Source of the DNA: a virus
Virus record (IMG/VR): IMGVR_UViG_3300035232_000745
Strand: one strand, 5' to 3'
DNA: 64,000 nucleotides
The notes under the pieces are model-generated. The model was not told where the DNA came from. It did not search any database and worked only from the letters and a program-made list of their open reading frames with translations. Shown in pieces: positions 1 through 64,000 of this stretch. Within the stretch, counting starts at the first letter, position 1, and each line of letters starts with the position of its first letter. The translations under genes and the position numbers were made by a program.

Positions 1-43
1 TTACATTCATAACAGGTAATTCTGTTGAAGCTAAAGTTGAAAC

Positions 44-286
44 ATGGATTGTAGAATAATGAGCGATACTATTAGTTTTTTCGAAACTCTACAAGATCAA
101 AAAGATATTTGTAAATTTGGTCGTAGAATGGTGCACTTCTCTGAAAGTGGCATAAATATGAACGTACCTATCGAGATATTAAATGCTATGACTCGTGTTG
201 GTGATTTAATGGCTGAAACCGGATCATTGTCTAAATTAAGTAAGACAGATAAAATGGTCGTAAAATACGCTAAGAAAGTTATGTAA
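44..286 (+). CDS. hypothetical protein
   Basis: 80-aa ORF, stop overlaps next start (TAATG). Confidence 0.6.
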   Translation: MDCRIMSDTISFFETLQDQKDICKFGRRMVHFSESGINMNVPIEILNAMTRVGDLMAETGSLSKLSKTDKMVVKYAKKVM

Positions 287-759
287 TGAAAAATTCAATT
301 AAAAATATTCTTATATCGACCGCACTGGTCGTATCTTCAACTCATGCTATGGCAGGAACACCTGAAAAAGTAAAGGTGTTCGATCATACTAAGACCATAG
401 TTACGCAAGTACCTATCAACCAACAGACTTGTTCTGAGGTAAAGGTTCCGATTTATTCATCTGTCACTACGCAAGGTGACGCAGGTGGTGGAGCATTGTT
501 AGGCATGATTCTCGGCGGTATCCTTGGGAAAGGTGTTACCGGCGATGACGGTGGAGCTGCGGCCGGTGCGGTTATCGGAGGAATTGTTGGTGCTAATGAA
601 GCTCAGACTTCTACAAATCAACAAGTCGTTGGATACGAATACGAAACACGTTGTAGCATGCAAACTGGATATCGCGAAGAAACGATTGAAGCATATTCTC
701 ATTCTACAATCAGATTCCACTTAGACGGTAAACGTTACGTTTTAAAGTTTAAGAAATAA
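286..759 (+). CDS. secreted glycine-zipper 2TM protein
   Basis: signal peptide (AMA) and GALLGMILGGILG/GAAAGAVIGGIVG glycine zipper. Confidence 0.75.
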   Translation: MKNSIKNILISTALVVSSTHAMAGTPEKVKVFDHTKTIVTQVPINQQTCSEVKVPIYSSVTTQGDAGGGALLGMILGGILGKGVTGDDGGAAAGAVIGGIVGANEAQTSTNQQVVGYEYETRCSMQTGYREETIEAYSHSTIRFHLDGKRYVLKFKK

Positions 760-853
760 TGGATATACTAATCGCGAACCTAATATTCTGGCCGTTATGG
801 ATTGGATTTGGTTCTATCCCCTACATCATGATGCAGAAGGCAATTAACGAAAT

Positions 854-1039
854 ATGAAATACACATTATTGCGTGATGGTTTAACAGTACGTCAAATCGT
901 AATGGTTGGACCAACTACCGACAATAACAGATCTTCTAAAATAGTAGATCTTGAATTCGAAACATATGAAGCTGCACTAGAAGTCGCAACAGTTTTAAAG
1001 GCTGAAGTTGTCGATAATAGTATTAAGAAAGCAGCATAA
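854..1039 (+). CDS. hypothetical protein
   Basis: 61-aa ORF ending KKAA. Confidence 0.55.
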   Translation: MKYTLLRDGLTVRQIVMVGPTTDNNRSSKIVDLEFETYEAALEVATVLKAEVVDNSIKKAA

Positions 1040-1046
1040 AGTTAAC

Positions 1047-1124
1047 GGTCTCTTAGCTCAGCTGGATTAGAGCAAGTGCCTTCTAAGCACTAGGTCGTAG
1101 GTTCGAGTCCTACAGAGATCACCA
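1047..1124 (+). tRNA. tRNA-Arg(TCT)
   Basis: cloverleaf, anticodon loop CTTCTAA, GTTCGAGTCC T-arm, encoded CCA. Confidence 0.95.
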
Positions 1125-1126
1125 TT

Positions 1127-1211
1127 GCTCGCATGTTGGAATTGGTAGACAATGAAGACTTAAAATCTTTTGCCTTAGGGCGTACCGGTTCGAGTCCGGT
1201 TGCGAGTACCA
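1127..1211 (+). tRNA. tRNA-Leu(TAA)
   Basis: anticodon loop CTTAAAA, long variable arm, T-arm GGTTCGAGTCC, CCA. Confidence 0.95.
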
Positions 1212-1217
1212 AACATC

Positions 1218-1294
1218 ATTCCTCTAGCTCAATTGGTTAGAGCTGAGCGCTCATAACGCTTAGGTTGGGGGTTCGAGTCCCTCGGGGAATACCA
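1218..1294 (+). tRNA. tRNA-Met or Ile2 (CAT)
   Basis: anticodon loop CTCATAA, acceptor ATTCCTC/GGGGAAT, CCA. Confidence 0.9.
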
Positions 1295-1310
1295 AATAAA
1301 AGGAAACAAA

Positions 1311-1454
1311 ATGCAGACTCTTTATAACAAAGATGATAAAACTCTCGCCGAACTAACAAAAATATTCACTGATAACGATATAGAATATTTTATTAAAAAG
1401 AAACACGGTTGTATTGTTAAAGTGCATTTTATAGTTAAAGATGACGAAGAATGA
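1311..1454 (+). CDS. small hypothetical protein (47 aa, not in ORF track)
   Basis: AAGGA SD, MQTLYNKDDK..., ATGA overlap with galE. Confidence 0.6.
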   Translation: MQTLYNKDDKTLAELTKIFTDNDIEYFIKKKHGCIVKVHFIVKDDEE

Positions 1455-2314
1455 AAGTCCTAGTAACAGGCTGTACAGGATATGTTGGAAGTCATTTATG
1501 TAAAAAATTAAAAGAGCATGGGCACGAGGTTCATGGCTTTGATGTTAACTTTCATGGAGAACACAACGACGTAAGTTTTATCGATAAATTCTGGATACAA
1601 GATTTAAATGATAGGTATCTACACGGTTGGGGAGATGCTGTTGTACATCTCGCAGGAAGAAGCGTAGTGCCACAAAGTCTTAAAGAACCTAGTAATTATT
1701 ATCGCGTTAATACTATGGGAACTAAAAACGCTGTTGAAAAACTTCGTACAGACAACTTTATTTTTGCTAGTACAAGTTCAGCGTTTGAGATGAGATCTCC
1801 TTATGCGCGAAGTAAAGTAGGCGCAGAGGATATCATTAAGGAGAAGGCAAATGGGTACACTATTTTTCGTTTTTTTAACGTCTCTGGTACTGATGGGATA
1901 CATCGCCAGCTCGGTACTCCCTCTCATCTTATTCGCGTGGCTGCTATGGCTGCTGCTGGGAATATTCCCGATATTAAAGTCTTTGGCAATGATTATGATA
2001 CTAGGGACGGTACTTGTATACGGGATTATATACATGTGTGTGATATTAGTGATGCTATAGTAAGGGCAATTGAAAAAGGTCCTGCAAATACAGATTACGA
2101 ATGCTTAGGAAGTAATACTGGTTATAGCGTTTTTGATGTTATTAAAACAATGGAAAATGTGTCTAACACCACCATTACAAAAACATTAGCACCTCGTAGA
2201 GAAGGTGACGCGCATTCTTGTATAGTTGAAAACTTATCAGAATTTTGCGATTTAAAATATACTTTAGAAGATATGTGCTACGATCAATATAAACTTGAAA
2301 TTAAACGCATTTAA
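1451..2314 (+). CDS. galE: UDP-glucose 4-epimerase-like NAD-dependent epimerase
   Basis: TGCTGYVG Rossmann motif, YARSK catalytic motif, DGTCIRDYIHV. Confidence 0.88.
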   Translation: MKVLVTGCTGYVGSHLCKKLKEHGHEVHGFDVNFHGEHNDVSFIDKFWIQDLNDRYLHGWGDAVVHLAGRSVVPQSLKEPSNYYRVNTMGTKNAVEKLRTDNFIFASTSSAFEMRSPYARSKVGAEDIIKEKANGYTIFRFFNVSGTDGIHRQLGTPSHLIRVAAMAAAGNIPDIKVFGNDYDTRDGTCIRDYIHVCDISDAIVRAIEKGPANTDYECLGSNTGYSVFDVIKTMENVSNTTITKTLAPRREGDAHSCIVENLSEFCDLKYTLEDMCYDQYKLEIKRI

Positions 2315-2346
2315 CTGTTTACATACCTATAGAATCAGTGTAGGTT
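2311..2346 (+). promoter_or_regulatory. sigma70-like promoter with inverted TGATTCT (GANTC) in spacer
   Basis: TTTACA 2318-23, 17 nt, TAGGTT; AGAATCA at 2331-37. Confidence 0.6.
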
Positions 2347-2537
2347 GTATGTAGGTGAAACAAGACACTGCCTGACAATAACGTCGAAGAGGTCTAAGAA
2401 AGCCTAAGCGTGTTGGATCCGCATTGTTTAGGTGGGTATGAATATCTGGTACCGAAGGAAACCCAGGCGTTGCTACGAGCGAGACAAGTAGATAAGGGGA
2501 GGGACACTCGAGAAAGTCCCTCCCACGAAAATAAAAG

Positions 2538-2653
2538 TCTTTTTAATTATGGCCGGATGACAGGAATTCATAGGTTACGTTATTGCAGTAACAGGCCTAA
2601 CCGCTGCAACGGTTTCCGAGGTTCAATTCCTCGGTCGGTTATAATTAAAAAGA
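2538..2653 (+). ncRNA. non-canonical tRNA-like structured RNA
   Basis: T-arm CCGAGG-TTCAATT-CCTCGG, acceptor-like stem extended by a 13-bp perfect inverted repeat, two internal hairpins, no CCA. Confidence 0.55.
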
Positions 2654-2658
2654 TTTAT

Positions 2659-2732
2659 TAGGGTGTAGTATAATGGCAGTACAACGGATTCCAAACCCGT
2701 TGGCGTGGGTTCGATTCCTACCACCCTTGCCA
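2659..2732 (+). tRNA. tRNA-Trp(CCA)
   Basis: anticodon loop TTCCAAA, GGTTCGATTCC T-arm, G discriminator plus CCA. Confidence 0.9.
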
Positions 2733-2745
2733 AACGGGAATCGTA

Positions 2746-3423
2746 ATGTCTGAATTAACTAAATCATTATATTATGATACACCGATAGAAGAGTGGAAGC
2801 AAATATTAAACGATAATATGGACTACCACTATTGTAATCCGATGTTTAACAGCGACGTTTTTTCTAATGTAAAAACTGTCCTTGACATCGGCTGTGGATG
2901 GGGAGGGTTGGCGCGCGAGTTACGAAATAAATTTAATTTAGATGTAACTTGTTTGAGCAACTCTCCCCAACAGATAGATTATATTGGATCTGACTTTAAA
3001 ACAATTCTTGCAGATGCTGATACTTTTAAAACAGATATACATTACGATCTTATTTTATATGTGGAATCTATCGGACATATAAAAGACATAACTCTTCAAA
3101 ACATTTCAAATAATACTGATAAGATTATGATACACGATTTTGTTTCAAATCGAGAACGAAACTATCCGCATTTCGCAATTAAAATACGAACACGAGATCA
3201 GTATAAAAAGTTATTGAATGATGCTGGTTTTGAAATGACGAGATTTCATGAACATCCATACGAGCAATGGATTAAAGAATCAGAATTTTGGCTAAACAAT
3301 ATTACACCAAATATGAGTTATCAAATGAGAGTTCTTAAACAATTTACTGCTAATATAGTAAACGGTACTTACAGGAAACATAACGTAAATTGTTGCTCTA
3401 TTATAGCAAATAAAATGAAATAA
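2746..3423 (+). CDS. class I SAM-dependent methyltransferase (CFA-synthase-like N-terminus)
   Basis: VLDIGCGWGG motif I. Confidence 0.8.
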   Translation: MSELTKSLYYDTPIEEWKQILNDNMDYHYCNPMFNSDVFSNVKTVLDIGCGWGGLARELRNKFNLDVTCLSNSPQQIDYIGSDFKTILADADTFKTDIHYDLILYVESIGHIKDITLQNISNNTDKIMIHDFVSNRERNYPHFAIKIRTRDQYKKLLNDAGFEMTRFHEHPYEQWIKESEFWLNNITPNMSYQMRVLKQFTANIVNGTYRKHNVNCCSIIANKMK

Positions 3424-3427
3424 AATG

Positions 3428-3491
3428 AAATTAACTGTTTACATGACTATCATGATTCTGTATAAAGGTTATAGAAACAAACACAGAGAGA
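3428..3491 (+). promoter_or_regulatory. early sigma70-like promoter and leader, copy 1
   Basis: TTTACA-17-TATAAA; TGATTCT at 3453-59; 40 nt identical to 16060-16099. Confidence 0.8.
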
Positions 3492-3498
3492 TAAAACG

Positions 3499-3753
3499 AT
3501 GAAACTAGTTAAAGTACAACGCGAAATTCTTACAAACGCAGCAGATTCTTTTGCAAAGCACGGTGTTGAAAAGCCAATTCACGTAATGTCAGTTAACTCA
3601 AAAAATGATATCGATAACTTTCCTAAATCTTATGCTACATATTGCAAAAAGATGGAACTACTAATCGAAGCTGGTTTGATTTCTCGTGAAATTAATAATG
3701 ACGGTTACGCTTATATGACTCAAAAAGGTTATGAGTTTACAGCTACTATCTAA
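3499..3753 (+). CDS. hypothetical early protein (possible winged helix)
   Basis: follows early promoter; LIEAGLISR...YMTQKG resembles a wHTH end. Confidence 0.6.
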   Translation: MKLVKVQREILTNAADSFAKHGVEKPIHVMSVNSKNDIDNFPKSYATYCKKMELLIEAGLISREINNDGYAYMTQKGYEFTATI

Positions 3754-4034
3754 ACCGCGAAACTTTCTCCGCAACCGCACGAAGCTGTTGCATTTGGATT
3801 GACTACTTTGAGGTAACTTCCTCCCAGTTCCTCGACGTAGTCAATCGTACATCCAAAAATAAACATTTCTGCCATAGGATCAAGCCACAGATTTGCCACG
3901 TGTGGTTCTTTTTCTGTTGTTCCCCACTCATATTGAAATCCAGAACAACCACCGCCTTTTACATTAAGCGATACGTTCGGCTTGCCAGCTTTTTTTAAGT
4001 AAGCTTTTGCGTTATCTGTGACTTGAATTTTCAT
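3750..4034 (-). CDS. iscA: A-type Fe-S cluster carrier (IscA/HesB)
   Basis: GGGCSGFQY and CGCGESF motifs. Confidence 0.92.
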   Translation of the reverse strand: MKIQVTDNAKAYLKKAGKPNVSLNVKGGGCSGFQYEWGTTEKEPHVANLWLDPMAEMFIFGCTIDYVEELGGSYLKVVNPNATASCGCGESFAV

Positions 4035-4193
4035 TTACTCAGACTTCCAAATAGTCCAAGCACCCCAAGCGATAGCAACTCCTGCCGCAATCTTAGCTAA
4101 TGGTGCCATGAATAAAACCATGAGGCCAAGAGCAACTAATGCTCCGCCATCCCACGTTGTTCTTTCTTTAAGTCTGTTTTTAATCCAGTTCAT
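4035..4193 (-). CDS. small two-TM membrane protein (52 aa, not in ORF track)
   Basis: MNWIKNRLKERTTWDGGALVALG...; couples to both neighbouring ORFs. Confidence 0.7.
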   Translation of the reverse strand: MNWIKNRLKERTTWDGGALVALGLMVLFMAPLAKIAAGVAIAWGAWTIWKSE

Positions 4194-4501
4194 TTTTCTT
4201 TCCCTCCCAGGATCTTTACGCCGGCTTTTGCTTCGACGGCATTCAATCGACGTTCTAAATCGTCGATCTTTTTGGTTATTTTGGGATATTTTTTACGCCA
4301 AGCATCTTCAGGCTGTTCTAGCCAAGTAAGACCCCAACGTTCAACCAAATAATCAACAGCGTTGTCGATCTTTGCATATCCCCATAAACCAATACGGGTG
4401 GTACTTAGATAAGCTAAACAAATAGCACCTAAAATACTACCACCAATACTAGTATAAATCCAAAGACGATTAGTCGCCATATCAGTAATTATTTCAATCA
4501 T
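4190..4501 (-). CDS. hypothetical membrane protein
   Basis: N-terminal TM helix, coupled in operon. Confidence 0.7.
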   Translation of the reverse strand: MIEIITDMATNRLWIYTSIGGSILGAICLAYLSTTRIGLWGYAKIDNAVDYLVERWGLTWLEQPEDAWRKKYPKITKKIDDLERRLNAVEAKAGVKILGGKEK

Positions 4502-5228
4502 GTTCGTTCTCCCTAGTGTATTTGCAATAGTGAGTCATACTATGATCATAAGCACCGTCGAAAGGCATTCCTTTTTTCAAGGCTCTCCAGCGACCGCGCC
4601 ACTTATCTTTAATACGCTGCCATCTTGTGCACTTTCTAATGTTTCCGTAGTAATTGATATATCTCGGAGAACTGTGGTGTCTGTATCCCAACAGAGCGAA
4701 AGGTACGCAAGTGACCATGTCATTATTATTAACATGCCTATAATGGGCAGTTTTAATTGAGTTAACAAATTTCTTAGTCCCTGTTCTTGGTGATCCGTAA
4801 GTGTAAAGTGCATCAACCTTATCTTGCATTCTACTCGTTGCAATAGTAGCCATTGCTGCACCTAATGAATGTCCACATACGAAAAACGATTTACCGTCTA
4901 ATTTCATTTTATTGAGAGCAACATTAAGTTGTTCCCATATTTTATTTACTTCTTCCTGAAATCCGTTATGCACAAGTCCTGACCCATTATGGGCTCTGTC
5001 TGGCAATGCGTTTAGATCAGCTTTAATATCAGATAATTCTTTAGGTTCTGTTCCCCTAAAACATAATACAACTTCTTCTTTATTTGAAACGATATGCATT
5101 TGTGCACCATCGTGTTCAATAAATTTGTGCGATGTGTAACCAAGCTTCTTATAATGCGGTTTAGCTTCTTTCGCATCCATGTAAGCTATTTGTGCACACT
5201 GTGCCATTATACTACATTTATTTATCAT
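4494..5228 (-). CDS. class 3 lipase (alpha/beta hydrolase)
   Basis: FRGT, GHSLG nucleophile elbow, YGSPR, D..VP, C-terminal DH. Confidence 0.9.
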   Translation of the reverse strand: MINKCSIMAQCAQIAYMDAKEAKPHYKKLGYTSHKFIEHDGAQMHIVSNKEEVVLCFRGTEPKELSDIKADLNALPDRAHNGSGLVHNGFQEEVNKIWEQLNVALNKMKLDGKSFFVCGHSLGAAMATIATSRMQDKVDALYTYGSPRTGTKKFVNSIKTAHYRHVNNNDMVTCVPFALLGYRHHSSPRYINYYGNIRKCTRWQRIKDKWRGRWRALKKGMPFDGAYDHSMTHYCKYTRENEHD

Positions 5229-5421
5229 TTTTCCTATCCTTTAAAATATCTTTCATTACATTAGAAGCAGTATTCGTAAATAATCTTGGAGCTAAGCCAT
5301 GTATTAATAATACAGGAACTAATAATTGTAATCTTGCAGCGGTTTTAAAAGCATAACACATATGCTCTAAACCTGTCTCTCCAGCTTTTTCTAAGTGTAA
5401 TTTGCACTCTTTACTTAACAT
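5218..5421 (-). CDS. small conserved protein (DUF6356-like)
   Basis: HL..GET..EH...LIHGL.P.LF..TAS pattern. Confidence 0.6.
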   Translation of the reverse strand: MLSKECKLHLEKAGETGLEHMCYAFKTAARLQLLVPVLLIHGLAPRLFTNTASNVMKDILKDRKNDK

Positions 5422-5733
5422 TTATTTTCCTTTCATAGAATTCAGTTTTGCTTTTAACGCGTCAGCGCTTCCCGCCTTTTTGGCCTGTAGTTCGGATTTG
5501 GAGTTATCCCGTCGTAACTTACTACTGAGCAATACTTTACCTTCTTGCGAACTATTATCGGAATCGTAGGCAGTCTTAGCACTAACCTGTTTTCTAAGTT
5601 CTGTTGTTCTTTCTGAAAGCTCTCTAATTCTTGTTGCGAAATATCTTTCAACCATATTCTCCTTAAAACGTCGGTCGACTTCATTTTCAATGTATTCTTT
5701 ACATAACCAGTCAAATAAAAATCGTTTTATCAT
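5422..5733 (-). CDS. hypothetical protein
   Basis: start taken at MIKRF (ATGA overlap with cyclase stop). Confidence 0.6.
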   Translation of the reverse strand: MIKRFLFDWLCKEYIENEVDRRFKENMVERYFATRIRELSERTTELRKQVSAKTAYDSDNSSQEGKVLLSSKLRRDNSKSELQAKKAGSADALKAKLNSMKGK

Positions 5734-7775
5734 TTGCTTGTAGCTATAAACACACCATTCCAATCTTTAGGAAGGTTTTGAGTTTTCATAAATTTACAGC
5801 GCTCTTTCCACATATCGTAATATCCATCCATTTTATTATCAAAGTGCCCTTGCAATATTTCACATAGTGCTATTGCATCATCAAATTTCTGAGCTTGATA
5901 AGCTTCATACATTTCTTCGTGTTTTTCTTTAGGTTTTTTCCAAACATCTCTTACATCATCTAGTGCTGTGTAAATACTTAAACCAACACTCTTACCTTTA
6001 ACTTGTAAATCATCAATTTTAAGATAAAAGAAATCGTTCTTAGTAAGTTCGTAAGTTGCTTCTCCTATTAGAAGAACTTGCCCGTATTCTTTACATTTTG
6101 ATTCGACTCTAGCTGCGGTGCTGACGCTGTCCCCCAACACATCATAGCTATGTCTTTTTGTTGATCCCATTTCTCCAATGTAACCAAGTCCGGTATTAAT
6201 ACCCGCGCCCATACCGACGGGAGGTCTTCCTTCAGGAATGATAATATCTTCATTAAATTTCTCCACTGCTTTAAGCATTTTAAATGCTGTCGTTACTGAG
6301 GTAAAGGCATGATTTTCATCATCAATCGGAGCATTATGTATGTGCATTGAAGCATCACCGATATATTTAATTATCATACCATTAGCATCTAATACAGGTT
6401 CTGTAATAGCATCCATATAACCGTTCATTATTCTAGTCAATCCTTTAACGTCATCTCCGAAACTTTCACCTAAAGGAGTAAAGCCTCGCAAATCACTAAA
6501 AACGATTGATACGTCTCTTTTAACGCCTTCTTTAATTAATGATGGATTTTCCTGTAACATCTTAACAACTGTTGGTGATGCATAACCAGCAAATTGTTTT
6601 TTGATTTCTTGTTTCTGTAAAAATTCGTCTACAAATTTTACAATATACCGTAAACTGCCAACGAAGAATAACATAACAGAAATAGTAAGGCCGTCAACAA
6701 GAATATTTGAAGTTTGAAATACATAGATTGATCCTCCTATAAATCCGCCTATTGTTAATACGAATGCTCCGATACCTATAAAAGTCCAATAAGATAAGCC
6801 TATTATTAATAATCCTGCTATAAGTAATGCAGCTAACTCTCCCCAAGCTTTTGCATCGGCGTGACGCGTAATGTTTGACTCATTAAATACAGTACCTAAC
6901 ATTGCTGCTTGCATTTGATGTGGAAATACCGATCCCATAGCTGTAGCAATTGGTTGTGTAATACCAGCTGCTGTTGGGCCAACAAAAACTATCGATCCAT
7001 CTAAATTGTCTGGTAAATCAGTAATGCTATATTCCATATAACCTTGTGACCAATCAACCCAAACTTCTCCTGCTTCGTTTGTTGGTATGATACCAAATTG
7101 TGGTATTCTTAATTTATCAACACCAAGAGGTGAAAGTTTAATTTGGAAACTCGGATCTCCAGATAATACACGAAGTACTTCCATTGTAACGTTTGGATAT
7201 AGAGTACCACCGCTTTCAAAGACTAAAGGTGCACGTCTTGTAACACCGTCTATTTCTGGAAAGGTGTTGATGATTCCTGACCCCATTGCATTATTTTCAA
7301 GGCTTGGTACGTTAGCGATGATCCCAGGTATACTTGGAATAAGAGACATATAATCGCTATTAATAATAGAGGCTCCCGGATTAATTGGTTCATTTTTGTT
7401 CTCCTCAGAGCCTAACATTGTTAAAATTACTGGTACTTGCTGCATAGTAAGAGCAAGGTCTTGATCTTCACCAGATCTATCTTCTTCACTCATTAATACA
7501 TTGAATACCACGAGGCCTGCGCCTCTGTTATATAAATCTATAATAAAATCTGAATATGTAGCACGCGGAAATGGCCATTGACCGTATTTTTCTAAAGCTG
7601 ATCTGTCTATGTTTACGGTATAAATGTTATTTTGAACTGGTTCTTGATTTACAATTAACTGATCAAAATATCTTAATCTTAGACTTTCTATTAAGGCTGG
7701 ATTACTTGCGTGCAACCATGCGAATAAGCATAATAATATTATACTCCATGCTGGAGAGAATAACAGTTTTTTCAT
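5730..7775 (-). CDS. CHASE2-domain class III adenylate/guanylate cyclase
   Basis: CHASE2 (GQWPFPR, DGVTRRAPL), 3 TM helices, FSDLRGFT, KYIGDA, GINTG, YDVLGD. Confidence 0.93.
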   Translation of the reverse strand: MKKLLFSPAWSIILLCLFAWLHASNPALIESLRLRYFDQLIVNQEPVQNNIYTVNIDRSALEKYGQWPFPRATYSDFIIDLYNRGAGLVVFNVLMSEEDRSGEDQDLALTMQQVPVILTMLGSEENKNEPINPGASIINSDYMSLIPSIPGIIANVPSLENNAMGSGIINTFPEIDGVTRRAPLVFESGGTLYPNVTMEVLRVLSGDPSFQIKLSPLGVDKLRIPQFGIIPTNEAGEVWVDWSQGYMEYSITDLPDNLDGSIVFVGPTAAGITQPIATAMGSVFPHQMQAAMLGTVFNESNITRHADAKAWGELAALLIAGLLIIGLSYWTFIGIGAFVLTIGGFIGGSIYVFQTSNILVDGLTISVMLFFVGSLRYIVKFVDEFLQKQEIKKQFAGYASPTVVKMLQENPSLIKEGVKRDVSIVFSDLRGFTPLGESFGDDVKGLTRIMNGYMDAITEPVLDANGMIIKYIGDASMHIHNAPIDDENHAFTSVTTAFKMLKAVEKFNEDIIIPEGRPPVGMGAGINTGLGYIGEMGSTKRHSYDVLGDSVSTAARVESKCKEYGQVLLIGEATYELTKNDFFYLKIDDLQVKGKSVGLSIYTALDDVRDVWKKPKEKHEEMYEAYQAQKFDDAIALCEILQGHFDNKMDGYYDMWKERCKFMKTQNLPKDWNGVFIATSK

Positions 7776-7900
7776 TTTTTAGCCTCATCCTCTTTACAAT
7801 CACATCTATAACAGACGTCATTAACACACTCTTGGCAGGACGAAGCATAACAATGGCATCCGTGACCACATTTTTGGCATGTTCTTTTCGGTCCTTGCAC
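7772..7900 (-). CDS. Cys-rich metallothionein-like peptide (42 aa, not in ORF track)
   Basis: GGAG SD, GTG start, 9 Cys and 2 His, ATGA overlap with cyclase. Confidence 0.7.
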   Translation of the reverse strand: MQGPKRTCQKCGHGCHCYASSCQECVNDVCYRCDCKEDEAKK

Positions 7901-7913
7901 TTTTATAACTCCG

Positions 7914-7945
7914 TATAAATAATACATATTCTTAAACTATTTATA
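7914..7945. promoter_or_regulatory. pair of oppositely oriented T4-type late promoters
   Basis: TATAAATA on + at 7914-21 and on - at 7938-45. Confidence 0.7.
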
Positions 7946-8087
7946 ATGAAACGCTTTGGATTAGGATTAGATCATAGAACATATCGAAGATATCTATTCT
8001 GGATGTGAGCCAGTAGGTAGAGCAGAACCTTCACGATCACACATCGTAAGATTTTGCTTCGGTACTTCACATGCGCATTGTACATTA

Positions 8088-8747
8088 ATGTGTTTATTAT
8101 CTGAAGCATTTATTAAAGCACAATTATTAGCTGAAGCAGGAGATGTTGAACCTTACCACATTTCTATTGTTTGGCAGTTAGAATTAGATTTCAAAAGAAA
8201 AGAAGAAAACGCAGAGTCTGCTTACGAAATTATGAAATTTTTTGTAAATAATATGCTTCCTCCTAAGAATGGAGCTATAATTAGCATATATAAAACTAAA
8301 CCTTCTTTTATTCAAACAGCGTGGAAATTAACTCAAGTCTGGCCGTTCAAAAAACAATGGACGGGAGGCGGTGGTTTTGTGACAGTACACAAATCAGAAG
8401 CTTTAATGTCTAAGACTAGATATCCAGGTATTTTAACAACTGAAGAAAATATAATTCCAGAAATAGAAACAAAGTACGATACGAAATTTATAGATTATAC
8501 AGTACCTATTAAAACTGTTTATGATTTATTATTATTAACAGATAAGCACTATAGTTACAGCGGAGGAACAGCTTATACCTCAGCTATGACTGGAACTCCT
8601 ACTGAGATTTGGACGCATGATCCTAATGATCCCAACACACCTTGGGGTTATATGGGTATATCGCCAAATAAAATTACACAATATAATAAAGGGATCTATC
8701 AAGGTCCTATTGAATATATTAAATTATATGGAGACAACAATGATTGA
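8088..8747 (+). CDS. hypothetical protein (possibly glycosyltransferase-like)
   Basis: 219-aa ORF; frame open upstream to 7971; YSGGTAY..AM.GTP resembles a GT9-type C-terminus. Confidence 0.55.
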   Translation: MCLLSEAFIKAQLLAEAGDVEPYHISIVWQLELDFKRKEENAESAYEIMKFFVNNMLPPKNGAIISIYKTKPSFIQTAWKLTQVWPFKKQWTGGGGFVTVHKSEALMSKTRYPGILTTEENIIPEIETKYDTKFIDYTVPIKTVYDLLLLTDKHYSYSGGTAYTSAMTGTPTEIWTHDPNDPNTPWGYMGISPNKITQYNKGIYQGPIEYIKLYGDNND

Positions 8748-9426
8748 TTGTATTATACCAGCGAGATTGGAATCTACAAGATTTCCAAGTAAAGTATTAG
8801 CCGAAGTTAAAGGTAAGTCTGTATTACAGCATTGTGTTGATAACGCAAATAGCGCAAAGGATATTAGACGCGTTTGGATTGCTTCGAACTGCGTATCGTT
8901 ATTAGACCCAGAAGGAGGATTACTTACTGGTGATCATCATGAAACGTGCACATCACGAGTATCACAGGCTGCGTGGGATGTAAAAGCTGATTATATTGTT
9001 AATTTGCAAAGCGACGAACCTTGTGTTACTGGTGATATGATAGACGACATGATTAAATATATGTTTCAGAAAAATGCAAGAGTGGTTCAATGTTGTTATC
9101 CATTGACAGATGAAGAAAGAGGCAATATAAACGTAGTTAAGGCTGTTATCAGTAATGGCAAAATCATTTACTTAACACGAACACCTGATCGTGAATTAAT
9201 GCATAGTCCAAACCTTGTTGGAATTAACGGTTTATATTGTTATGATATTTCTACAATAAGATCGTTTAATTCTTACGATCAGGAATTAACTACGCGACAC
9301 AAAGGATTAGATACTTTGGCATTCATAGGTATTGTAGACGTGTATCCCTTCATGATCGAAGAGAGAACACCAGCAGTAGACATTCCTTCTGATATAGAAT
9401 TAGTGGAGAAATATCTTGATAGATGA
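8740..9426 (+). CDS. kdsB: CMP-KDO synthetase-like cytidylyltransferase
   Basis: IIPARLESTRFPSK, NLQSDEP, VDIPSD; start at MIDC after GGAG. Confidence 0.82.
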   Translation: MIDCIIPARLESTRFPSKVLAEVKGKSVLQHCVDNANSAKDIRRVWIASNCVSLLDPEGGLLTGDHHETCTSRVSQAAWDVKADYIVNLQSDEPCVTGDMIDDMIKYMFQKNARVVQCCYPLTDEERGNINVVKAVISNGKIIYLTRTPDRELMHSPNLVGINGLYCYDISTIRSFNSYDQELTTRHKGLDTLAFIGIVDVYPFMIEERTPAVDIPSDIELVEKYLDR

Positions 9427-9859
9427 TAGAATAATTAAATACATATCGCATGCTCCAAGAGTCGCGTTTATTGGTAATGGCGGAAATCTTGCTATAGCAC
9501 AACACGGAGCTTCTGATATGACAAGACACTTAAATAAGCATTGTTTTGCTCCAGATTCTGTTCACTTAACTGCTCTTGGAGGTGATAGTAATTGGCATGA
9601 AAAATGGATTAATCAATACGCAATATTTTCTGATTGTATAATCGGTATTACTACTCGTAAAGACTCTCCTATTATCAAAGGTCTTAGAGAACTTGGAGGA
9701 ATTTTACCCAATAGAGTAGTAATAGCACCGAAAAAAATTAGAGGCATTGATACTATTGTTGTTAATGAAACGACTTATCACGAATTTGAAATACAAGCTT
9801 TAAGCACAATTTATAAAATTATTGAACAGTGCGGAGCCAAATTACCTAGTATTGATTGA
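9416..9859 (+). CDS. SIS-domain sugar-phosphate isomerase (GmhA-like)
   Basis: IGNGGNLAIAQH motif. Confidence 0.65.
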   Translation: MIDDRIIKYISHAPRVAFIGNGGNLAIAQHGASDMTRHLNKHCFAPDSVHLTALGGDSNWHEKWINQYAIFSDCIIGITTRKDSPIIKGLRELGGILPNRVVIAPKKIRGIDTIVVNETTYHEFEIQALSTIYKIIEQCGAKLPSID

Positions 9860-10183
9860 TCCGAGCGGTATATCTATTCCAATTACAATACCACCGCCAT
9901 TGCCTTCTTGACCGTATGTTAAATAGTATTTGTCTTTGTATAAAAGTCTTGCAGCAGGAATAACTGGGCCATACACATAACCAGAAACGATTACTGTTTC
10001 TAAAGTTAGATTTTCAGTTAAATCTGATGATCTTCCAAAATAAAAGCTAGGCTTCTTAATTGAGTTGTAATAAACGCCCATTGTTAAATTTTCATAATTC
10101 GCAGTAAATTTTGGGTGGTAATTACTATAATCATTTTCAAAGCCGACATGCAGAGATAAAGCTAAACCTAATACAAATTCCAT
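9842..10183 (-). CDS. hypothetical protein, small beta-rich exported or outer-membrane candidate
   Basis: hydrophobic N-terminus, aromatic alternating strands; last gene of curli operon. Confidence 0.5.
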   Translation of the reverse strand: MEFVLGLALSLHVGFENDYSNYHPKFTANYENLTMGVYYNSIKKPSFYFGRSSDLTENLTLETVIVSGYVYGPVIPAARLLYKDKYYLTYGQEGNGGGIVIGIDIPLGSINTR

Positions 10184-11020
10184 TTAATTATGTTGCTCAA
10201 CACTTACAACACAACCGTTTGGGTTTGTGCAAACGCCAGATAGAGTAAATGATTTAGAAGAGGTGTCGGTTTGTTGACTAACTGTTACATTATAGGCAGG
10301 ACCGTATATGCTTTCTACACTAATGCTTGCTGAGGCAGAATTCATTCCACGTTGGTTTAAATCAATTACATTATAATTTCCTGACAACTCAATATCAGCA
10401 GTTTTTTGTCCGCCATTACCACGCTGATAAGTTGTAACATCATTCCCAGTACCTGAAATATCAAGGTCTAAAATATGCTTTTGATTTCCTCTTTGAGTCA
10501 TTTCAACATCATTACTATTACCAGAAATTTCTGCAGTTAATTCATGCCTACCATAACCTGTACTTTGTTGATCTGTCTGTGCTGATTTAATATCGTTATA
10601 ATTTCCGCTAATTGTAATTGTTGCGGTATGGTCACCACCTTCTGATAAATCAGTTGTACCATCAGAATGTTTACCTTGCCATACCGTTAAGTCGTTATTA
10701 TCACCTGTTACCATTGCAGTAATCATTCCGCTGTCACCGCCACCGCCTTGATAGAAATCTATGTTGTTGTTATCTCCATCTAACATTCCTGCAATACCAT
10801 GATACTGACCGATCTGCACCATATCAACTGTATTACTATCACCTTCAATACCTGTAGTCTGTCCACTTATACCAGTAATATAATTCTGACTACCATCTTG
10901 TGTGATAGTCAACGTAAAATTATCGCCTGATTGATACATATAAACTTCATTTGGTCCACTATTTGATTTGGATGATGTCAATAGTATTATTACCAACGCC
11001 AAGACGATAATCCCAAACAT
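10184..11020 (-). CDS. curlin-like beta-solenoid protein 2 (CsgB-like)
   Basis: signal peptide MFGIIVLAL; repeated G.N...Q.G units (ISGNSNDVEMTQRG etc.). Confidence 0.75.
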   Translation of the reverse strand: MFGIIVLALVIILLTSSKSNSGPNEVYMYQSGDNFTLTITQDGSQNYITGISGQTTGIEGDSNTVDMVQIGQYHGIAGMLDGDNNNIDFYQGGGGDSGMITAMVTGDNNDLTVWQGKHSDGTTDLSEGGDHTATITISGNYNDIKSAQTDQQSTGYGRHELTAEISGNSNDVEMTQRGNQKHILDLDISGTGNDVTTYQRGNGGQKTADIELSGNYNVIDLNQRGMNSASASISVESIYGPAYNVTVSQQTDTSSKSFTLSGVCTNPNGCVVSVEQHN

Positions 11021-12089
11021 ATTCGTCTTGTTGTTGAATATTAATCGTATATCCATATTGTTGCTCCACATATATTCTTAAATGATGGTAATAACCGGTG
11101 TCGTCTCTTTCAAAAACCCAACTAGGGTCTTCTCTATTTAAAGTAATTCTTGTTTGAGGATCATAACCCTCTTCAACAAAATTAAAAAACTCTTTATTCT
11201 GAGCATCTAATTCTGACATTAATCTGCGCATTAGCGCAATGTTTAATTGTTCAATCATATCATGTAACAGTTCGCCAAGATAATAATCACTATCTCTTAA
11301 ATCAAATTCTGTTAACCATATATCTTTAATACTCTCTTCTAATATGTCCATATTCAAACCGTCAAAATTTAAGAAATCTATATCTAGGAAATCTGTCATT
11401 TGTTCCAATGGTTGGCCATCTTCTTCAAATAAAGGTTTTTTCTTTCTTAAAATCAAAAGGTTCGTTATATCGCTTTCATCAAGCGCTAAGAACATTGGTT
11501 TAGTTGGTTTTGACCACCTGCTTTTTATTATTGTTGCCTGAAATGCTTTGTTCATAATAACGAAACCTGTATCAGACTCAACTGAAATTTCACCAGTTAC
11601 ACAATTTGTTTTTCCAAGTTGGTCAATGGAACAAGAAGGTAACAGCGTTACCATAGTCCCACCTGCTTCATCAACGACCATAACAAAATCAGTACCTAGT
11701 ACACCTATCGTTGCTGACGGTGTTTTGATACTGACGTTTCTTCGGCTATTCTTCGCGATTGCTCCAGATGCATAACGTATTGTTCCCAATGTCGCACGTA
11801 ATCCCAACTTCCCAGTCCCGGCATTTGGGTCATAAACAAAATCATCAATTACTAACCTCGCATGCTCAGTGATGTCGACTCGTGTTTCATCAACAAAGTC
11901 GATACGCATTCTGCCTTTTGCGGTGACGGCGGTATCCATGGGTTGCACCCCAATACCTTCCCCGCCGTCAATAACATTTCTACCACGCTCAAGTACGCCA
12001 GATCCCGAAAAAGACCCTATTTCACCTGCATCGCCAAAGCATAAGCTCGGTGTCAACAGAATGGCAATGAAGCCAATAATATTCCACAT
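10959..12089 (-). CDS. secreted FecR-domain protein
   Basis: signal peptide; D...T..GR..I.F.D.T, TPSATIGVLGTDF FecR signature. Confidence 0.85.
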   Translation of the reverse strand: MWNIIGFIAILLTPSLCFGDAGEIGSFSGSGVLERGRNVIDGGEGIGVQPMDTAVTAKGRMRIDFVDETRVDITEHARLVIDDFVYDPNAGTGKLGLRATLGTIRYASGAIAKNSRRNVSIKTPSATIGVLGTDFVMVVDEAGGTMVTLLPSCSIDQLGKTNCVTGEISVESDTGFVIMNKAFQATIIKSRWSKPTKPMFLALDESDITNLLILRKKKPLFEEDGQPLEQMTDFLDIDFLNFDGLNMDILEESIKDIWLTEFDLRDSDYYLGELLHDMIEQLNIALMRRLMSELDAQNKEFFNFVEEGYDPQTRITLNREDPSWVFERDDTGYYHHLRIYVEQQYGYTINIQQQDEYVWDYRLGVGNNTIDIIQIK

Positions 12090-12091
12090 TT

Positions 12092-12835
12092 TTAATCAGA
12101 TTGTGTAATTTGAACATTTTGACTATCTCCTGAAAAAGTAGCATCTACTTTGTTATCGTATATGCCGCTTTGTATTATAATATAATCTGACCCGCCACCA
12201 GTAATTGTTAAGTCAACAGTATGACCTGCGACATCACCATTTCCTGTGCTGTCAATTGCAATCAAGTTACCTTCTGAGTCAGCTTGAACATCGTATGTTA
12301 AATGCGTACGATTTCCTGCTCCTGCTGTAACACCAGTGCTTGAGTTATTTGATACAACTGTAATATTAGCATCTGTACCGTCTATATCAGCATAAACTCC
12401 TGAACTGTTACCAGTGATTGTAAAATTAGCAACTAAATCTTCTGTATCAGCACTTTCACCGATATAGATTTTAAAGTTGTTGTCATCACCTGAAACACCT
12501 ATGTTTAAAGTAACATCTTCACAATTTACTCCACTCGTAGAATCACAAGTTAAGTCAACTGTGTTGTCATCACCCGTAAATGTCCAAGTACCAGTGTAGG
12601 TATTACCTTTAATGATAGCGTCAATTTGGTTATAATCACCAGTTTGAGTGATGTTAAACGTCATTGCGTCACCATCTAATGTGGCATCAGTAGTACTGTC
12701 ACCAAATTCGTTGTCTTGTCCGTCTTGGACTATATCTAAATCTAATGTATCACCAGATTGTGTAATATAAATGTCGTTTGCAAGTGTAGGCGATGCAAAC
12801 AACAGTGCCATAACAAAGAGAATAATCTGTTTCAT
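12092..12835 (-). CDS. curlin-like beta-solenoid protein 1 (CsgA-like)
   Basis: signal peptide ending TLA; I.Q.G..N repeats, very acidic. Confidence 0.75.
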   Translation of the reverse strand: MKQIILFVMALLFASPTLANDIYITQSGDTLDLDIVQDGQDNEFGDSTTDATLDGDAMTFNITQTGDYNQIDAIIKGNTYTGTWTFTGDDNTVDLTCDSTSGVNCEDVTLNIGVSGDDNNFKIYIGESADTEDLVANFTITGNSSGVYADIDGTDANITVVSNNSSTGVTAGAGNRTHLTYDVQADSEGNLIAIDSTGNGDVAGHTVDLTITGGGSDYIIIQSGIYDNKVDATFSGDSQNVQITQSD

Positions 12836-12847
12836 TCCCTATCTCCG

Positions 12848-13651
12848 TTAATTGATTTCTTTAAAATTCCATAATTCCCTCTTGACTCCTTCTGTCACTA
12901 ATTCAATAACCCCTTGTTCAATAGCTGCTCTTACAGCATAATTTACGGGCTCATTTACAGAATAGCCGTTTTCAATCTCTACATTTTCACGACCTAAATC
13001 TATAAATTTAAATATATCAGCCGATGAACGATAACTCGCTATAGATTTCTCTGTAGCAATACTCATTAAAACTTTTCCACTGCTAACGCTTACTAGTCTC
13101 ATAACTATCGTAACAGTGTCTACTCGATACTCAGTTGAGGCGCCTACACCCAGGAACCTTGCTCCAGCACCGCCAGCTGCGGTATCAGAGTCGTAACCAA
13201 CAACTCCACCTTCTAACAATAACCCTGCAAATAACATAGGTTGTAATGGAGTTGGACCGCTTTCTTCTCCTTTTTCATAAACTTCTCTTGTTTGTCTTAT
13301 AAGTTGACGTTCTTTAATTAAATTATCGATACCAACTCTTTCAACTACTTCAAACCAAGATCCGTTACCGACATCTTGCAATGCTTTAATCACCCATACC
13401 TCTGCGCCTTGCGTAACAGCAGAAGATAAAGATGAATTTGAACTTGATTTTCTTTGTCCTGTTTTATCATTAAAAGCGTATACCGCAATAGTTATTTTAG
13501 GACCGCCTAACTCTGGTACAGCAAGCAGTCTTTCATCAATAGGACTTACTGATAAAGTTGGCGAATCATCAAGCCCGCGTAATACACTTATACTTCCAGG
13601 AGCTGCACAAGCACCTAATAAAAGAAATAAAAATAAAGGCAGTAATCTCAT
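12848..13651 (-). CDS. csgG: curli secretion channel lipoprotein
   Basis: lipobox LGAC; F.DKTGQRK, AVTQGA, WFEVVER..IDNLIKERQLIR. Confidence 0.93.
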   Translation of the reverse strand: MRLLPLFLFLLLGACAAPGSISVLRGLDDSPTLSVSPIDERLLAVPELGGPKITIAVYAFNDKTGQRKSSSNSSLSSAVTQGAEVWVIKALQDVGNGSWFEVVERVGIDNLIKERQLIRQTREVYEKGEESGPTPLQPMLFAGLLLEGGVVGYDSDTAAGGAGARFLGVGASTEYRVDTVTIVMRLVSVSSGKVLMSIATEKSIASYRSSADIFKFIDLGRENVEIENGYSVNEPVNYAVRAAIEQGVIELVTEGVKRELWNFKEIN

Positions 13652-14115
13652 TAAAAATTGAACTCCCCAGCACCAGGTATTGTGATTTCAGTCACACTAC
13701 CATCTTCTTCAGTAACAGTTAACGTAATAGAACCTGTTACTGGATCTCTTAACCAAGCAATTGTATTATCTTCAAGTGATGTTGACCCACTATTCGAACA
13801 CGCATCACCGCAATCAGCAAACATGGAGTCAACCATTTGCTTTGATAGTGTTGCATAAATTCTTGATTCTACGTTACGAAGAAATTTTGCTAGAGTAGTA
13901 TTTTCTGCTTCTCTTTCAAGTTCTTCTGCAATTCGCTTTTGCTCATCTCTGTAATCTTCTTTGCGATTATGAGAAAGTTGTTCAATGGATAAAACGTGCG
14001 TTGAATACCCATTTCCATAGTGAAACGCCGGAGATTTAAATCCCCATACTAATTCACTCGCCGCGCTGTTGTTTGTCAGGAACAGTATCGCCATCGCTAG
14101 CATTAAATGTTTCAT
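13651..14115 (-). CDS. csgF: curli assembly protein
   Basis: signal peptide then SELVWGFKSPAF.GNG; directly upstream of csgG. Confidence 0.85.
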   Translation of the reverse strand: MKHLMLAMAILFLTNNSAASELVWGFKSPAFHYGNGYSTHVLSIEQLSHNRKEDYRDEQKRIAEELEREAENTTLAKFLRNVESRIYATLSKQMVDSMFADCGDACSNSGSTSLEDNTIAWLRDPVTGSITLTVTEEDGSVTEITIPGAGEFNF

Positions 14116-14437
14116 TATCTTCTCCGGTTGAGTTAAACGCTTTATTTCCCGATTGATATTCAGCAACTAATCTATGTAATTCATCAGTACGTTTCGGATT
14201 TAGTTTAGATCTATATTCCAAAACCATTGATAGTTTGCTATTTAGTCTAATCAGATCATTATCTAACATTCTAACGCGATCAACTAGTTTAATTAAAGTA
14301 AACATAGCTTCACCCAGGACCGGATCAATTACCTCCGTAACCCATTTCCATATAAAGAATATGAAGTAGCCCATACCAACTGCTGATACGATAGGAAAAC
14401 CGTATTCACTTATTGCACCGGCTATATCTAATTCCAT
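14054..14437 (-). CDS. GFPI-motif single-TM coiled-coil protein (YvrJ/holin-like), paralogue B
   Basis: YGFPIV TM, then DRVRMLDNDLIRL. Confidence 0.7.
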   Translation of the reverse strand: MELDIAGAISEYGFPIVSAVGMGYFIFFIWKWVTEVIDPVLGEAMFTLIKLVDRVRMLDNDLIRLNSKLSMVLEYRSKLNPKRTDELHRLVAEYQSGNKAFNSTGEDNETFNASDGDTVPDKQQRGE

Positions 14438-14455
14438 TTTTATTCCTTTTAATTT

Positions 14456-14635
14456 CTAATCAGAAATTTTTACTAACCAACCTTTATCGTCTACGCGAAA
14501 GGTATCGCCAGGTTTATAAAGCCAATGATCTTTTGGCGAGCCGTCCTTTTGGACGCCCATGACTTCACCTGGCCAATCTCCTTCAACTCTAAAGTTTGTT
14601 CCAGCTTGGCTTATATTGTAATCCATCCAAATCAT
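14456..14635 (-). CDS. small hypothetical protein (59 aa, not in ORF track)
   Basis: MIWMDYNISQ...GDTFRVDDKGWLVKI; TAATG coupling to upstream ORF. Confidence 0.7.
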   Translation of the reverse strand: MIWMDYNISQAGTNFRVEGDWPGEVMGVQKDGSPKDHWLYKPGDTFRVDDKGWLVKISD

Positions 14636-14841
14636 TAAGCTATTTCCTCTTTTACGAAATTCTCAATTAATTTGTTAGGATTTCCAATATGTTCAAAGTA
14701 ACCATTGGGACCTACTCTAAATTCGTCTCCGATATTTAGTTTCACGTCATCAATAACGAAAAACTTATCATCTAAGTTCTTTTCATTGAGAATGCGAAAA
14801 CCATTCTTAAATTTTGTTAATACTAAATCTTTCCAAAACAT
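14635..14841 (-). CDS. small hypothetical protein, paralogue of 14456-14635
   Basis: MFW...GDEFRVGPNGYFEHI. Confidence 0.7.
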   Translation of the reverse strand: MFWKDLVLTKFKNGFRILNEKNLDDKFFVIDDVKLNIGDEFRVGPNGYFEHIGNPNKLIENFVKEEIA

Positions 14842-15119
14842 TAATCTCTCCTTGCATCATCTTTACCCTCATTTGCAGCAATACGATCTATATTTGGTCT
14901 AACATTTAAAGCATAGCTCAATAAGGCATCAATTTTCACTAAATCATTATTCATAGTTTGAACTCTGTTGTCCAAACCTGTCATTATATTTTTAAGAGAA
15001 TTTACGGTGTCTGTAACACTAGCTAATATAAACTTTAGTGTAATAAATACAAAAACGCCAGCAGCTAAAGCGCCAGCTATAGGAAAGCCTACATCACCAA
15101 TTAAAGATAAAAACTCCAT
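14841..15119 (-). CDS. GFPI-motif single-TM coiled-coil protein, paralogue A
   Basis: VGFPIA TM, then DNRVQTMNNDLVKI. Confidence 0.7.
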   Translation of the reverse strand: MEFLSLIGDVGFPIAGALAAGVFVFITLKFILASVTDTVNSLKNIMTGLDNRVQTMNNDLVKIDALLSYALNVRPNIDRIAANEGKDDARRD

Positions 15120-15136
15120 ACATTCTCCTCACAGTT

Positions 15137-15144
15137 TATTTATA
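15137..15144 (-). promoter_or_regulatory. T4-type late promoter of the curli operon
   Basis: TATAAATA on - strand just upstream of GAGGAG SD. Confidence 0.75.
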
Positions 15145-15197
15145 ATAAATAGAAATGAAAACAGAATTTATTTCATAATTACGTAGAGGAAACTAAA

Positions 15198-15668
15198 ATG
15201 TATGAATATAGAGCAACAATTAACAGAGTAATTGACGGTGATACAGTAGATTGTGACATTGATCTAGGTTTCGGTGTAGTTTTAGCTGATGAAAGAGTAA
15301 GAATTATGGGTATTGATACTCCTGAGTCACGAACAAGTGATAAAGTTGAGAAAGTATTCGGACTTGCAGCTAAAAAAAGATTAAAAGAATTACTAGGAAA
15401 ACAGTGTATTCTTAAAACACAAATCGCTAAAAACGGAGAAGATATGAAGGGCAAATTTGGTCGTATTCTAGGTGACTTTATGTCAGAAGACGATAGAATG
15501 GTTACTCATATTATGGAAGAAGAAGGACATTGTGTTCCTTATTTTGGTGGATCTAAAGAAGATACACAAGCTCAACACACAGCTAATAGAGAAAGACTCT
15601 TAAAAGAAGGAGTCGTGAGCAAAGCTGAATACGATAAAGCTGTTGCAATTATGGAGAAAAAGAAATAA
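15198..15668 (+). CDS. SNase/thermonuclease family protein
   Basis: VIDGDT, RVRIMGIDTPES, GKFGRILG. Confidence 0.88.
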   Translation: MYEYRATINRVIDGDTVDCDIDLGFGVVLADERVRIMGIDTPESRTSDKVEKVFGLAAKKRLKELLGKQCILKTQIAKNGEDMKGKFGRILGDFMSEDDRMVTHIMEEEGHCVPYFGGSKEDTQAQHTANRERLLKEGVVSKAEYDKAVAIMEKKK

Positions 15669-16021
15669 TGGAAAATTTTACTTTAGAAGAATTAAACACG
15701 ATGGCTACGAACGCTAGCATGACATTCGCTGTAACTGCATGTAATTTTCATCAAATTAATGCTTCAGACGAAGCATGTTATAATATTACGACGGATAATG
15801 ATTTGATTGGATTAGTATACATCAGAGATACAGGAAAAGAAGGTTCAGCGTTTAGATACAGAGCTTCATTTGATTCTTTACAAACTCAAGCTCATCTTGA
15901 TGCTGCACAAGCTGCACGTCCTAATTTAGATGACGGTGATCCATCTCATGGTGTCAGTGTTGGAAATACTCAATCTGGTATGAGTCAAGCACCAGGTTTA
16001 ACTCCTGCAACTCAAGATTAA
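15668..16021 (+). CDS. hypothetical protein
   Basis: coupled ORF. Confidence 0.6.
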   Translation: MENFTLEELNTMATNASMTFAVTACNFHQINASDEACYNITTDNDLIGLVYIRDTGKEGSAFRYRASFDSLQTQAHLDAAQAARPNLDDGDPSHGVSVGNTQSGMSQAPGLTPATQD

Positions 16022-16027
16022 TTTCAT

Positions 16028-16099
16028 TTAATTACAAATTAACTGTTTACATCAGTGTAATGATTCTGTATAAAGGTTATAGAAACAAACACAGAGAGA
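16028..16099 (+). promoter_or_regulatory. early sigma70-like promoter and leader, copy 2, with CtrA-like box
   Basis: TTAA-N7-TTAAC 16028-43, TTTACA-17-TATAAA, TGATTCT 16061-67. Confidence 0.8.
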
Positions 16100-16105
16100 A
16101 ACAAA

Positions 16106-16486
16106 ATGAAATATCAAATTTTTCAAATCCGCACTACAGACGCAGAAATCGCAGCTTTTAACAAAACTGAAGATTATGCTTCAGCTCCTAAACTAAAAGC
16201 ACGTCGCGATATGCAGTTTCCTACTCTTGTTAACTCAACAGTACAAGATCTTGCAGCAGACGCTTTCTTCGGCGGTTTATACACTCACGTTGCAAATATC
16301 ACTGCATCAGATCTTGAGCATGTATTTGAAATTTCAAACATTGGTCCAGAAACTGCTATCGAGCGCCTTGATCGTAAACATTCACTTTCAGTGGGTGACA
16401 TTGTAATCGACGAAAACAATATCGTTTGGGTAGTAGCTGACTTCGGTTTCGAAGAAGTTACTGAATTACAAGTTGTAGCAGCTTAA
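16106..16486 (+). CDS. YodL-like early protein
   Basis: LE.VF..N...HSLSVGDIV motif; ends VVAA. Confidence 0.6.
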   Translation: MKYQIFQIRTTDAEIAAFNKTEDYASAPKLKARRDMQFPTLVNSTVQDLAADAFFGGLYTHVANITASDLEHVFEISNIGPETAIERLDRKHSLSVGDIVIDENNIVWVVADFGFEEVTELQVVAA

Positions 16487-16490
16487 CTAG

Positions 16491-16528
16491 CTGTTTACAA
16501 CTCCCCAATAATCCGTTATACTGATTCT
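16491..16528 (+). promoter_or_regulatory. early sigma70-like promoter
   Basis: TTTACA 16494-99, 17 nt, TATACT, TGATTCT 16522-28. Confidence 0.75.
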
Positions 16529-16545
16529 TAGATAAACAAAGGAAA

Positions 16546-16959
16546 ATGAAAATGGCATATGATTATTCAGACGACTGTATCTCAGACTTCCACAAAGAAG
16601 TTTATGGATTTCGCCCAACTCAAGCTTACATGGAAGAGTGGAATACACTTTCTCCAAATCAAAAGCAAAAAGTTTGGGACGAGTATGCGCGTGTTAATGA
16701 AATTCAAATGATCGAATCAAAAGCTCAAGAAGAGCGTGATATCGTAAAATTCGAAGATCGTATCACAGACGTTATGAATATCGGTGCAGGTGATCGTAAA
16801 ACAGCTTTACGTTGGATCTCTGATCAAGAAACATTCTACCACGAACAAGATGTTGAGCATTTTGTTTGGCAGCAGGGAGTTTTATTTACTTCTTACGGTA
16901 GACAATTAATTAAAGATTTGTTAGCTATCGTCAAGTACGAAAGCTGCGAATACGCATAG
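16546..16959 (+). CDS. hypothetical early protein
   Basis: SDFHKEVYGFRP motif; AAGGA SD. Confidence 0.7.
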   Translation: MKMAYDYSDDCISDFHKEVYGFRPTQAYMEEWNTLSPNQKQKVWDEYARVNEIQMIESKAQEERDIVKFEDRITDVMNIGAGDRKTALRWISDQETFYHEQDVEHFVWQQGVLFTSYGRQLIKDLLAIVKYESCEYA

Positions 16960-17012
16960 TGTAGCGTGGAGAGGTGTAACACACAGCCAAAGCACTAACT
17001 AGAAGGTGGAGT

Positions 17013-17050
17013 AATAGGGAGGTTATTAAGTTAGCCTCCCTATTTTTTTT
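17013..17050 (+). terminator. rho-independent terminator
   Basis: AATAGGGAGG...CCTCCCTATT followed by T run. Confidence 0.8.
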
Positions 17051-17375
17051 ATTTTTTCTTCAAAGCATCAGCACCAAAAAATGCTGCGACTAATGCAGAA
17101 ATAGCTACAAAATATGTGGGTGCAATATCACCGACAATATTTGCAGCTTGATCTAATTCTAAGTAAGACGTAAGAACAATTGCAAACGGGTATAATAACA
17201 TTCCCATTAAAGCAAACCAAGTCATTTTACGCATAGCATCGCGTTGAGCGTCTTGATCTTCCATTTCTTTACGTTTAAATTCTAAATGCATTTCCATTTC
17301 TGCTTTAGAAATGTTTCCGTCTCCGTTGACGTCCATTCCTTCTGCGGCATCTGCATCGATAGTTTTCTTCGCCAT
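17049..17375 (-). CDS. EF-hand-like loop plus two-TM protein
   Basis: DVNGDGNISKAE loop, two C-terminal TM helices. Confidence 0.7.
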   Translation of the reverse strand: MAKKTIDADAAEGMDVNGDGNISKAEMEMHLEFKRKEMEDQDAQRDAMRKMTWFALMGMLLYPFAIVLTSYLELDQAANIVGDIAPTYFVAISALVAAFFGADALKKK

Positions 17376-17431
17376 TGGTTTCTCCTATAACAATTAACAA
17401 ACATAACAAAGACTTCAATACACTTATTTAT

Positions 17432-17439
17432 TATAAATA
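17432..17439 (+). promoter_or_regulatory. T4-type late promoter
   Basis: TATAAATA. Confidence 0.7.
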
Positions 17440-17469
17440 TAACAAGGCCTAGTCAAATTAGAAAAGGAG

Positions 17470-17658
17470 ATGAACATGGCAATTAAAGTAAGCACTACAG
17501 TTGTGATTACCAACGCTTTAGAACTGCAAAACATTGCAACGGTTGATGGTACAACAGAATCAACAATCCAAGCAGCAGTTAGAGCAAACGACCACAAATT
17601 AATCATACGGGATTCAGCAGGAACAGAAACCTTTAGGCTTCACGGCGTTACAGCGTAA
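17470..17658 (+). CDS. small putative virion protein
   Basis: late promoter, AGGAG SD. Confidence 0.6.
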   Translation: MNMAIKVSTTVVITNALELQNIATVDGTTESTIQAAVRANDHKLIIRDSAGTETFRLHGVTA

Positions 17659-18653
17659 TGGCAGGCTGGTTACTACAAGGCAACTTAACTGGAAGTGGCG
17701 TTTCTCTAGATATGCCAAACCCAGCGCTTGATCCATATGAAAATCAAGTCTTGAGAAGAATCGCTTATCTGTATTCACTTAATACTACTGTCGAGTTAAG
17801 CGTAGTTGCTTCTGGTGGAAACTTGGGTACTATTTCAGAAATTAGACAACAAGCCGGTGCAAGTACATCACAAACTTCTGCTCAAGGCGGTTTTGCTTCT
17901 GCTGCGAATACACCAAATATTTCTAGCATAAGTACAAACTATGCTCGCATTAGTCAAACAGTAAGCAGTTCACCGCCTGCATTACCTACTGATACTGACC
18001 TCCACAGATTTCCGCTTAAAATGAATGCTACTTCTGGAGACCTTCAATCTATGAATTTTCAAGACTGCATGGATTATTTTATTGAACCAGCAATTGCATA
18101 TATAACAAGCGGATCACCTACTGTTCAAGCAGGTGGAGCTTATCATATATCCACATCAAGCAGTGTCTCTGGCTCTACTTTAGTATCAGCAACTCCGGTG
18201 TTTATCGATACAAGAGCAGATGCTGCTGCTTACACTGCAGGCGGAATTGGAGAAACTCAAGACCAACCTACAACTATTAATAGCTATTACTTACATAAAG
18301 TTACACCAGCGTCTAATACTCCTGACTTTATGCCAGTATATTGGGATTATACAAATGGCGATATAAGAGAAATGTCTTTATCTATGTTTGATGATATATT
18401 TGGACCAATGATACAAAACTATGTAGTTAACGGAAGTGGCGAAGTAGGACAAAATCTAAAAATAAGATATAATATCAATGGCTCTGGCACTACAATGGGT
18501 ACTGTTATGGCAGACACATATTTAAGTGGATCGTCAGCTTCTGGATATACACAAAGATTTGTAAGTGCATCAGATTATCGAACGCAAGAATTTCCAAATG
18601 GTACACCAGCAACAAACGCATCTCACACATTGAAGAGTTTATTATCTAACTAA
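17658..18653 (+). CDS. putative virion or tail-fibre-associated protein
   Basis: S/T/G-rich, low charge, late operon. Confidence 0.6.
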   Translation: MAGWLLQGNLTGSGVSLDMPNPALDPYENQVLRRIAYLYSLNTTVELSVVASGGNLGTISEIRQQAGASTSQTSAQGGFASAANTPNISSISTNYARISQTVSSSPPALPTDTDLHRFPLKMNATSGDLQSMNFQDCMDYFIEPAIAYITSGSPTVQAGGAYHISTSSSVSGSTLVSATPVFIDTRADAAAYTAGGIGETQDQPTTINSYYLHKVTPASNTPDFMPVYWDYTNGDIREMSLSMFDDIFGPMIQNYVVNGSGEVGQNLKIRYNINGSGTTMGTVMADTYLSGSSASGYTQRFVSASDYRTQEFPNGTPATNASHTLKSLLSN

Positions 18654-18663
18654 GGAATATATT

Positions 18664-19221
18664 ATGGCAGAATTTAGTGGCAACGTCAACGCGGCGTATT
18701 ATATGAATGAAGAATGCAGTTTAATTGAAATTGTATATACGTCTTACGACAGTGATCCAGACGGTGAAAAACTTAAATACATGGTTGAAGTAGATGATAA
18801 TGATGCAAACTATAAAGCTTTGATTGCAGAAGGTTATGATGCAGAAAAGCTTGCTGAGCAAACTTCTGAATATAAAAGAGCTCATAGTAGGCAGTTTAAT
18901 CATCTAGTTAATACTCTTGCAGAAGAACTTGCAGAAGAACTTTCTGGCTCGCCTTTATTGGAACGAAAGAAAATAGAACTAGAAAAACAAATCGAAGAAC
19001 TGAACGAGAAGAAAAAGCTTAAAGTCTATAGCATGGATAATGAAATGTTTGATTTTATTGATACAAATGAAGACTCTTCCAGCCTATTTAAATTTAAACT
19101 TTGGGCTTTAGATAATGAAAAGTACAAAGGCATGACAAAAGAAAACAAAAAGCAAATAAGAAAAGCTAAATCCCTCGTAGAGGGATTTTCAATATTACAT
19201 TCAGTATCAATATCTGAATAA
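18664..19221 (+). CDS. hypothetical protein
   Basis: 185-aa ORF with coiled coil. Confidence 0.65.
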   Translation: MAEFSGNVNAAYYMNEECSLIEIVYTSYDSDPDGEKLKYMVEVDDNDANYKALIAEGYDAEKLAEQTSEYKRAHSRQFNHLVNTLAEELAEELSGSPLLERKKIELEKQIEELNEKKKLKVYSMDNEMFDFIDTNEDSSSLFKFKLWALDNEKYKGMTKENKKQIRKAKSLVEGFSILHSVSISE

Positions 19222-20276
19222 TGTTATGGAACCCAAGCGATATCAAGGTATTTCTTGATATCAGCACTTTTTGTAATGCAGGCTGTCCTCAATGTCATAG
19301 AACCAATTCTAACGGTTTAGGTAAAGTCGATTGGCTTCCTTTAGTACAATGGGATCTTGCAACATTTCAAAAAGCGTTTTCACCAGAAGATTTAAAGTAT
19401 ATTAATACATTTAAGTTTTGCGGAACTTTTGGTGATCCTGTTATGTGCAAAGAACTTGATAAGATATTCAAATACATTATAGATAATTCCGAAACAACAA
19501 TATCAGTAGACACTAATGGCAGTATTCGAAATGAAGATTGGTGGTGGAATGTAGGAGTAATGTGCAGTAATAGACTTGAAGTTGTTTTTGCTGTTGACGG
19601 CATAGACCAAGAAATGCATAGCAAGTATCGCAGATTTACAGATCTAGAAAAAGTTCTATCTAACATGGAAACTTTATCTATGACTAATGCTATAGTACAT
19701 TCTCAATCTGTTTTGTTTAAACACAATCAAGAATACAAGGATGAATTAACTGCTTTAGTTAAAAAGAACGGATCTGTCAGACATACGTTTGTAATATCTG
19801 ACAGATTTGATAGAGTTGACAACGGAAAAGACGTGTTTATTGATGAGAATGGTAAAGAAGATTATTTCGAAAGAGCTGATCATGAAATTTTACCAAAAGG
19901 TTATGTTGCAGGAACAAAAAACAATATTCTTAGCAATGAAATAATTTGTCGTTGGGCAAAACCTCGTAATGAAATAGTCGTAAATCCAGACGGTCAAATA
20001 ATGCCATGCTGTTACCATGCTAATGCGCATTATATGCATCGACAAGGAATAACAAATGAAATGAATAAACACGACGTATATTCTAAGGGTTATAACAAAG
20101 ATTTAAAAAAGTATAACTTGTTTCATTCAAATCTAACTGATATACTTAATAGCGAATGGTTTACAAAAACTTTACCGCAAAGTATTAATAGCGATAAACC
20201 AATAAAACAATGTGAAAAACAATGCAGTTCTAGAACAAAAAAACTTCATCAAATAAGAGAATATCATGACACCTGA
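19221..20276 (+). CDS. radical SAM protein with SPASM/twitch domain
   Basis: CNAGCPQC; C-terminal DGQIMPCC...CEKQC. Confidence 0.9.
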   Translation: MLWNPSDIKVFLDISTFCNAGCPQCHRTNSNGLGKVDWLPLVQWDLATFQKAFSPEDLKYINTFKFCGTFGDPVMCKELDKIFKYIIDNSETTISVDTNGSIRNEDWWWNVGVMCSNRLEVVFAVDGIDQEMHSKYRRFTDLEKVLSNMETLSMTNAIVHSQSVLFKHNQEYKDELTALVKKNGSVRHTFVISDRFDRVDNGKDVFIDENGKEDYFERADHEILPKGYVAGTKNNILSNEIICRWAKPRNEIVVNPDGQIMPCCYHANAHYMHRQGITNEMNKHDVYSKGYNKDLKKYNLFHSNLTDILNSEWFTKTLPQSINSDKPIKQCEKQCSSRTKKLHQIREYHDT

Positions 20277-20877
20277 AAATATTATTTTTGTAAAACACGG
20301 CGATAAGTATAACGCCGAACATGTGAATAGATTAAGAGATCAATTAATGGTATACTTTCCATCTTCGCAATATCTCTGTTATACAGAAGATCATTTAGGA
20401 GTTGAAATAGAATGCATTCCGTGTTTTAAAAAACCACAATTAAGATTTTGGTGGAATAAACTCGCTATGTTTAGTTCAGACTTTCCTGTCAGAGGTAAAT
20501 GTTTATTCTTCGATTTAGATATGGATATTAAAGAAGATCCAACTTCCTATTTAAAATGGGATGGATTAACTGTACTTAATTCGTATTGGAAACAAGATAT
20601 GTATATGGCAAAACACGCTTACGACGTGACAATAAATAGTTCAATAATCACATGGACTGCTGGCGAACAAACCCATATATGGGATCACTTGTTAACTAAT
20701 AAAGATTATTATACTCGTAAATATAAAGGTATTGATAGATTTTTAATTCATGAAGGTTTTGATATAAACAGATTTGATGATGGAATTGTAAACAGTGTAG
20801 CAAATCCTTATGAAGGTACTGCACCGATTAATATGTATAATGGAATAAATTATGAACTACAAAGAACTGCTTTATAA
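20266..20877 (+). CDS. putative glycosyltransferase (GT-A, DxD)
   Basis: K.GDKY...V, WWNKL..F, FFDLD, NSSII. Confidence 0.7.
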   Translation: MTPENIIFVKHGDKYNAEHVNRLRDQLMVYFPSSQYLCYTEDHLGVEIECIPCFKKPQLRFWWNKLAMFSSDFPVRGKCLFFDLDMDIKEDPTSYLKWDGLTVLNSYWKQDMYMAKHAYDVTINSSIITWTAGEQTHIWDHLLTNKDYYTRKYKGIDRFLIHEGFDINRFDDGIVNSVANPYEGTAPINMYNGINYELQRTAL

Positions 20878-21490
20878 AAACGCTTTAAAAGAAATTGAAG
20901 AAATCTATACTCAATCAAAGTATGATCCTGATGTAGATTTGTATAGAAGTTTCGATATTATAAACTCAGTAAATGAAAACCAATTTAAAAGTAAAGAATG
21001 GCTTATTAAAGAAGTATTACCTTATTTAAGCGGCGTTAAACATATTTGTATAATGGGTTCGTGGTACGGTCTAATAAGTTTACTTATTAGAAGATACGTG
21101 TCAGATAACGTAGTAATTCATAATATAGATACAGATCCTTTATCTAAAAAATTTGCTTTAAGTTTAACCGATGGTATAAGGCATAAGAATACGCACTTTG
21201 TTGTGGAAGATGCTGCAGATTTTGCGATTTCTAATATCGAATGGTTTGATCTAATTATAAACACAAGTACAGAACATATGGAACAGGAAGATATAAAGAT
21301 GATGACTATGCTTAAAAAGAAAAAGGCGATCGTTTGTTTTCAGGGTAATAATTATAACGAAATACAATCGCACATTAATACTCACGATACGTTGGAAGAG
21401 TTTCTTGAATCGTTAGAGTTAAATAAAGTGTTTTTTAAGGAGTCACTTGCTACTGAAAGATATAATAGATATATGGTAATAGGCCGATGA
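20852..21490 (+). CDS. class I SAM-dependent methyltransferase
   Basis: MGSWYG, INTSTEH. Confidence 0.7.
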   Translation: MNYKELLYKNALKEIEEIYTQSKYDPDVDLYRSFDIINSVNENQFKSKEWLIKEVLPYLSGVKHICIMGSWYGLISLLIRRYVSDNVVIHNIDTDPLSKKFALSLTDGIRHKNTHFVVEDAADFAISNIEWFDLIINTSTEHMEQEDIKMMTMLKKKKAIVCFQGNNYNEIQSHINTHDTLEEFLESLELNKVFFKESLATERYNRYMVIGR

Positions 21491-23229
21491 AAAGACTTAT
21501 TTTTACAATACACGACGATATTGATAATACCAACGCATCTTCCAATAATAAAGAATTAATGGGCTTTGATCAGTTCGAAGTAATAAAGACTAGCCATTCA
21601 GATAACGCTAAAAGGGCTTTATTAAAAAAATACTTTAATGATCTTATCGACAATAAGAGAGAATACGCAGATAAAATCGGCGTAGATTTTAAATTTTTTC
21701 ATAATGAAATGAAAGATTTTGATGTAGATACTTCACTCGAATTCACTAAAGTTAATCTATACAAACATCATTTATACGCAAAGATGGCTGAAGAGTATGA
21801 CGAAGTTTTATATGTTGATACAGACGTGTTGTTTAATACTGATGAAAATATTTTTGACGCACACGATTTAAGCAAAGGTATTCATGTTAAAGACCAAGAT
21901 GAAAAGATAATTTCAAGAGAAAAGTCTGAGGTATTATTAAGTTTTGTTGGATTAAGAAGTCCTATTTTAAAGTACTTTATTACTAAAGATTTATTAGACG
22001 GTAAAGAATGTCATGTAATTAATACGGGTATTATGTTAGGCAGATCTGAAGATATTTTAAATATTAAATTTATTGAGAGAATGAAAGAAGCAATTGAAAA
22101 GATAAATGTTCTTAAGACAAAAAAGAATCTTATCAATGCACTTTATTATCCAAATAACGAGTCTATATTCTCTTACATACTTGAAAAATACAATGTACCG
22201 TATGCTATATTAGAAGATGAGTGGCATAACATTTATGACGGATTTGGTGCAGATCCTATCAAAGGAAAGTGTGTACACATTATTCATAAACAGTTTGACC
22301 ACTTTTTTAATAAAAGAACAAAGGCTATATTCTCTTTACATATTGACATACACGAAGATAATCTAGATCATCCAAAGAGTTATAGTGATACAGAAGAAAA
22401 CAAAAGCGCATCAACCAAACGTTTATTAAATCAATATAGAGATAAACTACTTGATAACCACAAAGACTATGCCGACAAAATTGGTGTAGAGTATATTCAT
22501 TATTCAAGAGACGACAATTATGAAGAGTTTAAAAGTAGATTTCCAGACTTATCAGAATACGATGTAGTTAATCTATATAAAGTTTGGTTGCTAGATAAAC
22601 TTACAAAAGATTACGACACAGTAATGTATGTAGATTTTGATACTACATTTATTAATTACGACTCGCCATTTAATACTATGCCAGCAGACTTTGCTTTTTG
22701 TTGTATTATGGATGATAAGAAGCTATTACATATTGATGAAACAAATGATTACTTGAATAATTATAAAAAAGACTTTAGAAACCCTGAAGCTAAATACTGG
22801 AATGCTCATGCTCTTTTACAAGAGGATGATGAACCAGGAGACAATATAGTATTCAATACCGGAGTTATGCTTGCTTCTAAAGAAGTAATGAAAAAGATCG
22901 ATTATTTTTCTGATATTGATAGCGTAATAGAAACTATGAAAGAGCTAAAAGAAGACGAGTTCAGTATGTATCCTCAAAACATAAGGGCTTCGTTTGGATA
23001 TGACAATGAAACTATTATGTCTTATAAGACTAGAATTAACGACGTACCGTTATTTTATCTTGGGTATAAATGGCACACAAGACATTTCTATGGAAATAAG
23101 CATGAGTTTATTGAAGGTACACCAGAAAGAAAAAGAGCTTTGCTAAAATTAAAAGGCTCTATAAAGGAAGAAAACACTACTATAATTCATTTCATATCTA
23201 AGAATTTTGGTTTATATTTCGATGAATGA
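21487..23229 (+). CDS. tandem two-domain glycosyltransferase
   Basis: duplicated YADKIG, NLYK, YVD.D, NTG.ML, NE.I.SY. Confidence 0.75.
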   Translation: MKRLIFTIHDDIDNTNASSNNKELMGFDQFEVIKTSHSDNAKRALLKKYFNDLIDNKREYADKIGVDFKFFHNEMKDFDVDTSLEFTKVNLYKHHLYAKMAEEYDEVLYVDTDVLFNTDENIFDAHDLSKGIHVKDQDEKIISREKSEVLLSFVGLRSPILKYFITKDLLDGKECHVINTGIMLGRSEDILNIKFIERMKEAIEKINVLKTKKNLINALYYPNNESIFSYILEKYNVPYAILEDEWHNIYDGFGADPIKGKCVHIIHKQFDHFFNKRTKAIFSLHIDIHEDNLDHPKSYSDTEENKSASTKRLLNQYRDKLLDNHKDYADKIGVEYIHYSRDDNYEEFKSRFPDLSEYDVVNLYKVWLLDKLTKDYDTVMYVDFDTTFINYDSPFNTMPADFAFCCIMDDKKLLHIDETNDYLNNYKKDFRNPEAKYWNAHALLQEDDEPGDNIVFNTGVMLASKEVMKKIDYFSDIDSVIETMKELKEDEFSMYPQNIRASFGYDNETIMSYKTRINDVPLFYLGYKWHTRHFYGNKHEFIEGTPERKRALLKLKGSIKEENTTIIHFISKNFGLYFDE

Positions 23230-23842
23230 AAGAAATAAAAGAGGAATAGTAATAGATGCTTCACATAAATGCATGCTTAAATGTCATAAATGTGAAAGAG
23301 CTTGGTACGTAAAGAATAGACAAAAAGTTCCAGGTAACGATTTAACGGTAGATCAGTTCAAAAAAATAGCTAGGTATTATACAAACTTTATAGAATTTTG
23401 CGGACAAAGAGGTGACGTAGTAATGAATCCAGATTTGGCAAAGTTTTTAGAAATTACTTATGAAGCAGGTATCGATACAAAAGTAAATACTGCTGCTGGT
23501 TATAGAGATATGAATTGGTATATAGAATGTTTTAAAGCAAATCCAAATTGCGATTGGACATTTGGAATAGATGGATTACCAGAGCAAAGTCATATATATC
23601 GCAAAAATCAAGATGGAGTAAAGCTATTTAATATTATGGTTGAAGCAACAAAGCATTTAAACAAAAAACCTGTTTGGCAATATATAGCTTTTAATTATAA
23701 CGAAGATAATATAGAATTAGCAAAAGAAATGGCACGAGATAATAATATTATATTTGAACTTAATGTTTCTGCCAGATTCGATGGACCAAACGATCCTTAT
23801 ATACCGGAAGGAAAAAATCTTGCAACGTCCTTTATATCCTAA
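23222..23842 (+). CDS. radical SAM protein (core only)
   Basis: CMLKCHKC, FGIDG, YRKN, WQYI.F.YN. Confidence 0.85.
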   Translation: MNERNKRGIVIDASHKCMLKCHKCERAWYVKNRQKVPGNDLTVDQFKKIARYYTNFIEFCGQRGDVVMNPDLAKFLEITYEAGIDTKVNTAAGYRDMNWYIECFKANPNCDWTFGIDGLPEQSHIYRKNQDGVKLFNIMVEATKHLNKKPVWQYIAFNYNEDNIELAKEMARDNNIIFELNVSARFDGPNDPYIPEGKNLATSFIS

Positions 23843-24134
23843 ATGTATGAACGGTACAAGAACCAGAGCATTGACTGCAGACGGATATATAGTACCGTGT
23901 TGCTGGACAGATAGCTACAAAAGTAGACAGCATAAAATATACAAACAATTATTTGATCCGGCATTGCATATAAATAACTTTGAAAATGTAGAGGATATTG
24001 AAGACTCTATCATTTGGAATAAAATTGAAGTGATGATAGATTATGGGCACGAAGACTTAGATATATGCCACAGAATGTGTGGTAGACCTAACGAAAAAGA
24101 TACTCCCTTCAGACAAAAAATACGCTCGGAATGA
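23820..24134 (+). CDS. stand-alone SPASM/twitch domain
   Basis: YPKC...DGYIVPCCW...CHRMC; TTG start after GGAAGG (start uncertain). Confidence 0.7.
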   Translation: MQRPLYPKCMNGTRTRALTADGYIVPCCWTDSYKSRQHKIYKQLFDPALHINNFENVEDIEDSIIWNKIEVMIDYGHEDLDICHRMCGRPNEKDTPFRQKIRSE

Positions 24135-24139
24135 ATTTA

Positions 24140-24172
24140 TTGACATTTCGTGATTAACAATGTACTATAACA
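24140..24172 (+). promoter_or_regulatory. sigma70-like promoter
   Basis: TTGACA-17-TACTAT. Confidence 0.65.
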
Positions 24173-24216
24173 TTATCTCTATGAGATAAACACATCATAA
24201 AAGGAGAAACAATATT

Positions 24217-24987
24217 ATGATTAAGAACTTTATTATTGCCGCAGCTTTTGTTGCGACTTCAGCATCAGCAGAAACAACAGTTGTAAATACTGGATCAGAC
24301 TCAGGCGGCTTTAATGCGGTTATGAGTATGGTTGCAGAACAGATTGGAACAAACGTTGTACAAGCTGGAAACCCGGTTATCGCTGCTTCTTATTTCGATA
24401 ACGGTGATGTTGTGACTATGTGGTCTACTGAATGGCCTGCAGATGATAGTCTACCAAAACCTGCTATTGATGGTGATACTATCGTAGCATTGCAAACCTA
24501 CGAAACAATTTTATGTTCTCGTGAATATACATCGCTTTCTTCAATGGCTGGCGAAACTGTAAAGATTGCTACATGGGGAGAATCTCCTGCAGTAAATAAA
24601 TTCTTAGATGAATTGGGCGCTGATAACCAAGTAACTTTTGAGGTAGTACCTTACGAAGGTTCTGGCGGAACAACGCGCGGTTATTTGGGTGGAGATGCTG
24701 ATACAATCTTTACTATTCAAACACGCCAATCAAAAGTAGAAGCAGACGGAACGTGTTTTGCATTTAGTGCAGATGGTGGTTTAGATTTCGCTTTTGTTGA
24801 TATGATTTTGGCAGTGAATGCATCTGGTGATACAGTTACTGAACTACGAAATGCAGTTACTGAGTTAGCAGCTACAGAAGCATGGCAGACTTCTTTTGAA
24901 GGTACAGTTACTTACGTTGTAGATGATTCTAACAAAGAAGCAATCGTAGCTAAAACAAATGCAGCAATTTTGTTGAACACTAACTAA
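24217..24987 (+). CDS. periplasmic solute-binding protein, TctC/Bug-like
   Basis: signal peptide ASA; VVPYEGSGG...LGGDAD motif; TctA nearby. Confidence 0.65.
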   Translation: MIKNFIIAAAFVATSASAETTVVNTGSDSGGFNAVMSMVAEQIGTNVVQAGNPVIAASYFDNGDVVTMWSTEWPADDSLPKPAIDGDTIVALQTYETILCSREYTSLSSMAGETVKIATWGESPAVNKFLDELGADNQVTFEVVPYEGSGGTTRGYLGGDADTIFTIQTRQSKVEADGTCFAFSADGGLDFAFVDMILAVNASGDTVTELRNAVTELAATEAWQTSFEGTVTYVVDDSNKEAIVAKTNAAILLNTN

Positions 24988-26144
24988 TAGTATTCGATAG
25001 AATTTTGTAGTTCTTCTTTAACGGCCTGATATGTTTTTTGCATATCAGGCTTTTTTGTGCCTAGTACAATTATGCTCATATTAAAAATGCTGTCTGATGC
25101 GTTAGTTTGTTCTGCGATTACTTTACCTTCATGTAACTCATGAGAAGTTTCACTAATATATTCTTTTAGGTGCGAATAATCTTTAACCCTTTTGATTGTG
25201 CCGGGTTTTAAATCAGCCTGTCTCCAAATAAAGTGTTTATTATATTGTATTTTCTTATTCGATATAATGTCAGGTATGACAGTAAACCCCATTGCTTTAT
25301 CCATAAGAGTATTACCAGTACCAATTCTGGGATTGCAATCTATCATTTTAGTTATGCCGTCATAAACATAAAAGTCAGGACCAGAAATAAACATATTTCT
25401 AACTCCCAACACGTCTGCTATACTCTCGTAAAATATTTCAGATGATTCTTTTACGATATCTGGTACTTCATCCTCATCAATACTTTGAATAACGTAAGGA
25501 TGATTGTAATATTTTGAGTTGCCGTAACGAATAAGCTTTGTATCAAGTTTTACACAAAATTGTCTATGCACGTTTCCATCCATATCGATATAAGCATAAT
25601 AGCCATAAACTTCAGAATACGTAGGTAACATTTCTTGAACCATATAATAACTTTGTACGTTATTAAATTTAGGGTCAGTAAATCCTTTCTTATTTGTTTC
25701 AAAGAAATTATCTGGTATATTGTTTAGTAATTCTTCTTTACTGTGATATGAAGTATAAGAAAATCCATCTAATTTAGTACCAGAACCCACAGTAGGTTTA
25801 ACTATAAGATCTCCATCGAACAAATCTTCTTCGCACGTTGGTATCACGCTTTTAGGTATCATATCTCCTAATCCTATAGCTATACAAAAATCGTCAAACT
25901 TCTTTTTGTCAGTCAGCACTTCAGCAGCTGAAACAGAAAGGTTTTTTAAACCTAACTTAATTTCTAACTGCGCTTGAACTGGTAATAGACTTTCTGATAA
26001 AGTCCATATCCTATCATAAGAGCCTTCTATTGTATCAAAGTTATCAGTTTTTATATCTACAGTTTGGCCTAAACTTTCAATAGCTTTCTTCATGCAACCT
26101 ATTCTATGATGAGCTCTGGCGTATGATAATATAAGATTTTTCAT
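24984..26144 (-). CDS. ATP-grasp domain protein
   Basis: DKKKF, IVKPTVGSG, VQE, IDCNPRIG. Confidence 0.8.
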   Translation of the reverse strand: MKNLILSYARAHHRIGCMKKAIESLGQTVDIKTDNFDTIEGSYDRIWTLSESLLPVQAQLEIKLGLKNLSVSAAEVLTDKKKFDDFCIAIGLGDMIPKSVIPTCEEDLFDGDLIVKPTVGSGTKLDGFSYTSYHSKEELLNNIPDNFFETNKKGFTDPKFNNVQSYYMVQEMLPTYSEVYGYYAYIDMDGNVHRQFCVKLDTKLIRYGNSKYYNHPYVIQSIDEDEVPDIVKESSEIFYESIADVLGVRNMFISGPDFYVYDGITKMIDCNPRIGTGNTLMDKAMGFTVIPDIISNKKIQYNKHFIWRQADLKPGTIKRVKDYSHLKEYISETSHELHEGKVIAEQTNASDSIFNMSIIVLGTKKPDMQKTYQAVKEELQNSIEYY

Positions 26145-27400
26145 GAGTATATCGCGATCACTCTCATTAAGTTATTCCAAAATAGATCTGTTAAAAAGAA
26201 ACCGTATAATATAGGAAATGTATCCCACTTTCTTATAAAATAACCCAAAACAGATAGTGCTAGTAATGATATTAATAACCATTCTTTTACAGGATATATA
26301 TGTAAACTCATTATAGAAATGAATACAACTATTAACGTCGTAATTATATGTTTGTGTTGTTTTATATATTTGGCTATAATACCTAACTGATTAAAACAAA
26401 CCCAAGATAGAAATAAACATATGACAAGAATAAGAGGAATATAATAAAGTATATCCTTAAATATGTGTAACGTTTCAATATCAAATGTAAATCCTCTCGA
26501 TAATACCAAATAATATATCAAGACTTCACTACTCACAATAGGAATTCCTAATATTATTAATGGCAGTAACGAGCTTAATGCTCCACTATTATTCGCAGAT
26601 TCAGCCGCAGCAATCTTGTTGATATCTGTCTTAACTACGTTAGCGCTTAAATAACCACCTAATATGTTTGTTACTCCTGGAATTAATCCTGCCCAAAAAC
26701 CAATGAATGCTCCTATTATAGTAGAAGGCACGGTTTTAATATCATAACCAAACTTAGATATTTTATTATTATCTTTAAATTCTTTATCTTTAAATTTCAG
26801 TATTTCTGGTATGATATACAAACCAATCATTACAGAACTAAAGGGTATTCCCAAAGTTAAGTAATCAATACCAAAAGTTCCCCATGTTTCATAAGATATA
26901 TTATCAAAACCTATCTTTGCGAGCACACCACCAAATACGAAAAGAATAATAGATTTCCATTTAGCCTGCTCTGATAGAAATATTAAAAGAATGATTGCTA
27001 TTGATATGACTACTACTTGTATTGTGCTATTATAGAATTTAAATAAGCCAAATAAGTTTGATGCAAAGGCCAAAAATAAACCTACAGCAAAGATAGATCC
27101 TATTGTGCTTGAGACAGCATTAGAGCTTACTGCGTAATGACCCTTTCCTTCTAGGAACAGTTTATGCCCGTATCTTGCAGTTGTAACCGCAGCAGCGTCT
27201 CCTGGTATCCCGTATAGTATGCCAGTTACAGAATTGGTATAATTTGATGTGATGATTAACGCTACATAAAAGATTAGAATATTAAACGGATCTAAAAACG
27301 CTAATAGAGGATAGAAAGTTGCGACAGCGAGAAATGCTCCTGCTCCTGGAATAATTCCAAATATCACACCAGCAAATATGCCGAGTAAACACCAAATCAT
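26141..27400 (-). CDS. tctA: tripartite tricarboxylate transporter TctA family permease
   Basis: GIIPGAG, GIPGDAAA, AAESANN, LGIP repeats. Confidence 0.85.
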   Translation of the reverse strand: MIWCLLGIFAGVIFGIIPGAGAFLAVATFYPLLAFLDPFNILIFYVALIITSNYTNSVTGILYGIPGDAAAVTTARYGHKLFLEGKGHYAVSSNAVSSTIGSIFAVGLFLAFASNLFGLFKFYNSTIQVVVISIAIILLIFLSEQAKWKSIILFVFGGVLAKIGFDNISYETWGTFGIDYLTLGIPFSSVMIGLYIIPEILKFKDKEFKDNNKISKFGYDIKTVPSTIIGAFIGFWAGLIPGVTNILGGYLSANVVKTDINKIAAAESANNSGALSSLLPLIILGIPIVSSEVLIYYLVLSRGFTFDIETLHIFKDILYYIPLILVICLFLSWVCFNQLGIIAKYIKQHKHIITTLIVVFISIMSLHIYPVKEWLLISLLALSVLGYFIRKWDTFPILYGFFLTDLFWNNLMRVIAIYS

Positions 27401-28044
27401 TAGCTACATATACCGTTATCTAACATATAATGAAATAAATCTTTATCCCAATGCAAGCATATTACTATTATAATCATATCATCTTTAGTTGAAAATACGC
27501 AATGCCTTTTGTTTCCATTGAAATACCATAGTGATCCGTTATTGCATTTAACAATCTTATCATCGTATAACCATTTAAAATGATATTCGTTTACGTTCAC
27601 AAAAGCTGTCAATCTTATTTCATCATAAGAAGAATCGTGTTTGTTGATATCGAAATGATCTGGAAAGAAACCTCCTCTATCCATTCTTAAAAAGTGGCAG
27701 CGCGTTATCCAACGTTCCCACGGCAATAATAATCTAGAAAGTTCTTCGCTTTGTGTCCACACTTTTGTTGGAACTACAATGTCTTGATTGTTTACTACGA
27801 TTCCAGTTTCTTGTTCGTAGTTTTTTAAACTAGTTAAGTCAGGAATTCCGCTTAATCCGCCGTCGATTGATGTAACACTGAGGCCCCATCTATTGTTCGG
27901 TTTATTGGGATTATATCGTTTCCAATCGTCTTTGAAAGGTTCTATTTCTTTCATAACTTTACGAGCATCAAAACCTTGGAATTCTTGCCAATCAGACATC
28001 ATGCCTAATCGCGTTAATGCTTGAGCGTCTTCGTCCCACTTCAT
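27400..28044 (-). CDS. Fe(II)/2OG oxygenase (Asp/Asn beta-hydroxylase-like)
   Basis: GGFFPDHFD...H facial triad; start at MKWDE after GAGG SD. Confidence 0.7.
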   Translation of the reverse strand: MKWDEDAQALTRLGMMSDWQEFQGFDARKVMKEIEPFKDDWKRYNPNKPNNRWGLSVTSIDGGLSGIPDLTSLKNYEQETGIVVNNQDIVVPTKVWTQSEELSRLLLPWERWITRCHFLRMDRGGFFPDHFDINKHDSSYDEIRLTAFVNVNEYHFKWLYDDKIVKCNNGSLWYFNGNKRHCVFSTKDDMIIIVICLHWDKDLFHYMLDNGICS

Positions 28045-28075
28045 AATAATAACCTCATATTTAATAGTATAGAAG

Positions 28076-28117
28076 TATTTATAATACGGTTGACATTTTT
28101 CTAAGTCACGGTATAAT
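28076..28117. promoter_or_regulatory. late promoter (-) back-to-back with sigma70 promoter (+)
   Basis: TATAAATA on - at 28076-83; TTGACA-16-TATAAT on + at 28090-28117. Confidence 0.7.
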
Positions 28118-28208
28118 AGTCTTATAGCTAAACAATAAATAGCTTCGTTATCAATAATGGTAACTTTTGTGAGCGACGGGGTAAAGCCGTCAAACAAAGG
28201 AGAAATAT

Positions 28209-29174
28209 ATGGAACTACTCACAGTGTGGAGCCTTGTCGGCTTCCTGCTAGCTGCTTATGCGGTAATAGCGAATGATTCAGTACAGACTCTCGGTACATG
28301 GATGGCATCAAACAATGAGAGATTTAGTTATAAAACATTATGGGCTGCAGCATCTGCCGTCTTATTAGCTACACTATGGTATGGTTGGAGCGTCAATGGT
28401 GGCGATATTAGTTATGGTCGTTTAAATAAGATTCCATGGCAAGAAGTACAATGGTATCATGCCGCGGCACCAGCAATATTAGTTGCATTAACTCGTATTG
28501 GTGTACCAGTATCAACATCATTTTTAGTTTTATCTGTATTCGCTTCAACGTTCGTGTTGGAAAAAATGCTAATGAAATCTATTATGGGTTATGGTGTAGC
28601 GGCTGCGTTTGCTTATCTTGTATGGTTTGCAATTCATAAGTATTTCGGTAGATGGTATGATGAAACTCAGCCAGTAAGCGAAAGTAATAAGAACTATTGG
28701 CGTGTTGCTCAATGGGTTGCTACAGGTGGTTTATGGTACACATGGCTATCACATGATATTGCTAACATAGCAGTATTTTTACCACGTCAAGTACCGGTAG
28801 ACTTAATGATACTTATATCATTTGTATTTGTCGGTGGATTGTTCTTTATGTTTAGAGAACGGGGTGGTAAGATCCAGCAAATCGTATTAGAGAAACATAA
28901 CACTCGATACGTACGATCGGCCACATTGATTGATTTATTCTATTGGTTGTGTCTATACTTCTTTAAAGAACTAAATGATATTCCTATGAGTACAACATGG
29001 GTTTTCGTTGGTTTACTTGCAGGTCGAGAACTTGCAATGGCTACATACTTTGGTAAAAAGAAAACAAAATCAGTATTTCCATTAGTTGCTAAAGACTTTG
29101 GAAAAATGATGGTTGGTCTTGGTGCTTCAGTAGCATTAGTATTACTTATTCATACTGTGATTAATCCAGTGTAA
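28209..29174 (+). CDS. multi-TM transporter, PiT/PHO4-related
   Basis: ANDSVQTLG/PVSTS and HDIANI/PMSTT inverted-repeat motifs. Confidence 0.65.
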   Translation: MELLTVWSLVGFLLAAYAVIANDSVQTLGTWMASNNERFSYKTLWAAASAVLLATLWYGWSVNGGDISYGRLNKIPWQEVQWYHAAAPAILVALTRIGVPVSTSFLVLSVFASTFVLEKMLMKSIMGYGVAAAFAYLVWFAIHKYFGRWYDETQPVSESNKNYWRVAQWVATGGLWYTWLSHDIANIAVFLPRQVPVDLMILISFVFVGGLFFMFRERGGKIQQIVLEKHNTRYVRSATLIDLFYWLCLYFFKELNDIPMSTTWVFVGLLAGRELAMATYFGKKKTKSVFPLVAKDFGKMMVGLGASVALVLLIHTVINPV

Positions 29175-29248
29175 TATTTTTATCACATATTACTTTTAAT
29201 GGGCCTCTTGTATTTACATTTGGCCCATTTTACATTATATATACTTAG

Positions 29249-29500
29249 TGAACGTTGAAGTGACGTGAATACGGATCGGACCGCGGGGCAGTACCGCGCA
29301 TCTCCACCACAAGCGCATTATGTGTGTTTTTGATGGGGATGAACTAGGATCGACGGACGGGATAGCTAAGTGGAGTTCATCGGGTGATCGCGTATAGATC
29401 AATTAAACTAAATGCAAATGAAAATTTCGCACCATCTGGTTATGCTCTAGCAGCATAAACACAGGGGGTTGGCAACTTACCTAGCAACAGAAAAGTTCGC
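29249..29500 (+). ncRNA. ssrA: circularly permuted two-piece tmRNA
   Basis: 3' CATCTCCACCA (ends 29309) lies before 5' GGGGATG (29335) with a G3-U70 pair; tag ANENFAPSGYALAA* at 29414-58; outer ends approximate. Confidence 0.92.
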
Positions 29501-29535
29501 ATACATACAAACTATTAGAAAAGGAAAGAAGTAGT

Positions 29536-30336
29536 ATGAATAAATTTTTAACAACAACAGCTTTAGTATTTTTAGGAACGTCAGCATTCGCAGAGGAAGC
29601 TGCTCCAGAAGCACCAGCGGCAGTCACACTCGGTGGCTCAATCGAAACAGTAATCGCAGAAGGTGCAAACGATAAGTACGGCGCTACTACTTCGTTCGAA
29701 CTTAATGGTAATCTTGCTAACGGCTTAGCAACAGGCTCAATGGATTTCGTAGTAGGTTCTTCAGATGAACTTAAATTAGACGAATGGTCAATGGGCACAA
29801 CAGTAGCAGGCATGGGTTTATCTTTCGGAGATCAAGGTAATGCATGGATCTCAACTGAAGCAGGTTCAACAATCGAAGAGCCAACTATGAATGAAAGCTT
29901 ACAAATTTCAGGTTTAGGCGCAACAGTAGCTCTTGGATTTACAAGTGTATCTACAGACGTAACAGATATTTCTAATGTTCAAGCAACATACGGTATGGAT
30001 CTTTCAATCCTCGAAATATCAACAGCTGGTGACTATAACATTGATTCACAAGACTGGGTAATTGCAGGTCGTGCAGATACAGCAGGAATGATTGACGGAG
30101 TTCGTTTAGGCGGTGCAATGTCTTACGGTTCAGCATCTGAAAATATTGGTTTTGAAGCTGACGCAACAGTAATGGGCGTAACTGCTTACTTATCTGGTGA
30201 TCAAGACGATATGGCTCAGCATGTAGGTGGTTCATATACATACAATCTAAAAGGTTTAGATCTTGAAGGTGCAGTAGATTATGACATCGATGCAGAAGCA
30301 TACACACCAAAAGCGACTTTAAGCTTTAACTTCTAA
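29536..30336 (+). CDS. outer-membrane porin
   Basis: signal peptide AFA, amphipathic strands, C-terminal LSFNF. Confidence 0.8.
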   Translation: MNKFLTTTALVFLGTSAFAEEAAPEAPAAVTLGGSIETVIAEGANDKYGATTSFELNGNLANGLATGSMDFVVGSSDELKLDEWSMGTTVAGMGLSFGDQGNAWISTEAGSTIEEPTMNESLQISGLGATVALGFTSVSTDVTDISNVQATYGMDLSILEISTAGDYNIDSQDWVIAGRADTAGMIDGVRLGGAMSYGSASENIGFEADATVMGVTAYLSGDQDDMAQHVGGSYTYNLKGLDLEGAVDYDIDAEAYTPKATLSFNF

Positions 30337-30381
30337 ACTTACTCTACACAGTAAATTGCATTAACTTACTCTACACAGTAA
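30336..30381 (+). repeat. 19-nt direct repeat x2, each a stem-loop
   Basis: AACTTACTCTACACAGTAA at 30336-54 and 30363-81. Confidence 0.9.
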
Positions 30382-30390
30382 GTTACATTT

Positions 30391-30414
30391 AAGGGAGCTT
30401 CGGCTCCCTTTTTT
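30391..30414 (+). terminator. rho-independent terminator
   Basis: GGGAGC-TTCG-GCTCCC plus T run. Confidence 0.9.
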
Positions 30415-30459
30415 GTTGTTATAAATAATATTACATCATTATAGAGAGGCGTTTACATT

Positions 30460-31002
30460 ATGACAAACAAATTAAAGCAACTCACTTGGGCACATCACCA
30501 AGCCGCAGAACGCAGAAAGTTTGCTAAGCAATTAATAAGCGGTGGTATTGATCCATTCGTATATTATAAATTTCTTAATTGCCAATATCTAGTCTACAAG
30601 TTATTAGAAGATATTGTAATTATTCCCCCACATCTTGCAACAATTTATAGGGCACCACGTATACTTCAAGATATTGAAGAACTTGGTGAGATCTACGGGT
30701 TTGATGATATTGATCATTATCCAGAATCTGTAGGCCGTTGTATGTCACACATGCAAGGTTTAGCTGATGCAGATGATAATGATGGTTTACTGTCTCATAT
30801 GTATGTAAGACACTTTGGTGAATTACACGGCGGACAAATCATTAAAGCTAAAACACCTGGGAAAGGTGTAATGTATGAATTTGAAGGTGATACTAAAGTT
30901 CTTATTGAAGAATTCAGAAAACTTTTACACGATGGCATGGAAGTAGAAGCTAAACGTTGTTTCGACTTTGCTTCAGAACTGTTTGACGAATTATCTAAAT
31001 AA
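30460..31002 (+). CDS. heme oxygenase
   Basis: T...H..AE proximal His, HMYVRHFGELHGGQII; late promoter at 30420-27. Confidence 0.9.
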   Translation: MTNKLKQLTWAHHQAAERRKFAKQLISGGIDPFVYYKFLNCQYLVYKLLEDIVIIPPHLATIYRAPRILQDIEELGEIYGFDDIDHYPESVGRCMSHMQGLADADDNDGLLSHMYVRHFGELHGGQIIKAKTPGKGVMYEFEGDTKVLIEEFRKLLHDGMEVEAKRCFDFASELFDELSK

Positions 31003-31064
31003 ACGTTTACATATACGTAAAAATATGGTATTATAAATTAATAATCTATACAAGGAGGAATACA

Positions 31065-31232
31065 ATGCATAATGAAGCATTAGAAGAAGTTAACCTCAAG
31101 CCAAAGCCTCGTGCTTTAAGGATGTTGCGAAGTAGAGCAGCACGAACCAGGCGAAGACTTCAGAAATCAATATCTGAAACTAGATTAGTAAATGAATATA
31201 ATAAATTAAGAAGGCTACGTAAAAAGAAATGA
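31065..31232 (+). CDS. small very basic protein (55 aa, not in ORF track)
   Basis: GGAGG SD, Arg/Lys-rich, ATGA overlap with next ORF. Confidence 0.65.
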   Translation: MHNEALEEVNLKPKPRALRMLRSRAARTRRRLQKSISETRLVNEYNKLRRLRKKK

Positions 31233-31957
31233 TTTTCCATAGAAGGAAAAAAATAACGGTAGATGCTTTTACAGATCAGGAAAATATTGCAAAATATCCA
31301 ATAGAAAGATCTAATAAGCATTTACCGAGTTGGTTTACTGACATGAAAACCGTAATAAAAAAGAAAAGCACTCAAGGATTAGTAGGAAAAACTGCTACGT
31401 TTAAAATGTGTCAAGGCTTTCAAGATAATATTAATAATAGCTTTACTATTTCATTATGGGCAGATTTGATGTTTAGAGTAGAAGTAGATGGAACGTTTTC
31501 ATACCAATACCCAAATAAACTTTGCAACTTTGGAATGGAATCTCATAATAGTCCTGAAGCAACTCCAATGGGTGAATTTGCACCGCTTAAGCATTTAAAG
31601 ATATTTTCGCCCTGGGTTTTAAGAGAAAAAACTGGTGTAAACTTCTATTGGTCTCAAGCTTTTTGGTCTTATGGCGCAGCTGCATCAGATATGCTTATTC
31701 CGCCTGGTGTCGTTAATTACAAATATCAGAATGGAACACATATTAATTTAATGATACAGGCTGGAAAACAATTAGATTTAGACGCAGGTCAACCTCTCGT
31801 TTATCTACATCCTTTAACTGAAAACAAAGTAGAAATCAAAACTCATGTAGTAGATACAAAAGAGTATGAAAAATTAAAGCATGCAACAGTCTATAACAAG
31901 TTTGTAGGCGGATATAAAACACATAAGAAGAACTCAAAATGCACCCACTCTGGATAA
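31229..31957 (+). CDS. hypothetical beta-rich protein (DUF6065-like)
   Basis: P.WF, T.K.C.G, PW...G, PG.V, G.PL..L.P pattern. Confidence 0.65.
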   Translation: MIFHRRKKITVDAFTDQENIAKYPIERSNKHLPSWFTDMKTVIKKKSTQGLVGKTATFKMCQGFQDNINNSFTISLWADLMFRVEVDGTFSYQYPNKLCNFGMESHNSPEATPMGEFAPLKHLKIFSPWVLREKTGVNFYWSQAFWSYGAAASDMLIPPGVVNYKYQNGTHINLMIQAGKQLDLDAGQPLVYLHPLTENKVEIKTHVVDTKEYEKLKHATVYNKFVGGYKTHKKNSKCTHSG

Positions 31958-32622
31958 GACTAAACGAATATGCTGATCATCTTACACAATGCTTTGATCA
32001 GCAATTTACTCGTTATAATAACGAAAAGTATACAGAAGATCTAAAATTTAAAGATTGGAAAGATACTTTTTGGAAATCCGAACAAGTAAGTAAAGTCCAT
32101 CTTAAAACTATTGTACCTGATGATGGTAAAGGTTTATGGCTTATGCATATTAATATATTTCCAAGAGTAGGCATTGAACTGCCGATTTTGGGATTTGATA
32201 TTGTAGCAGGACCTAAAAAAATTACAGGTTCGTTTATGGACTTTTCACCACTGCATGGTTATGATCATGCTTATAATGATTATATGGCGAAAAAAGTTTA
32301 CGGTATCGAATGGAATAAACCACGAGAACTACCCGAATGGGCTAAAGAAATTTTCTCTGATAATATGCTAGCTGTTGGCAATATTAGAGATGGCGAAGAA
32401 CTAGACCAGTTTATGGCCATAACAAAAGATTTGGTTGATCATTACTTAACTAATCTTAAAGACAGTGCGTTTGTATCAAATCGTGATACAAAACCATTAC
32501 TTAACAAATACTGCACAAATCAAAAGATGAACCCTCATCTTCATAGATCTATTTTAGCTATGGGTATTTCAGAGGAAGGAAAAAACCAATACGTCGACGA
32601 CGTTCTATTTGAGGTAATTTAA
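31939..32622 (+). CDS. ferredoxin-dependent bilin reductase (PcyA/PcyX-like)
   Basis: WLMHINIFP..LPILGFDIVAG, DFSP, RELPEWA..IFS, YC.NQK.NP. Confidence 0.88.
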   Translation: MHPLWIRLNEYADHLTQCFDQQFTRYNNEKYTEDLKFKDWKDTFWKSEQVSKVHLKTIVPDDGKGLWLMHINIFPRVGIELPILGFDIVAGPKKITGSFMDFSPLHGYDHAYNDYMAKKVYGIEWNKPRELPEWAKEIFSDNMLAVGNIRDGEELDQFMAITKDLVDHYLTNLKDSAFVSNRDTKPLLNKYCTNQKMNPHLHRSILAMGISEEGKNQYVDDVLFEVI

Positions 32623-32781
32623 ATGGAAAAAGGGTTTACAATTAATGCATGTTGTAGTAGAGTAAACATAATATCTGAATCACAAACATTGACATTCGGC
32701 GAACACTTGTTCCTCGTGACTGTAGTTCATTGTTCTAATTGTGGTTCAATTAAAGCAACTACTAATATTAAGGAACACAAA

Positions 32782-32982
32782 ATGGCAGGCGATACTATAA
32801 TAGTAGAAAAAGCAGGAAAAACACTTAAGGCTGAATATTTTACAACAACAGATGGTTGTGGATGCAGATTTTTTATTAACGAAGAATTTATTCAAGAAGA
32901 ATTATATCAAGGTAAATCTATTACATGGGCAGAAAGTGCTGCGAGTAATTGGTTGTCTGGGGTGAAAACATTAAATGGATAA
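32782..32982 (+). CDS. hypothetical protein
   Basis: start at MAGDT after AAGGA SD. Confidence 0.6.
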   Translation: MAGDTIIVEKAGKTLKAEYFTTTDGCGCRFFINEEFIQEELYQGKSITWAESAASNWLSGVKTLNG

Positions 32983-33229
32983 TAAGGAAAAGGTTATAAA
33001 TCCAAGAACTCCAGAAAAAGTACACCACGATATATCATATATGTTACAAACTGGCGTTAACTATGTTGATGCTCTTGTTGAATATGCTCGTAAAAATGAT
33101 TTAGAAATAGAGGCGGTTGCTGATATTGTTAAAAAGTCTTCGATCTTAAAAGAGAAAGTAAGAAACGAAGCTGTTAAAATGAAAATGGTTATAAGAGAAG
33201 ATGATAAAGACATCACAGAGCTTTGCTAA
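32975..33229 (+). CDS. 33: late transcription coactivator gp33
   Basis: YVDALVEYA..N.LE.E..A.I...LKEK..EA; position before gp59. Confidence 0.85.
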   Translation: MDNKEKVINPRTPEKVHHDISYMLQTGVNYVDALVEYARKNDLEIEAVADIVKKSSILKEKVRNEAVKMKMVIREDDKDITELC

Positions 33230-33803
33230 TGAAGAGTCGTTTAATTGTTACGTAAAGTATCTTGCTATGAAAAAGCATTTTACTACTGATCAATACGACT
33301 ATCATAAGTACAGAGGAAAGATTAGAGCTTCATTCGATACGTATCGTACTCGTAATGATGTTTTCTTCTTCCATAAGCTTGCTCAAAAAGATGATCCAGA
33401 GAAATTACTAATGGCTAACATGATAGTTAAGCCTAATATATGGATAAGAGAAATTCTTGAGCAAGCAGGTGAAGATCGATATATTGACTGGTTGAAGAAG
33501 CGAGACTCGCTTACTCGCGTAGTTAAAGAAGATCTAACCAAATTAAGAGACGTATATCAGGATAATTTTGTTTCAGTTAATGGACAACATCCTGAGATAT
33601 TACGTCTCTTTATACAAAGACAAATAACACTTGAAACTTTTACGATACTTACGCATTCCGCAAAGATATTTGATTATTGGGATGCAAATTTGGTTGACAA
33701 AATCGTGGCACGTGATATTATAAGACTATCTAAGAAGTATTATCCTTTCTTAGATATAGATCAAAAAAAGTTTAAAAAGGTTATCAAAGACTACTTCTTT
33801 TGA
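33201..33803 (+). CDS. 59: helicase loader gp59
   Basis: YLAMKKHF...YDY.KY.GK, R.D.FFF.KL. Confidence 0.9.
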   Translation: MIKTSQSFANEESFNCYVKYLAMKKHFTTDQYDYHKYRGKIRASFDTYRTRNDVFFFHKLAQKDDPEKLLMANMIVKPNIWIREILEQAGEDRYIDWLKKRDSLTRVVKEDLTKLRDVYQDNFVSVNGQHPEILRLFIQRQITLETFTILTHSAKIFDYWDANLVDKIVARDIIRLSKKYYPFLDIDQKKFKKVIKDYFF

Positions 33804-33887
33804 TATAAATAGATGGTGGACACATTCCACATATACATCGCAATATAAAACAAACGCTATACAACGCAAAATTAGGAGAAATAAACC

Positions 33888-34814
33888 ATGACTATGGATT
33901 TCAACGCACTGAAAAAGAATCGTTCAACATCACTTAACAAGTTGAACTCACAGCTCGAAAAGATTACACAGAAGAGCTACTCAGACCCCAACGAAGGTAA
34001 AATTTGGAAGCCTACCCGCGATAAAGCTGGTAATGGCTTTGCTATTATTCGTTTCCTACCAGCAGCACAAGGTGAAGAGATGCCTTTTGTTCGTGTATGG
34101 GATCACGGTTTCCAAGGCCCAACAGGCTTATGGTATATCGAAAACTCACTTACAACTATTAACGTAGACGATCCCGTTTCAGAGTATAACTCTAAACTAT
34201 GGAATTCAGGTATTGAATCTGATAAAGAAATTGCTCGTAAGCAAAAGCGTCGTCTTAAGTATTTCGCAAACGTTTTAGTTGTCAAAGACTCAGCAAATCC
34301 TGAAAACGACGGCAAAGTATTCATGTACCAGTTTGGTGCAAAGATCTTTGAAAAGTTGAACGATTTGATGAACCCACAGTTCGACGATGAAACAGCAATC
34401 AATCCGTTTGATTTCTGGGAAGGTGCTAACTTCCGTCTCAAGATTCAAAAAGTAGCTGGTTATCCCAACTATGATAAATCAGACTTTGATAGCGTATCAG
34501 CAATTGCTGATGATGATTCAGAGATCGAACGTATTTGGAATCAACAGCACAAGTTGCAAGACATGGTTGATCCAAAGAACTTTAAATCATATTCAGAATT
34601 GAAAGCAAAACTTTACAGAGTTCTTGCTCTTGATGAAGAAGCTTCGACACCTTCTACAGCTGAAGAAGATGATGATTTAGATCTAAGCAGCTTCGGTAAT
34701 AAGTCGGCCCCAGAACCTACTTTAAAAGAAGCTATGCCAGCTCAAGCGGCAAGTGTACCTATGGACGATGATGACGACGACCTCTCAATTTTTAAGGAAC
34801 TAGCGAATGGTTAG
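33888..34814 (+). CDS. 32: single-stranded DNA-binding protein gp32
   Basis: DKAGNGFAIIRFLP, WYIEN, FDFWEGANFRLK, acidic tail. Confidence 0.97.
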   Translation: MTMDFNALKKNRSTSLNKLNSQLEKITQKSYSDPNEGKIWKPTRDKAGNGFAIIRFLPAAQGEEMPFVRVWDHGFQGPTGLWYIENSLTTINVDDPVSEYNSKLWNSGIESDKEIARKQKRRLKYFANVLVVKDSANPENDGKVFMYQFGAKIFEKLNDLMNPQFDDETAINPFDFWEGANFRLKIQKVAGYPNYDKSDFDSVSAIADDDSEIERIWNQQHKLQDMVDPKNFKSYSELKAKLYRVLALDEEASTPSTAEEDDDLDLSSFGNKSAPEPTLKEAMPAQAASVPMDDDDDDLSIFKELANG

Positions 34815-35133
34815 TAAAACCTACGAAGAGGTTTTAGATTTTGACTTCGGCTTCAGCTTCATTGATGAAGAGCTTCAGGAAAAAGAAGCTGCGGCCGAGG
34901 AAAAAATTCAAGAAGTCAGTAACGAAAAACAATCACTTGAGGACCAACTCAATGATGCTAAAGTAGCTGCTGACGACTTTGAATATCGTCTAGAACTTCT
35001 ATATAAATCAATTACTCCGTTCTTAGATAATCTTTGTAAGAACGAAGAAAAATCAACAATTTATTGGCCTGATCGAGTAAGTAAGATCGAGGCCTATAAG
35101 ACTAAATTATATAGTATTGTAGAGGGAAAATAA
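34807..35133 (+). CDS. conserved hypothetical protein
   Basis: DFDFGFS...P.L.NL.KN..K..IYWP.R. Confidence 0.7.
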   Translation: MVSKTYEEVLDFDFGFSFIDEELQEKEAAAEEKIQEVSNEKQSLEDQLNDAKVAADDFEYRLELLYKSITPFLDNLCKNEEKSTIYWPDRVSKIEAYKTKLYSIVEGK

Positions 35134-35134
35134 T

Positions 35135-36208
35135 ATGAGTCTATTAGACAAACTAGTGAAAAACAGCACGATTAAAATGACGGCTCCTCTTATGGACTCT
35201 AAAGTTTACGGCAAAAAAGACATGGCACCTACACAGGTTCCAATGGTAAATGTCGCGTTATCAGGTAGAATTGATGGCGGTGTTGTTCCAGGCTTGCTAG
35301 TATTAGCAGGTCCTTCTAAGCACTTTAAATCAGCATTCGCATTGTTGATGGCTGGTGCTTATATGAAAGCAAATCCAGATGCTGTACTATTATTTTATGA
35401 TGCAGAATTTGGTACACCTCAAGCTTACTTCGAATCTTTCGATATTGATATGGATCGTGTAGTACATACTCCAATTACAAATGTTGAAGAACTTAAGTTT
35501 GATATCTCTCATCAGCTTGATCAAGTTGAAAAGGGTGAACAAGTTATCGTTGTTATTGACTCTGTTGGTAACTTAGCTTCTAAGAAAGAAGTAGATGACG
35601 CACTTGATGGTAAGTCAGTTGCAGATATGTCTCGAGCAAAAGCTCTTAAGTCTTTGTTTCGAATTGTTACGCCGCATCTTAATCTTAAAGATATTCCGCT
35701 CATTGCTGTTAACCACACATACAAAGAGATCGGTCTATATCCTAAAGATATTATTTCTGGCGGTACAGGCATTTATTATTCAGCAGATGCTATTTGGATT
35801 ATCGGTCGCCAACAAGATAAAGTTGGTACAGAAATTCAAGGCTATCACTTCGTTATTAATATCGAAAAATCAAGACACGTTAAGGAAAAATCTAAGATTC
35901 CAATCTCAGTGTCATGGGATGGTGGTATTATGAAATGGTCGGGTCTAATGGATGTGGCTGAAAAAGGTGGCTATCTTAACAAGCCTAAAGTTGGATGGTA
36001 TGAAGCTATTAATCCTGAAACTGGTGAAGTCATATCTGAAAAGCTTATGCGTGCCAAAGAAGTTAACGATAATAAAGAGTTTTGGCTAAAAATGTTTGAA
36101 GAAACTAATTTTGCTTCTTACATCAAGAGTCACTTTACAATCGGAGCTGGTGGTTCGATCATGAGAAACGATGACGACGAAGTTATTGAAGAGACCTCAG
36201 TCGAATAA
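35135..36208 (+). CDS. uvsX: RecA-like recombinase
   Basis: AGPSKHFKS, DSVGNLASKKE, DMSRAK, GGTG..YSAD. Confidence 0.96.
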   Translation: MSLLDKLVKNSTIKMTAPLMDSKVYGKKDMAPTQVPMVNVALSGRIDGGVVPGLLVLAGPSKHFKSAFALLMAGAYMKANPDAVLLFYDAEFGTPQAYFESFDIDMDRVVHTPITNVEELKFDISHQLDQVEKGEQVIVVIDSVGNLASKKEVDDALDGKSVADMSRAKALKSLFRIVTPHLNLKDIPLIAVNHTYKEIGLYPKDIISGGTGIYYSADAIWIIGRQQDKVGTEIQGYHFVINIEKSRHVKEKSKIPISVSWDGGIMKWSGLMDVAEKGGYLNKPKVGWYEAINPETGEVISEKLMRAKEVNDNKEFWLKMFEETNFASYIKSHFTIGAGGSIMRNDDDEVIEETSVE

Positions 36209-36301
36209 GGTTGACATTTTCAACTTAATGTTTTACTATAAATTTGTGGCGGGTAATTATGTTGCTCGCCACAATTCAACTTAGAATTCTGGGAATATAT
36301 A

Positions 36302-37732
36302 ATGATCGAAGCAACAGTACTATCTAATCTGATATTTAATGAAGACTACTTTAGAAAAGTATATCCTTATATTAAAACAGATTACTTTGAAGACCACAAT
36401 CTTCAAAAGATATTCAACACTTACTCCGAGTATGTAGATGAATATCGTGATCCTCCATCAATAGAGGTTCTAAAATTACAACTTGATAAAAAGAAAGATA
36501 TGAACGAGGATACGTATAAAAACGTAATGTCCTCTGTAGATACACTAAAAGTTGATGAGAAAACAGACTTTGATTGGCTAGTTAAAGAAACTGAGAAGTT
36601 TTGCCAAGATAGAGATCTATACAATGCAATCCGTAAAGCAATCTTAGTTGTTGATGGATCAGAAACTGAATTAAGTAAAGACGGTTTACCAGCGCTACTT
36701 CAGGACTCATTAGGTATAAGCTTTGATACAAGTGTAGGCCATGATTTTCTTGAAGACTATGAAGCACGTTATGACTTCTATCACAAGAAAGAAGAGCGTA
36801 TTCCTTTTGATATAGATATTATGAATAAGATTACGAAGGGTGGTTTGCCTCGTAAATCAATGACAGTTCTTTTGGCTACAACTGGTGGCGGTAAATCTTT
36901 AGTTAAATGCCATGCCGCAGCAGCAGCTTTACTTCATGGTAAAAACGTATTATATATTACTATGGAAATGGCTGAAGAACGTATTTCAGAACGCATAGAT
37001 GCTAATATGCTTAATGTTACTATTGATGAAGTAGCTGAAATGCCACGCGATGTATACTACAAACGTATGGAACGCATCAAAGGCAAATCAACTGGCAAGT
37101 TAGTTGTTAAAGAATTCCCAACAGGTTCTGCACACGTAGGTCACTTTCGTCATCTCTTAACAGAGCTACGAATGAAACGTAACTTCAAACCAGATATTAT
37201 TATGATTGATTATCTAAACATATGTGCATCAGCTCGTGTCAAAGGTGCTGCTGCAGCTAATTCATATACATTAGTTAAGTCAATTGCAGAGGAGGTACGT
37301 GGTCTTGCGATGGAATACAATTGTGCTGTTATTACTTCGTCTCAATTTAATCGTGACGGGTACGGGAATACTGACGTTGATCTTACTAATACTTCTGAAA
37401 GTATGGGAATAACACATACTGCTGATTGCATATTAGGTCTAATTACAACAGAAGAATTAGATAATCTAGGCCAGCTTATGATTAAACAATTAAAGAATAG
37501 ATGGGGTGATTTAAGTTACTATCGTAGATTTGTTGTAGGTATTGATAGAGCTAAGATGCAACTATACGATCTTGAAGATGGAGCACAAAATTTAAGTCAA
37601 GCTCCAGCAGTTGCTAATACAATGCCAAGACCTTCCGTTTCTTTTAGTGATGATAATGGTCCAGTATTTGATAAAGGTCCACTTGGCAGAGTTGATAAGA
37701 AATCATTGTTCGGTGCAGGAGGGATTTCATGA
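36302..37732 (+). CDS. 41: DnaB-like replicative helicase gp41
   Basis: TKGGLP, ATTGGGKS, EMAEE.I.ERIDAN, DYLNIC, QLKNR. Confidence 0.96.
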   Translation: MIEATVLSNLIFNEDYFRKVYPYIKTDYFEDHNLQKIFNTYSEYVDEYRDPPSIEVLKLQLDKKKDMNEDTYKNVMSSVDTLKVDEKTDFDWLVKETEKFCQDRDLYNAIRKAILVVDGSETELSKDGLPALLQDSLGISFDTSVGHDFLEDYEARYDFYHKKEERIPFDIDIMNKITKGGLPRKSMTVLLATTGGGKSLVKCHAAAAALLHGKNVLYITMEMAEERISERIDANMLNVTIDEVAEMPRDVYYKRMERIKGKSTGKLVVKEFPTGSAHVGHFRHLLTELRMKRNFKPDIIMIDYLNICASARVKGAAAANSYTLVKSIAEEVRGLAMEYNCAVITSSQFNRDGYGNTDVDLTNTSESMGITHTADCILGLITTEELDNLGQLMIKQLKNRWGDLSYYRRFVVGIDRAKMQLYDLEDGAQNLSQAPAVANTMPRPSVSFSDDNGPVFDKGPLGRVDKKSLFGAGGIS

Positions 37733-37923
37733 GTTACGTAGTGTTTACTTCATTGAAGAATAAAAAGAAATACGATATCGTAGAAACAAAATGGAATACA
37801 AGAATTGAATTAAGAATTGCTAAGAACGAAGCAAACAAGTTAGCTCGTAGACTTAATCTTGGTAATGGGTTTGGTTCTGGTCCTGTACCAGCTTTCTTCT
37901 GCATAAAAACATCAAACGCGTGA
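37729..37923 (+). CDS. small hypothetical protein
   Basis: coupled ORF, LNLG.GF...P.FF. Confidence 0.6.
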   Translation: MSYVVFTSLKNKKKYDIVETKWNTRIELRIAKNEANKLARRLNLGNGFGSGPVPAFFCIKTSNA

Positions 37924-38114
37924 TGAAAAAGATAGTTCTTGTAAGAAATCGCATGTTGCTTTCTGCTTTGTTGAAAGCGTTAATTCGTTATATGAACTAT
38001 CAAGAAAAAACTAAAAAATATATTAACCCTAAATCTCAATGGTCCGGGGTTAATAATACAGAAGAAACTCTTATGCTTCAAGTTAAGAGAGTTTTAGAAA
38101 GACGATTGGGTTAA
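37920..38114 (+). CDS. small hypothetical protein
   Basis: coupled ORF. Confidence 0.45.
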   Translation: MMKKIVLVRNRMLLSALLKALIRYMNYQEKTKKYINPKSQWSGVNNTEETLMLQVKRVLERRLG

Positions 38115-38482
38115 GACGTGTAACCACTTTCTTTAGTGAGTTTCATAATGACGTGGAATGGTCCGTCGCCAATGATGCGTATGTCTCTATCTGCATATAC
38201 GTTGTCTACGAAACCTGTATATTCATGAGAACCAGAGTTAACAAAATAATAATGTCCGTGAGCAGTTGCGCCATCCCACCTAGATACATCTACGTGTTTG
38301 TTGACTTTACAACCCCAAAATATTTCTTTAATTGTAACAGAAGCTGTACCCGAATCAAAAGTTTCGCCAGCAGCGGCAAGGTCTGATAGTGCAACATCAA
38401 CAGTATCGCCAGATGAGTCTGTTACGTATACTTTGATTACTGCTTCGTTCTGTGATCTTTTTAAATAATGAATACTAGACAT
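38111..38482 (-). CDS. putative virion protein
   Basis: start MSSIH after GAGG SD; late promoter on - at 38503-10. Confidence 0.65.
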   Translation of the reverse strand: MSSIHYLKRSQNEAVIKVYVTDSSGDTVDVALSDLAAAGETFDSGTASVTIKEIFWGCKVNKHVDVSRWDGATAHGHYYFVNSGSHEYTGFVDNVYADRDIRIIGDGPFHVIMKLTKESGYTS

Positions 38483-38637
38483 TGCAACCTCTTTTTTTAT
38501 TTTATTTATAAAATGACAAACTGTCACATTTTCACTTGGTGCATAACCGCAATGCCAAATAGGGCATGCTAATTTACCAATTTCCTTAATAAATAAAATT
38601 GTAAAACAGTTTAACACTTATTAGGAAAGGTACCAGA

Positions 38638-38913
38638 ATGGCACACACACTAAATAACGAATCATCTGCAGCATCAGTATTTGCATACAAAGTTGTAGTC
38701 TTCTTCGAAAAATTCGGCGCAGCAATGGCTAAGCGTAGAGAAGCACGAGCAACATTCAAAACCCTCCAAGGATTAACAGATCGCGAACTTAGCGACATTG
38801 GTATCAGTCGTGGAGACATTCGCTCGATCGCAAACGACACATGGGAAGATAATCGTAAACGCGATACTTTACCATATGCATCAACTAACTCTAACTTAAA
38901 AGGTTTTGTATAA
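38638..38913 (+). CDS. DUF1127 (YjiS-like) small protein
   Basis: L..LTDRELSDIGISRGDI. Confidence 0.9.
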   Translation: MAHTLNNESSAASVFAYKVVVFFEKFGAAMAKRREARATFKTLQGLTDRELSDIGISRGDIRSIANDTWEDNRKRDTLPYASTNSNLKGFV

Positions 38914-39101
38914 TGGAAATCGCAGGTGAACAACCAGTAAGAATGCCAAAATTTTTTAGATTATTAGCAAAAGGCTTAGTTGCTCTTGGAATGTTCTTAT
39001 GGGCATTTGGTGAGTCAGCAGGTAGAGCAAGAGCTGCAAGTGAATTATATCGTCAAGGATATGTAGAAGAAGCAAGAAGATTAATGTTGGAGAGTAAATA
39101 A
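38913..39101 (+). CDS. small protein with GRARAA.EL motif
   Basis: coupled ORF in DUF1127 operon. Confidence 0.7.
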
Positions 39102-39322
39102 TGACTGGTGATATAGCAACAATGGGCGCATTAATTGGCGCAGGGTTAGCAACATTTGGTATGGGTGGCGCAGCCATCGCAGTAGGAATGATTGTTGGTA
39201 GTGTACTTAAAGTAATGCCTAAGAAGCCGGATACTGGTACAATGTTTGTAGGAGTCGCATTTGCAGAAGCATTAGGAATCTTTGCATTCTTAGTAGCATT
39301 ATTATTAATGTTTGCGATCTAA
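39101..39322 (+). CDS. atpE: ATP synthase F0 subunit c paralogue with altered loop
   Basis: [20 protein letters not shown] with carboxylate Glu. Confidence 0.9.
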
Positions 39323-39543
39323 TGGTTGGTGAACAACACCTCGAGATCTCAGCGCAAGTAGTACAGAAATTAGGTTTCTATATGTTTGTGGTAATGACAT
39401 CTCTAATATTAATATGCATAGCATTTGGGTTTTATGCAGTGATTACTAAGTTTAAAGAACCCACATGGAAAGAAGCGTGTATCGCACAAGGCGGTGTACC
39501 AGTACAGTTAGAAAAATCATACTTCGACTGTAAGAAGCTGTAA
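39322..39543 (+). CDS. small single-TM protein
   Basis: TM helix plus C..GG......C. Confidence 0.6.
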   Translation: MVGEQHLEISAQVVQKLGFYMFVVMTSLILICIAFGFYAVITKFKEPTWKEACIAQGGVPVQLEKSYFDCKKL

Positions 39544-39558
39544 CAAAGAGGAAACGTA

Positions 39559-39693
39559 ATGTTTAAACGATTTATGAAATTAATGGAATATAGAAGTTAC
39601 TGCATGAGTATTAAGCAGTTGAGAGAAATGGGTATGTATGATAAAGCTGATGAAATCTCAGAATTCAAACACAACATGTATAAAACAAGTTAG
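39559..39693 (+). CDS. small protein (44 aa, not in ORF track)
   Basis: GAGG SD; QLREMGMYDKA resembles [11 protein letters not shown] of 38913 ORF. Confidence 0.55.
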   Translation: MFKRFMKLMEYRSYCMSIKQLREMGMYDKADEISEFKHNMYKTS

Positions 39694-39701
39694 GATATAA
39701 T

Positions 39702-40130
39702 ATGAAAACACTTTATTTTTATTTAGCAGTCTTCGCCGCAGTATTTACAGTGAGCGCAGCAAACGCAGACGTAACAATCGAAATGTTAAACAAGCGCGAC
39801 GATGGCGCTAAGATGGTTTACTCACAAGATATTACACGTATCGAAGTGGGTGAGATTATCACATGGATACCAACATCAAAAGGTCATAACGTAGAATTTA
39901 TTGCAGGACCAGACGGATGGAAGTTGCCTAAGAAATCAAAATTAAATAAAGTAGTTGAGATGCAGTTCAATACACCTGGTGTATATTTGTATCAATGTTC
40001 ACCACATAAAACAATGGGCATGATTGCTATTGTCGTTGTAGGTGATGGCGGAGATGGTTTATCTGTTCCAGGTAAAAAGATTAAAGGCAAGTCAAAGAAA
40101 AGACTTAAAGAAATAATGGCTGACCTATGA
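39702..40130 (+). CDS. pseudoazurin (type 1 blue copper protein)
   Basis: signal peptide, GHNV, YQCSPHKTMGM ligands. Confidence 0.9.
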   Translation: MKTLYFYLAVFAAVFTVSAANADVTIEMLNKRDDGAKMVYSQDITRIEVGEIITWIPTSKGHNVEFIAGPDGWKLPKKSKLNKVVEMQFNTPGVYLYQCSPHKTMGMIAIVVVGDGGDGLSVPGKKIKGKSKKRLKEIMADL

Positions 40131-40264
40131 TCGATCCAGACCACACTTACGTAAAGCCTAAAGGTGAGAAGAAAAAAGGCGGAAAGTAATAACTTTATAA
40201 ATCCGTATAAATAAAGGGTAGGCATTAAGTTGTCTACCTTTTTTTGATTCAACGGAGAAATATT

Positions 40265-40828
40265 ATGGGAAGAATACGTGATAGAGGTAATGATGGCGGT
40301 AATGTTTATAGGTGGCAAACATTAGCAAGATTCGTAAATACTAACGGTTGGAGAAGAGGCGCAGAACTAGGAGTTCACGATGGCGTTAACTACAAATATT
40401 TAATTAATAATTGTCCGAATTTACATTTAATCGGTGTAGATTTATACGAGCCACAACCAGAAAATAATGGTCCAGAAAAGTGGACTCCAGGCGAACATGG
40501 TCATGCTTGGAATCATAACGCATATTATGACGATATGAGAGAATTTTCAATAAAACACCCAGATAGAACTGATATAATTAAAGACTATACCACAGAAGCT
40601 GCTAAGACGGTTTATGATGGTTCATTAGATTTTGTATTCATCGATGCTGATCATGGATATGAAGGTTGTTTGCGTGATATTAAAGCGTGGGATAGTAAAG
40701 TACGAGAAGGTGGTATTGTATTTGGACATGATATTCATTTCCCTACTGTACAAAAAGCAGTTACAGAATTTTACGGTGAAAACTCTTGGAACGTTGAAGA
40801 TGATTTTATTTGGTGGGTGCAAAAGTGA
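40265..40828 (+). CDS. class I SAM methyltransferase (Methyltransf_24-like)
   Basis: GAELGV, DFVFIDADH.YE, GG...GHD. Confidence 0.85.
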   Translation: MGRIRDRGNDGGNVYRWQTLARFVNTNGWRRGAELGVHDGVNYKYLINNCPNLHLIGVDLYEPQPENNGPEKWTPGEHGHAWNHNAYYDDMREFSIKHPDRTDIIKDYTTEAAKTVYDGSLDFVFIDADHGYEGCLRDIKAWDSKVREGGIVFGHDIHFPTVQKAVTEFYGENSWNVEDDFIWWVQK

Positions 40829-41475
40829 ATATTGAAAAGAAGCTGACACAGATTTGGATAGGACCTAAGCCTGCTCCGCTTACATGGATGCACACTTGGA
40901 GAGATAAACATCCTGACTGGGAATATTCTATATTTGATGATAGTATGCTTCATAATCGTAAATGGCATAACCAACATTTAATTGATCGTTACTATGCAAT
41001 GCAAAAGTGGCCAGGAGTATCAGACTTAATAAGATATGAATTGTTATATGAAAGAGGTGGCTTTTGGCCAGAAGCTGATATGACTTGCTTAGAAAATACT
41101 GATGAGTTGTTTACTTCACCAAAAGATCATGCTTATTCTTGTTATGAAAATGAAAAAGGAAGACAAAACTTTATTCAACCTATTATGGCATGTAATCCAG
41201 GTAATGCTTTCGTAAAACATGTCATAGATACATTACATATATTAACACCAAACGAATTAAGCCCAGAACCTTTTAGATCAACTGGAAATCTATTCTTAGC
41301 TCGTCATGTTCCGCATTGGATGCATCAACTTACAGTATGGCCCAGTCATTACTTCATTCCTTTGTTTTACATTGGCGGAGCTAAAAGATATGATGGACCT
41401 GATAAGGTTTATGCCGATCATAAATGGGGATCAACCGGCCATGCAAATAGTATAACATATGATAAGGGTTTATAA
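40825..41475 (+). CDS. GT32-like glycosyltransferase
   Basis: QIWIG, W...HPDWEY, SDLIRYELLY..GG. Confidence 0.82.
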   Translation: MNIEKKLTQIWIGPKPAPLTWMHTWRDKHPDWEYSIFDDSMLHNRKWHNQHLIDRYYAMQKWPGVSDLIRYELLYERGGFWPEADMTCLENTDELFTSPKDHAYSCYENEKGRQNFIQPIMACNPGNAFVKHVIDTLHILTPNELSPEPFRSTGNLFLARHVPHWMHQLTVWPSHYFIPLFYIGGAKRYDGPDKVYADHKWGSTGHANSITYDKGL

Positions 41476-42146
41476 TGTACATATCTCACAAATATAAATT
41501 GATATTTTTAAGATCTCCGAAAACCGCTAGTAGCAGCTTATCAGAGTTTTTTATTAAAAACATTCCCGATCCTGATGCTATATACACGCCAGTAGAAGAT
41601 AGTAATATAAAAGGAACATTGAGTCAGGATATTATTAATAGATATAAAACTCATTTCAAATTTTATCATTTTACTTTGCAAGATATAATTGATAATAATA
41701 TTATTACGAAAGAACAGGCATTATCATATCGTTCTATTTGTGTTATAAGAGATCCAGTCGATAGACAAAAAAGTTTTTACTACTTTTATAAAAAATGGAA
41801 ACAACCTGGTTCTCAAGCGAGCATTGAACAATACAACGATTGGACATCAAACGGTCCTTTTATAGGTGAACCTAACTCTGGTATATTACAATCATCTTTT
41901 TTAAAAATCGATAACAAAATTGTAGGAGAGTATTGGTTGTATCAAAACTTTCATAATGATTTAAGTCAATTAATGCGAGAATTAGACTTATCGGTAACAC
42001 ATATGTTACCACAGCATAAGACAGACTTTAGAAAAAACAGAGATAACGAAATAAAGTTTAACGAGTTTGCCACTGATAATTTAAACAAATTCTTTGGTTC
42101 AGATGTTAAGTTGTATAATGAATTATTAGAAGAGACTTATGTATGA
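41475..42146 (+). CDS. sulfotransferase family 2 protein
   Basis: PKTASSS PAPS loop, IRDP.DR..S. Confidence 0.8.
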   Translation: MYISHKYKLIFLRSPKTASSSLSEFFIKNIPDPDAIYTPVEDSNIKGTLSQDIINRYKTHFKFYHFTLQDIIDNNIITKEQALSYRSICVIRDPVDRQKSFYYFYKKWKQPGSQASIEQYNDWTSNGPFIGEPNSGILQSSFLKIDNKIVGEYWLYQNFHNDLSQLMRELDLSVTHMLPQHKTDFRKNRDNEIKFNEFATDNLNKFFGSDVKLYNELLEETYV

Positions 42147-42826
42147 AAGCTTACATATTAAAGATTGATACTCAAACATCGAATGAATATGCTAAAGTTT
42201 GTTCTGATAGCTGCAACAATATAGGACTTGATTGGGAGTATTTTAACGGGTTTCAAAACATGTCTGGAAAGATGGCTTTTAATACTTTAAATATCCCTGG
42301 TTTACCTGTAGAAACATACAGTCACATCGATAACCCTTCTACTGGCCATAAAGCTATGTGTGCTACAGCTGGTCATTTTGCGATATGGCAGAAAATTGCT
42401 AAGTCTGACCACGATGTAGGTATAGTTTTAGAACATGACGCAGTTATGTTACAACCAGTAACTATACAAATACCAGAAAATACTATCGTTGTTCTTGGTT
42501 ACAAAGTTAAAGATAAAGATAGATACGATCACAAATCTGCTGGTGTTCCTAATGATTTAATAAGAATTGACGGGCACGAAGGAGCTCACGCTTATGCAAT
42601 AACTAAAAGAACTGCTAAGTTCTTGCTCAATGAATTGAGCATACAAGGTGTTCATAGCGCAATAGATAATGATTATTTTATTAGAAGACAGCGCAGAACT
42701 GCAATGCCTTTAACTATAGCATCACCTACACCAGCTATAGGATGGTTAAGGGAATCTACCATATGGCAAGAAAGTTCTCATACTAATTATGAATTTATAC
42801 CCTCTTTTCATAAATATTATAAATAG
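42143..42826 (+). CDS. GT25-like glycosyltransferase
   Basis: H..IWQ, VLEHDA, GAHAYAIT..A. Confidence 0.75.
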   Translation: MKAYILKIDTQTSNEYAKVCSDSCNNIGLDWEYFNGFQNMSGKMAFNTLNIPGLPVETYSHIDNPSTGHKAMCATAGHFAIWQKIAKSDHDVGIVLEHDAVMLQPVTIQIPENTIVVLGYKVKDKDRYDHKSAGVPNDLIRIDGHEGAHAYAITKRTAKFLLNELSIQGVHSAIDNDYFIRRQRRTAMPLTIASPTPAIGWLRESTIWQESSHTNYEFIPSFHKYYK

Positions 42827-42857
42827 AAATAAATCTCAATACAATAGGATTGCTCTC

Positions 42858-44966
42858 ATGGCTGATGATAAAGACGTTAAAACAGATGAAAAATCTAAAA
42901 AGAAAAATTCTAAGAATTTTGACAGTTCAAAATATATAGATGTAGAACCTACATTGGATGAAAAAGAAGAGACTAACGAGGCTCTTTTAACCAGAATGCA
43001 AAGACGTGCACGCGGTATTACAATGCGTAAAAATCGTTTTAAGATTAAAAGAGGTAGAGAAAAAGCTGCCCGCAGAATGGCATCAGTCGAAATACTTAAA
43101 AAGAGAGCACGTAAACAAGCTATACGCAATTTAAAAGCCAAATTCGCTAAAAATAAAAGATATGCTGAAATGAGCGCTGGTGAAAAGATAGTCATCGATA
43201 AAAGAATTTCTAAGTTACCAGCATCTAGATTGAATGCTATGGCTCGTAAGTTATTGCCAAGTGTCAAAACTGCTGAACGCGCAAGAAAAACACATGCTAA
43301 GAAAGAGTCTGTTTCTTTATCAAGCATGGTAGATAATAATTTAAATGAAGCAACAATGTGGGGTCAAAGACAAGGCAAGCGTCCTCATATGCTTCTTGAT
43401 AAAGATAACAAACCAAAATTCGATAAACGTTTTAGAATGTATAAACCTAAAATGGAAGAAAGTGTTGATGATTTTGATGAGATCCTCAATTTATTAGAAA
43501 CAACAGAAGATTACGTTAGTAGCGAACAAGGACGAGAAGATATGCAAAGCTTTAAAGAAAACACAAGGCTAAAGTTAATTAATAAAATTAAAAACTCAGG
43601 CGTAGTTAAGTCAGGTTCCATGTCAAAAGACGCACCAGTTAAAAAGGAAAAAGAAGAGATCAAAGAGCTATCGATTGCTGACGTTCAAAAGGCCACAGCG
43701 ATGGCAAAGAAACGACAAGAAAAGGAACGTAATGCTAAAGGAAAAACCAGTGTATCGACGACTGATCTTGCAGCACGTATGCCTAAGAAAGAAGCAGCTG
43801 ATTTAGCAGATCTCGCAAACGAAAAGATTAAAGATAAAAAAGAAATTGGTGAAATACCAAAAGACAGCGAAAGAAAATTTAAGCGTCGTAAAACCGTAGT
43901 TGATAAAGAAATAGAAAAAAATGACGTGGAAGAAGCAGCAACTCAAAGATCTTTGTTAAACATTGTTGCTAAAAACGAAGCATTTGGTCGTGCAAGATTT
44001 TCTCAAGAACTAAAAAGAAAAGGAATGGATGTAAATAAAATGCATTCCGACAATGTTAAAGATGCAGAAGCTGCAAAGAAAAGATCGGCAGAAGCTGAAA
44101 AAGATTTAGCTGATTTCAGAAAAAAGCACGGAATGAAAGAGTCAACAAACGGTGTACGTCAACCAAAGCATATGGACCCTAAGCCAACAAGCATTAAATC
44201 TATTACTACAACCAAAAGAAATCCTACTAAAGTTAAACCAAAACCGGCTGCAAACAACCGGCCAGGATATGTTGCTGGAGATGAGTACATTGGTGAAGCA
44301 CAACTTGACGAGTTATCGCCTGAAACAATGATGAGCTATAAAAAGAAAGCTGATTACAGTGCAGATCGTGCAGCAAACTCTGCAGCTGCTAAAATTCTTA
44401 GAGGTAAAGATAAAGACGGCAATAGAGCTGATCATTCTCCTGAACTTAAGACTATGAAAAAACGCAGAGAAGGCGACAGACTGTATAATACAAGAGCTGC
44501 CGATAAGTTAAGAAAGGCTTTACAAAAAGAAGCTACTATTCCTGATGGACAAACTGCTTTTACAAAAAGACCAGATGTGACAGATAGCGATAAAGATAAA
44601 CTTCTTAAGATTAAAGCAATGATGGATAAAGAACGCTCAAAGAAAAATACGAATGAGAAATATGCTTCAGATGCTCAACGTAAAGCAGTATGGGCATCGA
44701 GAAATGATAAGAAAAATGAAGCCCAGGTAGACGAGATGGATATTTCTGTTAAGTCTATTACTAAGTCAGGACTTAGAAAAGTTGGTGATGAACCTAAACT
44801 AAAGGCTGATTTAAAAGCTTTAAGAGATAGACTTAATAAAGATAAGGGTGACGGATACGGCTCAAATAAATCATTAAAAGCTAATTACGGCGAAGAAGCT
44901 GGTGCAGGAGAACAAGGTACTGATAAATTAGTTAATAGATTTAAAAAGGACACTCCCAATGCTTAG
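42858..44966 (+). CDS. large K/E-rich putative head internal or core protein
   Basis: late promoter at 42818-25; many L/V/I-x-E gp21-type cleavage motifs; LDELSPE module. Confidence 0.65.
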   Translation: MADDKDVKTDEKSKKKNSKNFDSSKYIDVEPTLDEKEETNEALLTRMQRRARGITMRKNRFKIKRGREKAARRMASVEILKKRARKQAIRNLKAKFAKNKRYAEMSAGEKIVIDKRISKLPASRLNAMARKLLPSVKTAERARKTHAKKESVSLSSMVDNNLNEATMWGQRQGKRPHMLLDKDNKPKFDKRFRMYKPKMEESVDDFDEILNLLETTEDYVSSEQGREDMQSFKENTRLKLINKIKNSGVVKSGSMSKDAPVKKEKEEIKELSIADVQKATAMAKKRQEKERNAKGKTSVSTTDLAARMPKKEAADLADLANEKIKDKKEIGEIPKDSERKFKRRKTVVDKEIEKNDVEEAATQRSLLNIVAKNEAFGRARFSQELKRKGMDVNKMHSDNVKDAEAAKKRSAEAEKDLADFRKKHGMKESTNGVRQPKHMDPKPTSIKSITTTKRNPTKVKPKPAANNRPGYVAGDEYIGEAQLDELSPETMMSYKKKADYSADRAANSAAAKILRGKDKDGNRADHSPELKTMKKRREGDRLYNTRAADKLRKALQKEATIPDGQTAFTKRPDVTDSDKDKLLKIKAMMDKERSKKNTNEKYASDAQRKAVWASRNDKKNEAQVDEMDISVKSITKSGLRKVGDEPKLKADLKALRDRLNKDKGDGYGSNKSLKANYGEEAGAGEQGTDKLVNRFKKDTPNA

Positions 44967-45456
44967 TTTTAAACAATTTGTTATTGAAGCAAGAGATACT
45001 CATTGCTCAGATAAATGTTGTGGTTCCGACGTTAAAAGAGAAGATTGCGATTGCCCACCAACTTGTGAGCATTGTAATTGCAACGCAGTTGACGAAGCTT
45101 GTTGGGATACTCATAAACAAGTAGGAATGAAGAAAAAAGGCGATAAGATGGTACCAGATTGTGTACCTAAAGAAGATGTAGATGAAGGTATTGTTGGATC
45201 AGCTTTATCAGGCGTATTTAAAGGCGCTGCTAAAACAGTTGTAGGTGGAACACGCCTAGCCGGTAAGGGTATCAGAAGAGCATCTGTAGCAGGGAGAGCA
45301 GACGCAGCTGAGAAAAAAGCTAAAAAAGCCGAACAAAAGAATAAAGATCGTGAAAGACTTACTAAGATGAAAGCAAGATACGATGCTGCAAAAGCTAAAG
45401 CAAGAGAAAGAGCTAATGCACCGGTAAAGCCAACTAAATCAGGAGCTACTTCATGA
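44959..45456 (+). CDS. putative internal head protein with Cys-rich module
   Basis: N-terminal MLSFKQFVIE targeting-like sequence. Confidence 0.65.
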   Translation: MLSFKQFVIEARDTHCSDKCCGSDVKREDCDCPPTCEHCNCNAVDEACWDTHKQVGMKKKGDKMVPDCVPKEDVDEGIVGSALSGVFKGAAKTVVGGTRLAGKGIRRASVAGRADAAEKKAKKAEQKNKDRERLTKMKARYDAAKAKARERANAPVKPTKSGATS

Positions 45457-45683
45457 AAAAGTTTAAGTCATTCTTAGAAGCAAAAGACCAAAATCCTGGT
45501 GAATACGATCAAGAAGGAAGCATGGCTAAGACATCTTTGCGCACTATGATAGATGCTGCAACTGAATTGTCTAATATGCTAGGCGATGATGATAATCTAC
45601 CAGAATGGGTTCAAGGCAAAATTACTAAGGCCACTGATTATATTGATACCGCAAGAGATTATATGAAGTCAGAAAAGAGTTAA
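45453..45683 (+). CDS. putative internal head protein
   Basis: MKKFKSFLE; EG.MA...LPEWVQ.KIT.A.DY. Confidence 0.65.
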   Translation: MKKFKSFLEAKDQNPGEYDQEGSMAKTSLRTMIDAATELSNMLGDDDNLPEWVQGKITKATDYIDTARDYMKSEKS

Positions 45684-45686
45684 TAA

Positions 45687-46067
45687 ATGTTAAGATTTAA
45701 GCTTTTTTGCGAAAGAGTAACTCAGAGACAGATTACTGATTTAGAAAAATTTGGTGATAAACTGCTTAATAAGTACAATATCGATATCGAGTTTTCTAGA
45801 CATTTCGCAGATAGGATGAATGATCCAAGAAACAAACCAGAGATTAAGATAGCAGAGCTTCAGAAACTGTTTAAAAAGATTGCTAAGAGAAAAGGCAAAT
45901 CAATTAAACAGTTAGGGCCTGATGTGCAAGCTGTTTTAAAAGATATTGATACAGATTTAAATTTGCCTATTGTTATTCATTATAACAAAGGTGAATTTGA
46001 GATTACGCATAAAACTATTATGCGCAAAAAGAATTTTAGAACCCCAAACGACGTGGTGAAAGTATGA
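45687..46067 (+). CDS. putative internal head protein (HF.DR motif, possible RNase fold)
   Basis: MLRFKLFCE; RHFADRMNDPRN, KTIMRK. Confidence 0.6.
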   Translation: MLRFKLFCERVTQRQITDLEKFGDKLLNKYNIDIEFSRHFADRMNDPRNKPEIKIAELQKLFKKIAKRKGKSIKQLGPDVQAVLKDIDTDLNLPIVIHYNKGEFEITHKTIMRKKNFRTPNDVVKV

Positions 46068-46522
46068 AAAGATTTATTCAGTTTACAGAAAACGCTAGTT
46101 ACTATAAAGGCATTCCTAAAAAACAAAAAGATGACAGAGAACGTCATTTTGAAAAAGGCGCAAAGATGGATGATGGTAATCCAGCTGCTTATAAACCTGC
46201 TCCAGGAGATAAAGATGCTAAGACTAAAGAGTCAAAGCATACAAAGAAAGCACGCGCAATGGGTTTTACAAACGAAGAGTTTGATTTCTTAGGAGAAGAC
46301 GCTGCAGGTAAATCTTTAGCAGATAAAGCAAAAAAATCGGGTATGGCCGCAGGTATTTTGCGTAAAGTATATAATAGAGGTGTTGCGGCATGGCGTACTG
46401 GACATAAACCTGGCACAACTCCACAACAATGGGGTCATGCTAGGGTAAATTCTTTCATTACAAAGTCTTCTGGTACTTGGGGAGGAGCTGATAAAGACTT
46501 AGCTTCTAAGGTAAAAAAATGA
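46064..46522 (+). CDS. putative internal head protein (DUF5824-like)
   Basis: MKRFIQFTE; VYNRG.AAW.TGH.PG..PQQW..ARVNSF. Confidence 0.65.
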   Translation: MKRFIQFTENASYYKGIPKKQKDDRERHFEKGAKMDDGNPAAYKPAPGDKDAKTKESKHTKKARAMGFTNEEFDFLGEDAAGKSLADKAKKSGMAAGILRKVYNRGVAAWRTGHKPGTTPQQWGHARVNSFITKSSGTWGGADKDLASKVKK

Positions 46523-47424
46523 TAACTTTTAAACAATATATAGCAGAACAAGAAGATAAGGCTACACCTGGCTTTGATAAAGATAAAGATGGAAACGTTT
46601 TTGTTGCTCATGATACTTCATTCGACAGGAAAAAAGAAAAAGAAAAGAAAAAAGATACTAACGAATCTATAATAAAAAAAGTTAAAAAAGCTTTTGGCGT
46701 TAAAGCAGATCATGAAAAATCTTTAGCTGATCACGCTGCGAGTCATAATAAAACAGATCACAGTGAACATCTATCAAACCATTCTTCTCGCGCACATGAT
46801 GACAATCATGAGAGTGAAGCTTTCGGTCATTTTAAACGTAACTCTTCAGAAATGAATGAGCATTTAATAAGTCAGCATAAAAAAGGATTAAGTCCTGATC
46901 ATCACAAAGGCTACAGTAAAAAAGCTGCTCACGAGCACAAAATACATAAAATGGACCATTCGCATTGGGATGACCACAGTGAATTTCCTGATCGTCACGA
47001 GCAAAAACATATTCGCAATAGCGAAGCCCATGTGCATCACACAATCCATAAACATTCTAAACCTCTTGGTAAAAAAATAACTTTGTATCACGGTTCACAT
47101 CACGACTTTGGTGCAGCAGCTGCAAAACATCCAAAAGGTATAATTCACAACCCAGCTCATATGTCTACATCACATGATCATAAATCAGCAAAAGAATTTG
47201 GAAGCGGACATATTCTTGCAATTCACGCCGATAAGAAAACTAAAGCCGTTCATATAGACGGCGAAGGCGCACGCCAACAGTCCAACCATCCTGAAAAAGA
47301 AACAGTTCTTCCAGCTGGAACTAAATTAAAACATGTTAAATCACATAAAACATCCGACGGCTATACAGTACACCACTTTAAAGTCCATAGTCAACACGAT
47401 AATGGCAAGCATTACGATCACTAG
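46519..47424 (+). CDS. His-rich ADP-ribosyltransferase-like internal head protein
   Basis: MITFKQYIAE; TLYHG, MSTS, EKETVLPAGTKL. Confidence 0.7.
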   Translation: MITFKQYIAEQEDKATPGFDKDKDGNVFVAHDTSFDRKKEKEKKKDTNESIIKKVKKAFGVKADHEKSLADHAASHNKTDHSEHLSNHSSRAHDDNHESEAFGHFKRNSSEMNEHLISQHKKGLSPDHHKGYSKKAAHEHKIHKMDHSHWDDHSEFPDRHEQKHIRNSEAHVHHTIHKHSKPLGKKITLYHGSHHDFGAAAAKHPKGIIHNPAHMSTSHDHKSAKEFGSGHILAIHADKKTKAVHIDGEGARQQSNHPEKETVLPAGTKLKHVKSHKTSDGYTVHHFKVHSQHDNGKHYDH

Positions 47425-47435
47425 AGAGATATTAG

Positions 47436-47759
47436 ATGAAAACTTTTAAAACATATATTAGTGAATTATATACTGAAGAAAAAGATCCACGTTTAAAGAA
47501 CGCTGGTGTAGCCGGTTTTAATAAAGCCAAAGGTACTCCTTCTCATCCTACTAAAAGTCATATTGTTGTTGCTAAAGATGGTGACAAAGTTAAAACAATT
47601 CGATTTGGTCAGCAAGGTGCAAGTACAGCTGGTGATCCTAAAAAGGGTGAGTCTGATAAAATGAAAGCAAAACGTAAGTCGTTTAAGGCTCGCCACGGTA
47701 AAAACATCGCTAAGGGGAAAATGTCAGCCGCATATTGGGCTGATAAGGTCAAATGGTAA
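47436..47759 (+). CDS. putative internal head protein (DUF6321-like)
   Basis: MKTFKTYISE; KTIRFGQQG, SFKARH, SAAYWA. Confidence 0.65.
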   Translation: MKTFKTYISELYTEEKDPRLKNAGVAGFNKAKGTPSHPTKSHIVVAKDGDKVKTIRFGQQGASTAGDPKKGESDKMKAKRKSFKARHGKNIAKGKMSAAYWADKVKW

Positions 47760-47804
47760 TTTTTTTATAAATACTATCAGTAAACATACAAAAAGGAAAT
47801 CAAA

Positions 47805-48122
47805 ATGAAACGGTTTAGTACATTCATTAACGAATTAGAAGAAAGTAAAAAGAAACTTTCTGGTGGACAAAAGGCGTTAGATAAAGATAACGATGGAGAC
47901 ATTGACGGTGACGATTTTGCTATGATGCGTAAAAAGAAAAACGAAGAAACAGATCAGCTTGATGAATTATCGCCTGAAAAGTTAGGAACTTATATTAATA
48001 AAGCTTCTGATGATGCTTCTGATTTCCAGAATACGTCTAAGCGTAAAAAAGGTATTATGAGAGCTACTAAGAAATTAGTTACGAAAGCTGGTGGCGATAA
48101 AGACCAGGTCACAAACTATTAA
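47805..48122 (+). CDS. putative internal head protein with EF-hand-like loop
   Basis: late promoter at 47766-73; MKRFSTFINE; DKDNDGDIDGDDF; LDELSPE. Confidence 0.65.
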   Translation: MKRFSTFINELEESKKKLSGGQKALDKDNDGDIDGDDFAMMRKKKNEETDQLDELSPEKLGTYINKASDDASDFQNTSKRKKGIMRATKKLVTKAGGDKDQVTNY

Positions 48123-48146
48123 TTAACCCAAACTAGGAGAACAACA

Positions 48147-48449
48147 ATGGCACTATGGGGAAAAACAGATGCACTAGCTTCCGTACCAAAATGGTTGGAA
48201 GATGCTGCATCAAACACAAACAAATCAAACGATCGCGATAACGCAATCTTTGTCGACCTTACAGAGGCAGGCATTGCATCTAACCGCGCTAAAGGTATTA
48301 CTGGTCCAGGCTGGTGGTTGTATCATACATCAAATAGCCGTCATTATGCAGAATGCTTGGTACCGATGAAAGTAACCGCAGTTGCTGCTGGCGACTTAGG
48401 TGTTACTGGTGATACAGCTGTTGAAGACGCGATTGTAGCTGACGCATAA
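48147..48449 (+). CDS. putative virion protein
   Basis: MALWG...PGWW..R..ECLV pattern; GGAG SD. Confidence 0.65.
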   Translation: MALWGKTDALASVPKWLEDAASNTNKSNDRDNAIFVDLTEAGIASNRAKGITGPGWWLYHTSNSRHYAECLVPMKVTAVAAGDLGVTGDTAVEDAIVADA

Positions 48450-48454
48450 ACAAA

Positions 48455-48829
48455 ATGAAATTAACAGAATCAACCTTTCTGTTATTTGCTTCGAAGTATT
48501 ACGACAATCCTAATTGTACTGATATAATCGAATTCGATGAGGACTTGAAAAGATTTCAATATTTACGTAAACTTTTTGGTAGATATAGACAAGATAATGA
48601 TTTGAAAGAAAGGTTGATTTTGAACCACTTGATCGTCATATATAATATTTTTGGACCTGAAGCAACTAACATGCTCTTTATGAAGCTACATGACTATCAC
48701 GAGTATTTAAAGCCGTTCGTAGAGTATTTAAACTTTATGCCTTCGGTAATAGAATATGATGATATTATGCTTAGTAAAGATAATATTATTTCAGATATAA
48801 GTATAAGCGAAAAGCTTAGAGGAATTTAA
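48455..48829 (+). CDS. conserved T4-like hypothetical protein
   Basis: YDNP.C...EF.EDLKRF.Y, ERLILNH. Confidence 0.75.
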   Translation: MKLTESTFLLFASKYYDNPNCTDIIEFDEDLKRFQYLRKLFGRYRQDNDLKERLILNHLIVIYNIFGPEATNMLFMKLHDYHEYLKPFVEYLNFMPSVIEYDDIMLSKDNIISDISISEKLRGI

Positions 48830-48832
48830 CAA

Positions 48833-49501
48833 ATGGTAGTAGATCTATTTTTAGTCTATCAATTTATAAGACGTTTAGCTACACCATTTAATAAATGGGA
48901 AGCACATAAACTCGGCATCATTGATGATAAGGGTAATGTCTTAATTAAATCAAAAGAATTTACTAACTCTCGTCAGAGAAAGGCGTGGGGTATATTTGAT
49001 AGAATGATAGCAAATCTAAAGAAACTCCTAGCTAAAGTGCCTGGTGGTAGTTCTAGATTTGCTACATACGCAGCTGCGTTATTCCTCATTAAAGAATATA
49101 AAGTGTTCACAGATGAATCAACTCTTACTGAAGACATAAGTGATGAACAACTACAAGAATCTATGGAATTATTTTCTAGTAGGTATAACCATTATACTGT
49201 GTTAGCTGAAAATGTCAACGAAAAGTTGAAAAAGAGTGATGATATGGGTGCTTGGATAGACGACTTTCAAGACTCAGACGCTCCTCAGTTTAAAGGTAAA
49301 TCAAAAGAGAAAAAACGTAAGATGGCAATTGCTGCAAAGCTAAGTGCTATGGATGAAGAACCAGTTAATAATGTAGGTGGTGGTAATATCGCCGGAATGG
49401 ATGGTGGCCATATGTCTAAAGCAGGACAAAAGAAATGGACGTCAAAGAATAGTTCTTCAAAAAATAAAAGACTAAGAGACATTATTGGAGATAAAACATG
49501 A
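48833..49501 (+). CDS. conserved T4-like hypothetical protein
   Basis: YQFIRRL.TPF..W.A..LGIID..G, YAAALFLIKE. Confidence 0.75.
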   Translation: MVVDLFLVYQFIRRLATPFNKWEAHKLGIIDDKGNVLIKSKEFTNSRQRKAWGIFDRMIANLKKLLAKVPGGSSRFATYAAALFLIKEYKVFTDESTLTEDISDEQLQESMELFSSRYNHYTVLAENVNEKLKKSDDMGAWIDDFQDSDAPQFKGKSKEKKRKMAIAAKLSAMDEEPVNNVGGGNIAGMDGGHMSKAGQKKWTSKNSSSKNKRLRDIIGDKT

Positions 49502-50346
49502 TTACGTTAGAACAATTCAGTGCAATGATTCCTTCAAATAAAAATCCTGAAGCTTGGTATGAAGCAGCAGTTCCTATGTTTGAAAAATATGAAATCAATA
49601 CAAACAATCGTATCGCTGGCTTCATGGCTCAGTGTGCGCATGAGTCATTAGACTTTACCCGTTTAGTAGAAAATCTTAATTATTCAGAAAAAGCATTAAA
49701 CTCAGTGTTTGGTCGTTACTTTGGAAAGGGTAAAAGAAATGCAAAAGACTACGCTAGAAACCAAGAAAAAATTGCAAACTACGTCTATCAAGATGAGTTT
49801 AGGTCCAAACGAGGAGCCTTGGGAAACGTTAATCCCGGCGATGGCTGGCTCTTTAGGGGTCGAGGTATCAAGCAGCTTACAGGCAGAAATAATTACACAC
49901 AATTCGCAAATACAGTAGATATGACAGCCGAAGAAGCGGCTGAGTATGTTTCAACGCCTAAGGGCGCTATTGAGTCTGCTTGTTGGTTTTGGTCTACAAA
50001 TAAGTTAGAAAAATGGGCAGATAAAGGCGATAATAAAGGGTTAACTAAAAAAATTAATGGCGGTACTATTGGTTTAGATGACCGTAATCGTCGTTGGGAT
50101 GAAGCATTAGCAATCCTTGGCGGTAAAGCACCAGCCCCCAAGAAAACATCTACAAATGCAGTACGCACTCTACGTAAAGGTATGCAAGGTGATGATGTTA
50201 AAAAGATGCAAAAGGCTATTGGCGTAACAGCTGATGGTGATTTTGGATTTGGAACTCTTACTGCCGTAAAGAAATGGCAAAAGATGAACGGTTTAACTGC
50301 AGATGGTATTGTTGGACCAGCAACTCAAGCTAAAATGTTTAGTTAG
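49498..50346 (+). CDS. GH19 endolysin with C-terminal peptidoglycan-binding domain
   Basis: AQCAHES, ENLNYS, GRG..QLTGRNNY, INGG..G; DG.FG..T, DGIVGPAT. Confidence 0.93.
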   Translation: MITLEQFSAMIPSNKNPEAWYEAAVPMFEKYEINTNNRIAGFMAQCAHESLDFTRLVENLNYSEKALNSVFGRYFGKGKRNAKDYARNQEKIANYVYQDEFRSKRGALGNVNPGDGWLFRGRGIKQLTGRNNYTQFANTVDMTAEEAAEYVSTPKGAIESACWFWSTNKLEKWADKGDNKGLTKKINGGTIGLDDRNRRWDEALAILGGKAPAPKKTSTNAVRTLRKGMQGDDVKKMQKAIGVTADGDFGFGTLTAVKKWQKMNGLTADGIVGPATQAKMFS

Positions 50347-50384
50347 TATAAATAGAATATAGTTTAAACAAAGGAGGCAGTAAA

Positions 50385-50591
50385 ATGTCATTAGAAAAAA
50401 TTATTGCAGCTGCAATCGAAGGCGATGCAGTTGAAGTCAATAACACGTTCAGCGAAGAAATTAGCAATCGTATCGCTTTGGCTTTAGAAGAAAAATATAA
50501 AAAAGCTATGGAAGCAAAAGCTGACGACGAAGACGAAGATGATGAAGACGAAGATGAAGATGATGATGACGACGAGGATGACGACGAGTAA
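50385..50591 (+). CDS. small acidic protein (prohead-core-like)
   Basis: late promoter at 50347-54; poly-D/E tail. Confidence 0.55.
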   Translation: MSLEKIIAAAIEGDAVEVNNTFSEEISNRIALALEEKYKKAMEAKADDEDEDDEDEDEDDDDDEDDDE

Positions 50592-50608
50592 GTCGTTGAT
50601 CTAAAAAT

Positions 50609-51133
50609 ATGCCATCATTCTTATATTTAGGCATTATAATCATGGCAATGGGTGGAGGCGGTGCAGTCTACTACAAATCCACCCAAGCCAAAATTGTAGA
50701 ACTTGTACAATATAATGCCACATTGACAGCACAAGTAGATCAGATTGCTCAAGTTAATGAAAAGAACTTAGCAACAATTGCTGACATGCAAGCAAACTTT
50801 GAACGTCAAAGAGAGCAATATGATGAGTTGCAAAAATCATTCAGCGAAATTAACGCACAGAAAAATCAATTGCAAAAACGCTTAGGTGACCACGATTTAG
50901 GAGCATTAGCTGCTGCTAAGCCTACATTAGTAGAAAGGGTCGTTAACGGAGCTTCTAAGAAAGCTTTTAGATGTTTTGAATTGGAATCAGGAGCTGAACT
51001 AACAGATAATGAAAGGAAAGCTAAAAATGCAAAAGCGTTTAATAGCGAGTGTCCTTGGGTTTACGATGATCTTATCGCTAGCGGCGTGCTCATCAAATCC
51101 GATAGTGGAACCACCGCCGAAAATAATAACTGA
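50609..51133 (+). CDS. i-spanin (Rz-like)
   Basis: N-terminal TM, coiled coil, overlaps a lipoprotein gene, near endolysin. Confidence 0.7.
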   Translation: MPSFLYLGIIIMAMGGGGAVYYKSTQAKIVELVQYNATLTAQVDQIAQVNEKNLATIADMQANFERQREQYDELQKSFSEINAQKNQLQKRLGDHDLGALAAAKPTLVERVVNGASKKAFRCFELESGAELTDNERKAKNAKAFNSECPWVYDDLIASGVLIKSDSGTTAENNN

Positions 51134-51389
51134 AACAGAATACGTTAAACCATCTAAACCAATTGTTCCTAATCCTCCTCAATTAACTATGAGAGAAATA
51201 GAATTTATAATTGTAACTCCAGAAAATGTAGATGAAGTATTCGCAAAACTAAAATCTGAAGATAAGGCAATATTTGGTTTAACGGATAAAGGTTATGGAG
51301 ATATAGCTTTGAATCTTGCAGATTTAAGAGCATACATTCAACAACAAAAGAAAATCATAGGCATATACGAATCTCAGTATGACCAGTAA
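51027..51389 (+). CDS. o-spanin lipoprotein (Rz1-like)
   Basis: lipobox LAAC, Pro-rich segment. Confidence 0.72.
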   Translation: MQKRLIASVLGFTMILSLAACSSNPIVEPPPKIITETEYVKPSKPIVPNPPQLTMREIEFIIVTPENVDEVFAKLKSEDKAIFGLTDKGYGDIALNLADLRAYIQQQKKIIGIYESQYDQ

Positions 51390-51541
51390 GAATAGCAGTT
51401 ATGCTATAAAAAAGTCTATTTTGTTGAACCAACCAGCCCAATATTCATAAATATAGATATATCATTTCTAGTGTGATTATATTATAATCATGGAGTTCGC
51501 CACTAGCCTCCGTTATCAAAAGGCATTAAAGGAATAATATA

Positions 51542-52036
51542 TTGTCAAAAGAACAAACTAATTGGGAAACAGATATACGCCTAATACAAAGTGATATCAA
51601 ACAAATCCAAAAGTTCTTTAACAAGGTTGAATCATCAATGGAACTTATGGTCGACCTTAGTAAAAACGTTGCTGTCCAGTCAGAAGTAATCGCTTTTACA
51701 AAAGAAAAGTTAGAAGAAATTGAACGTACGGTTGACGAAACTAGACGTAATGAAGATTTACGTTTACAAGTATTGAGCGATAGGTTAGAAGAATACAGAC
51801 GATCGTCTCGTGGAGACCATGAAAAACTTGCGCAGCACAACGCTGAAAAACGAGCTATGAGTAATAAAGAAATACTTGAAAAGCTTGAAGTAATGGAACG
51901 TGGTTTGCATTCTCGTATCAACGATCAGAATAAAAAAGTTAATGCCCTAGAAAATTGGAAATACTATATGATGGGTATTGGCGGGGTAATCGTTCTTCTT
52001 GTCGCGCGAATTAATTGGCCATATCTTTTTAATTAA
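51542..52036 (+). CDS. coiled-coil protein with C-terminal TM
   Basis: LENWKYYMMG..G tail. Confidence 0.65.
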   Translation: MSKEQTNWETDIRLIQSDIKQIQKFFNKVESSMELMVDLSKNVAVQSEVIAFTKEKLEEIERTVDETRRNEDLRLQVLSDRLEEYRRSSRGDHEKLAQHNAEKRAMSNKEILEKLEVMERGLHSRINDQNKKVNALENWKYYMMGIGGVIVLLVARINWPYLFN

Positions 52037-52040
52037 GTTG

Positions 52041-52069
52041 TGTACATCTGACAGATTCCGGCGTATAAT
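52041..52069 (+). promoter_or_regulatory. sigma70-like promoter of primase
   Basis: TGTACA-17-TATAAT with GATTC in spacer. Confidence 0.6.
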
Positions 52070-52101
52070 GTTATTATCACGCAACATGGAATCAATTTAT
52101 A

Positions 52102-53112
52102 ATGGTAGATTTTGTAGACATACAATATGCTCAAATGCTTTCTGGTCGTCTAGATCAGTTTAAGATAAAACATACTAATCCGTATAAAATCAACTTTCGT
52201 TGTCCTATCTGTGGTGACTCTCAAAAGTCACGCTCAAAGGCACGCGCTTGGTTGTTAGAACGAGACAACAAATTCTCATTCTATTGTCATAATTGTAATG
52301 CTTCTCAAGGATTTTCATATTTCCTTAAAGGCCAAGATATGCAATTATACAATGATTACGTAGCTGATAAGTTTGTAGGTAAAGCTAATAATACTATTAA
52401 GGATACCAAACAAGACGATGATAAGTTTAAGACTAAGGCTCCTGTTTTTAACAAAACAAATCCTCTTGCCAAAATTAAAAAGGTAAGTCAGCTTAAACAT
52501 GATCATCCTATAAAGCGTTATATCAATCAACGTAAAATTCCACCATCACATCATTACCGTTTATATTTTGCGCGTAAGTTTAAAACATGGATTAATGAAA
52601 TTATTCCTGGTAAGTTTCAAAGTGTAAAGCACGACGAACCTCGTTTAATCATTCCGTTTCTAGACGAACGCGGTAATTGTTTTGGTGTCTCAGCGCGTGG
52701 ATTTGATCCTGAAGGTATCAGATATATAACTATAATGTTTGAAGATAGACCAAAGATATTTGGTTTAGATAAAGTAGATCAAACCCAAATATATTATATT
52801 GTAGAAGGCGCTATTGACAGTTTCTTCTTATCAAATGCAATATCTATGAATGGTGCTGAAGGTAATAGTAATTCTGCTAACGATAACGCTGTATATGTCT
52901 TTGATGCAGAGCCTAGAAATAAAGAGATATGCAATCGCATGGAGAAGGTTATTAAGAACGGCCATAAAGTTTGTATTTGGCCATCTGATATAGATGGTAA
53001 AGATATAAACGAAATGTTTCTAGCAGGATTAAATCCTGAAAGAATAATAGAAGAAAATACGTACTATGGTTTAACAGCCGAATTAAAATTAGCCGCATGG
53101 CGCAAAACTTGA
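52102..53112 (+). CDS. 61: DNA primase gp61
   Basis: NFRCPICGDS, CHNC zinc finger, VEGAIDS, D.EPRNKEI, KDINEM. Confidence 0.96.
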   Translation: MVDFVDIQYAQMLSGRLDQFKIKHTNPYKINFRCPICGDSQKSRSKARAWLLERDNKFSFYCHNCNASQGFSYFLKGQDMQLYNDYVADKFVGKANNTIKDTKQDDDKFKTKAPVFNKTNPLAKIKKVSQLKHDHPIKRYINQRKIPPSHHYRLYFARKFKTWINEIIPGKFQSVKHDEPRLIIPFLDERGNCFGVSARGFDPEGIRYITIMFEDRPKIFGLDKVDQTQIYYIVEGAIDSFFLSNAISMNGAEGNSNSANDNAVYVFDAEPRNKEICNRMEKVIKNGHKVCIWPSDIDGKDINEMFLAGLNPERIIEENTYYGLTAELKLAAWRKT

Positions 53113-53122
53113 AGGATTAAAA

Positions 53123-53794
53123 ATGAAAGCTAGACTAATCGCATATTCACAACCATCCAAAGATGAAATCATTGGTTTGGACGACGTACAAGATTTAATC
53201 GCGTACTGCGCAAGAGTATCAAACCCATCGAACCAATTAAACCAAGAAACAGCTCCTAAGCTATTGTCATATCTTGCTAAACATGCTCATTGGTCACCGT
53301 TTGAAATGGCTAATGCTACTATGGAAATTGAAACAACCCGTGATATCGCTCGCCAAATGTTACGTCATCGTTCATTTGCATTCCAAGAGTTTAGCCAACG
53401 CTATGCTGATATCCGTGACCTAGATAGTAAAATGGTTGTTCGTAAAGCTAGATTACAAGATCCAAAAAATCGGCAAAACAGCGTTATGACTGACGATGTA
53501 TCTCTGCATATGGCTTGGGAAGTTCATCAACGAAATGTTTGGAACGAAGCAATGAAATCATATGCGTGGGCTATTGAAAATGGTATCGCAAAAGAACAGG
53601 CTCGTGCTATTTTACCTGAAGGTAATACACCAAGTCGTTTATATATGCAAGGTTCTATTCGTTCGTGGATCCATTATATTGAACTACGTTCGTCTAATGG
53701 AACACAACAAGAACATATGGAAATTGCTATTGCTTGTGCCGAAGCCATCACAAAAATATTCCCAAGCATCGGCGCTTTTATTCAAAAAGATTGA
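53123..53794 (+). CDS. thyX: flavin-dependent thymidylate synthase
   Basis: HWSPFE, RHRSFAFQEFSQRY, AKEQAR. Confidence 0.97.
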   Translation: MKARLIAYSQPSKDEIIGLDDVQDLIAYCARVSNPSNQLNQETAPKLLSYLAKHAHWSPFEMANATMEIETTRDIARQMLRHRSFAFQEFSQRYADIRDLDSKMVVRKARLQDPKNRQNSVMTDDVSLHMAWEVHQRNVWNEAMKSYAWAIENGIAKEQARAILPEGNTPSRLYMQGSIRSWIHYIELRSSNGTQQEHMEIAIACAEAITKIFPSIGAFIQKD

Positions 53795-53937
53795 CATATT
53801 ACCACATATGTGGTACCGTAGTTGATAAATACACCTACCAATTGATAGACTCATTGGTAGAATTCCAAATAAAAGTAGTAAACGTTGCATAGTTTTGTGA
53901 TGCGTACTACTTTACACTTTTAAACAAAGAGGCGCCT

Positions 53938-55233
53938 ATGATGTTAGAGAATACGCAACCAATTTCAAATGTAATAGAACTATTAAGACCGGTTAATTAT
54001 GTAACAAAACGTGACGGAACTACAAAAGATTTCGATAAAGACAAGATTACAGCAGCCGTAGAAAAAGCTATGAAAGGTATTGGAATTAGAAGTAAAAACT
54101 TATCAAGTGAGATTACTTCTGAAGTCGTAGAAACTATCAATCTAGAATCAAATGATGTTATTGTAAATGTTGATACTATCCATAAAACAGTAGAGAATGT
54201 TATAATGGATATGGGTTTACACGATTTAGCTCGTGAGTATATCCTATTTCGTTTTAACAACAAACCAGACATCTTTCGTAAGCGCACAAGCTTAAAGCCA
54301 TACGAGTATCCTCAACTAGTAGAATATACTGACGCTATTCGTCATTCATATTGGGTACACACTGAGTTTAATTATTCAGCTGATATTCAAGACATGAAGG
54401 TCCGTATGAAACCAGAAGAAGTCGAAATCGTAAAGAAAGCCATGTTGGCTATCTCTCAAATTGAAGTTGCAGTTAAAACTTTCTGGGCTAAAATTGGCGA
54501 TAGATTTCCTAAACCTGAAATCGCGGCAGTTGGTATTACATTTGGCGAATCAGAAGTTCGTCATGCCGATGCATATTCAAACTTAATCGAGATTATGGGT
54601 CTTAATGAAGAGTTTGAAAAAGTAGTAGAAGTACCTGCGATGAAAAAGCGTATTGCTTATTTAGAGCAATCAATTGGTTCTCCTGCAGATGATAAAGACT
54701 ATTTCCACAAAATCATTCTATTCTCTATGTTTGTTGAAAACGTATCTTTATTCTCTCAGTTCTTAATTATGATGGCTTTCAATAAACACAAGAATGTTCT
54801 TAAAGGTATTTCAAATGCAGTTGAAGCAACATCAAAAGAAGAAGATATCCACGCTCGTTTCGGATTTGAGCTTGTAAATATTATCCGTGAAGAAAACCCA
54901 GAATGGTTCGATAAAGATAGTAATAACGAAGTTAATCGTCTTTGCCGTGATGCGTTCAAAGCCGAGTCTGCAATCGTTGATTGGATTTATGCCGAGCATG
55001 ATTTAGACTTTTTACCCAAAGCAACAGTGAAAGAATTCCTTAAGCATCGCTTTAATCAATCGTTAAAAGCTATTGATATGAAGCCTTTGTACGAGGTTGA
55101 TGAAGAAGCAATTGCAAGTACTGAATGGTTCGTAGAAGAAATCCTAAGTACCAAAAATGTTGATTTCTTTGTCAAGCGTTCGACCGCTTATTCTAAGAAG
55201 ACAAAGGCATTCACTGAAGACGATTTATTTTAA
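53938..55233 (+). CDS. nrdB: class I ribonucleotide reductase beta subunit with N-terminal ATP-cone
   Basis: VTKRDG...FDKDKI..AV ATP-cone; SQIEVAVK, ESEVRH, EN.SLFSQF, KEEDIH. Confidence 0.93.
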   Translation: MMLENTQPISNVIELLRPVNYVTKRDGTTKDFDKDKITAAVEKAMKGIGIRSKNLSSEITSEVVETINLESNDVIVNVDTIHKTVENVIMDMGLHDLAREYILFRFNNKPDIFRKRTSLKPYEYPQLVEYTDAIRHSYWVHTEFNYSADIQDMKVRMKPEEVEIVKKAMLAISQIEVAVKTFWAKIGDRFPKPEIAAVGITFGESEVRHADAYSNLIEIMGLNEEFEKVVEVPAMKKRIAYLEQSIGSPADDKDYFHKIILFSMFVENVSLFSQFLIMMAFNKHKNVLKGISNAVEATSKEEDIHARFGFELVNIIREENPEWFDKDSNNEVNRLCRDAFKAESAIVDWIYAEHDLDFLPKATVKEFLKHRFNQSLKAIDMKPLYEVDEEAIASTEWFVEEILSTKNVDFFVKRSTAYSKKTKAFTEDDLF

Positions 55234-55244
55234 GGAAGTATATT

Positions 55245-56942
55245 ATGAGAAAATACAAAAAATTCTATTGGCTAAATGATGACTCCAAGACATTTTTGTC
55301 GCGCGGTTATCTAGAAGAAAAAGAAAAGCCGCAAGACCGTATCCGTTTCATTGCTGATAAAGCTGAATGGTACCTTAAGGATATGGCAAAAACAAAAGCA
55401 GGTAAAGCTTCTTATGACGGCTTTTCTGATAAATTTTATGACTACATGAGTCGTGGTTTTTATTCCCTAGCATCCCCTATTTGGGCAAACTATGGTAAAG
55501 AACGTGGGTTGCCAGTATCATGTTTTGGATCGTACATCGATGATAGCATGTCAGCAATCTTATTCGGCCATGCAGAAAATGGCATGTTGATGAAAAATGG
55601 TGGTGGTACATCAGGTTATTTTGGCGCAATCAGACACCGTGGAGCTCCTATCCGAGACTCAGGTGAATCTTCAGGTTCTGTGCACTTCATGCAGATGTAC
55701 GATACTTTGGCTTCAGTCGTATCACAAGGTTCAGTACGTCGTGGTTTCTTTGCTGCATATCAAGACATTGAACACCCAGACGCTGACGAGTTTCTAGACA
55801 TTGGCACAGAAGGTAATCCTATTCAAGGGTTAACAACTGGCATCAATGTTAGTAACAAATTCATTGATGAAATGAAAGCTGGAGATCCAGACAAACGTCG
55901 TCTATGGGCAAAGGTACTACAACGTCGTTCTGAAATTGGTTTCCCTTATATTCTATTTTCAGATAACGTAAACGATGGTCGACCGCAAGTATATAAAGAT
56001 AAGGATATGAGAGTACACGCTTCAAATATGTGTGCTGAAATTGCATTACCATCTTCACACGAGGAAACGTTTACATGCGTATTGTCTTCTCTTAATGTTT
56101 TACATTGGGATGAAATCAAAGAAACAGATGCGATTGAAACATTGACTATGTTCCTTGATACGGTATGCGAAGAGTTTGTTCGTAAAACAGCTGGTCAAAT
56201 CTATATGAAACGTGCTCGTGATTTTGCTATGAAACACCGTGCCCTTGGTGCTGGTATTTTAGGATGGCATTCTCATCTACAATCTAAAATGATTTCCTTT
56301 GAGTCAAAAGAAGCATCTCAGTTAAACCTTGAGATTGCTAAAACAATGCAAGAACGTTCGTATGAAGCGTCTCGTCAAATGGCTAAAACATTAGGTGAAC
56401 CAGAATTACTTGAAGGTTATGGAATGCGTAATACCACAACAATGGCTATTGCTCCTACTAAATCATCAAGCTTTATCCTTGGTCAAGTATCACAATCTAT
56501 TGAGCCAGAATTCTCTAACGCTTATGTTAAAGATCTAGCGAAAATGAAAGTTACTATTCGCAATCCATATTTAAAAGAATTGTTAATTAGTAAAGAACAA
56601 GATACGCCAGATGTATGGGAATCAATTAAAAACCGTGACGGATCTGTTCAGCATCTTGAGTTCTTAACTGAAGACGAACGTGCAGTATTTAAAACTTTCT
56701 CAGAGATTAGTCCAAATACTATTATTGACCAAGCTGCAATTCGTCAACAGTACGTTGATCAAAGTCAAAGCTTAAACTTAATGTTAGATCCAGATATGAC
56801 TGTCAAAGATATTAATGCCCTATATTTGTACGCAAACGAGATGGGTGTTAAGAGTTTATATTATGCTTATTCTATGTCAGCAGCACAATCTCTTACGAGG
56901 AAACGTGTTATGTCAGCAGATTGCGCAGCGTGTGAAGCATAA
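55245..56942 (+). CDS. nrdA: class I ribonucleotide reductase alpha subunit (no ATP-cone)
   Basis: [26 protein letters not shown]-terminal CAAC. Confidence 0.95.
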
Positions 56943-56949
56943 AAATAAT

Positions 56950-58143
56950 ATGGAATATATGAAATACTTTGAAAACACGATTGACGAATACAAATCAGAC
57001 GGAAGATATAGAGTCTTTAACGATATATTGAGAGAGCGGGGGAATTTCCCTCGCTCAATATGGTATGGAAAATATGCTCCAAAGAATATAGTTAACTGGT
57101 GCTCAAATGATTATTTGGGCATGGGTCAAAATCAGTATGTTATTGATGCTATGCACACAGCTCTGGATCAAACCGGTGCTGGTTCTGGAGGAACAAGAAA
57201 TATTGGTGGAACATCTCACTATCACGTAACACTTGAAAGAGAATTAGCATCTTTACATAAAACAGAGTCTTCATTACTTTTCTCTAGTGCTTATGTAGCA
57301 AATGAGTGGACTTTAATAGCCTTATCTAGAATCATACCAAATATCTGTTTTATATCAGATAACAAAAATCATGCTTCTTTAATCATGGGAATAAAACATT
57401 CTCGTAGTGAAAAAAGAGTATTTAAACATAACGATATGAACGATTTAGAAGCAACGTTAAAGAAAGTCGTTAAACAAAAATTAAATCCTGTAATCGTATT
57501 CGAGTCCGTGTATAGTATGGACGGTGATATATCTCCTATCAAAGATATTGTTGCGTTGGCGCATAAATATAACGCGTTAACTTATATTGATGAAGTTCAC
57601 GCAGTAGGTTTATATGGTGAGACTGGTGGCGGATATTGTGAACAATTAAACATGTACTCTGACGATATAGATATAATTAACGGAACGCTTGGTAAAGCTT
57701 TCGGTGTACAAGGAGGTTATATTGCAGCTAATAAAACGATTGTTGATGCTATTAGATCAGTCGCAAGCGGATTTATATTCACAACATCCATCTCACCTGT
57801 TTTGTGTGCTGGGGCTATCGCCTCTATAAATTACGTAAAAGATCACAAATCACTTAGAGAAAAACATCAATCAAAAACTAAGCAGCTTAAGAAAATGCTT
57901 AGAAGAAGGAATATACCAGTGCATGAAAATGCATGTACTCATATTGTTCCTATAATGGTAAACGACGCGTTTAAATGCAAAGAAGCAAGCGATCGGTTAC
58001 TTAACGAATACGGCATATATATTCAAGCAATCAACTCACCAACTGTAGAAGCTGGAACAGAAAGATTGCGCATTGCTCCGACTCCATTCCACACAGATAA
58101 CATGATGATGGAGTTGGTATCAGCTCTAAGGGATGTATTATAA
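56950..58143 (+). CDS. hemA: 5-aminolevulinate synthase
   Basis: [41 protein letters not shown] lysine. Confidence 0.95.
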
Positions 58144-58616
58144 TGAATCAATTACAAGCCGCTTTCTTTAGCGGTCAAACACAGAAAGATAATAGTATGA
58201 CTAAGATTAAAAAAGCCTTTTGGTTTGTATTAGGCATCCTCTTGGTAGGCGTAGCTTATTTAGGAGTATTACTACCTGGACTACCGTGGAGTACACCTAT
58301 TTTAGGGGCGACGTTTTGTTTTGCCAAGTCCTCCGACCGTTTACACAACTGGATTATGAACCACCCAAGGTTTGGTCCATTTGTTAAAAACTGGTCTAAA
58401 CTAAGAGTTTACCCTCAAAAAGCAAAATATTTAATGGTTGCAGTAATGTCAACATCATTAGGATTTATGTATTTTGGTACGGGAAATATAAAAGCAACAT
58501 TGTATATGTTTATTATGTTTGCACTAATCGTTATTTGGGCATGGCGTTACCCAGGTAGTAAAGCGGAAGCAGAACGTCGTATTGAAGCCGGTGAAAAAAT
58601 CGGTTGGTTAAAGTAA
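58143..58616 (+). CDS. YbaN/DUF454 inner-membrane protein
   Basis: GV.LPGLP..P...A.FCF.KSS.RLH.W...HP.FGP. Confidence 0.85.
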   Translation: MNQLQAAFFSGQTQKDNSMTKIKKAFWFVLGILLVGVAYLGVLLPGLPWSTPILGATFCFAKSSDRLHNWIMNHPRFGPFVKNWSKLRVYPQKAKYLMVAVMSTSLGFMYFGTGNIKATLYMFIMFALIVIWAWRYPGSKAEAERRIEAGEKIGWLK

Positions 58617-58630
58617 AGGATATGGTTAAC

Positions 58631-59575
58631 ATGAAACAAATATTAAGTGCGGTTTTAGCCACAACTATAGCATCAGGTGCTATGGCAGGTGGACATGAAC
58701 AACCCGAAGAAAAAAACGGACCGTTTGTTAACGGCACTTTTGAAATCTATATTGACGACACAAATACTGAAGGAACAGTTGATACTCGTTTTGAGGCCAT
58801 GGGTGGTTACGAAACAGACATCGATCATCCTTTAGCAAATTGGGCAGGTTTTGGAGCAAGGTTCGATACAAACTATGCTTTGAACAGATCTCTTGATAAC
58901 ACAATTACTGAAAAGCAAATGGGACTCGGTATCGGTAATAACGCAAGATTATACGTAGGTGAAACAGATGCTCAGCGTTTAGGTTTTGCAAAAACATCTA
59001 AAATCGGTGCACCTGTTATTATTACAAAACCAAGTTCTCGTATTGATCATAACGAAAAAGTAGTTCTTACTTTTGGTGGTTGGGAAAACAACGACGAGTT
59101 TGAATTTAATACATATCGTTTAAAGCGTGATATGCCATATGGCGGCGTAGTTGGTTGGAATCCTGAAGACGATTCACTATATTACGGTGCAACTGCTCGA
59201 GTAAGTATTCTCGACGTTTCGTATATGGGCATTAAGAAAGATGATGAAACACAACATGGTTATTCGGTTGGCACATCATTCCATCGCATGGGAGTTCCAG
59301 TAGGTCTTGGCATTGAAAGATGGGAAGACGCTGAGAATACACGCATGGACTTTGGTGTAATGTATAATTATAGTAAAGAAATAATGTTTACTGCGCATAG
59401 AGTTGCAGACGACGACTTAGGATTTACATATAACTATCTTGCAGCAATTCATACTAAAGGACCAGTTGAGTTAGGATTATATCTACATCAAGGAAAAGAC
59501 CAAGTAAATCCTTGGACCGGTCAAAAATCAGAAATCGATGATAGCATTAAGGCTACAATCAAATATAAATTCTGA
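58631..59575 (+). CDS. outer-membrane porin-like beta-barrel
   Basis: signal peptide AMA, C-terminal IKYKF. Confidence 0.7.
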   Translation: MKQILSAVLATTIASGAMAGGHEQPEEKNGPFVNGTFEIYIDDTNTEGTVDTRFEAMGGYETDIDHPLANWAGFGARFDTNYALNRSLDNTITEKQMGLGIGNNARLYVGETDAQRLGFAKTSKIGAPVIITKPSSRIDHNEKVVLTFGGWENNDEFEFNTYRLKRDMPYGGVVGWNPEDDSLYYGATARVSILDVSYMGIKKDDETQHGYSVGTSFHRMGVPVGLGIERWEDAENTRMDFGVMYNYSKEIMFTAHRVADDDLGFTYNYLAAIHTKGPVELGLYLHQGKDQVNPWTGQKSEIDDSIKATIKYKF

Positions 59576-59655
59576 TTATAAATAAACTTAATATGGCAAT
59601 CACCTCTGATATCACGTGATTGCTTTTACAAAATGTTATTGATGAGGAGTATATA

Positions 59656-60678
59656 ATGAAGAGAATATTAATTACTGGTGGCGGTGGCTTTATTGCCCAT
59701 CATTTAATTAACCAAGTGCTTATGCGAACAGATTGGGAAATTGTAACACTAGATCGCTTAGATTATAGTGGCAATCTTAATCGTTTACACGACTTGCTTC
59801 AAGAACGTACTCCAACCGAGAGGAAAAGAGTCCGCACAATCTTCCACGATTTAAAAGCAGAAATTAACCCGATGCTAGAAGCAGACATCGGTCCTGTTGA
59901 TATCATTGCACATCTTGCAGCAGGCTCTCACGTAGATCGTTCTATTGATAGACCTATGGAATTTGTGATGGATAACGTTGTTGGTACTGCAAACCTTTTA
60001 GATTATGGTCGAAGACAAGATAATCTAGAACGTTTCTTGTACTTTTCAACTGATGAAGTATTTGGTCCTGCACCAGAAGGTGTTAAATACGATGAATACG
60101 ATCGTTATAATTGTACTAATCCTTATTCTGCATCTAAAGCTGGAGCAGAAGAACTCGCAGTAGCTTATCAAAATACATATAAAATGCCAATATACATTAC
60201 CCATACAATGAACGTATTTGGCCAAAGACAACATCCAGAAAAGTTTATTCCTATGACTATTCGTAATGTACGAGATGGCGGTACGGTAACTATTCACAGT
60301 GATGAAACAAAAACAATTCCAGGTTCACGTCATTATATTCATGCTGAAGATGTTGCAGATGCTACATTGTTCCTATTAGAAAACGAACGCACTCTTGATA
60401 TGACAAACAATACAGGCATTAAGTGTCCTAAGTTTAATATTTGTGGATCGACAGAATTAAACAATTTAGAATTAGCTCAATTAATTGCAGAGTCTCAAGG
60501 GAAGGAATTAAATTATGAATTTATGGATTTCCATTCTAGCCGTCCTGGGCATGATCTTCGTTATGCTCTTAGCGGTGATCGTATGGCGAACATGGGTTGG
60601 ACTCCACAACCAGTTAGAGAAAGAATTGATGAAGTGGTTCAATGGACTTTAAACAATAGAAGGTGGTTAGACATATGA
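59656..60678 (+). CDS. rfbB: dTDP-glucose 4,6-dehydratase
   Basis: TGGGGFIA, HLAAGSHVDRS, STDEVFG, PYSASKA, RPGHD.RY; late promoter at 59577-84. Confidence 0.9.
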   Translation: MKRILITGGGGFIAHHLINQVLMRTDWEIVTLDRLDYSGNLNRLHDLLQERTPTERKRVRTIFHDLKAEINPMLEADIGPVDIIAHLAAGSHVDRSIDRPMEFVMDNVVGTANLLDYGRRQDNLERFLYFSTDEVFGPAPEGVKYDEYDRYNCTNPYSASKAGAEELAVAYQNTYKMPIYITHTMNVFGQRQHPEKFIPMTIRNVRDGGTVTIHSDETKTIPGSRHYIHAEDVADATLFLLENERTLDMTNNTGIKCPKFNICGSTELNNLELAQLIAESQGKELNYEFMDFHSSRPGHDLRYALSGDRMANMGWTPQPVRERIDEVVQWTLNNRRWLDI

Positions 60679-61253
60679 GTTTTGTACAATTTATAGAAGG
60701 TGAATATAATAGAGTAAAGAACACTTTCTCTGATATTAACGAACACATCGAATTGCTATATACTTTAGGAATGGAATGTGATAGAATATGTGAAATGGGT
60801 GTCAGAGATGGTGCTAGTACTAGAGCATTTCTTAATACTAACGCATCTTTGAGATCATACGATATCGAATTAAACGAAGAAGTTCAAAACCTATTCACAA
60901 GAGCAAAGTCTGTTGGAAAAGATGTAACTTATGAAAAAGAGAACGTTTTGAATATTGAAATTGAGCAGTGTGATTTGTTGTTCATTGATACGTGGCATTC
61001 TGGTTCTCAATTAAAACGTGAGCTAGAAATACATGGTAACAAGGCTAACAAATATTTAGTATTCCATGACACTCATACATATGGATGCAGAGATGAAAAA
61101 CAAAACTGGAGAGACTTTGCGGATAAACGACCAATAGCAGGCGAAGGGTTACTTAAATCAATAATCGATTTTGTTATCGAAAATCCTGAATGGAAGTTTA
61201 AAGAATTAAGAACAAATAATAACGGCCTAACCGTTCTAGAAAGGACAAAGTAA
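60675..61253 (+). CDS. class I SAM methyltransferase
   Basis: EMGVR.G.ST, DLLFIDTWH, FHDT, NNGLT. Confidence 0.8.
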   Translation: MSFVQFIEGEYNRVKNTFSDINEHIELLYTLGMECDRICEMGVRDGASTRAFLNTNASLRSYDIELNEEVQNLFTRAKSVGKDVTYEKENVLNIEIEQCDLLFIDTWHSGSQLKRELEIHGNKANKYLVFHDTHTYGCRDEKQNWRDFADKRPIAGEGLLKSIIDFVIENPEWKFKELRTNNNGLTVLERTK

Positions 61254-62794
61254 TGATTGTAGATTGCTTTCCATTTTTTGCACCAACAGGAGAAGAACTC
61301 TTAAAACTAAGAGTTAATCTTTTAAAAGATGTAGTCGATAAATTTATTATTGTTGAGTCTGATAAAACTCACAGCGGTAAACCAGTACAAAGAAAGTTTC
61401 TTGAGATTGCCCAGAAGCATGGTCTTCCAATGGAAAAAATCATCTACGTCGAACATCACATTCCAGAACGTGAAGATATCGTAGTTGAAAAGATTGATAA
61501 GATTAATGCAGGTGTAAATAAAGATAATGAAGATTCAGTATATGCTCGTGCAAGAGAAAGAATGCAAAAAGATGCGGTAATGGAAGGCATGTCTGGTTTT
61601 AGAGATAACGATGTATTCTTATACGGTGATGCTGATGAAATCATTAGACCAGAAAATGTTAAATGGGTTGCAAGAATGGCTCTTGCACATCAAGAAATTA
61701 TTCTCAAAATACCGTTAGCTTATCTGCAGGGTCGTGCCGATTTAAGAGCATATAATACTGACGATAGTCCAGTTGTATGGTGGAAAGCCATGTTCTTTGC
61801 GAGTAAAAAACAAATTATGGAGTTTTCAATAAACAAAATCCGTTGTGGTTCTATGCACCTCCCAATTCGTTGGCCAACACACAATAATCGTGTGATACAA
61901 GATATGGGCTGGCACTTTGCTTGGATGGGCGATTCTGATATGAGAAAAGTAAAAGCAGATTCTTTTGCACACGCGTTTGATAATTTTGATTGGATGGAAG
62001 ATGTAAAAGGATATCAAGACTATGCTAATTGGGATATGCATCTAACTGAAGAAGGACCAGCACCAGATGGAAACATCAATCATAAACTTAAAAGGTACGG
62101 AATAGAAAACTTACCTAGTATTATTTTCGAAGATGAAAGCCTGCGTGACTTCTTGTTGCCTCCTACTGATATAAAAGAAGAGTTTAAGTTTAATAAGTGT
62201 GATTGTTTTTGGTGTCAAAAGCTTAAGTTCCCTTTGATGTATAATCTCGACGGCGAAAGAAATTGGTTTGAAGTTCCGAGAAGTTGTAGTGTAACAATTA
62301 AAGAATCATTTCCTGAAAGACGTCAAGTATTTAGAGATACAGACGAATATGATGAAGCACGAGGTAGACCAATCGTAGTTTACTCAGATCCTATTAATAG
62401 ATTTGTTTCATGTATTAACGGTTATCTTGTAGAAAAACAACGTTATTATCATTATGGTGAAGATATTTTTGCGTCGTTTGGTAAAAAACTTAGTGAATGT
62501 ACTAAGCAAGAAAAGATAGATTTATTCTTTAAACATCTGCATAAAATCGGATCATCTCATCAGCTTCATCATTTTCACCCTCAAGCTTGGTTCGTTGATA
62601 CTAATAAGTTTAAAAAGTTTACTTTAGTTAAAAAAGAAGATGTTTCTTCAACCTTTAATGTTAAACATAAACTGAACCAAACTACGAAAGAAATCTTTGA
62701 GCAAGATTTTAGTGAAGAACAAATTGATTTTCTTAAACGCCTTTATGCTGTAGACTACGCCTTTTGGGATAAGTACAAACCAGATGAAAGTTAG
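61253..62794 (+). CDS. GT17-like glycosyltransferase fused to a sulfotransferase-like domain
   Basis: DCF.F, VD.F.IVES..THSG, DADEI, GWHF; C-terminal VPRSCS.T, DP.NRFVS, HF.PQ. Confidence 0.75.
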   Translation: MIVDCFPFFAPTGEELLKLRVNLLKDVVDKFIIVESDKTHSGKPVQRKFLEIAQKHGLPMEKIIYVEHHIPEREDIVVEKIDKINAGVNKDNEDSVYARARERMQKDAVMEGMSGFRDNDVFLYGDADEIIRPENVKWVARMALAHQEIILKIPLAYLQGRADLRAYNTDDSPVVWWKAMFFASKKQIMEFSINKIRCGSMHLPIRWPTHNNRVIQDMGWHFAWMGDSDMRKVKADSFAHAFDNFDWMEDVKGYQDYANWDMHLTEEGPAPDGNINHKLKRYGIENLPSIIFEDESLRDFLLPPTDIKEEFKFNKCDCFWCQKLKFPLMYNLDGERNWFEVPRSCSVTIKESFPERRQVFRDTDEYDEARGRPIVVYSDPINRFVSCINGYLVEKQRYYHYGEDIFASFGKKLSECTKQEKIDLFFKHLHKIGSSHQLHHFHPQAWFVDTNKFKKFTLVKKEDVSSTFNVKHKLNQTTKEIFEQDFSEEQIDFLKRLYAVDYAFWDKYKPDES

Positions 62795-63029
62795 GGCAGG
62801 TAGTGCCAATATAGATGTTCTAAGACTTGAAATTAAAGATTTAAATAGAGAGATTAGCGATCTATATAAAGAGCATGATATAGTAAGAAACCAAAATATG
62901 ATGCTTCTCGAAGTATTAACAGATCTGACCGGTGACGAAAGTTATTGGTCAGATGAAGCAAAGAAGACTGGTATTGTCTTTAAACTTACGAATGTACTAA
63001 CACAAATAAAAAATAATTTTGGTCACTAA
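62784..63029 (+). CDS. hypothetical protein
   Basis: coupled ORF. Confidence 0.5.
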   Translation: MKVRAGSANIDVLRLEIKDLNREISDLYKEHDIVRNQNMMLLEVLTDLTGDESYWSDEAKKTGIVFKLTNVLTQIKNNFGH

Positions 63030-63030
63030 A

Positions 63031-63068
63031 TAGTTTACAACCTATAGAAAACAGTATAGACTGATTCT
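63031..63068 (+). promoter_or_regulatory. sigma70-like promoter
   Basis: TTTACA 63034-39, 17 nt, TAGACT, TGATTCT 63062-68. Confidence 0.7.
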
Positions 63069-63096
63069 ATAATAATATAAACTATGAGGCAGTACT

Positions 63097-63621
63097 ATGA
63101 AGTTTAAAAAAATTACATCAGCTCTTATTGCAGTAGCTATTAATACAGCTGCGTTTGGAGCTCTTGTCTATACAGGTCAAGAGCTTGCAGCTCAAGAAGT
63201 AGAAAAAGACTTTGTTGAGTATCAAACACAAGAAATGAATTGCTTAGCTCTCAATATATACTTTGAGACTCATGCAGTATCATTAGTTGATGCAATGTCA
63301 GTCTCTGATGTTGTATTAAATAGAGTAATGAGTAAGCGCTTTCCTGATAGCGTATGTGACGTTGTTCATCAAGGTTTTAAACCAGGAAAGAAATCATGTC
63401 AATTTAGTTGGTATTGCGATGGTAAACACGATACACCTTATGATAATGACGCATGGGAAAAATCTCGTAAATATGCACGAGACATGTATCTTGGCAATCA
63501 ATACCGAGGAATTACAGAAGGTGCAACACATTACCACGCGCATTGGATGAAAGCTTATTGGGCTCCATCCATGCATAGAGTAGCGCGTATGGGTTCTCAT
63601 ATATTCTACAGAGAAGATTAA
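63097..63621 (+). CDS. SleB-like cell wall hydrolase (Hydrolase_2)
   Basis: CLALNIYFE, V.NRV...FP..VC.VV.Q, CQFSWYCDG, GATHYHA. Confidence 0.92.
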   Translation: MKFKKITSALIAVAINTAAFGALVYTGQELAAQEVEKDFVEYQTQEMNCLALNIYFETHAVSLVDAMSVSDVVLNRVMSKRFPDSVCDVVHQGFKPGKKSCQFSWYCDGKHDTPYDNDAWEKSRKYARDMYLGNQYRGITEGATHYHAHWMKAYWAPSMHRVARMGSHIFYRED

Positions 63622-63762
63622 TATGATAATAATCAGAGCATATTACAACAAAGCGTGGGTGAATAAATACTTCACTTGCGCATTAGATGCACAAGAATAT
63701 CGCGATTGGCTTGATGCTAGATACGCTCAAGTTCAATGGATAAATTACTAAGGAGAAAAATA

Positions 63763-64000
63763 ATGTCAGATGAACGATACGTCGTAGCGACGGTTGTCTC
63801 TACTCATAGGATGCGCTATGCAATTCCAGTAAGTAAGATGGAAACCGAAGAAGGCGTCCCATTAAGTATGACAGAAGCGAGTGTCATTGAGTATGTTAAT
63901 GACTCAGTCACATGCGAAGAAGTAAAAGAATTTTCCCAACATTTTCTTGGAGAGCAAATCATCGATACAATGATATTAGATGAAGAGCGAATTCTTAAAC
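63763..64000 (+). CDS. hypothetical protein (truncated by window end)
   Basis: AGGAG SD, open to the end of the window. Confidence 0.65.
   Translation, partial: MSDERYVVATVVSTHRMRYAIPVSKMETEEGVPLSMTEASVIEYVNDSVTCEEVKEFSQHFLGEQIIDTMILDEERILK

Follow-up and report, generated by a model that had tools for sequence, protein, structure and literature searches.

T4-like marine phages carry the bioenergetic auxiliary genes psbA, petE and ptoX, and the energy genes of viruses usually serve as functional spare parts. In the c subunit of the E. coli ATP synthase, the substitutions R41K/H/A and Q42E remove residues by which the loop couples the ring to F1 and leave the carboxylate in place. Altered or extra c subunits are also described from cells: the Acetobacterium c1 hetero-ring (PDB 4BEM), the N-ATPase c, the Bacillus pseudofirmus AxAxAxA c13, whose subunit keeps RQPE (PMC2914638), and the Podospora ATP9 paralogs (PMC4956034) all change ring make-up or efficiency. 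The literature that we searched, to which most subscription journals do not belong, holds no description of a phage c subunit.

Here we describe one from a virus (IMG/VR record IMGVR_UViG_3300035232_000745); the window, as we call it, is the whole stretch of 64,000 nucleotides that was analysed. The subunit, c*, has dropped the most conserved coupling motif and kept the proton site, and it is encoded beside a phage-only membrane protein, D72. To judge from sequence comparison, the pair probably rewires or short-circuits the host energy machinery late in infection. Annotation pipelines label c* an ordinary atpE, and at least one large c-ring survey drops sequences without the loop motif (bioRxiv 10.1101/2024.02.27.582367); both habits may be the reason why c* was overlooked.

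A c subunit with a rewritten loop

The c* reading frame (Table 1) is preceded by a GGAG Shine-Dalgarno sequence, and its product matches Pfam ATP-synt_C (PF00137) with E=1.6e-12 (47.9 bits against a cut-off of 24). Its closest solved structure is the c subunit of Paracoccus denitrificans (PDB 5DN6, E=2e-15; the loop aligns with a gap of 5 residues), and the AlphaFold2 model is a hairpin of helices 5-38 and 45-72 (pLDDT 80.6). The nearest cellular relatives are Rhodobacterales; identity to the host copy of the MAG G001 is 63% (tblastn). The packing glycines of helix 1 are kept at G20, G22, G23, G29 and G33, and G27 is Ala.

The loop differs. Host R-N-P-S-A corresponds to V-M-P-K-K in c*, and the spacing from G29 to the proton-binding Glu is 27 residues against 32 in 37 of 39 RNP clusters, so that c* does not form a hairpin of R-N-P length. 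On PRK07558, the NCBIfam equivalog for alphaproteobacterial AtpE (cut-off 85), c* scores 61.3 bits and the host copy 111.3; the basal S-N-P form, discussed below, reaches 99.2 bits. Neither is c* an N-ATPase c subunit (TIGR03322, 30.1 bits against 130.85; an N-ATPase operon is absent) or a V/A-type proteolipid, subunit K (22.8 bits against 101). When the host a, b, b', AtpI, alpha, gamma and beta subunits were compared with the 64-kb window by tblastn they gave zero matches, and c alone matched. Thus, by sequence, c* is c-subunit-like in the membrane, yet it departs from AtpE in loop, length, equivalog score and operon, and for these reasons it should not be listed among functional AtpE proteins, even though its database name is 'F-type H+-transporting ATPase subunit c'.

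Much of this had been read from the letters of the window in a preliminary description, and its account of the protein stands: a c subunit that retains the H+-binding Glu (Glu56 aligns to host Glu61 and is invariant), with helices close to Rhodobacteraceae AtpE, a loop (residues 35-45) that lacks R-(N/Q)-P and is about 5 residues shorter than the host type (73 aa against 78 aa in 58 of 65 hosts), and no second atp gene in the window. It also called the subunit stand-alone, which is right as far as other atp genes go and wrong in that a single-TM neighbour gene adjoins it; the late promoter motif went unmentioned there as well.

Table 1. Positions of c*, its neighbours and other features of the window, and of c* loci in polA-type phages.
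Feature	Position	Strand	Basis or remark
Four tRNA genes: Arg(TCT), Leu(TAA), Met, Trp	1047-1294 and 2659-2732		
Two-piece (permuted) tmRNA, tag peptide ANENFAPSGYALAA	29217-29549	+	ARAGORN
gp33 late co-activator gene	32975		
Opposite-strand gene	38111-38497	-	likely start near 38480-38497; own TATAAATA at 38503-38510
Partly conserved element, GGCTAT.CAAATTGGTAA-like	38545-38585		30-50 nt before late box
T4-type late promoter core ATAAATA	38589..38595	+	motif match, 43 nt before DUF1127 start
DUF1127 small protein, 91 aa	38638..38913	+	PF06568 E=1e-12, 47.9 bits against cut-off 23.3
B62, 62-aa virus-only small helical protein	38913..39101	+	TAATG overlaps on both sides
c*, Arg-less ATP synthase c subunit	39101..39322	+	ATG start, 73 aa, helical hairpin
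V-M-P replacing host R-N-P, then K-K	39212..39220	+	homologous residues inferred from intermediate relatives
Glu56, proton-binding carboxylate (host Glu61)	39266..39268	+	alignment to hosts
D72, single-TM phage-only partner, 73-aa TM protein	39322..39543	+	adjacency to c*
E44, 44-aa small protein	39559..39693	+	HMM E ~0.01 to B62
Pseudoazurin-like blue-copper protein with signal peptide	39702..40130	+	Pfam Copper-bind E=1.7e-13
Terminator-like hairpin, may end the c* unit	40213..40242	+	position only; 1 found against 1.0 expected in shuffles
Methyltransferase, DXD glycosyltransferase, sulfotransferase and a further gene	40244-42826	+	behind TATAAATA at 40207
polA-type c* locus L233	2796-3436		
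polA-type c* locus L236	2871-3505		
polA-type c* locus L234	3001-3352		
polA-type c* locus L232	3001-3347		
polA-type c* locus L364	1264-1781		

A dedicated partner gene

D72 has no Shine-Dalgarno sequence of its own and its start overlaps the c* stop (TAATG); at T4-like loci the junction is a TAATG-type overlap in 53 of 72, and most of the others abut. The conserved part of the protein is one helix, with the motif K/R-x-G...F..M..L...C...GF.AV, followed by a dispensable Cys-pair tail that is missing in many lineages, and the predicted model consists of a long helix and a beta-hairpin. D72 carries no membrane-embedded Arg able to stand in for that of subunit a. The dN/dS of its TM part is 0.26.

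The association with c* looks obligate. D72 lies beside c* at 71 of the 73 IMG/VR loci (both misses end inside the c gene), at 16/16 metagenome loci and at 7/8 other loci, the miss being a contig end. A reciprocal search from the partner side found c beside D72 in 44/44 cases, and the remote D72 homologs that it brought up likewise adjoin an Arg-less c. Outside T4-like loci the homolog sits directly before or after c* (HMM E 1e-35 to 0.003), and at RNP loci it was never seen (0/144). The family amounts to 7 clusters among 1.84 billion protein representatives; in the databases searched it has no cellular homolog and no Pfam or NCBIfam match, and in 151 related genomes it turned up on two phage contigs of G001, together with one chance TM match in G071. 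Compared by hhalign with host a, b, b' and c, D72 stays below 2% probability; AtpI, the best of five subunits tried, reaches 17% with a pairwise E=0.0014, which 1 of 60 column shuffles equalled. The link between c* and D72 is a genetic one, seen as gene adjacency.

Gene block and promoter

In a comparison set of 74 sequences, made up of the 73 IMG/VR loci and the window, four genes (DUF1127, B62, c* and D72) form a block in 70-72 of the 74 T4-like sequences, at several genome positions. DUF1127, present in 71/74, is a frequent companion of c* and not a universal one; it also adjoins c* in the polA-type phages L233, L236, L363 and L364. In Agrobacterium, DUF1127 proteins target the phosphate sensor PhoR, in a report that mentions no ATP synthase link (PMC12501420). 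B62 is present in 72/74 (dN/dS 0.29), its Atlas look-alikes are viral hypotheticals exclusively, and it is missing beside c* at polA-type loci. E44, found in 31/74 and weakly like B62, perhaps represents a second small-protein family related to DUF1127. The pseudoazurin-like gene is an optional member (11/74; TIGR02375 91.4 bits, below the cut-off of 109.85).

A TAAATA box precedes the head of the cassette at 28 of 37 loci without a leading hsp20 gene and at 21 of 23 that are hsp20-led, which makes 49/60 loci in all; the background is 19% at other ORF starts and 8% in random windows. The loci are related, so that these counts are not independent. From this motif we infer late expression of the cassette. 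The hsp20-led arrangement belongs to the regA-hsp20 group (L021-L062), in which about 23 loci have the cassette after an hsp20 gene with a TATAAATA box and a leader hairpin. The partly conserved element ahead of the late box recurs in about 6 related loci, and a conserved TTGTA directly follows the box. A LysR-type dyad upstream, GCAT-N7-ATGC, is by eye missing from most related promoters and is not a general feature. The opposite-strand gene and the cassette form a divergent late promoter pair, and the methyltransferase-sulfotransferase gene set often lies downstream of the cassette in relatives.

Phage context and spread

The window comes from a T4-like phage: genes for gp33 and for gp59-, gp32-, UvsX- and gp41-like proteins lie just upstream, and these T4 core genes as neighbours rule out host contamination or a chromosomal paralog. 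The helicase of the window is nearest to those of the Sinorhizobium phages phiM12 and phiN3 (52%). The two-piece form of its tmRNA is typical of alphaproteobacteria and supports the host assignment; four tRNA genes are encoded as well. G001, a GTDB representative and the nearest of the genomes compared, has a normal atpIBEXF operon and two binned phage contigs with Arg-less copies (C102 and C78, our loci L078 and L079), each with c* and the partner, through contamination or from an infected host. As these contigs carry phage genes and the normal operon lies elsewhere in G001, the copies are not chromosomal. Their presence hints only weakly at the host, as composition binning could lead to the same result.

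More distant Arg-less copies occur on a jumbo contig of 328 kb and on another large-phage contig, which also has ClpP and WYL genes; further ones come from polA-type phages, including a contig of 55 kb. In these phages the four-gene block is broken up and the D72 homolog stays beside c*; the polA-type phages have c* with a short partner of 38-42 aa, often DUF1127, and a gene order unlike that of T4-like phages. c* is absent from PHROG families and from GenBank phages, among which we found no cultured phage that carries it.

Family-wide loss of the Arg under selection

A protein search with c* gave 485 matches, and motif classes were drawn from the best 120: R[NQ]P is missing from 76 of these clusters and present in 39. 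The IMG/VR search gave 73 loci with c*. R[NQ]P is present in 0/73 complete viral copies against 65/65 host copies, and a host-type query likewise brought up no viral copy with RNP. Metagenome loci split just as fully: of 80, the 64 RNP copies lie in Fo operons without the partner and the 16 Arg-less copies lie with it, Fo genes near c being absent at 16/16 of the latter. The best 80 GTDB genome matches are all RNP copies within Fo operons.

The changes lie at the cytoplasmic end of helix 1 and in the loop, where N34, G38, A39, R41 and N42 are 100% conserved in hosts and replaced in viral copies. The proton-site Glu is at 100% in the 76 Arg-less clusters (best 120 of 485 matches) and in 44 unique viral sequences; in the same 76 of the best 120, A24, A58, F59, A62 and L63 are invariant and V28 is found in 75. 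For unsaturated pairs, dN/dS is 0.029 in phages against 0.043 in hosts for helix 2 and 0.134 against 0.301 for helix 1, and a separate calculation agreed for both helices; for the loop it is 0.071 in the rewritten phage form, a value that pair selection biases low, against 0.097. Among close relatives the rewritten loop has a pN of 0.098 and a pS of 0.65, and since pN lies far under any pS the loop is held within lineages; to judge from the alignments, it is constrained inside lineages and variable in length between them (G29-to-Glu 27-32). The idea that loop loss would prove to be conserved under purifying selection is therefore borne out, by the viral copies without R[NQ]P and by a helix 2 dN/dS of about 0.03, and family-wide Arg loss together with this selection rules out a one-off decay or frameshift of c*.

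Origin and history

In a tree of 92 rows and 78 columns, a branch with support 93/82, which is not firm, has the 54 Arg-less rows all on the same side. The form closest to hosts in the tree, P0113, is a full-length S-N-P in which only the Arg of the motif is lost. Beyond it come 78-aa x-M-P or x-L-P forms, then forms of 77, 76, 74 and 73 aa; the intermediate relatives comprise S-N-P, A/S-M-P and x-L-P at 78 aa, as well as 75-aa forms. This series suggests that in c* the Pro was retained, R-N became V-M, and about 3 residues were lost before the Pro and 2 after it. It also suggests that the Arg went first and trimming came later, following one capture and spread between phages. Independent captures with convergent Arg loss find no support, the tree being compatible with one origin. 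All Arg-less copies fit this single origin, so the universal loss of the Arg may be one event, not repeated selection.

The most host-like viral c (L225, 3774-4237; S-N-P, 78 aa, above the PRK07558 cut-off) already has its partner, upstream, and is a good candidate for the earliest stage. A host-looking candidate, P0112, with a phage-like N-terminus and RNP, turned out to belong to a normal operon. Among longer proteins in which c is fused there is no clear viral fusion; most join c to a or b and resemble read-through gene calls.

Possible modes of action

The mechanism is constrained by the invariant proton site, the host-identical outward helix 2 and the rebuilt F1-facing end. The invariant Glu and the helix 2 face favour a proton-carrying role with host Fo, and on the simplest reading c* would act with host subunit a and carry protons without a grip on F1. 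Of five phage records, among them a complete one of 221 kb, none contains a gene for subunit a or for alpha/beta, so that stator and F1 must be supplied by the host. To explain these results we tentatively propose, with somewhat less than even confidence, that c* and D72 loosen host Fo from F1 late in infection and open an F1-uncoupled proton path.

The strong ribosome site would drive c*, and translational coupling would yield less of the partner. c* would insert as host c does: the loop of Arg-less copies has a net charge between 0 and +3 throughout, in line with the part that positive loop charge plays in the membrane insertion of c (PMC2172039). The subunit would then co-assemble with host c and bind host a and b, because its Glu pocket and outward helix 2 face are identical to those of the host. 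Rings rich in c* would fail to grip gamma/epsilon, because the Arg-Asn is missing and the hairpin is about one turn shorter on the F1 side, yet they would still shuttle protons against subunit a. The outcome would be a proton leak or slip that lowers both PMF and ATP output, with the partner assembling, stabilising or gating the c* ring. We envision that the phage would thereby gain late control of membrane potential, serving a superinfection block, lysis timing or relief of respiratory back-pressure, the last of which would suit the optional pseudoazurin.

E. coli offers a precedent: according to work of Fraga (1994) and Mosher (1985), R41 and Q42 mutants reportedly uncouple F1 while Fo stays proton-permeable, and an Fo uncoupled by c* in the same manner is conceivable, if a little short of evenly balanced. 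Several points count against uncoupling. In fused E. coli c dimers and trimers, Jones et al. (2000) are said to have placed Q42E in every second or third hairpin and found coupling intact, so that rings might tolerate c* as a minority subunit. A leak late in infection would drain ATP while virions are being assembled. Host rings already in place are stable, and thus only newly built Fo could take up c*. The support for a late promoter is a motif match only, and the loss of the Arg in all copies may, as noted above, go back to one event.

The tolerance reported for loop-defective hairpins in fused E. coli c speaks at the same time for the main rival, a ring that is re-geared and still coupled, which we consider unlikely. 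Here c* would be a minority subunit and host c would hold F1; more proton sites or a wider ring would change H+/ATP so that ATP is made at low PMF, and the partner would fill or stabilise the ring. The invariant Glu and helix 2 suit such a role, and so does position 30, which we take to be lumen-facing and which is more hydrophobic in Arg-less copies. Among the 76 Arg-less clusters (best 120 of 485 matches), G27 is Ala in 21, c* included, and G29 is Ala or Ser in 9, exchanges seen in no host; Gly-to-Ala/Ser changes in the Gly motif of helix 1 widen c-rings (PMC2914638). Against this, most copies keep both G27 and G29, a hairpin 5 residues shorter would leave gaps in the F1-facing surface, and a supplement bearing RNP would do equally well and was not found.

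Quite unlikely, in our judgement, is a jam, in which c* and the partner bind host a/b or the ring and block rotation or assembly, shutting the ATP synthase without a leak and saving PMF. MgtC and AtpTheta are small membrane inhibitors of Fo, the partner that accompanies c* at all loci not cut by contig ends could be a wedge, and the host-identical helix 2 would direct c* to subunit a. The Glu is invariant, though, and the loss of a single carboxylate is a simple way to stop a ring, as co-incorporation of D61N reportedly does in E. coli. We regard as very unlikely a membrane complex of the phage alone, in which c* and the partner form their own ring or pore and act as a holin-like depolariser or exclusion factor with no parts of the host ATP synthase. 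Strict linkage of the two genes over unrelated phages and the late promoter motif agree with it, as does the channel activity reported for F1-free c-rings (PMC9433415). However, the outward face of helix 2 is host-identical (dN/dS 0.03) and the TM of the partner more variable (0.26), an indication that c* has its counterpart in a host protein, for instance subunit a, and a more hydrophobic position 30 is not pore-like. Both the jam and the phage-only pore thus suit the invariant Glu and helix 2 less well than a proton-carrying role does. An auxiliary atpE that aids host ATP synthesis, or a decaying capture, is already disfavoured and hardly credible: the database name and a loop length that differs across lineages would fit, against the Arg missing from all viral copies, a rewritten loop under constraint, the shortfall on PRK07558 and a dedicated partner protein.

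Two uses put forward in the preliminary description fare less well than its reading of the protein. ATP sparing is a weak motive, since hydrolysis by alphaproteobacterial F1 is already blocked by the zeta subunit. For a plain dominant-negative subunit, losing the Glu would be the simpler route, and the Glu is invariant. It is about an even call whether c* and its phage-only helix turn host Fo into a virus-controlled gated proton valve or a re-geared rotor, in several unrelated phage families.

Comparison with known systems

The two-gene module may well represent a new kind of viral device. Among the phages of a dominant group of marine bacteria, c* and its partner have spread over T4-like, jumbo and polA-type ones, and if they uncouple or re-gear Fo, phages would have a new means of control over host membrane potential and carbon flux. 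If this is true, the virus would encode a modifier derived from a rotor subunit, one that also lends itself as a natural tool to the study of mixed rings and c-ring leak. The natural sequences make it testable how many coupling loops a ring needs, whether H+/ATP shifts in mixed rings and whether a ring free of F1 leaks.

Among known systems, c* is most like Rhodobacterales AtpE, with which it shares the hairpin, the Gly-rich helix 1 and a near-identical Glu pocket and helix 2. It differs in having no R-N, in being 5 residues shorter and in G27A, and also in being phage-encoded behind a late-promoter motif, outside an atp operon and with a TM partner. The E. coli loop mutants resemble it in that the F1-coupling residues are lost and the carboxylate is intact; these are laboratory point mutants, whereas c* forms a family found in nature that is under selection, has deletions and comes with a partner. 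The partner itself recalls AtpI/UncI, the c-ring assembly chaperone, which is likewise a small membrane protein encoded beside atpE and shows a faint likeness around the GF.A motif, but AtpI/UncI has two TM segments and D72 one. The altered or extra c subunits of Acetobacterium, B. pseudofirmus, the N-ATPase and Podospora belong to cellular, F1-coupled enzymes; c* is viral and has lost the motif. Finally, like psbA, petE and ptoX, c* is a host-derived energy gene in a T4-like genome, with a petE-like pseudoazurin in the same unit. Those genes are working copies that sustain a host function, whereas c* is a copy without a defining functional motif.
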